DNA of 63,576 bases, the filler included, from Octopus bimaculoides (lineage: Eukaryota): the NCBI RefSeq assembly GCF_001194135.2. It is 6 parts of 6 records of this genome, joined end to end, with 100 filler letters (N's around TTAATTAATTAA, not from the genome) between each part and the next. Parts side by side here need not be neighbours in the genome. Positions count along the whole stretch, not along the records: positions 28,046 to 39,006 come from NC_069010.1; 5 more parts are not named here. The stretch is one strand, 5' to 3'. Positions 1 through 63,576 of this stretch are shown here, in pieces (the first letter of the stretch is position 1; each line of letters begins with the position of its first letter). The translations under genes were made by a program, and so were the position numbers. The notes under the pieces are model-generated. The model saw only the letters and a program-made list of their open reading frames with translations. It had not been told where the DNA came from and did no database searches.

Positions 1-250
1 GATGGCAATAATGGTGGTGGCGGTGGCGGTACTGGTGGTTGTGGTAGCAGTGGTGAGGGTTGTGGTTGTGGCGGTGGTAGTAGTACTAGGGGTGGTAATG
101 GCAGTGGCGGCGGCGGCGGTGGTGGTGGTTTTAGTGGTGGTGGTGGTGGTGGTGCTGGAGGCGGAAATGGTGTTGATGTTGGTATTGGTGGTAGGGTGGT
201 CATGATGCTAGTAATGGTAGTAGTTTGCCGTGGTGGTGTAGTTATTGTTA
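1..250. repeat. Degenerate (GGT)n trinucleotide low-complexity tract
   Basis: Runs of ggt/ggc/gta triplets; the poly-Val ORFs here are artefacts. Confidence 0.9.
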
Positions 251-437
251 TTCTGATTTCTGTGGGTGTCGGGCCGGGAGGGAGGTGTTGTTGCGATGTT
301 TCATTTCGGGTCCCGTCGATGTGGCTTTTGGATGCATATTTATTTGTTTGTTTCCCCAATCTTCTTAGATTATTGCATCGATGTTAGTGTTTACATACGT
401 ACATGTATACACGTACGCACATGCTCATCTACACACA

Positions 438-484
<47 letters not shown>

Positions 485-907
485 NNNNNNNNNNNNNNNN
501 NNNNNNNNNNNNNNNNNNNNNNNNNNNNNNNNNNNNNNNNNNNNNNNNNNNNNNNNNNNNNNNNNNNNNNNNNNNNNNNNNNNNNNNNNNNNNNNNNNNN
601 NNNNNNNNNNNNNNNNNNNNNNNNNNNNNNNNNNNNNNNNNNNNNNNNNNNNNNNNNNNNNNNNNNNNNNNNNNNNNNNNNNNNNNNNNNNNNNNNNNNN
701 NNNNNNNNNNNNNNNNNNNNNNNNNNNNNNNNNNNNNNNNNNNNNNNNNNNNNNNNNNNNNNNNNNNNNNNNNNNNNNNNNNNNNNNNNNNNNNNNNNNN
801 NNNNNNNNNNNNNNNNNNNNNNNNNNNNNNNNNNNNNNNNNNNNNNNNNNNNNNNNNNNNNNNNNNNNNNNNNNNNNNNNNNNNNNNNNNNNNNNNNNNN
901 NNNNNNN

Positions 908-939
<32 letters not shown>

Positions 940-1176
940 TCCTACTTGGCCAAACATACCAATAATAATAACTTCCCCCCGTCAATACATCAGAGGTAAC
1001 AGAAGCCGCAGCCAACTGCTATGTCCCACCTCTTCACTATATTAGATTCCAGGAACTATCAAAGACGGGGTTACCTCGTTAGAATTTATGAATCTGGACC
1101 ATTCCCAACGTTTTCTGATTCAAGTAGAGTCGTAAATATATCCTTATGTATAAACACACAAACACGCACGTACGAA

Positions 1177-1220
<44 letters not shown>

Positions 1221-1464
1221 TACTCGAACACGTAAAAACATACATGCATCCGTACATATATATATATATGTGTATGTGTGTGCGCATATTTATGTGTCTG
1301 TGTATACATATATATATATATATACACACACACACAGACGCATATATATATATATATTTACATTTACAGTTATACATACTCGTATTTCATCAACTTTCTG
1401 ATTAGTTAACGTTATTAGCTTATTAAAGAGATAGTGGCTTTTCACACACACTGTACACACGCAC

Positions 1465-1495
<31 letters not shown>

Positions 1496-1559
1496 TAACT
1501 TAAATTAGATAACTTAGATGTTTCAGCCATCATGGCCCATGTCTAACTTATATAGTTAA

Positions 1560-1975
1560 TTATGTATGTATGCCTGTATGTATGTATGCACGGATGTGTG
1601 TATGCTTGTATATCTGTATGTATGTATATATGTATGTATGTATGCGTGTATATATGTACGGATGTGTGTATGTATGTATGGATGGATGGATGGATGGATG
1701 TTTGTATCTATGTACGTATATGTATGTATGTATGCACGGATTTGTGTATGTATGTATGCATATATGTATGTATATATGTATGTATGTAGCATGTATATAT
1801 GTATGTATGCACGGATGTGTGTATGTATGTATATGTATGTATGTATGTATATGTATGTATGTATTTATATATGTATGTATGCATGTATGTATATATGTAC
1901 GGATGTATGTATGTATATATGTATGCATGGATGTATGTATGTATGTATTTATCTATGTACGTATATGTATGTCTG
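1560..1975. repeat. (ATGT)n tetranucleotide satellite with recurring GCACGGATGTGTG motif
   Basis: ATGT units, with the gtatgcacggat variant recurring near 1585, 1733, 1807 and 1897. The same repeat class occurs on the other strand at 17310-17750 and 19400-19575. Confidence 0.9.
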
Positions 1976-1983
1976 TATACAAT

Positions 1984-2137
1984 ACCAGCCATTCGACTGC
2001 AATATATATATTTCGACCCTGAAAGAATGAAAGGCAAATTCGACCTCGATGGAATTTGAACTCAGAACATAAAGATAGACGAAATACCGGTAAGCACTTC
2101 GCCTGGCGTGCTAACGATTCTGCCAGCTCGCCGCCTT
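1984..2137 (-). mobile_element. tRNA-related SINE, family A (Meta-domain-like)
   Basis: Reverse complement of the family consensus ggcggcgagctggcagaa..gttagcacgcc..ttctgagttcaaattcc..gaggtcga..gcctttcatcctttcggggtcga seen many times in the window. Confidence 0.85.
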
Positions 2138-2244
2138 GTTGTTGTTGTTGTTGTACGATTTGGTATTTGTTATTGAAAACACGTCAAACAACAAACTACG
2201 CAGGTACGTCGACGTAATTCAGTGAAGTAATGATCATACTTCAG

Positions 2245-2950
2245 ATTGGCTGAATAACCCGGCATTGCCCGACTTACTGCTGTTCTTATCGAGATTAGTA
2301 AACAATAAATATGAAGATAATATTTTGTTTTTTTTCCTCATAATTATTTCAAAATATCTATATTTTATAAACAAAATATCCAAATTGTAATGATAATAGA
2401 ATTTAAAAGTGAAACTCTGTCAATCTTGAACCACCTGAGGGCAAACAATATTCATTGTATAATTTTTTGTTGGTGTCCAATTCGTGATTAACCAACATAG
2501 TGTTGGCCGTGGGAGAAGCATGTAGTAGAGAGATGATATCGATCTACCTTGAGGGATTGACCCTGAGATTTGTTAATTGAAATACCAAAACTTAGTTTGA
2601 CTGGAAACTGAAGCGTCATAAATAGAAATGGAACATCTGTAGGTATGAGACGAAATTTTGGAAATAAAAACATTTTCTTCTTTATGACTACCTGTTCTGA
2701 TTGTTACCTGTAGGATATGAGGCTTCATGGAATTAACAATTAAACGAGTTCCATAACACAGGTGAGGTGAGTCAAGATTACTAAGCAACATAATGGGAAC
2801 ACCCAGCTTTTATGTCAAGTTATGCGTTGGCATCCCAATGGATTTAAGCGTGTTCAGAAATTCAACTTGGTATTGAACATCCTGATCTTGATCGACTGTT
2901 GTGTGAACTGGTGGAAGAGTCATTTCTGATGTATATGTTAACTTTTGAAG
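2245..2950 (-). mobile_element. Helitron relic: PIF1-type helicase C-terminus plus 3' hairpin
   Basis: Minus strand reads QYQVEFLNTLKSIGMPTHNLT*KLGVPIMLLSNLDSPHLCYGTRLIV and LQFPVKLSFGISINKSQGQSLKV..TCFSHGQHYVG, matching Helitron helicase motifs; it has a stop and frameshifts. A 3' hairpin-like GTCGGGCAATGCCGGGTT at 2256-2273 is followed by a degenerate CAGCCAAT (expected CTAG-type end). Confidence 0.85.
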
Positions 2951-3120
2951 TTCACGACTGAGTTTATTAGCCATTTCATTAGTTTGAAGCCAGTATAACT
3001 GTTTAACACAGCCAGTTTACATCACACATACACTAACACATATACATTCTCACATACACTGACACACACACACACATAGACTCTCACATACACTCACATA
3101 CATATAGTAAGACAGACACA

Positions 3121-3900
3121 TATTTACGTAATGAACGCTCAAACACACACCACACACACACTCACTGACACATACACACTCATACACAAAATGTGTCGTA
3201 GTGGTAGTGGTGATGGTGATGGTGGTGATGATGGAATAAAATGTCCTTTACTATTTCGGACGTATCGAACGCGCAAACACACACACTCAGACACATGCAC
3301 ATTCATATCCAAAATGTGTCGTAATAGTCGTCATCGTCGTTGTATAAAATGTCCTTTACTATGTCGTACATAACGAACGCGCAATCACACACACACACAC
3401 AGACACACACACACACTCACAGACACATACGCACTCATATAGAAAATGTGTCATCGCCGTCGTCGTCGTTGTCGTGGTATAAAATGTCCTTTACTATGTC
3501 GTACGTAACGAACGCACAAACACATACACACATACTGACAGACACGTACACACTGATATACAAAATGTGACATCGTCGTCGTCGTGGTATAAGATGTCTT
3601 TTACTATAGTTGACTATAGAAAGATTATTTTCGAGAAAATGTTGTATTGTTTTAATCGAAATTAAAAATAAAATTACATGTTAACCCTAACCTAACCCTA
3701 TTACCTTGTTAAATTTGATTTGATTTGGTGGAGCCGTTTGAGATTGCATAGGAAACAGACAGATAGACAGATAGACAGACAGATAGACAGATAGACAGAC
3801 AGATAAACAGACTGACAAAAAATTTTATATAGAGAGAAACTAAGGTTGACTCCAACAAATGTATACTTGTTTCATGTTGTTTGGAAAACATTAAATCTAG
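3121..3900. repeat. ~120-bp minisatellite with embedded (CA)n, followed by a (GACA)n-containing non-autonomous Helentron/DINE-like element
   Basis: About four units of tacgtaacgaacgcgca-(CA)n-caaaatgtgtcgt..tataaaatgtcctttactat (3121-3620), then aaatttg..gccgtttgag..(gaca)n..tttatatagag. The class assignment is from recall. Confidence 0.5.
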
Positions 3901-4010
3901 TTTTCCTGGATAGAATGCTTTGAAATGAAGTAAAACAACCTACCAAAATATATCTCTCTACACAATCACACACAAATACACACAGACACACACACACACA
4001 CACACACATG

Positions 4011-4167
4011 CCAGTCGTGTAACTAAGAATGGGAACGAAGGGCGGTCCGCCCAGGACGACGCTTTTATGTGGGAGTCACTTTTGTGTTTGCTGATAGGTT
4101 TCTATGGGGACTTGCGAGTGGGGCAAGACCAAGATTGGCCGGGCGCCACACACATTGTACATGCCAT
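4011..4167. mobile_element. Possible degenerate MITE (CAGTGGCGTAGC-type termini)
   Basis: Begins ccagtcgtgtaactaag..gggcggtccgcccagg and ends ccgggcgccacacacattgtacatgccatt; only loosely inverted. Confidence 0.3.
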
Positions 4168-4479
4168 TAACACACACATGCATAGACACGTAAATACATA
4201 TATACATACAAAGGTAGATACACTCACAAACGCATACATACATATATTCATATATATACACACACACCACAATACATATATATATATACATGCATAGATA
4301 CATGCACACACACAAATGTACATATACACGCACACACAAATACACAGATACATACATTCATAAAAATGTGTATATTCAGGCATATATACACACACACAAA
4401 TGCGTACATACATAGACACAGAAGTGCATATACATGTGTGCAGAAGTGGTGAGTGGTTCTTCGCCGGTTTCGACGTTGA

Positions 4480-4815
4480 TAATTCACCCGTTCGATGTAC
4501 TGACTCAGTTGAATTACCTAATGCTGGAATTAGCGTCTAAGTGGCTGAGTATTCCATGGACATGTGTACACCTAATGTAACCGTCGAGTAGAATCAGCGT
4601 GAAGGAATGTGTGTTTGTCTCAAGGCTGGACTTTTTGAATTACAGCGCAATCCACCTGACGGGCTTCATTACATTTTCCATCCACTTAATTTCACTCTCA
4701 TGGTATGCTTTGAACCGAGGCTTTAGAAAATGACATACATCTGACAAGCTAGCCATTGCGATTGAACCCGTGACCTAATGGTTACGAGGCCAGCTTTGTA
4801 CCCTTTCCGCCATGG
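4480..4815 (-). mobile_element. tRNA-derived SINE, family D, degenerate
   Basis: Body 4520-4610 matches 25600-25680; tRNA-like head on the minus strand near 4750-4815. Confidence 0.6.
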
Positions 4816-5362
4816 TTATAATATGTGATTTGAGCTTGATGAATACATTTGAGATATTTCTCAACACACGAAACTATTAGTAGCACTGACAGACATGTGC
4901 TTTTACATAATTAATGTGTGTGCGTGTGTGTGTGTGTGTGTGTTGTGTGTGTGCATGTGTGTGTGTGTGTGTGTGTGTGTACTGTAATCCCTCGCCATAT
5001 CACAGTTCACCTATCGGGGTTTATCATTTAAGCTTACATCGATTACTCCGTGGTGTTGTTTTGCATTTATAATAAAATAAGATATATACAAATTATAAAA
5101 ATAATAATAAAAGAAATATACAGTACAGTACTGTTTCTAATCGCGGATTTTCACCTATCGTGGGGTGGTGGTGGAACATAACCACTGATGAGGTCACAGA
5201 AGTGTGACGAAAGAACTCTGGCCGAAATAGGATTAATGTAATGTAGTGTAATATAAAGCTGAAGCAAATTAACACCAAATATACAGTGTGTGTGTTTTTA
5301 TTGGCTAAACTGGCAATATGACCATCCCCAAATACAACAACAACATATATATATATATATAT

Positions 5363-5695
5363 GCTGAGACCCCTTTGGTCATGACTGACCATGGAATGGC
5401 ACCTAGAAAGATACCTCCTGAGGCACAAGTCCAGGCAAGGTTGTTTATGGAAGACCAGCAGTTGCCCATGCATACCGGCCTCCCCTCTCCACGCCACCAG
5501 TGTTATCCAAGGGAAAGGCAAAGGCTGATACAGCTTGACACCTGTAACATCACAACTCATTTCTACAGCTGAGTGAACTGGAGCAACGTGAAATAAAGTG
5601 TCTTGCTCAAGAACACAACATACAGCCCGGTCCGGGATTCGAGATCACAACCGTCGTAAGCTCGACACTCTAACTACTGAGCCATGCGATTTCAC
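5363..5695 (-). mobile_element. tRNA-derived SINE, family C
   Basis: Minus-strand head TGGCTCAGTAGTTAG (A box) .. CTCGAATCCC (B box); body shared with 9060-9495. Confidence 0.8.
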
Positions 5696-5903
5696 ACACA
5701 CACACATACACACACACATATATATATAATTCATTCCAGTTTTTTTCTATTTAAGGTTCGATCTATTTTCGTATTTTCCTTCCCCTTTCTTCAGTTATCT
5801 TTCCTTTAACTATTTTACTTACATTCATAAAGAACAAAGAAATGCATGGAAAAAAGCGCGACAAAGAAAATATGAGCTACAATATTTTCTTCTCTTTGAA
5901 GCG

Positions 5904-6108
5904 GTCACGTGGCGGAAACGTTAGCACGCTGGGCGAAATTCGTAGTGGTATTTTGTTTGCCTTTACATTCTGAGTTCAAATTCCGCCGAGGTCGACTTTG
6001 CCTTTCATCTTTTCGGGGTCGATAAATTAAGTACCAGTTGCGTACTGGGGTCGATCTAATCGAATGGCTCCATCCCCCAAAATTTCGGGCCAAGATTAGA
6101 AAAGAATA
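5904..6108 (+). mobile_element. SINE family A
   Basis: Near-complete consensus ending aaaatttcgggcc..tagaaaagaata. Confidence 0.85.
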
Positions 6109-6943
6109 TCTTCTCTTTTGTTCGTTCGTTCCTTCCATCGTTTTATTTTCTATCTTCGTTTTTATTGCTTACTTCTTTTTCTTTCATTCTTTCTTTTTCA
6201 TTCTCTGAATTCCTTCTTACTCGACGGTTTTTACCATTCTTAGTTTTTCTCTGTACTCAGTGTTTCCGTCTTTATTCTTCCTTCCTTCTTTTAATTCTTT
6301 ATTTATTGTGTCTCTATTCTATTCTTTTAATTTTATTGCGTGCGTTTCCTTCCTATCTGTTTCATCTGTCTTCGAGTCAATCTATTTCTATTCTATTAGC
6401 TCTTCTATTTTTATCGTTCATATCCTCATATTTGTTTCAATGTAGCATTACTTGAAGATTATGGTGACGAATGAAGGAAGTCCTTGTCCAATGTAAACCA
6501 CCGGAAGTAATCTCCTATATCAAGGAGGTGAATAAACAAACAAAAGGGGGGAAAATGAAGGAACTTAGACACAGGGTTATAACTTGGTTTAATCCACCAT
6601 AAAACATGCAGATAGCCTCTTTTACTATTAGATTAACGCCTCTCGTGAGGAAGTGGGGCGTGAGTACTCTAAAAATTTTAACAGAAATACTGTTAAACAA
6701 TGTTGGTTCACCACATTCAGAATCCTCAGAATTCTCTAATTTAGCTCAAATATGTAGATAAATTAATAATATTAAACCACTTAATTACGTACATAGAGTC
6801 AGCACTTTGGTCTGGATGTAACTGTTTGAACTCCGTCAATTGTTCCATTAACTCCAAATAACTGAAAACAATGTGGTTTATCAATCTAATGTGGACATAC
6901 ATTCAGTATATAAAGCATGTATAATACTATCTGCAAATAATGC

Positions 6944-7113
6944 AGCAGCGGCTGTGTGGTAAGTAGCTTGCTTACCAACCACATGTTTCTGGGATTAGTC
7001 CCACTGCGGGGCATCTTGGGCAAGTGTCTTCTACTATAGCCTCGGGCCGACCAAAACCTTGTGAGTGGATTTGGTAGACGGAAACTGAAAGAAGCCCATC
7101 GTATATATGTATG

Positions 7114-7192
<79 letters not shown>

Positions 7193-7410
7193 TTGTGTGT
7201 CTGTCTTTGTCCCCGCAACATCGCTTGACAACCGATGCTGGTGTGTTTACGTCCCCGTAACTTAGCGGTTCGGCAAAACAGACCGATAGAATAAGTACTA
7301 GGCTTGCAAAGAATAAGTCCTAGGGTCGATTTGCTCGACTAAAGGTGGTGCTCCAGCATGGCCGCAATGAAATGACTGAAACAAGTAAAAGAGTAAAAGA
7401 GAAAGAGTAT
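6944..7410 (+). mobile_element. tRNA-headed SINE family B (CORE-like) carrying an internal (AT)n(GT)n microsatellite
   Basis: Head ggctgtgtggtaagtagcttgc..gtcccactgcg, body gggcaagtgtcttctactatagcctcgggccgacc, internal microsatellite and (aaaagagt) tail. Fragments of the family also lie at 12075-12200, 46255-46428 and 59085-59250 (all minus). Confidence 0.8.
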
Positions 7411-7869
7411 GAGTTTAAGTGCAGATATATCTAACACCTTAATAAGAAGACGGTGACATTATTAAGTCACCTCTGGAGATTAACAGTAACTAACATGGAA
7501 TATATTCTGCAGTGGAAGACCTTTACTAGAGACGTATCATAAATGATGAACACACAATGTAAAGTATGCTTAGAAGAACCAATACATATACTCTTTGCAT
7601 AAACAGAGCATTAAGAAAAAAGGCAAATTCTGGAGAAGTAAAAATTTGTTGACACGCGGTTTACAGGATTTTCCTAAATTAGAGAAGCATTCCGGGTCCC
7701 AGTAACGTAGCATTTCCAGCAAATTATTGGAGATTACGGTGTGAGTTTATTATACGGAATAGAATATACAGGACACCATTCGAAAGTATACCAATGTGCA
7801 GTAGTGTGTAAAGACGACTAACGGCATAGTTTGCACGACACCAGCAATCATAGTCGATTGTAACAACAC

Positions 7870-7900
7870 CACCACTGATACAATCACCACCACTACCACC

Positions 7901-7932
<32 letters not shown>

Positions 7933-8160
7933 CAGTATCATCATCACCATCACCATCATCGTCATTGTCGTCGTCGTCGTCGTCATCATCATCATCATCA
8001 TCGCCGTGGTCATTGTCATCTCCAGTATTTTCAACATCATTCCCACTATTATCAACACAATCAATTACTGCTTAAACCATTAATCTATTATCAAGATTAT
8101 TATATCATCATCACCATCGTCGTCGTCGTCGTCGTCATCATCATCATCATCATCAACATC

Positions 8161-8222
<62 letters not shown>

Positions 8223-8257
8223 CATTATCATCGTCATCATCATCATCATCGTTATCA

Positions 8258-8331
<74 letters not shown>

Positions 8332-8359
8332 CATTATCATCGTCATCATTATCATCATC

Positions 8360-8445
<86 letters not shown>

Positions 8446-8720
8446 TCAACTCTAATCACCAATATCGATACCCTTATGTCATATGATCATTACTTATTTA
8501 TCCTCATTACTTTTAGTTTTATTATTGTTGATATTTGCTATTGATAATGCTGTTGAGCTTAAAATATCGTTATTGGTACAGTTATTCGTAGTAACAATCT
8601 TAATACCATCATTAACCCCAAGAATACATTCACCACCATCACCACTATACCATTGCCACCACCACCACCACCACCACCACCACTACAGCCACCAACAACA
8701 ACATCATTATATCCATTATT
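7870..8720. repeat. Compound trinucleotide array (ACC/AAC/TCA/TCG/TTA)n
   Basis: Pure and mixed triplet runs, including long (TTA)n; poly-I/N/D ORFs are artefacts. Confidence 0.95.
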
Positions 8721-9059
8721 AACAGTAATGTTCGTAGAAAATTATGAATCTCTTTTATCTTTACTAATATCATTAGAATTATTATCACTATCCGATAACT
8801 AATAAACTAATATTAAAATCATTATCAGTATCTACTTAACTAGCATTACTAATATAATTAAAATCATTATCACTGTCTACTACTAACACATTCACAGCTA
8901 GTACCACCACCCCTTTTTACGATCATCATCCCTATTGACTTTACTGCGTCCATCAAAGTTATATCAGATCAGTGTCGAGTTCATTGACAATAATTTACGA
9001 TAACGGATGAACAGAAAATACAGAGTTTCGTTGATATATTTATAAAAAGGTAACAGCCT

Positions 9060-9495
9060 CTTTTGGTCATGAATGACCATAGGACTGCACGGAGAAAGTT
9101 ACCCTCAGAGGCACAAGTCCAGGCAAGGTTGTTTTATGGAAGACCAGCAAGTCGCCCATGCATACTGGCCCCCACTCTTCGGACATGAATAACCATGGGA
9201 TTGCACCTAGAAAGTTACCGTCCAAAGCACAAGCCCAACCAAGCTTGTTTTATAGGAGACCAGCAGTCACCCATACATACTGGCCCCCACTCTCCACGCC
9301 CCAAAGGAAAGGCAATGACCGATATAGCTTGGCACCAATGATGTCACAACTCATTTCTACAGCTGAGTTAACTCGAACAGCATGAAATAAAGTGTCTTGC
9401 TCAAGAACATAATACACAACCCGGTTGAGGAATTGAACTCACTACTACATGACTGTGAGCTCAACGCCCTAACCACTGAGCCATGCACCTTAACG
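9060..9495 (-). mobile_element. SINE family C with partial tandem duplication of the 3' body
   Basis: The block atgaataaccatgggattgcacctagaaagttacc..cagcagtcgcccatgcatactggccccc occurs twice (about 9065-9180 and 9185-9300). Confidence 0.75.
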
Positions 9496-9609
9496 CAGGT
9501 AAATCTAGCAACTTTGCTTCGTACCCTAGCACTCATAACTCTAAATAATACGTATTTAAATTTTTTTTTTAATCTCGATAGATTCCTCGCTTTAATATGG
9601 ATTTCAAAT

Positions 9610-10255
9610 TTTGGTACAAAGCCAGCAACTTCGGGAAATGGGCCGGTTGATTACAGTAACCCCAGTAATGAAATGGTACTTATTTCATGGACCCCGATAC
9701 GTTGTAAGGTAAAGTTGAACTCAGAATGCTGCTAAGTATCTTTGCCCGCACGCTAACGATTCTGCCGTCTCGTTGCCTTTAAACTTCGCTATAGTATTAA
9801 CGTATTTGATTATAAGACGGTGAGCTATCAGAATCGTTAGCGCGCCGGGCAAAATGCTTTGCGGAATTTCGTCCGTCTTTACGTTCTGAATTCAAATTCT
9901 GCTGAGGTCGACTTCGCCTTTCATCCTTTCGAGGTCGATTAAATAAGTACCAGTTGAGTACTGGGGTCGATGTAATCTACTAACCCCCTTCCCCGAAATT
10001 ACTGGCCTTGTGCCAAAATTTGAAATAATTACTACCGTATTTGATGATAAAGCGGTGAGGTGGCAGGATCGTTAAACCGCTGGGGAAAATGCTTAGCCTG
10101 TCTTCACGTTCTGAGTTCAAATTCCGTCCAGATTGACTTTGCTTTTCATCTTTTCGGGGTCGTTGAAATTAGGACCAGTTGAACAGTGGGGGTCGATGTA
10201 TTGGACTTACCTTTTCATCGAACTTGCTGGCTTTGTGCCAAATTTAGAACCAAAA
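9610..10255. mobile_element. Cluster of three family A SINEs (9610-9780 minus, 9815-10030 plus, 10049-10255 plus)
   Basis: Each carries the gttagc..cggg..aaatgctt head and tttcatc.tttcg.ggtcga core. Confidence 0.8.
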
Positions 10256-12629
10256 TTACCGCATCTGATGACATAAAAGACGCACAAGCATATTGGACGC
10301 ACTTCAGTTTTAGCAGAACATATTCAGGAAAGAGCTTTTAAAAAGGCATTAAAGATTGTGGTAGCCTCGACTCCTGATATCAGATTCTGGGTGATTTCTA
10401 TCAGATATCTTTGGACAAAAAGAAATGTGTCTTTTAAGCCATCAAATATACTGTACAGTAAAAATTACTACTATTCATAGTACTAGGGTTACCAATAAAT
10501 AGTAGCAAGATTTCATGATATAATTTTAATGAAATATTATTTTGTAAAAAAAAAACAATTGTAATTATAAAACAAGAGGAAATGAGATTCGTAGAAGCCA
10601 AAAAGAAAGCAACAGAGAAGAAAATGGGCTAGAAAGGGAATTTGATAGCGACAGTTTGGCCAGTTATCCAGAAGAATTTCATTTTACGATATAGACCATA
10701 CACATATATACTTTTACTAACACACACACACACACGCACACACACACACACACACACAAATAAGACACACAACTTTCGAACGTTTTCAAGTACTTTTGCC
10801 TGTAACATTCCATCATGATTTCTCTACAGAGAATTTCTGCAAGTGTTAAAGGGGGGGCGGGCGGATACTTGGGGTGCAGTTTAGAATGGACAAACCACTC
10901 AAAAACTGCATAAACATGTGCGGAAATTTCACAAAGCCCTGCCTGGAGACGTTCCTTCAACATGGATAAGCAAAATTCTTTGCACTCGTAGCAACTTTCG
11001 AAATACTAGGAAATATTTCCATTGAAGTGTTCCTAAGTTGGAATTGGTNNNNNNNNNNNNNNNNNNNNNNNNNNNNNNNNNNNNNNNNNNNNNNNNNNNN
11101 NNNNNNNNNNNNNNNNNNNNNNNNNNNNNNNNNNNNNNNNNNNNNNNNNNNNNNNNNNNNNNNNNNNNNNNNNNNNNNNNNNNNNNNNNNNNNNNNNNNN
11201 NNNNNNNNNNNNNNNNNNNNNNNNNNNNNNNNNNNNNNNNNNNNNNNNNNNNNNNNNNNNNNNNNNNNNNNNNNNNNNNNNNNNNNNNNNNNNNNNNNNN
11301 NNNNNNNNNNNNNNNNNNNNNNNNNNNNNNNNNNNNNNNNNNNNNNNNNNNNNNNNNNNNNNNNNNNNNNNNNNNNNNNNNNNNNNNNNNNNNNNNNNNN
11401 NNNNNNNNNNNNNNNNNNNNNNNNNNNNNNNNNNNNNNNNNNNNNNNNNNNNNNNNNNNNNNNNNNNNNNNNNNNNNNNNNNNNNNNNNNNNNNNNNNNN
11501 NNNNNNNNNNNNNNNNNNNNNNNNNNNNNNNNNNNNNNNNNNNNNNNNNNNNNNNNNNNNNNNNNNNNNNNNNNNNNNNNNNNNNNNNNNNNNNNNNNNN
11601 NNNNNNNNNNNNNNNNNNNNNNNNNNNNNNNNNNNNNNNNNNNNNNNNNNNNNNNNNNNNNNNNNNNNNNNNNNNNNNNNNNNNNNNNNNNNNNNNNNNN
11701 NNNNNNNNNNNNNNNNNNNNNNNNNNNNNNNNNNNNNNNNNNNNNNNNNNNNNNNNNNNNNNNNNNNNNNNNNNNNNNNNNNNNNNNNNNNNNNNNNNNN
11801 NNNNNNNNNNNNNNNNNNNNNNNNNNNNNNNNNNNNNNNNNNNNNATATATATATATATATATACATATATACACATATTTACATATATACACACACACA
11901 TACATATGTATGTATGGCTGTGTGATGGAGTTGCTGGTGGAATTCCGTTGTTCGACTATGACGATATGTGTAAATATTTGAGTACTTTACTGACACAATT
12001 CTCATACGACATCAGCATGACACATGAGAAAAGACTGTACATTTCTGATTTACCGTTATGAGATACAATCGACCTGGCAGGCTTCCACTTACGCAGTTTC
12101 CATCTACGTATATTCAGTCTTGACGAATGGGTCAACTCGTGGTTATAGAAACTTATATTTGCCTACGATCTCACATTGTGGGTTCAATCCCGGGACCGGT
12201 GGTTTCGATACGAACGTCTCAAACATAGTACGCTCACATACATACATACATACATACATGCACGTCCAGATTACAAGTTCAGGTTTATGTCTGCAATTAT
12301 TGGGGCTTTCGGATACGTAACACACAGCCTAAATACCAATCTTGAGGAAATAAGCTTCTCAAAACCAGAACGGAGAAAGGTGATTCGAAAACTACAGATT
12401 CATGCCATCAGTGGAACTTCAAAAATTTGTAAAACTTTTGAGTAGTTATCATTTAAGCATGTCTAGATATGAAAGTATATGCATGAAAATGTATGTATAA
12501 AACAACACATATAAATCTGCACGTATACAAACATACATTCACACACACACACATACATACATACATACACAGAGGTGTGTTCGTGTGTTTGTGCGTATGT
12601 GTGTATGTTTGTGTGAGTGAAAAACGTTT

Positions 12630-24600: not shown

Positions 24601-25334
24601 AAGAAAAAACCACAATTACCAATGCTCTAAAACTACATTCAGAATGACATAATCAAGTTTTTGTCTGCTTCTGTAAAAAAAAAAAAAATAGGACAGCAGA
24701 TATATATTGATTTTTATGGCTGAAGCTGCAAATGTTTTTCACACTGCATAAGCTCCAGTATGAATATACTGTGTGTCTGATAATGAAATTAAAGAGCGTT
24801 TTATTAAAGTTTTTCATTTGGAGACTACAATTTCCAAAGAACTGGAGACTCGTGGCCATGCTGTCTCTGAAAAGAAATCGCTAACAGAGAGAAAACAGGG
24901 CGGAATAGGATTGAAATGGTATTACTAACAAGAGTGGATCGTACAAGGGTCTCCAGTCACTGATTCACCGCCACAAAGAAAAATCATTATTTTTTCACTT
25001 GCTTCGCACCTCACTTTAATCTTAAGCCGGTAGAAAATGCAAAATGCAGCCATTATTTTGTCCTATTCGTTCGTACGGAAGGAAAGTTATAGGTCAATGT
25101 TAAGTACCCTTAAAATCACCATGACACAAGATAGACCCATAAAGAAGCCTTCTTAATGAAGATGATCAAATGCGTGTACTAACTTCTCGAAATTACCACA
25201 TAAGTATTCAAACAAAAATAAACAAACAATTAACACATCAAATAAGATTTGTTTACAAGATTTTGTTTCACAAGCTAGTTATACGATCACTGGTGAATTA
25301 ACGAACTAAGAACTGAAAAAAAATTCAAACCAAT

Positions 25335-25490
25335 TGCCACTAGGCTAGGAATTTTTGAGTGGGTTGCTCAACTGCCACTTATTTTATCGACCCAAAAGGA
25401 TGAATTGCGAAGTCAACTACGGCGAGATTTGAACTCAAAAAGTAAAAACGGACGAAATGCCGCTAACGATTCTGTCAGCTCGCTGCCTTA
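25335..25490 (-). mobile_element. SINE family A fragment
   Basis: Reverse complement of head and core. Confidence 0.7.
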
Positions 25491-25529
25491 CTTCAAGATA
25501 CTATCAGAATGTAACTCATCTAGTTTTGT

Positions 25530-25870
25530 TGTTGGCACTCCGTCGCTTACAACGTCGAGGGTTCCAGTTGATCCCATGAACGGAACAGCCAGCTCGTGAA
25601 ATTAACGTGCAAGCGGCTGAGCACTCCAGAGACACGTGTACCTTTAACGTAGTTCTCGGGGATATTCAGCGTGACCCTTTGAATTACAGACACAATAGAA
25701 ACAGGAAGTGAACGAGTACAGCAGGGTTCACAACCATCCCCTGCCGGAGACTCGTTGAACTTTAGGTGTTTTCGCTCAATAAACACCCACAACGCCCGGT
25801 CTGGGAATCGAAACCGCGATCCTATGACCGCGAGTCCGCTGCCCTAACCACTGAGCCATTGCGCCTCCAC
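25530..25870 (-). mobile_element. tRNA-derived SINE family D, well preserved
   Basis: Head GTGGAGGCGCAATGGCTCAGTGGTTAGGGCAGCGGACTCGCGGTCATAGGATCGCGGTTTCGATTCCCAG with A and B boxes, continuing into a non-tRNA body. Confidence 0.85.
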
Positions 25871-26189
25871 AACTCATCTAGTAAAGATAAAGATATTGAA
25901 ATTTAAAAGAAATTCTTGAACAGAGAGAATCGAGCAAAGGTCCAATAAACAACAGACGACTCGTTATAGAGTTTAGAGGATTTCAGTTGTGTGAAAGTAT
26001 TTGACATATTTCTGGATAAACTTATTGGAGACATTTAATGGAGGTTTCAAGGAAAAGACAAAGATAAGACAGTGAGCATCTTAAAGTCACTCGTTAACCT
26101 AATTGTGGGTCTTGGAGATGACGATGACGAGCTTTTGACAGAATTAGGGAAGATATTTCACTCGTTCTTCTCACTACTAAAACATAAAC

Positions 26190-26400
26190 TGATATACTAT
26201 GAAAAACGATGCTTATCTTGCCTCCCCAATTATATATGAGATGCTTAAAATGTGTGCAACACTTCCTGTAATAGCACCAACTGAAGAGTATTCTGTTTTT
26301 CTGGTTTAAGTTACTTAATGCATAAACTACTAGACCTGGCTGAATAAGAGAGAGACTCTCTGATCTATATCTTAGTAGTGATAGTGAAGATGTTATCAGT
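26190..26400 (+). mobile_element. hAT-like transposase dimerisation-domain relic
   Basis: PIIYEMLKMCATLPVIAPTEEYS followed (frameshifted) by TTRPG*IRERLSDLY, resembling the hAT C-terminal FP..L.LP....ER.FS....R..L..ERL pattern. Confidence 0.35.
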
Positions 26401-26573
26401 ATTTTCAAGCAGACCGCCAAACTGGAGAGAACTATTTATGATTTATTGAAATATGTTAGCCTCATTATCTTTCAGAATGCATTGCAGTGGATTCAGAACA
26501 GACTCAAGAGAGTTAAGAATAAATTTTTTACTGTTTCAATTACTTAATAAAGATCAATATATTTTTGTTACTA

Positions 26574-27000
26574 AGGCAGCGAGCTGGCAGAAACGTTAGC
26601 AAGCCGGGCGAAATGCTTAGCAGTATTTCATCTGCCGTTACGTTCTGACTTCAAATTCTGCCGAGCTCGACTTTGTCTTTCATCCTTTTGGGGTCGATAA
26701 ATTAAGTACCAGTTACGCACTGGGGTCGCTGTAATCGACTTAATACCTTTGTCTGTCCTTGTTTGTCCCCTCTGTGTTTAGCCCCTTGTGGGCAATAAAG
26801 AAATAAGAAACGTTAGCACGCTGGACGAAATGCTTAGCGGTATTTCGTCTGTCTTTACGTTCTGAGTTCAAATTCCGCCGAGGCCGACTTTGCCTTTCAT
26901 CCTTTCGGGATCGATAAATTAAGTACCAGTTGCGTACTGGAATCGATTCAACCGATTGGCTCCCTCCCTCAAAATTTCGGGCCTAGAGTAGAAAAGAATA
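26574..27000 (+). mobile_element. Tandem pair of family A SINEs
   Basis: Copy 1 26574-26805; copy 2 (5'-clipped at gaaacgttagc) 26806-27000; different 3' tails. Confidence 0.85.
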
Positions 27001-27371
27001 TTTTCTATTACTAAAGGAATACGACCATTATATTTAATTGCCCACACTGTATTTCTATAAATCTTTAATCAAGAGATTTATGCTATTCCATAGTTTGATG
27101 TATGGACAATAGGATATCGCTAATTCCTACAATGAGCGAGACAAAATCCAATCTTAATCCAATTGAATAATAAGTACAAATAAAATTAAATATTCCAATA
27201 GTTTTATAGTTAGAAAATTTTGTGCAATAGCAATCATGTCTTATCTATACTAAAGTTTCTCTCATTTTCTTTATTTACTTTGAACATATGCAACATGTTT
27301 AACACATGCAACTATAATACGCTTATCTTTTAACACACACACACGCACGCATGCACATTCATATACATACA

Positions 27372-27413
<42 letters not shown>

Positions 27414-27739
27414 CATACAGAGAGAGAAAGAGATACACATACACACACATATATTTATATAAATATATATATATTCTTTTAATTCTGTTACTTAATTCAG
27501 TCATCTGACTGAAACATGCTAGAGCATCGCCTGTATATGTACACTAATCTCTCGACTATCACGAGTGTTACATTCCAAAACCTCCCACAGAAATAATCGA
27601 CGTCTAAAAAGATATTAAATACCTATCGGCCGCAGAAACCCGGTTATACAAAAGACTCTGCGATATAAATTTACATATATTAACCAGAAAAATCTGTGAT
27701 GTACTGAGTGCGCGATTGGTGAACCGCGATATGGCGAAG

Positions 27740-27945
27740 GGCCGTTTCCCGCCTCCCTTTTCCCCTCACCTACCATCCCACCACCCTACCCCTCCAACGC
27801 TCCATTCTCCGAGCTTTTCGGCGCCTCCAGTCCGACCCCTCCACCTCCCACATCTTCCCTAATCGACCCCTCCCCTCCTTCAAACGAGCCCACAACCTAC
27901 GGGACCTCTTGGTCCACAGCTTCTTCCCCAACTCAACCTCCCAAC
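27740..27945 (+). mobile_element. Penelope-like (Neptune-type) RT-endonuclease linker fragment, open frame, cut by linker gap
   Basis: RLPFPLTYHPTTLPLQRSILRAFRRLQSDPSTSHIFPNRPLPSFKRAHNLRDLLVHS matches the PLE LTYHP..LQ.DP....FP..PL..F.R..NLRD.LVHS motif. Confidence 0.85.
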
Positions 27946-29382
27946 NNNNNNNNNNNNNNNNNNNNNNNNNNNNNNNNNNNNNNNNNNNNTTAATTAATTA
28001 ANNNNNNNNNNNNNNNNNNNNNNNNNNNNNNNNNNNNNNNNNNNNATATATATATAGATATATATATAAGACCACACATCGAAATATGTAATGTATACAT
28101 GCTTGTGATTGTCACCTATGAATGCTCGGCAACTCGTATTGGTTTGTTTACATTCTCGTAACCTAGCAGCTAGACAAATAACTTGCTAGACTAACTACCC
28201 CACTTTAAAAATATAAGTACTGCGGTAGATTTCTTTGACTAACCCCGTCAACGTGATACCCCAGGATGGCCGAAGTCCACTGATTGAAGTATGGATAGAT
28301 AAAAGATAAAAGAGGAAACATATGTATATGCGTGAGTGTATTTGCTATTTGCGTCTTAATATCACGCAAAAGTTGTAAACATGCATCATCGTTATACAAG
28401 TGGGGTTCTTTGTTTCTTGAAAACCTTTTCTGTAAGAGGATCAGTTTTCCTTGCCTGAAGCAGGTGATGTTTGGGGTTTGTAACAGCATCTGGCCATAGA
28501 AAATCTGTCTTAATGAATTATGCCCGATCCATGCAACCATGGGTGTGTATGTGTGCACGTGTGTGTGTGCATGTGTGTTTACGTATGTGAATGTGTGTGT
28601 ATATGTGTGAGTGTATATGTGTGTGAGTGTGTGTGAAATAGAGTGAGAGAAAGTGAGTGTTTTTGTGTGTGTGTGTGTGTGAGAGAGTGAGAGTGAGTGA
28701 GTATGTGAAAGAGAGAGATAGAGAGAGACATAGAGTGAGTGTTTATGAAAGAGGGAAAGACAGAGANNNNNNNNNNNNNNNNNNNNNNNNNNNNNNNNNN
28801 NNNNNNNNNNNNNNNNNNNNNNNNNNNNNNNNNNNNNNNNNNNNNNNNNNNNNNNNNNNNNNNNNNNNNNNNNNNNNNNNNNNNNNNNNNNNNNNNNNNN
28901 NNNNNNNNNNNNNNNNNNNNNNNNNNNNNNNNNNNNNNNNNNNNNNNNNNNNNNNNNNNNNNNNNNNNNNNNNNNNNNNNNNNNNNNNNNNNNNNNNNNN
29001 NNNNNNNNNNNNNNNNNNNNNNNNNNNNNNNNNNNNNNNNNNNNNNNNNNNNNNNNNNNNNNNNNNNNNNNNNNNNNNNNNNNNNNNNNNNNNNNNNNNN
29101 NNNNNNNNNNNNNNNNNNNNNNNNNNNNNNNNNNNNNNNNNNNNNNNNNNNNNNNNNNNNNNNNNNNNNNNNNNNNNNNNNNNNNNNNNNNNNNNNNNNN
29201 NNNNNNNNNNNNNNNNNNNNNNNNNNNNNNNNNNNNNNNNNNNNNNNNNNNNNNNNNNNNNNNNNNNNNNNTCGTTGAAGCCCTCTCTGGGTTCTTAATA
29301 CACCAAATTCCTTAAGGGATGTCTATCCGAGACAAAACTCAGAACAAGCGCCCTCCTGAGTTTCTCTATGCATTATAAATGA

Positions 29383-30115
29383 TCCACACACAAACTGTCA
29401 TATATAGATGAGTACATACATGTAAACATTGGCAGTTATGCTGTATTAATATTGTTATAAAAAAACGTATCAATGAATTCAACCAGAAAGAAGAAAGGTT
29501 TTGTTCCGTACCCTATATAGCTTATCATTCCTCATCGAGAAAAAGACTATCCTTGAAAGGGCTGATATTTCTTCGACTTTCAGATGTTTTGGTAAACTCT
29601 TTGGTAAGGAAATAAAGGAAAATGCCTGTATATCTTCTTGCTGTGGATCAGGGTATGAGTGGTTATAGAGCTGGTAGAGAAAAATGGAAGAGAAATTGAA
29701 ATTGATAAATAATGAATAACACTACTACAATTGTGACTGCTGTTATTGTTGTAACCTCTTCAATATTACAACACATATCATAATAGCTAAAGCTATCAAT
29801 ACCATACGCTACCACTGTCTCATTCATAAGTAACCATTGGGGTTTCTGCATTGGTCAACTAATTATTGGTCTGTCCAGTAGTGTTCTACTTTTTTTCTCT
29901 GTCTCTTTCTCGGGTTCGCAGTGACATGAATACAGAAGTATTTGGTGGAAGATTATGTTTATCTCATTGTTTTCAACCAATGACATCATTTTCTACTATT
30001 TATTCCTGAATTCTTTTGTAACAAGCACACATACAACCAAATACATGCGTACACCCCCATAGCTATACATAATTACACATTGACACTAATGTCCATTTCA
30101 CTGTATTGGTTGACA
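29383..30115. repeat. Outer inverted-repeat arm (pairs with 38291-39006)
   Basis: Direct reverse-complement match; ~96-99% over 29383-29680 and ~90% over the rest (by eye). Confidence 0.95.
29512..29670 (-). CDS. Internal exon, adhesion-GPCR GAIN-domain-like (copy L)
   Basis: Polypyrimidine tract + CAG acceptor, 159 nt open phase 0, donor AGG|GTACGG. Peptide LYNHSYPDPQQEDIQAFSFISLPKSLPKHLKVEEISALSRIVFFSMRNDKLYR resembles the GAIN (S).I.LP..L.....SR..F......LF/Y segment. Confidence 0.6.
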
Positions 30116-30116
30116 G

Positions 30117-30158
<42 letters not shown>

Positions 30159-31648
30159 NNNNNNNNNNNNNNNNNNNNNNNNNNNNNNNNNNNNNNNNNN
30201 NNNNNNNNNNNNNNNNNNNNNNNNNNNNNNNNNNNNNNNNNNNNNNNNNNNNNNNNNNNNNNNNNNNNNTATATATGTCTGTGTGTATTCATGTAATCAC
30301 ACACGCGTGTGTATGTGTGTTTATTGATTGACGACAGCAGTAAATACATATAAATAACATTGTCTCTCCCACCATTGTTACCACACTTATTTATTACATT
30401 TTTTCCAAAATATTTTGACTTGCAAATTCATTGAAATGTATAATTTTCTGTCTTCCATAAAATTCCTCTTTTAAAATGGAAGAGAAGCAGAAGAACCAAG
30501 AAGAAGGATGCTATAGACGTAGAAACAGATGCAATAACAGGGAAGGGCAAATTAAGGTGTAAAAGAGAGAGAGAAATGAAAGGAGCAACTGTTTTGTCAT
30601 CAATTCAGTTACATATAAATCATTTTAAATTATTCATAACATTAAAATTTTAATTAGCGTCATGTAAATTCTTACATTTAACTATTTCTACAAATTTTAA
30701 GAGATGCAATACAAATAGGAGACTTTGTGCACTGATCCAACAGCTAGAAATAACAGTAAAATTTCTTCAAATCGCATCCTTCAATCTTAAACTAGGATGG
30801 ACAAATTGAAGAATACATTTCTAATATAAAAAAATGCAGTCACGATTGGAAAGCATTTTATCATAGTTCGGTTTGATGAGAGTTAATTTTGGGTTAACCA
30901 ACAAGGAAAGAAGTATCTATGCAGTAGACGAACCTGCTAGAAATAACAACAAATGCTCTTCATGACGTTACCATTTCTGTAACAACTGATTTATTTCCAT
31001 GCACTGTGCAATATTTCCATGACAACTCATATAGAAATCAACTCGTTTGAACGCTTCAAAAAGCAATAAGCTCATTGATCTTTTCTGTTTCGCCGAAAAC
31101 CATAATACCCTTAAGGCAGTGTTAAGTAGGCGGTTATAATTAGGATAGATGTAGAAAGAAAAGATATAAGAATGATGATGGAGGAGCAGAAGAATTTGAA
31201 AAGATAATTAACCTAGTATCTCTTTAACAATTAGACTCATTAATATGAACCTATAAACAGAAGAGTCATCGTCCATAGACAAAGTTATTGAATGTTTAGT
31301 TTTGAGAATCTGGTATTTTGAGGCCGCCACAGAAATTCTAAGCCATGTTAGCAGCAGACAGGTTGTCTACACATCACAAGAAATGTTTTATATTGAAGAA
31401 CACAACTTTCTGTACTTACCTGTGGTTGTGTTAATAATATATTTTTGTGTGAATAATATAATTTGTCATCAAATATTTATAAAGATTTAAAAAGAAATAT
31501 GAAAGATGTTGTATAACGAGAATACACTGTGATGCTTTGGACATTTAACTGTACGACTTTTGATGCTTAATTGCAAATGCACGGATATTATATATTAACG
31601 GACGTATATATGAATGTTGAGTGGTGAGAAAGGACTGTATGTGTGTGA

Positions 31649-31709
<61 letters not shown>

Positions 31710-32416
31710 GCACTGTATTTATGTGTACATATAAATATGAATCAGTTTGCATGAAAGAGGATGTGCATATGCGTTGAGAGAAAAACTGGGCAAAATGAAT
31801 GAGATATAAGGTGGAAGAGAGAAAGAGGGGCGCCGACACTGGTATAGNNNNNNNNNNNNNNNNNNNNNNNNNNNNNNNNNNNNNNNNNNNNNNNNNNNNN
31901 NNNNNNNNNNNNNNNNNNNNNNNNNNNNNNNNNNNNNNNNNNNNNNNNNNNNNNNNNNNNNNNNNNNNNNNNNNNNNNNNNNNNNNNNNNNNNNNNNNNN
32001 NNNNNNNNNNNNNNNNNNNNNNNNNNNNNNNNNNNNNNNNNNNNNNNNNNNNNNNNNNNNNNNNNNNNNNNNNNNNNNNNNNNNNNNNNNNNNNNNNNNN
32101 NNNNNNNNNNNNNNNNNNNNNNNNNNNNNNNNNNNNNNNNNNNNNNNNNNNNNNNNNNNNNNNNNNNNNNNNNNNNNNNNNNNNNNNNNNNNNNNNNNNN
32201 NNNNNNNNNNNNNNNNNNNNNNNNNNNNNNNNNNNNNNNNNNNNNNNNNNNNNNNNNNNNNNNNNNNNNNNNNNNNNNNNNNNNNNNNNNNNNNNNNNNN
32301 NNNNNNNNNNNNNNNNNNNNNNNNNNNNNNNNNNNNNNNNNNNNNNNNNNNNNNNNNNNNNNNNNNNNNNNNNNNNNNNNNNNNNNNNNNNNNNNNNNNN
32401 NNNNNNNNNNNNNNNN

Positions 32417-34094
32417 ATGTAATATTTGTGACAACCTTAAAGTTGTATTATTACTTCTTGGGTTATAGTTGGGCTACATAAAGCGTATCTGCTTCTTGTG
32501 TCCATGGAACAGGAGAGATGACAAGAAATACAGCAAAAAACGTGATTAGCCAGTTCTAGATGAAATAAACATGTTGTTAAACACAATGTGAAATACCAAG
32601 CACTTATGGACATTCAGAAAGTTCATCTTCTACCATTTCACATTAAATTTGGCCCTTTGAACAATTTCATTACGATTGTGGATGATCAATGTAGTAGTTT
32701 CCAATAATTAAAGGATAAATTCAAAGGAATTTTGAGGATGCTAAATTAGAAACTGGATGTTTCACTCAACCTCAGATCCGCAGTGTCATCCTCGACTCAT
32801 CATTTACATTTAATTTAAATGAGCATAAACTAGGAGAGTAGACATATTTTGTTGGAGTTTTCAAAAATTGCTTTGGAAACCACCAAGCTGAAATCCACTG
32901 TAAACTCGTACAAAACGTTCAAATCCTATGAAAAATGGGATGTAGAATGTCTCTGAAAATGCATTTTTTTACATTTTCATATTGATTTCTCCCTGGTGAA
33001 CCTTGGGGCTGAGTACATGCCAGGTGAACTCCTTCACCAACAGATTTCAGGGAAAACAGATACCAAGTTAATTTCAATCTAAATATGATGGGAGATTATT
33101 GTTGGTTCCTGCAGAAGGAGAACTCGTCTTCATACAAATGACAAAGTAAGAAGAAATACCAAAGTTTCCCTTAGGAACAGGAAGTCACCTTTCGGTTGTA
33201 ACAAGAAAATACAAATGCGCTTTGGGTGGTTGGTTGGGCGGAGGGATGGTAACTCTTTCAACGAAATTCTGTTTTAAGCTGGAAGAAGGATGAAAGACAC
33301 TCCTGTTCGCTAATTATTTAAGAATAGCCTGGAAAAGTAGTTTAGACGGCTTTCGTAACAGAAGCGGGTGAGAGAAAAAAATGAAACATAAGGATTTCGA
33401 TTACACAAAATCTGGATATGATAGAACAATTTAGATATCGGATGTGAAATTAGCATAAGAAATTTGATAGGAATCAGTAGTTTACATATATGTAACCAAG
33501 AAGTTAAAGTTTGTTGCCTAGGAATATCATCCTTTTTGTTTCCAATTTCCAATGAACGTTTCTTTTGCCCTCAATACCCTCTTATATCTGCCATCGAACT
33601 CACCTTACTTTTCGTCACTCAATATATCCAGCCCTACGTACCTCTTACCTCTACCTCTGTCACTGTGTACCTTCTCTATCCTCTGTACTTCACATTATCT
33701 CGCTAAGTCTTAACTATCAATGGTTTTATCTCACTCTTTCGCCCCGCCGTTTTTTGATTTGTCACCAAACTCCGCCTCCTCTATTTTCCTTACCATCCCC
33801 CAAACTGCAATTCTCCATTGTCCACGCCTCCACTCATGTCAACCACTCACAATTCATTTGCATCCTCATCTCTACCATCTATCACTCTGCTTTCACACTC
33901 ATGAACCAACCTACACAGGCATTCTCGATTCTCTCCGTCTATTCCTTCTCAGTCCACCTTGTACTGTGAGGGTACTCTCTGACACCTCATCTCCACTATC
34001 CTTCTCTTTTCTCAGCTGGGATATCCATGTATCTCCTCCACAGAAAGACGCATAGTTTTGTATCTCTATCATACATTTACCTCCCGATACTTGC
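32417..34094 (+). mobile_element. Chapaev-like (CMC) transposase relic plus downstream sequence; inner inverted arm pairing with 35000-36531
   Basis: ICDNLKVVLLLLG..ICFLCPW, DAKLETGCFTQPQIR, KMGCRMSLKMHFLHFHIDF..NLGA, MMGDYCWFLQ; stops and frameshifts present. Confidence 0.75.
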
Positions 34095-34999
34095 CATAAA
34101 GGCCCCCCCTCAATATTGCACCCCTCCTAATCTGTTAAAGGTGATTGTCGTGAGTCTTACTTGGTGGCCTCACTAATGCTGGGGCCAAAATACAACTCCC
34201 AACACACTTGGTAAAATGGTTGGCTTCAGGAAGGCAATCCAGCCACAGAAACCAGGCAAAATCAGACATTGGAGGTTAATTGCAGCCCTCTCACGGGTCG
34301 AATCCTGTAGAATAGTCGAACCCATGCCAGCATGCAATACGTAAATTTATGATAATGACATTATATTCATACGTATATACACCCATCTAATACATAAATG
34401 TATATAAGTATGACGCAGAGAAGGAGGATATGGAAAATAAAAGATCCTGCAATTAGGAATAGATTTAGAGAAATCTACTGATACTTATCAGAGAAACTGA
34501 TACTTATGACTGTAAGGATTTAAATTTAAACACTTGTACTTATAGATGAAACCTGGACATTTCTACGAAATTTCTAGCTCAGTGCTACGGAACAGACATG
34601 TGATTGGAGCTAAGCCCTGACTAAGTCGAAGGTGTTGGAACGATAGGGTTGGTAGGTCAGTAAAGGCTAAGAGAGACATGGAAAGCCTGGAAGGAAGGTA
34701 GTAGTAGGGAGCGATATCAAATGTTAGAAGCGCAGCTGAGGGACTGGTATATTTAGCGATGGATAAGAGAGGGAAAAGGGGATTAGTGCTAGTCCAGAAA
34801 TGTGCTGCTCAGAGGTGTAAGTTGTTTAAGATCGTGAGACTGAAAGAACGAATCGAAATGTCTTTTATTGATAAATGTATTCAGAGCAATGACTGTATAN
34901 NNNNNNNNNNNNNNNNNNNNNNNNNNNNNNNNNNNNNNNNNNNNNNNNNNNNNNNNNNNNNNNNNNNNNNNNNNNNNNNNNNNNNNNNNNNNNNNNNNN

Positions 35000-37350
35000 G
35001 CAAGTATCGGGAGGTAAATGTATGATAGAGATACAAAACTATGCGTCTTGCTGTGGAGGAGATACATGGATATCCCAGGTATAAAAAGAGAAGGATAGTG
35101 GAGATGAGGTGTCAGAGAGTACTCTCAAGGTACAAGGTGGACTGAGAAGAAATAGGCGGAGAGAATCGAGAATGCATATGTAGGTTGGTTCATGAGTGTG
35201 AAAGCAGAGTGATAGGTGGTAGAGATGAGGATGCAAATGAATTGTGAGTGGTTGACATGAGTGGAGGCTTGGACAATAAAAAATCCCAGTTATGTGTAAG
35301 GTAATGAAAACAGCAGTGGATCACAGAAGTGGAGCTGATTGGTTACAATACAAGAAAAGAAAATCGGTGGGGGAGAAAGAACTAAATAAAACCATTGATA
35401 GATAAGATATAGCGAGATAATGTGAAGTACAAAGGATAGAGAAGTTGCACAGTGACAGAGGTAGATGTAAGAGGCACGTAGGGCTGGAAATATTGAGTGA
35501 CGAAAAGTAAGGTGAGTTCGATGACATATATAAGAGGGTATTCAGGGCAAAAGAAACGTTCATTGGAAATTGGAAACAAAAGGATGATAATCCTAGGCAA
35601 CAAACCTCAACTTCATGGTTACATATATGTAAACTACTGATTCCTATCAAATTTCTGATGCTAATTTAACATCTGATATCTAAATTTTTCTATCACGTCC
35701 AGATATCGTTTCATCGAAATCCCTTATTTTTCATTTTTTTCTTCTCATCCGCTTCTGTTACGAAATCCGTCTAAACTACTTTTCAATGCCAAGTTTTATG
35801 TTAAGCATACATAAATAATTAGTGAACAGGTGTGCCTTTCCTCATTCTTCCAGCTTGAAACAGAATTCCATTAGTGGAAATACCATCCCTGCGCCCAACC
35901 AACCACGTTAGTATTTTGTTGTAACTACCGAAAGGCGACTTCCTGTTCCTACGGGAAACTTTGATATTTCCTCTTAATCTGTCATTTGTATGAAGACGCG
36001 TTCCCCTGCAGGAACCAACAATGATCTTCCATCATATTTGGGTTGAAATTACCTTGGTATCTGTTTTCTCCAACTGAGATCTGTTGGTGGAATCGCTCAC
36101 CAGGCTTGTCGCTAAGCCTCCTAGTTTTTTCTCATTTCGATTAAATGTAAACGATGAGTCGAGGATGATACTGAGGATTTGAAGTCAAGTGAAACTCAGC
36201 TTCTAGGTTAGCATCTGTGAAACTTCCTTTGAATTTATCCTTTAATTATTGAAAACCATTACATTGATCATCCATTCTCTTCACGAAATTCTTCAAAGCT
36301 CCAAGTTTAACGTGAACTGGTGGAAGATGGACTTTCTGAGGCTCAAGAAGTGCTGGGTATTTCACACTTTGATTACCAACATGTTCAGTTCTAGATGGCC
36401 AATCACATTTTTTGTAGTATTTTTTGTCATCTCTGATGCTCCATGGACACAAAAAGCAGATACGCTTTATGTAGCCCAAATATAACCCAAGAAGTAATAA
36501 TACAACTTTAAGGTTGTCACAAATATTACATATGTGGTCCTTATATTTGATGAGGCTTAGGAGCAGTTCCATTGATTCATAACTCTCATTAAGGTCAGTG
36601 GATAAAGATATTGAAAGATTTTCATTGCCGTTGTACAGTAATACAGCTTTAAGACAAGCTTCACTAGAGTCAATGAACAGTCTCCATGGTTTTGGATCAT
36701 AGCAAAAGCCAATAGTTTCCATCAAACCACTGATATCGTGGCAGAAACAAATGTTGTCCTCCTCTCAGTAAAATGATGAAAACTGCAGATGGTGAATAGG
36801 AACTTTGGAGTTTCGCTGGAGAAAAATTCCGATCTTGAGGTCTGGAATTGTGCAACTCTACCTTTTCTTTTAATAATTCCAAATTGGACACTAAGTCATT
36901 TAACTCCGTTTGACTTAACAAATGTAGGGAGCTAGTTGCATCTGGAAAATATATGCCATTCTTTCCCCTATTTCTATATTACTATCAACCTCTTCAGGTG
37001 AACTGCTGTCTTCAACAACGAATCTACTTGGCTGTCATGTACCGACTGACCGTTGGGCAATTGGCAACTCTTGACTCAGTGTTGCTAACTCTGGATAAAT
37101 TTTATTGATCAGAATCATAAGAATGTTCATATAGTTGTCAAACAAAAATTGCTTTCACCTTGAAAATCAAACACCATATCACTGGCATTAAGATGATTAA
37201 AACCAAAATCTGGACGGGGTAAGAAATCTTATTAAGTGATTTGCATTTTTGCACAAAATCTAGACATGATAGAACAAATCGAATTATAGATTTGAAATGA
37301 GAATAGCAAAATTAGCGAAGAACACTTATTTGGTCTTCTGTAACGAAACC
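35000..37350 (-). mobile_element. Chapaev-like transposase relic (longer copy)
   Basis: LSQTELNDLVSNLEL (36697-36921) and WRLFIDSSEACLKAVLLYNGN..ICDNLKV..ICFLCPW..PPVHVKLGALKNFVK (36246-36725); lacks ~170-190 nt present in the left copy. Superfamily name is from recall. Confidence 0.75.
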
Positions 37351-37499
37351 TTTGTTGCTTGGTGTGATAGAAGTTTTAGATGAGGGGTAAAAGAAGTGAT
37401 TCCAAGGAAAAGAATAATTAATAGCACAAAAAGGGGATGGAATATGTGCAGTTTTGCTCTTATATAATTACAGCAACTGAGGAAATTATGCCATAGTCA

Positions 37500-38290
37500 G
37501 GGAGTGATCTTAGTGCGGGTGATCTGCAGATAAGTTGGTGGGGAGGTTTCTCAGGTACAAATTGAATTCGTGGGAATTGACAATAAAGATATGCTTTTTA
37601 AAATCCCAATTTGCATCAGACCGACGGTTCTTCTCGAGTCGTTTGTCGTCATTTTCTGCGAGAGACTCAGCAATCTCAGGTTGGTATTTCCTCTACTGCG
37701 TCCCAAGCTTCCTCTGGTTCCATTTACGTTTAGCGATCGACACTTCTTTTTGCAATAATCCTCATTTCATTGCATCACATGACTATACCAGGGATGTATG
37801 GCGGTTAGTGGTATTAATTGAAAGGTTAGTAGAGTTCTGTATTACGTTATGTGTTCATATTGAGTTGTGGAAGATATTGATGAAAATTGCCTCCTTATTC
37901 ATTCTTTGCTGTACTGAGGTGTTCTGTGAACATTAATAGACGGGGAAAATTAGGAAATTAGGATTAAGGTTCCTAGCACACCTTTCTATGTGTTCACTGA
38001 CTTGTATCTGTCTGTATTGTGGGTGGCGGATTTGTTCTTTGTAGAGAGTGGTTCTTCGACGGAGTGATATTTCTGTTTGGCCAATATATTGATTACTGCA
38101 CTCTAAGTAGGTAATGACATAGATTAGGTTTTCCGAGGCGTAGAGGAAATTTGATTTAATCTTAAATATTTCACCTTGTTTAAAGTGGAACACTAAACCC
38201 TCCAAAAGGTGGTGTGCCACAATTAGGTCGACCACATTTCTTTCACTTTTGGTTCCGTTGTTAATGGATATAGTCTCGTGCTGATTAATA
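37500..38290 (-). mobile_element. Penelope-like element 3' part: GIY-YIG endonuclease plus terminal-repeat region
   Basis: FKIKSNFLYASENLIYVITYLECSNQYIGQTEISLRRRTTLYKEQIRH..VSEHIERC, then RMNKEAIFI. Confidence 0.85.
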
Positions 38291-38725
38291 TTGTCAACCA
38301 ATACAGTGAAATGGACATTAGTGTCAATGTGTAATTATGCATAGCTTGGGGGCATGTATTTGGTTGTATGTGTGATGGTTACAAAAGGATTCAGGAATAA
38401 ATAGTAGAAAATCATGTCATTGGTTGAAAACAATGAGATAAACATGATTTTGCACCAAATACTTCTGCATTCATGTCACTGCGAACCCGAGAAAGAGATT
38501 GAGAAAAAAGTAGTATTCTACTGGACAGACCAATAATTAGTTGACCAATGCAGAAACCCCAGTGGTTGCTTATGAATGAGACAGTGGTAGCGTATGGCAT
38601 TGATAGTTTTAGCTATTATGATATGTGTTGTAATATTGAAGAGGTCACAATAAAAGCAGCCACTGTTGTAGTAGTGTTATTTATTATTTATCAATTTCAA
38701 ATTTTCTTCCATTTTTCTCTACCAG

Positions 38726-38884
38726 CTCTATAACCACTCATACCCTGATCCACAGCAAGAAGATATACAGGCATTTTCCTTTATTTCCTTACCAAAGAGT
38801 TTACCAAAGCATCTGAAAAACGACGAAAGATCAGCCCTTTCAAGGATAGTCTTTTTCTCGATGAGGAATGATAAGCTATACAGG
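38726..38884 (+). CDS. Internal exon, adhesion-GPCR GAIN-domain-like (copy R)
   Basis: ttttcttccatttttctctaccAG acceptor, 159 nt open, AGG|GTACGG donor. Peptide LYNHSYPDPQQEDIQAFSFISLPKSLPKHLKNDERSALSRIVFFSMRNDKLYR; 6 nt differences from copy L. Confidence 0.6.
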
Positions 38885-39106
38885 GTACGGAACAAAACCT
38901 TTCTTCTTTCTGGTTGAATTCATTGATACGTTTTTTTATAACAATATTAATACAGCATAACTGCCAATGTTTACATGTATGTACTCATCTATATATGACA
39001 GTTTGTNNNNNNNNNNNNNNNNNNNNNNNNNNNNNNNNNNNNNNNNNNNNTTAATTAATTAANNNNNNNNNNNNNNNNNNNNNNNNNNNNNNNNNNNNNN
39101 NNNNNN

Positions 39107-39137
<31 letters not shown>

Positions 39138-39158
39138 CAGACAGACAGACAGACAGAC

Positions 39159-39191
<33 letters not shown>

Positions 39192-41779
39192 TACGTGCAT
39201 GCGTACATACATACAGATAGACTGACACGCACACACACAGACAAACGCTAGACATATTAGATTAGTTTAATCAAGTTATGTTTTTGAATAAGATAAAGTA
39301 CTTTACAAAAGTATCTTACGTCTTTTAAAGGAAAAAAAACAAAACATTGCTGCCTGCCTTCTTTAATATTCATTATAAATGCACTATTATGCCATAATGG
39401 GTGAAGGCAATATATTTACAGATTCCATACATTTTATTCGGCGTTGAGTAGTACCAAATTCGTGAGAGTATATCTTATATAAACAAGCACATTCATGTAC
39501 ATACATATGCTACACACGCGCGCGCGCGCACACACACATACTCACACACACATTCACGTATACACGCAATTCACATACAACTTACGCACGTATGCACAAA
39601 CGTATGAAAGACTTGAATGCCAGCTTGTTTAGAGAGATTTAATACTGGCATATAATAAATTTACTTTGTACCAAGACTATGAGAATGTATAAACAGAAAA
39701 ACACCAATATAATTTAATTTTCGCGAAACATTATACATAGATAGAAGGTCGTAAAGGGAAAAATTACAAAAATATTGCAAATGTAAATAAATACGACAGC
39801 AAACATGTGTCGGGTTTAAAGTCCAAGTTCACGTGTACCTTGGAGTATTTACCATTGGTACGCTATGGTTACTATAAAGGTAATTTAATCATCGTTTTGT
39901 TAAATACGTATACAGACGTAAATTAATTGTAGACATCGTATTTAATATTTCCAGAAATACCTTTTTGACTGCAATTAAAGTGAAGTCTGGGATTAATTGA
40001 TCGTTTCTTTTGTTTTGTTTTTTTGGTTTTTTTTATTACTATATACCTCAAGTGAATCTACATGACAGTCACAGTAGTCTTCGATGAATCACAATGGATG
40101 CATGGTTTCAATTTTAAACAGGTGTGAACGTTTTTTTAATTTTTTTATTTTTTGTTTTATTTTGTAGTTGTTGTTCTGGGGGGGGGTTTCTATTTGCTAA
40201 TCCATTTTAAAAGGAAGAATAGGCTGTTTGCGGTAGACTTTAACGCCTAACTCAAAGTTTTCTATAATTCTCAAATGAAGAATTAAAGTAGGTTGAAATC
40301 CAGAGATATGGGAGCTACTTGAGTGGTGTCTTGGAGAGAAAACCACTGGGACTACAAAGTCAGCTCAGCGAATATTATTTAACATGGCGGACATGTTCTA
40401 TTCTTTCTTGAAAATCGTGTAAGCACAGTTGGTAGCAGAATAAGAATATTTCTCATAAGAGTGAGCAGAGAGTGATTAAACAGCTGGGGAAGAGCGCACA
40501 GAAGGCAGCATTATAGATAATTTTTATCCCATAACTCTGTACTTTATGAGAAGCGGCATTTCAAAGAATAGATCCAACATTTCCTATGTCCGTCATAAAA
40601 GGCGATTAAAAGAGGTTGAGGTAGGACTTACACTGGAACCTCAGAAAACCTTCGCCAGCAACGACTACCCAAACAGATCCTGAATGGTGAAAAGATGGAA
40701 TAGCGAATCACCAACGAAAGATAGATGCAACGAAACACTATTACAGTGTATGCCCCCACATTATAACAACTACTACTACTACAACTACTACTAATACTGT
40801 CACTACCACTAGTATAACACTTGCTGCACAAATGAGTTGGATTCCAGGGAGATTAGCTGAAAGATAGCCTCCACCTCTAGCGATTAGCAGGTTGGATATA
40901 GATATAATTTCGGTGACGTTCTTATCGATTTAGATCAACTCAAAGATTCAGTTATGTCAACCATTTGTACCAACCACCTCTCCTAAGCGTCAACTGTTCC
41001 GGTTAAATATTTTGGCTTCAATTTTCACTCTTATGTTGTTAATAAAAAGAAGTGCCAGTTATATGTTCGGGATGTTATAATCGATTATTTCTCCTCTTTA
41101 CAAATGTGTGACCTTATAGTAATATATTACTGGAATTTTGCCACTTGCTCTCTGCTCACTATCAGCTGAACCAACGTGGACCATGTGGGCAGTGGAAACA
41201 CTTCATTCTATGGAGGGTTAGAATACGATTCGAGTGATGATAGCCTGTCAATGTTGATGAAGACAGTATAAGTAGTCCTTTTTCAGACGCTTTTAGATTT
41301 GGAATTTTAAACAATTTCCAAAAGCCCTTGGGTTTGCGGTGCTAGATAATCTATCGGCATGAGCATGTTAGAATCGCTGGTAACTGAACCTTTGCGAAAC
41401 ATCCAACTCGCATGCGATCTGTATCCGTGCATTGCTGATTTGTGGATCTCTGTTGAACAGCTTTTATCAAGTGCAGAACGGATCTCTTTATCAGCTTAGT
41501 CTATTGTGAAGATAGACTCACCTCATTCCTTTAGCAATAAAAAGTCATTAATCTTCCTGTGTCTGGTCTCAGTAAACAGATTTGCTAAATATATTTATTT
41601 GAAGTCCAAATTAGAAAACTATGCTAAAGCAAATTTATATCAGATAAAAGAAACATAGATAAGTAAAACCAGACAAAATAGACTTACAAGTACTTGAAAT
41701 TTAACAAACTGGATAGATTGCAACACAAAATGAAAGAAAATATTAGGAAGAAATAATATAAAGACGTTAAGTTAATATT

Positions 41780-42300
41780 TATTCTTGTGATATTCTCAAC
41801 TGGACGCGAAATGAATTAGTAATAATAGATGGAAATTAATAAAAATGTTGGCTGCATTCATAATACACCACCAAAAATCTGACAGAGATTGTATTTACTA
41901 CGAATACAGAGAAGCAGGGTCGTATACAACTCGAAAACTATTATAAATTATCTTTTATAAACTACAAAAATATCTAACAAAGAATAATGAAAAAATTAGA
42001 AAATTGCTAGAAAATACAACAAAACAAAAAACACTGTTTTTTGTCTGCCAAAATGTACACAACAGGGGCTGTAGTCATACTCAGTTTTCATTAAAAAGGA
42101 TAAACAACACTTGAAATTGGGTAAAGGCTAAATTCTAAGTTTATAATGGGTCTATAGAATACCATGCTATTGACCAGAAAAGTTTCTCCATGGCCAATAC
42201 CTGCGAATAAGCAAAGAAAAATCGTATCACTGGTTGAGAATCGGAAAATTCAAAGACGGCACTGGAGAATCCTTGGTTGTGTTACAGAAACCGTCAAAAG
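41780..42300 (+). mobile_element. Old R4/Dong-like LINE relic
   Basis: Fragments WTRNEL, KMLAAFIIHHQKSD, FLHGQYLRIS, KSYHWLRIG, homologous to 44630-44990 of the better-preserved copy. Confidence 0.55.
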
Positions 42301-43344
42301 CAAGCTTGAATTATAATACATTAAATAACAGAGTTTAATAAAGAAAACTAATATATAAAATAAAGTATTTATCAACAATATTCAAATTAATCCAATAAAG
42401 CGATATATTCATAATACACGATATATTCATAATATTCATAATACAGTGAATGCTAAATAAATTAGTAACACTAGACAAATAAACAAGAAAAAAAAATTAC
42501 TACATTTAAAATATATTGTCCAAAATCTCAAAACGAAATATATTTACCAGAATGCTGTGAATTATTTTCTCCTGTTTGGCTTAATGCTAAGTAGGGAAAA
42601 GCTTATACGTGATCAATACCAAGAAACTCGCTGTACAGACTGACAACGAAGGATTCAAAATCTAGTCTGAAGAACTTTTTATTGTAATACAGTGTCAAAA
42701 TATTTCTTCCAGAAATACATCAACTGCTGAATATATGGCGGTGACAAAGTAACATATAATCACGTTGTTTTTAATTGCTTAGCCTTAGTAAAAAGAAATA
42801 CATATATAGGTACAACAGTGTTGGCACTTATTATATACTGAAATTATGCTAACATGACGAAATATCAACTGAAAAAAATGTAGCATAAATACACATTAGA
42901 AAATAACAGAGTATATCGAAGTGAAAATTCTCAAGGATAAGCCAATCTACATAGAGAAACAGATCGAGTCTTGTCGATAAGCTATTGTGGTTAAGGGCCA
43001 CTGGAAAAACATTTATTTCCTAATCGTAATTTCAGTCTCAAGTTTTGATAGTGTATTTCTAACCAAAATAAACAAGGAGCCAAATATAGATTTTAAAATC
43101 TACAAATAAAGATAACCACGATGTGAGAAGTGAAAACAGAAACAATCGTTATATTAATATGTACTCAGGGCTAGCGTCTCTGGTAAGTCACCAGTTTTGA
43201 GTATAACTGAAGACATGAAAACAAGTACGTAGCCGAAACTTCGAACATTGTGTTTATATTACGTAATATGTTTTCAATACAATAGAAAACGTTTAAAAAA
43301 TGCGAAACACTCCGCAGAGTTCGTTAATGCAGTAAAATTACTCA

Positions 43345-43560
43345 TTAGAATAAGACTATGGGCACGAGACCTGAAATTTTGGGGAAGGAGTCTTATCGAT
43401 TACATCAACCCAGGTGTTCAACAAGAACTTATTTCATCGACCTCGAAAGGAGGAAAAGCAAAGTCGTCCTCGGTGGAGTTTGGACTTAGAATACACAGAC
43501 GAACGAAATTCCGCTAAACATTTTGTCCGACGTGCTAACGATTCCGCTAGGTCGCTTTTT
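43345..43560 (-). mobile_element. SINE family A, degenerate
   Basis: Reverse complement of head, core and tail. Confidence 0.7.
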
Positions 43561-43709
43561 TTACTAAAACAGCTATGCTGAAAAACATATCAACGCCTCG
43601 ACAGGAAATCAGACACCCGACCTTTTATTCAAGAGACCAACGTCGGAACCAATAGGCCAAGCGATTTCACCGAATAATAATAATCTTTCCTACTGTAGGC
43701 AAAAGGCAA

Positions 43710-45700
43710 GGAAGGGGAATATTGTGGGGAAACTACCGTCTCATAGCATGCTTAGACATAATCTGAAAGATACTCACTGGAATATGTCCGGCAAAGACAT
43801 ACACTTTCCTGGATCAGGAAGAAATACTACCAAGGGAACAAAAAGGATGTAGGAAGAGTTCTCAGGATACTAAGGATCGCTTGGTCATCGATAAAACAGT
43901 TTTGAGGCATAGTAAAAAAACATCATACAAACATGTCTATGGCTTGGATTGACTTTAAGAAGGCATATGATATGATGCCTCATTCTTGGATCGTTGAATG
44001 CCTGCAGATGTTTGGTGTTGCTGACAACATCACAAATTTTCTGATGCATAGTATGAATGAGGGGAAAACCAAATTGTACTCAAGTAATGTATTCCTTGGA
44101 GAAATTAATATTAAAAGGGGAATCTTCCAAGGTGACTCGTTTTCACCGTTACTTTTTGTAATTGCACTAATACCCATAACAATGACACTTAGGAAAGTTA
44201 AGATGGGTTACCGATGTGGGAAGAAAGGCCCACCACTGAACCATCTTCTGTTTATGGATGACCTGAAATTGTTTGGGAACTGAAAAACGGATAGATTAAC
44301 CAAAACAGTCCAGAAGTGTGGTAGGGACATCGGTATGGAATTTGGGATCACCAAATGCTCAGTACTTAATATGAAAAGAGGGAAGAAAGATTGCAGAGGA
44401 TTGCAGTTACCATCAGGAGAGAACATGGGTGAACCCGGCGGTAGAGGGTATAGATATTTAGGGATTTTGGAGCTGGATGAAATTCTACACAGAGAAATGA
44501 GAGTCAAGATCAGCGAGGCGTATCAAAAATGGGTGAAGATGGTTTTGAAATCCAACCTGAATGCCAAATATTTGATTACCGCAATGAATATCTGGGTAGC
44601 TGCGGTGGTCAGATATAGTGCGTCCATCCTCAAATGGACTAAGGAGGAAATATCAACCCTGAATAGAAGGACGAGAAAGTTGATGACACTGCATGGGGCG
44701 CTACACCCTAAAGCGAACGTAAACAGACTGTATACGAAAAGAAAGAATGGTGGCAGAGTGAAAGGAGAAGTCTTGCCGAGTATTTGATAAATAGTGATGA
44801 AGACCTGCTGGAATATGCCGCGAAAGACATGGGTGTAAATGCAGATGAAATGACGGCAAGGAAGAGTTTAACCAAAGAGCTGAGGAGAAGAGAAAAGAAG
44901 ACCTTCTTGAAATGAGAATGCATGGACAGTTTGAAAGGAATACATAAGGCGTTAACGATAATACAGCATTGTGGGTATGGCTTAGCCGAAATAATTTGAA
45001 GCGTACCACAGAAAACCTGATCATTGCTGCACAAGACCAGGCTCTCGCTACCAATTCAGTGAAGTATAACATCTATAAAACTTCTGACACCCAGAAATGC
45101 AAACTCTGTGGAAAGAGTATGGAAAATGTGACCCACTTGGTAAGTGGATGTGAGAGCCTTGCACAAAAAGAATACAAGCGCCGCCACGATTAAGTGTGTG
45201 TGTGTATCTTCATTGGTTCTTATGCCGTAAATAAACAATATGAAGTAATAGAGCATGTATCAAGAAAAGTTACGCAGGAGGATGGAAAAGTAACGATACT
45301 CTGGGACTATGATTTTCAGACGGATCGTGTATTAGAACACCGTCGACCGGATATTGTCATATTGAATAAGACAGACGAACACTGTCAGATCATTGATGTA
45401 GCCATACCAAATGACATGAATGTTGTGAGTAAAGAGGTTGAAAAAATCACAAAGTACTCCGAATTGAAAGTGGAAATGACAAGACTGTATGGAATGCGAG
45501 AGAGTAATGTAAAAGTGATACCAGTGGTGATCGGAGCGCTGGAATCAATATCATTGAAACTCCAAGACTTCCTAAGGCAACTGGAAATCCCATGCAAGAT
45601 TGATGTCTTGCCAAGAGCAGCCTTATTAGTTACAGCGCACATCTTAAGGAAGGCACTATCTGTTTGAGGTCCTTGTTGTGACTTGACAGATGACTAAAGG
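43710..45700 (+). mobile_element. R4/Dong-like RLE-type non-LTR retrotransposon, 5'-truncated, pseudogenised
   Basis: NYRLIACL, AWIDFKKAYDMMPHSWI, RGIFQGDSFSPLLF, HLLFMDDLKLFG (RT); CKLCGKSMENVTHLVSGC (CCHC knuckle); RHD; HRRPDIVI..IIDVAIP..EKITKY (restriction-like endonuclease). Stops and frameshifts present. Confidence 0.9.
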
Positions 45701-45799
45701 CGGGCAATGCGGTCGGTGGTAGTTCTACTCTGGCGTTCAATAGAGGGCTAGTGAAAGAAAAGTGCGACGACGTTCTCAGGGAAACTCTGGGCATCGATG

Positions 45800-46235
45800 A
45801 GGGATCAATTAACCGGTCTGTTTCGGAGAACTTTCGGGCCTGGGCCTATGGATAACTTCCAGAAAATTAGAGAAGAAATATAAAATACGGAAGAACGGGT
45901 TTGATGCAGTAATAAAGCAGTTAAAACAGAGGATCAAAACAAAAACAACAAAAACCAAAAACAGAAGAGCAGAAGATTTGTGAACAGAAATAAGCAGTTC
46001 GAGGAGAACAATAGGGAAAATGTTGCCCCTGCTGCAAATCAAGCCGAGGATTTCTGGAGCGGATTATAGGGAAACAATGTGGTACATAAAAAGGATGCAA
46101 TGTGGACAGGGTCTATCAAAACAGAATTACAAGGAAGAAAGAAACAAAGGAATATTGTCATAAGCATGGGTGATGTGAAAGAACAAGTGGGTAAACTGGA
46201 AAGCCCCCGGACCAGATGGGATTCGTGGCTTCTGC
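45800..46235 (+). mobile_element. Upstream (pre-RT) segment of the same LINE family, located 3' of the element end
   Basis: AVIKQLKQRIK..AEDFWSGL..HKKDAMW..DVKEQV..WKAPGPDGIRGFCLK (RT domain 0). Confidence 0.75.
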
Positions 46236-47165
46236 TTGAAGAGATGCCACGTGGTGATGGGGGACACAGGCACCAACACACACCAACACACACACCTACA
46301 TATATATATATAGATATATATGACGTGTTCTTTCAGTTTCTGTCTACCAAATCCACTCACAAGGATATGGTCGGCCCGAGGATATAGTAGAAGACACTGG
46401 TCCGAGGAGCAATGCAGTGGGACTGAATATNNNNNNNNNNNNNNNNNNNNNNNNNNNNNNNNNNNNNNNNNNNNTTAATTAATTAANNNNNNNNNNNNNN
46501 NNNNNNNNNNNNNNNNNNNNNNNNNNNNNNTATATATATACATATATATTCATCTGGCTTTATTGCATATATACATTATAATATATATCATATTAAGAAA
46601 ATATATTAATAAATGCTAATATCCATTATGCATATTATGTTTGCATATAATACATAAATACTATACGCGCGCCCACACAAACACATATATATATATACGT
46701 GAGGGATGAGTATATATGCTTTTAGTATTTATAATTAATGCATATTAAATACTTCTGTAATATAAAAGTCTATAAGTACATAAATACATTCGTGTATGTA
46801 ATTATATATTTATGCATATATTTGCCAATACATATGTGTATTAATGATTGTTTGTATGTAAGTAATGTTATATGTTAAAATAATTAATTTACCATTAAAC
46901 CTTATGATTACTCAATATATTTCAGCAAAAATGTATATTTATTACATTTGACACTAATATTTCACGGTACCTAAAAAGTCACGAATCAATCGCTTTCATT
47001 TCACAATTTCTCTCTGCTTGAATACATTCTCTGATACTTGAACCTTTGATAATTGTTGCAATGCTAATGAGAATTATATGCAATGTAGATGGACAAGTTA
47101 AATGGGTCTACAACAAGGAGGAAATAGCACATACTTAAATTCATTCAATATTAAAATTTTATGTA

Positions 47166-47205
<40 letters not shown>

Positions 47206-47580
47206 NNNNNNNNNNNNNNNNNNNNNNNNNNNNNNNNNNNNNNNNNNNNNNNNNNNNNNNNNNNNNNNNNNNNNNNNNNNNNNNNNNNNNNNNNNNNNNN
47301 NNNNNNNNNNNNNNNNNNNNNNNNNNNNNNNNNNNNNNNNNNNNNNNNNNNNNNNNNNNNNNNNNNNNNNNNNNNNNNNNNNNNNNNNNNNNNNNNNNNN
47401 NNNNNNNNNNNNNNNNNNNNNNNNNNNNNNNNNNNNNNNNNNNNNNNNNNNNNNNNNNNNNNNNNNNNNNNNNNNNNNNNNNNNNNNNCAGAAAGAGAGA
47501 GAGGGGGGGAGAAAGAGAGAGCCACATATTACACACACAAACACACATATATATATATATACATATGCATAATCTACGTG

Positions 47581-47611
<31 letters not shown>

Positions 47612-47949
47612 GCATGCACACATTCGTATAAATACATATGTACGTGCGTGTGCGTGCAATTGTTCGTGTATGGTTTTGTATCTCATGCTGTGATGGTTCT
47701 CCACAAGAATTATGCTAAACTTGAATTTGGTATTGCAATACACAACCACTTAACTAATTCAACGAGGATTTTGTCAAGTTGATCCAACATTGGGACTGTC
47801 ATAAGTAGAAAGTCCCTTGGGAGTCCTCATATGTGTGACTGTTTGTGTTCTTGTGCGTGTTTGTTGTTCCCGTTGTGGCCATTTATGCCCGTTCATAGAC
47901 TAGTGTTTCATCAAGTGGATTTTAATATGAGAAAGTAATACTTTGATAA

Positions 47950-48657
47950 CACTGGTCAACAAAAAAAAAAAATTTTGAAATGGTGTCGAGACACCAAACA
48001 TTTTTTTTTTTTAGCTAATTTGAGGGTGCTGAATCTGAAAATGACCTTACTTTTTCTTGGTGAGCTACCGTTTTTGCTGTACAGATATGCCCCATTTTTG
48101 AAAAAAAATGCATTTTTGTCATTTGTTTTCTGCGTATGATATCGATCGATAGCAAAATTTCTCCATGTAAAATCATAGAAATCACTCAATTCGTACTTAA
48201 ACCAACAAATATTGGTCTGCTTATTGAGAAATACTGTTTTTGCAATAACAATCAAATCCTAAGTCTTTAAAAACAACACGATTGAACGAACCAAGACCAA
48301 CAAGTATTTTCATCAAGTCATTAAATAAACTAACAGCAGAAATAAAACCTTCGCGAACATAAGAACTATGATAAAAAATTTCTCTTTCTTGATTTTCCGT
48401 CATGTTCAATGTTATTTAGGTCACTTTTGATACTCCAGCAGTAGTCAGCCATAATTCGCTTATCCCACCGTCCCTTGTAGCGTTCTTCCATTGTTTTGAT
48501 ATCCTGATGGAATTGTTCTCCTTGCTCACATTACCGCAATTATCCGGAAATTTATCTAGATGGCTATGTAAAAAAGAACCTTAATGCTCATTTTAGCGCC
48601 TATATCCTGTAGACTTTTCAACAGCTTTTCCACTAAATCCTTGTAGTTTTCGGCCTG
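47950..48657 (-). mobile_element. Chapaev-like transposon 3' end with terminal CAC
   Basis: QAENYKDLVEKLLKSLQDIGAKMSIKV.FLHSHLDKFPDNCGNVS..FHQDIKTMEERYKGRWDKRIMADYCWSIK; terminus CACTGGTCAAC at 47950 preceded by TAA. Confidence 0.8.
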
Positions 48658-51600
48658 GTCATCCATTCTCTTGACATGCCCCAGCCACCTCGGTCTTCTC
48701 ATACACAAGATAGCTGTCATGCTTTGAAGATTTTCCTGGGCCAGCACTTCAACATTGGTGACCTTGTCCTGCCATGTTAGGCCTAAGATCTTGCAGAGGC
48801 ATCTGAGATAGAAAATGCCGAGGCACCTTTCCTGTCTGCTGTGCAAGGTCCATGTTTCAGATCCATAGAGGAGTGTGCTGAGAACACATGCTTCATAAAT
48901 CCTGATCTTTGTTTTGTTTTATCTTTTGTTCTTCCATACTCGTTTTGTCAGCCTTCCAAAAGTTGTTGCTGCCTTCCCTATCCTGACGTTAATCTCATCA
49001 TCAAGTGAAGCAGTAAGTAGAGGAAATGGTAGACCCTAGATAGCAGAACGTGTCCACTGTCTCAAGCTCCTTGTCATCAACCTTGATATGGCCTTTCACT
49101 GTGCCCTCCTGAGTGAGGATAACGGTCTTCTTTACACTGAAGATCAAACCGAAGGCCTTGCATGCTGATGATAGGTGGTCCATCATTATTTGTAGAGTTA
49201 ATTCACTGTGAGCAACAAGTACCGCATCTTCGGCGAAGAGAAAGTCTCTTGCTCTATTGATCTTGGTCTTGGCCCGAAGTCTAGAAAGATCAAAGAGTGA
49301 TCCATCAGTTCTCTCCAACAAAGGTAGACATCTCCCGGCGACTCTTGAAATGCATACTGCAGCAATACAGCAAAGTAAATGCTGAAAAGGATTGGTGCTA
49401 AGACACAACCTTGTTTTACTCCGCTGTTGATGTTAAAGCTATCTGATATTAAACCGTCAAACTGAATGGTGGCCTTGATGTCATCTTGGAATGAAACAAT
49501 GAACTGCAGTAGTATTGGTGGGCAGCCACATTTTCCAAGCACAAGCACCAATTACAGTCCTGATCTGCTTACTCTATCAAATGCCTTTGTCAGATCGACA
49601 AATGTTATATATAGTGGTAATTGCTGCTCCCGGCATTTTACTTGTAGTTGACGAATGGAGAAGATCATATCCATTGTTGAGCGGTTAGATCTAAAACCGC
49701 ACTGGCGCTCTGGTAGTACTCTTTCTGCTAGCTTCTGAAGTCGTTTCAGAATGATCCTCGCAAAAGCTTTTCCAGTGATGCTCAGAAGTGAGATGCCTCT
49801 GTAGTTATTGCAATCTCCCTTGTCCCCTTTATTTTTGTAGAGTGTAATGATCTTGGGATTTCTTATATTCTGTGGAATTTTTAAATCCAACCAACACGTC
49901 TTTAGTAACTTGTATAAATGTGGAAGGAGGGCATCTTTGTTCTCTATCAACACCTCAGCAGGTATATGGTCATTCCCGTGTGCTTTTCATCGATTGCAGT
50001 GGAGAATTCTTCTTCCGTTGGTGGTATATCAATTTCTATCACTTCGGGGTGCTGAGGAATGGCCTCATCAAACTGTCTATCAACATCTCACTCTTTTGTG
50101 TACAATTTAGAGTAATGTTCCACCCATCCTTCCATTTGATTCTTCTTGTCTGTCATCTGGTCACCTGTTGCAGACTTGAGAGGTGCCCCTTTACTCACTG
50201 TTGGTCCGATAGCAACTCTAATCTTCTCATACATTTTCCAGATGTTTCCAATGTCACTCGCCTATTGAATTTATAAGTATGATTTCTTTCAGTACTGGTT
50301 GGCACATTTTCTAGTTTCTTTTTGAAGGTTGGATTTTACAGCACGTAGCTGTTTGCTTTGTACTTTCTGTTGGTTTTCTATTGTGCTTTATGAAGATCTT
50401 GCAGTTTTTCTCAAATAATGGCATTAGTATTGGAGCATTGGCTTTGATCCAGTCCTCCTTGAAAGTCGATCCGTTCCAAAGGCCCACGACACAGAATCAT
50501 ATATTGCTGATTTCATGTTGTTCCACATGTCGCCAGGGGATGAGCTACGTTTTGGAGCTGTTCTTCAAAATATTCTTGAAATTTGGTTCTCATCACTGGT
50601 TCTTGGGCGTTTTTTTTTTTGTTGATCTTAGGTTTCTTTGGTTTTTCGGCTCTTGGGGTTTTCTTTGTGACCATCTTTACCTTTACTATAACCAACAGGT
50701 TATTTGTGTTACAGTCTGCACTGTGGAAGGATCTTGTTTGCTTTACAGCGTTGACATCATTCTTTCTGACGATGACGAAGTCAATCTGGAGCCAATAACC
50801 TGATCTTGGATGGCACCAAGAAACTTTATGCCGGTCTTTGCCATTGTAGAAGGTGCTTGCAATGCACAGGTTGTTATTTGTGAAAAATTCGAAGAGTCTC
50901 TGGCCATTATCATTGATTTTCCCCAGTCCAAACTGTCCAAGGCACTTGGGCCATACTTGGTGATCAGCGCCTATTCTTGCATTGAAATTACTCATGAGAG
51001 AAAGTTTGTCTGCCCTTGGGATACTGTTGATCATATCCTGAAGTTCTTCGTAGAACTGATCTTTTTTGTCATTTTCTGCTGTTAGAATAGGAACATAGGC
51101 ACTAATGAGATGGGCCCTTCCAGTTTTAGTCCCCGCTTCCATGATAGTGATGCGCTCATTTATACCTCGAGGAAAACGGAACTTGTTCAGCAATCTGTTG
51201 TATACAGCAAACCCCACACCATGGATTCTCCTCTCATCTTCTCCAAGACCCTTCCAGAAGAATGTGTGATTTCTTTGCCTAATGAAACCAGAGTCAGCAA
51301 GTCTTGTCTCTTGCCGGGCAGTGATGTCTACATTCGGCCGTGTGAGCTCCTTGTCAATGATTGCCGTTTTGTCCGGGTCGGTAATGTCCATTCCGGTTGT
51401 CATTGTTCTGACATTCCAGGTCCCCAGTTCAATGAGATCAATTTCAATTTTCTTCTCCTTTTGCCAGGTGCTGGGCTTTACGTCAGATTTTCAGTTTTTG
51501 TCCTAGCTCCATACATCCTTAGCAGCGGACAAACGTGGTGGATCAGCACCTTACTGACTGGGGACTGCCCAGTTTAAGATGGGCGGTAGCTGATCAGTGC

Positions 51601-63576: not shown

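What the first reader, a model, noticed from the sequence alone, without database searches (positions are those of the whole stretch)
29512..38884. Two intact, oppositely oriented copies of an adhesion-GPCR (GAIN-like) exon, missed by the ORF track
Seen: the same 159-nt phase-0 exon, with a polypyrimidine-AG acceptor and GT donor, lies at 29512-29670 (minus) and 38726-38884 (plus). Both copies are open. They differ at 6 nt: two are synonymous, and four cluster in 11 nt, changing LKVEEIS to LKNDERS. Established: GAIN subdomain B of ADGRG-type receptors has an I.LP..L...SR..F....LF pattern, and GPS/GAIN receptors are expanded in cephalopods. Inference: these are divergently transcribed paralogs of an expanding adhesion-GPCR cluster, with localised diversification in an exposed GAIN loop. 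The ~8 kb between them is mostly transposon relics and I found no upstream exons there, so each gene may have to splice across or through the other. Caveat: the downstream intron is as conserved as the exon, so the identity alone does not show selection.
Basis: partly seen in the sequence, partly recalled or inferred. Interest (0 to 1): 0.72.

Follow-up and report, generated by a model that had tools for sequence, protein, structure and literature searches.

The report
Duplicated octopus adhesion-GPCR GAIN exon
The two 159-base copies are a real coding exon from the known octopus-specific expansion of adhesion GPCRs, but their head-to-head layout rests on an unsequenced assembly gap, so this is an ordinary new member of a known family in a fragmentary assembly.

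Summary
The same 159-nt open unit lies at 29512-29670 (-) and 38726-38884 (+), with 6 differences.

The identification also holds. The 53-aa peptide matches ten Octopus proteins named "adhesion GPCR G6(-like)" over its full length (E down to 1e-17). The matched segment lies inside their GAIN domain, about 50 residues before the GPS motif. Annotated paralogues use the same splice boundaries.

Nearly the whole piece is an inverted pair of copies of one gene segment: upstream intron, exon and downstream intron. Each arm is collinear with a single-copy locus in O. sinensis. The orientation switch falls inside the exact 100-N gap at 34900-34999, and both contigs end before the expected upstream exon. 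So "divergently transcribed, splicing across each other" is unsupported.

The arms are old paralogues. Inner intron divergence is 13-16%, as large as to O. sinensis, so they are not alleles. A recently homogenised patch surrounds the exon.

All four replacement changes fall on codons 32, 33 and 35. The left copy matches another paralogue exactly across that tract. Four of the six exon differences are unique to the right copy, and its other two states match O. sinensis. This looks like a micro-conversion or a complex mutation.

The family expansion is already published.

The parts
29512..29670 (-). Left copy of the 159-nt phase-0/phase-0 GAIN-B exon (LYNHSYPDPQQEDIQAFSFISLPKSLPKHLKVEEISALSRIVFFSMRNDKLYR)
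   Evidence: Searches give the sequence and open frame; tblastn hits from 10 Octopus aGPCR proteins start and end at these boundaries; no substitutions unique to this copy relative to L004 and L001.
38726..38884 (+). Right copy of the same exon (…HLKNDERS…)
   Evidence: four of the six differences are unique to this copy.
28199..34899 (-). Left arm: downstream intron, exon and most of the upstream intron of an aGPCR gene. It consists of four contigs separated by three collinear gaps.
   Evidence: collinear with O. sinensis L001 16594->11494 in minus orientation at 84-91%; 34211-34358 matches L001 11114-10964; 34218-34484 matches L003 6603-6338 (paralogue intron).
35000..39006 (+). Right arm: the same gene segment in the opposite orientation, on a single contig that begins inside the intron and is cut by the piece edge.
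   Evidence: 35228-37711, 38005-38184 and 38398-39006 match L001 11494-13944, 14763-14942 and 14939-15579 in plus orientation; 35000-35313 is the inverted partner of 33781-34094.
34900..34999 (.). Exact 100-N gap where the orientation switches. It is the only gap not bridged collinearly by the reference locus.
   Evidence: Among the loci fetched, the only other exact 100-N run is in a chromosome-level O. bimaculoides record (L004); none is in the unplaced scaffolds or in L005.
29390..29691 (-). High-identity tract between the arms (partner 38705-39006). It has 6 differences in 302 nt, against 26 substitutions and 11 indel columns in the next 428 nt.
   Evidence: One search lists the differences. 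Fisher p = 0.006. L-R divergence is 0.7-6.7% in the outer arms and 7-21% in the inner arms.
29567..29587 (-). Cluster of 5 differences in 21 nt (partner 38809-38829). It covers codons 28-35 in the variable segment between the conserved FISLPKSL and SRIxF strands.
   Evidence: clustering p = 0.005 within the exon; left is identical to L004 across the tract; the right copy's AACGACGAA is also present in paralogue L005.
30270..31847 (-). Left-arm intron segment with no counterpart in the right arm. The right arm has 293 bp (37712-38004) in its place.
   Evidence: no similarity to 36400-38400; it matches L001 14695-13949; 30370-31104 also matches the intron of paralogue L003.
36246..36725 (-). 159-aa ORF, an old repeat or TE relic inside the intron
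   Evidence: 26 homologues, the best 63% identical, on unrelated contigs; no Pfam family; the surrounding DNA is shared with L001 and L004, so the insertion predates the copies.
37933..38301 (-). 122-aa ORF with a weak GIY-YIG match (Penelope-like relic is my reading)
   Evidence: PF01541, E = 6e-4, 20.4 bits, below the 22.6 cut-off; 38005-38184 matches L001 14763-14942 at 91%.

Best explanation
Exon identity. The 159-nt unit is a genuine internal coding exon of an octopus lineage-specific adhesion GPCR family. Family members carry N-terminal leucine-rich repeats, a GAIN domain, a GPS motif and a secretin-type 7TM. Their GAIN and 7TM regions are most similar to vertebrate ADGRG receptors. The exon encodes 53 residues of GAIN subdomain B: the '..ISLPKSL' strand, a variable connecting segment, and the 'SRIxFxS…DKLYR' strands. 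It ends about 50 residues before the GPS motif.

Structure of the piece. The piece holds two paralogous copies of one gene segment. Each comprises most of the upstream intron, the exon and the start of the downstream intron. The left copy spans about 6.7 kb and the right at least 4 kb.

Age of the copies. The inner intron is 13-16% diverged between the arms, which is as far as either arm is from O. sinensis. A patch of at least 300 bp around the exon has been homogenised recently, most likely by gene conversion between paralogues (inferred). The five clustered differences lie within that patch. Three are unique to the right copy. At the other two, the right copy matches O. sinensis while the left matches paralogue L004. 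This is most simply one short templated conversion or one multi-nucleotide mutation (inferred).

Arrangement. The head-to-head layout is not shown by sequence. The orientation flips inside an exact 100-N gap. Both contigs end in the same intron, 0.4-1.3 kb short of where the upstream exon lies in three related loci. My commitment is that the junction is a scaffolding join of two nearby paralogous fragments. The 5' parts of those fragments are unassembled or sit on unplaced scaffolds. I do not think this is a real 9-kb divergent gene pair. Whether either copy still belongs to a complete, expressed receptor cannot be decided from this piece.
For: Shown:
- HMMER against 1.84 billion representatives gave 10 family hits covering residues 1-53, or nearly so, at E 1e-17 to 4e-4. 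All are Octopus proteins; seven are named ADGRG6(-like) and three are uncharacterised or hypothetical.
- Pfam on the hits: P0029 has LRR_8, GPS 659-702 and 7tm_2 717-953, with the exon equivalent at 558-610. In P0037 the GAIN model covers 166-369 and the exon equivalent is 296-347.
- PDB matches: the GAIN-B region aligns to zebrafish ADGRG6 (6v55, E = 8e-19), ADGRG3 and ADGRG1. Full-length P0029 matches ADGRG2 (2e-68) and ADGRG6 (2e-65) better than the L, E, D and F groups.
- Exon boundaries are identical to annotated exons in L001 (acceptor only), L003 and L004.
- Both arms are collinear with single-copy O. sinensis L001. L001 itself has no inverted copy within +/-10 kb.
- Three-way divergence. 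Outer region: L-R 4.6% against 10.3% and 10.5% to O. sinensis. Inner regions: L-R 12.6% and 16.1% against 9.8-12.9%.
- No other family exon lies in the piece.
- The family assembly is fragmentary. Paralogues sit on unplaced 19-kb and 63-kb scaffolds, and one gene's introns reach 8-14 kb.
Against: - A scaffolder's join still implies physical proximity, so a real inverted duplication is not excluded. A real palindrome would also tend to break an assembly at its centre.
- I could not confirm the species or the assembler. That exact-100-N runs mark scaffolding joins is my own knowledge, backed by only one such run among the fetched O. bimaculoides loci.
- By L001 spacing, the left arm's upstream exon should fall at about 34714-34896, inside the contig. 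It is not there. This could mean it is truly absent.
- The O. sinensis counterpart is annotated as a 141-aa read-through fragment, and no GPS or 7TM exon lies within 10 kb downstream of it. This lineage may therefore be a decaying fragment.
- The exon is not more conserved than its introns.
Confidence: 0.72

Rival explanations
1. Real intragenic or local inverted duplication (a palindrome with diverged arms). One copy is the working exon of a gene whose upstream exons lie beyond the other arm. The second copy sits antisense as a pseudo-exon in that gene's intron.
For: The arms are inverted and homologous along their whole assembled length. A recent gene-conversion-like patch suggests the copies are physically close. 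Both exon copies keep intact splice sites and open frames.
Against: No read-through of the centre exists, because the flip lies in a 100-N gap. Inner arms are as diverged from each other as from O. sinensis, yet O. sinensis has one copy with the normal upstream exon and no inverted partner within 10 kb. Identity is lowest near the supposed centre and highest far from it.
Confidence: 0.3
2. One reading: two intact, divergently transcribed paralogous receptor genes about 9 kb apart. Each must splice across or through the other. Selection is diversifying an exposed GAIN loop.
For: Both exons are intact. Co-localised clusters and positive selection are reported for octopus-specific GPCR expansions. 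The clustered changes fall in the segment that varies in sequence and length among ADGRG receptors.
Against: No upstream exon lies in the interior, which is simply the same intron twice. The junction is unsequenced. dN/dS of 0.51 rests on 4 non-synonymous and 2 synonymous changes and shows nothing. The left copy's tract is identical to paralogue L004, so the pattern is one clustered event rather than repeated substitutions. The AF2 model of GAIN-B was too poor to show that the segment is an exposed loop.
Confidence: 0.08
3. The two arms are the two haplotypes of one locus, assembled separately and scaffolded next to each other.
For: The small left contig (29272-30158, 887 bp) and the many gaps are typical of a troubled short-read assembly. 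The outermost 150 aligned columns differ by only 0.7%.
Against: Substitution divergence is 4.6% in the outer arms and 12.6-16.1% in the inner arms. There is also a >1.2-kb segment present only in the left arm. That equals the distance to another species, O. sinensis, and is far above any allelic divergence I know of for octopus genomes (my own knowledge, not checked here).
Confidence: 0.03
4. Chance open frame or transposon fragment, not a host exon.
For: Pfam, PDB and the word-indexed protein search all found nothing with the 53-aa peptide alone. Forty-one ORFs of 50 aa or more occur in this AT-rich 11 kb by chance.
Against: Full-length matches at E down to 1e-17 to annotated aGPCRs, at the same splice boundaries and in the same position within GAIN.
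Confidence: 0.01

Closest known systems
O. bimaculoides XP_014790557.1/XP_014790558.1 'adhesion GPCR G6 isoform X1/X2' (P0052/P0044; locus L004, CM046630.1)
   Same: Its homologous exon is 83% identical to the left copy and 77% to the right at protein level. DNA around the exon is about 89% identical. Acceptor and donor are the same. The 21-nt tract is identical to the left copy, giving KVEEIS. The gene carries GAIN, GPS and 7tm_2.
   Different: It is a different locus. Its upstream intron is only 1.5 kb, and intron identity to the window is 83-84%. It has the following exons, the next one 3 kb downstream, which the window piece does not reach.
O. sinensis LOC118768404 (XP_036370683.1, P0027; locus L001, CM016887.1)
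   Same: It is the best collinear counterpart of both arms, at 84-91% over about 5 kb of intron, exon and downstream sequence. The acceptor is the same, and the read-through ORF ends at the same stop (VRNKTFLLSV* against VRNKTFLLSG*).
   Different: It is single-copy with the normal upstream exons (6894-10608) and no inverted partner within 10 kb. It is annotated as a 141-aa fragment beside a separate LRR_8 model. The exon is 74-78% identical at protein level.
Octopus-specific adhesion GPCR expansion ('group 3') of Ritschard et al. 2019, PMC6408891
   Same: Octopus-restricted class-B adhesion GPCRs with GPS and adhesion 7TM, and LRR in some members. The paper reports co-localised genes and signs of positive selection. 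The homologues found here share that domain set and taxonomic restriction.
   Different: I did not check that the accessions found here are the ones in that group. The two window copies match no protein retrieved here closer than 83%.
Vertebrate ADGRG6/GPR126 and other ADGRG receptors (PDB 6v55, 21du, 7xke, 7qu8, 9s9u, 5kvm)
   Same: They are the best solved-structure matches for the family's GAIN-B and 7TM. The motif vtLP..Ll…vSRi.F…glF aligns residue for residue with the exon.
   Different: The octopus proteins have N-terminal leucine-rich repeats. No CUB, pentraxin or SEA domain was reported for them by Pfam. Precomputed Pfam labels call their GAIN 'GAIN_ADGRA3'. The 'G6' name is an automated best-hit label, and orthology was not tested.

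Membership tests
Adhesion GPCR (class B2), GAIN domain | Significant sequence similarity of the peptide to the GAIN region of proteins that carry GPS and 7tm_2 | tested here: met
   E = 1e-17 to 4e-4 over the full 53 aa or nearly so; the hits carry GPS, 7tm_2 and, in P0037, Pfam GAIN covering the equivalent residues; a paralogue's GAIN-B aligns to ADGRG6, G3 and G1 structures.
Adhesion GPCR (class B2), GAIN domain | GPS motif (Cys pattern and HL/T cleavage site) encoded downstream in the same gene | tested here: inconclusive
   no GPS-encoding exon in the piece. Only 1.5 kb is available downstream of the left copy and 0.12 kb downstream of the right. Paralogues have the next exon 3-8 kb away and the GPS exon further still.
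Adhesion GPCR (class B2), GAIN domain | Secretin-type 7TM domain in the same gene | tested here: inconclusive
   none in the piece, with the same limitation. The O. sinensis counterpart also shows none within 10 kb downstream.
Adhesion GPCR (class B2), GAIN domain | Exon boundaries and phase shared with annotated family members | tested here: met
   L001 acceptor; L003 11436-11585; L004, 159 nt. The flanks are the same ..ctctaMcag|CTC and AGG|gtaYgg.
Adhesion GPCR (class B2), GAIN domain | Transcription and splicing of these particular copies | not testable with these tools
   No RNA-seq data were available. No retrieved protein contains either exact peptide, but the word index also missed true relatives.
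ADGRG subfamily / ADGRG6 orthologue | Closest similarity of GAIN and 7TM to ADGRG members | tested here: met
   ADGRG2, G6, G3, G4 and G1 rank above ADGRL, E, D and F. This was tested on paralogue P0029, not on the window genes themselves.
ADGRG subfamily / ADGRG6 orthologue | ADGRG6 ectodomain architecture (CUB, pentraxin, SEA, hormone-binding domain; my own knowledge of the family) | tested here: not met
   full-length P0029 shows LRR_8/LRR_4 N-terminally and none of those domains; precomputed Pfam labels the GAIN as GAIN_ADGRA3.
Octopus-specific adhesion GPCR expansion (Ritschard 2019, group 3) | Octopus-restricted clade with GPS and adhesion 7TM, some members with LRR | tested here: inconclusive
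   Domain set and taxon restriction agree. Clade membership was not tested by phylogeny or by matching accessions.
Genomic palindrome / inverted segmental duplication | Two arms in inverted orientation, homologous along their length | tested here: met
Genomic palindrome / inverted segmental duplication | Contiguous sequence through the centre joining the two arms | tested here: not met
   the switch lies inside the 100-N run at 34900-34999. The right contig starts inside the repeat at 35000.

The most novel reading that the evidence does not exclude
The arrangement is real, or real but direct rather than inverted. In that case one octopus adhesion-GPCR gene carries two diverged copies of a GAIN-B exon. 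Short ectopic conversions from other family members swap the variable segment between the conserved strands. This would be a way of generating receptor ectodomain variants, or alternative (mutually exclusive) GAIN exons.
Probability: 0.12. Interest if true: 0.55.

Novelty: new member of a known kind. Interest (0 to 1): 0.25.

Why it matters
It shows that an internal exon with no start codon can be recognised from raw sequence and then confirmed. It adds two apparently unannotated copies to a published octopus-specific adhesion-GPCR expansion.

It is also a caution. In short-read octopus assemblies this family is broken across gaps and unplaced scaffolds. An apparent head-to-head gene pair can therefore be nothing more than a scaffolding join.

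If the duplication and the micro-conversion are real, they illustrate how paralogues of this family exchange short tracts in a variable part of the GAIN domain. That would not change current views of the family.

Tried and rejected
Searches with the 53-aa peptide alone that found nothing:
- Pfam at E <= 10.
- PDB phmmer at E <= 10.
- The word-indexed 5.8-billion-protein search. It reported no candidate, although true relatives sharing long identical words exist (P0027, P0043). It is a false negative of the index.
- The JGI metagenome scan.

Only the exhaustive HMMER scan found the family.

Structure prediction: AlphaFold2 on an 11-row alignment headed by P0043 gave a confident helical GAIN-A. 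GAIN-B had pLDDT below 50 across residues 145-352. I therefore could not test whether the variable tract is an exposed loop, and I did not run a fold search on that model.

Literature: look-ups for the O. bimaculoides assembly method and heterozygosity returned nothing usable. Those points rest on my own knowledge and are marked as such.

Rejected explanations:
- Chance ORF.
- Alleles.
- A unique 8-kb TE-filled spacer.
- X (30270-31847) and Y (36532-38287) as evidence against arm homology. They are complementary. X is deleted in the right arm, and the partner of Y falls in the left gap.

Paralogue L005 as the direct donor of the right copy's tract is not convincing. It shares only a 9-nt run.
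Full report
**1. Observation**

The 159-nt unit is present at 29512-29670 (minus) and 38726-38884 (plus). Each copy has a long pyrimidine tract and AG before it, and AGG|GTACGG after it.

The copies differ at six positions. Positions 84 and 156 are synonymous. Positions 94, 95, 99 and 104 are non-synonymous within 11 nt. The result is LKVEEIS against LKNDERS.

Both frames are open for 80 codons from stop to stop. The frame has no early start codon, so it is absent from the mechanical ORF list.

In Markov-1 simulations of the piece, an interval with this acceptor, donor, phase and length is expected 0.09 times. That makes it mildly unusual, not decisive.

**2. What the exon is**

The peptide alone gave nothing in Pfam, in the PDB, in the word-indexed protein search or in a metagenome scan.

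An exhaustive HMMER scan of 1.84 billion representatives gave ten family hits. They cover residues 1-53, or nearly so, at E = 1e-17 to 4e-4 and 50-74% identity. An eleventh hit was a spurious repeat protein.

All ten are Octopus proteins from O. bimaculoides, O. sinensis and O. vulgaris. Seven are named 'adhesion G-protein coupled receptor G6(-like)'.

Domain layout of the hits:
- Full-length P0029 has LRR_8, GPS (659-702) and 7tm_2 (717-953). The exon equivalent is at 558-610.
- In P0037 the Pfam GAIN model covers 166-369, and the exon equivalent is at 296-347.

Matches to solved structures:
- The GAIN-B region of P0029 aligns to zebrafish ADGRG6 (6v55, E = 8e-19), ADGRG3 and ADGRG1.
- Full-length P0029 matches ADGRG2 and ADGRG6 best, at 2e-68 and 2e-65. 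These are ahead of the L, E, D and F groups.

The homologous exons in three annotated loci have the same boundaries: L001 (acceptor only), L003 11436-11585, and L004 (159 nt).

The exon identification is therefore secure. An octopus-specific adhesion-GPCR expansion has already been described (Ritschard et al. 2019, PMC6408891, 'group 3'). Its members carry GPS and 7TM, and 5 of 22 have LRR. The paper reports co-localised genes and signs of positive selection among the expansions.

**3. The real structure of the piece**

The repeat is not just the exon. There are two sets of inverted arms:
- Outer arms 29390-30119 and 38288-39006, 94% identical.
- Inner arms 32417-34094 and 35000-36531, 85-86% identical.

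The O. sinensis locus of the closest representative (L001, CM016887.1) explains the layout:
- The left block 28199-33866 is collinear with L001 16594->11494 in minus orientation.
- The right block 35228-39006 is collinear with L001 11494->15579 in plus orientation.
- Identity is 84-91%.

L001 itself is single-copy. It has the normal upstream exons (6894-10608) and no inverted partner.

The apparently unrelated middle segments are complementary:
- 30270-31847 matches L001 14695-13949. This stretch is deleted in the right arm.
- The partner of 36532-37711 falls in the left gap at 31848-32416.

The 'unique centre' 34095-34899 is also intron. It matches L001 11114-10964 and the intron of paralogue L003.

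So the ~8 kb between the exon copies is the gene's own upstream intron, present twice. The TE relics in it are a 159-aa repeat ORF and a weak GIY-YIG ORF. Both lie in DNA shared with L001, and the first also in DNA shared with L004, so they are older than the copies.

**4. The gaps**

Three gaps are bridged collinearly by L001 in the same order and orientation: 28767-29271, 30159-30269 and 31848-32416. The third is about 590 bp too short. All three sit next to microsatellites.

The fourth gap, an exact 100-N run at 34900-34999, is where the orientation flips.

The right contig starts inside the repeat at 35000, roughly equivalent to L001 11250. That is about 640 nt short of the upstream exon's donor. 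The left contig ends at 34899. Depending on the reference used, that is either just about at the expected upstream exon (L001 spacing) or about 0.9 kb short of it (L003 spacing).

No upstream exon is found anywhere in the piece.

Among the O. bimaculoides loci fetched, gap sizes are variable, with some 10-N runs. The only exact 100-N run is in a chromosome-level record. From my own knowledge, exact 100-N runs are the usual mark of proximity-ligation scaffolding joins of unknown size. This is a lead, not a test.

Paralogues of this family sit on unplaced 19-kb and 63-kb scaffolds. One paralogue gene (L003) has introns of 8-14 kb. Missing 5' parts are therefore plausible.

**5. Age and mosaic history**

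| Region | L-R | L-sinensis | R-sinensis |
|---|---|---|---|
| Outer | 4.6% | 10.3% | 10.5% |
| Inner C | 12.6% | 11.7% | 12.9% |
| Inner B | 16.1% | 12.6% | 9.8% |

Identity between the arms is highest in a tract of at least 302 nt, 29390-29691. It has six differences, and none in the 122 nt after the donor. The next 428 nt has 26 substitutions and 11 indel columns. Fisher's test gives p = 0.006.

The arms are therefore old paralogues, not alleles and not a fresh duplication. A recently homogenised patch surrounds the exon. Gene conversion is my inference for that patch.

The exon is not more conserved than its flanks. Among the four closest sequences, 20% of exon columns vary, against 14-16% of flank columns. 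dN/dS is 0.5-0.7 on 4-14 non-synonymous and 2-7 synonymous changes. Constraint on these two copies is not demonstrated.

**6. The clustered changes**

Five of the six differences lie within 21 nt. The probability of that by chance is 0.005 within the exon (post hoc).

A four-way alignment polarises them:
- The left copy is identical to O. bimaculoides paralogue L004 across the tract.
- Four of the six exon differences are unique to the right copy.
- At the other two, the right copy agrees with O. sinensis.

The right copy's AACGACGAA (NDE) is also found in paralogue L005/P0037, but in a different context.

The tract lies between the two conserved strands, in the segment that varies in sequence and length among ADGRG receptors.

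One short ectopic conversion or one complex mutation explains this at least as well as selection for diversity. I could not test whether the segment is an exposed loop, because the AF2 model of GAIN-B was of low confidence.

**7. Verdict**

- Exon identity, family, taxon and paralogy are supported.
- Head-to-head transcription, splicing across each other and adaptive diversification are not supported.
- I rate a false or unresolved scaffolding join of two nearby paralogous fragments as somewhat more likely than a real inverted duplication (about 0.3). Both remain open.
- Alleles (about 0.03) and chance (about 0.01) are effectively excluded.
- The O. sinensis counterpart is annotated as a 141-aa fragment that reads through the donor to the same stop codon as here. 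It has no GPS or 7TM exon within 10 kb. This particular lineage may be a truncated or decaying family member.
- Novelty is low. This is a new, apparently unannotated pair of copies from a published lineage-specific expansion.

Noticed in passing
window 29482-29511 (-) and 38885-38914 (+); L001 15446-15478: Reading through the donor gives VRNKTFLLSG* in both copies. The stop is at the same place as in the O. sinensis NCBI model, which ends …LYRVRNKTFLLSV. The first ~125 nt of the downstream intron vary less among four loci than the exon does (14% against 20% of columns). This could be a conserved splicing or termination element, or an alternative terminal exon.
   Followed up: partly
window 29882-29992 (-) and 38408-38467 (+): The conserved proximal intron translates to KMMSLVENNEINIIFHQILL…EPEK…EKKSRT. 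This weakly resembles the family's GAIN-A exon (KMLPLISNVSANITLHNILL…TPEE…AEKSKRT). tblastn gives E = 0.22, and shuffle p is 0.005-0.05, uncorrected. It is also seen in L001 and L003. It may be an ancient pseudo-exon relic, or chance.
   Followed up: partly
window 36246-36725 (-): A 159-aa ORF (…CFLCPWSIRDDKKYYKKCDWPSR…LPPVHVKLGALKNFVKRMD) has 26 homologues. The best is 63% identical. They lie on unrelated ENA, JGI and Logan contigs, and one is a sponge protein. No Pfam family matches. It is a widespread uncharacterised repeat or TE protein. Its left-arm counterpart is degraded.
   Followed up: partly
window 37933-38301 (-): A 122-aa ORF has a sub-threshold GIY-YIG match (E = 6e-4). I read it as a Penelope-like relic. 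The DNA is shared with O. sinensis L001 at 91%.
   Followed up: no
window 28543-28707, 30117-30158, 31636-31708: (TG)n, (TA)n and (TG)n microsatellites lie beside or within about 140 bp of the gaps at 28767, 30159 and 31848. These three gaps are therefore ordinary assembly breaks at simple repeats. The 100-N gap at 34900 is different.
   Followed up: yes
window 29663-29851 (-) and 38548-38733 (+): A 62/61-aa ATG ORF (MQKPQWLLMNETVVAYGIDSFSYYDMCCNIEEVT…) overlaps the acceptor in another frame and is open in both arms. It is probably chance.
   Followed up: no
L001 1-15478 (O. sinensis CM016887.1): NCBI splits this locus into an LRR_8 model (329 aa) and a 141-aa 'uncharacterized' model. tblastn shows the family's exons running collinearly across both models (6894-10608, then 15287-15445). 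No GPS or 7TM exon lies in the next 10 kb. Either the models are fragments of one gene, or the gene is truncated.
   Followed up: partly
tool behaviour, versus 20 and 37: The word-indexed protein search reported no candidate for the 53-aa peptide. Yet proteins sharing runs of 8-12 identical residues (P0027, P0043) are in the same collection. Negative results from that tool for short queries should not be trusted.
   Followed up: yes
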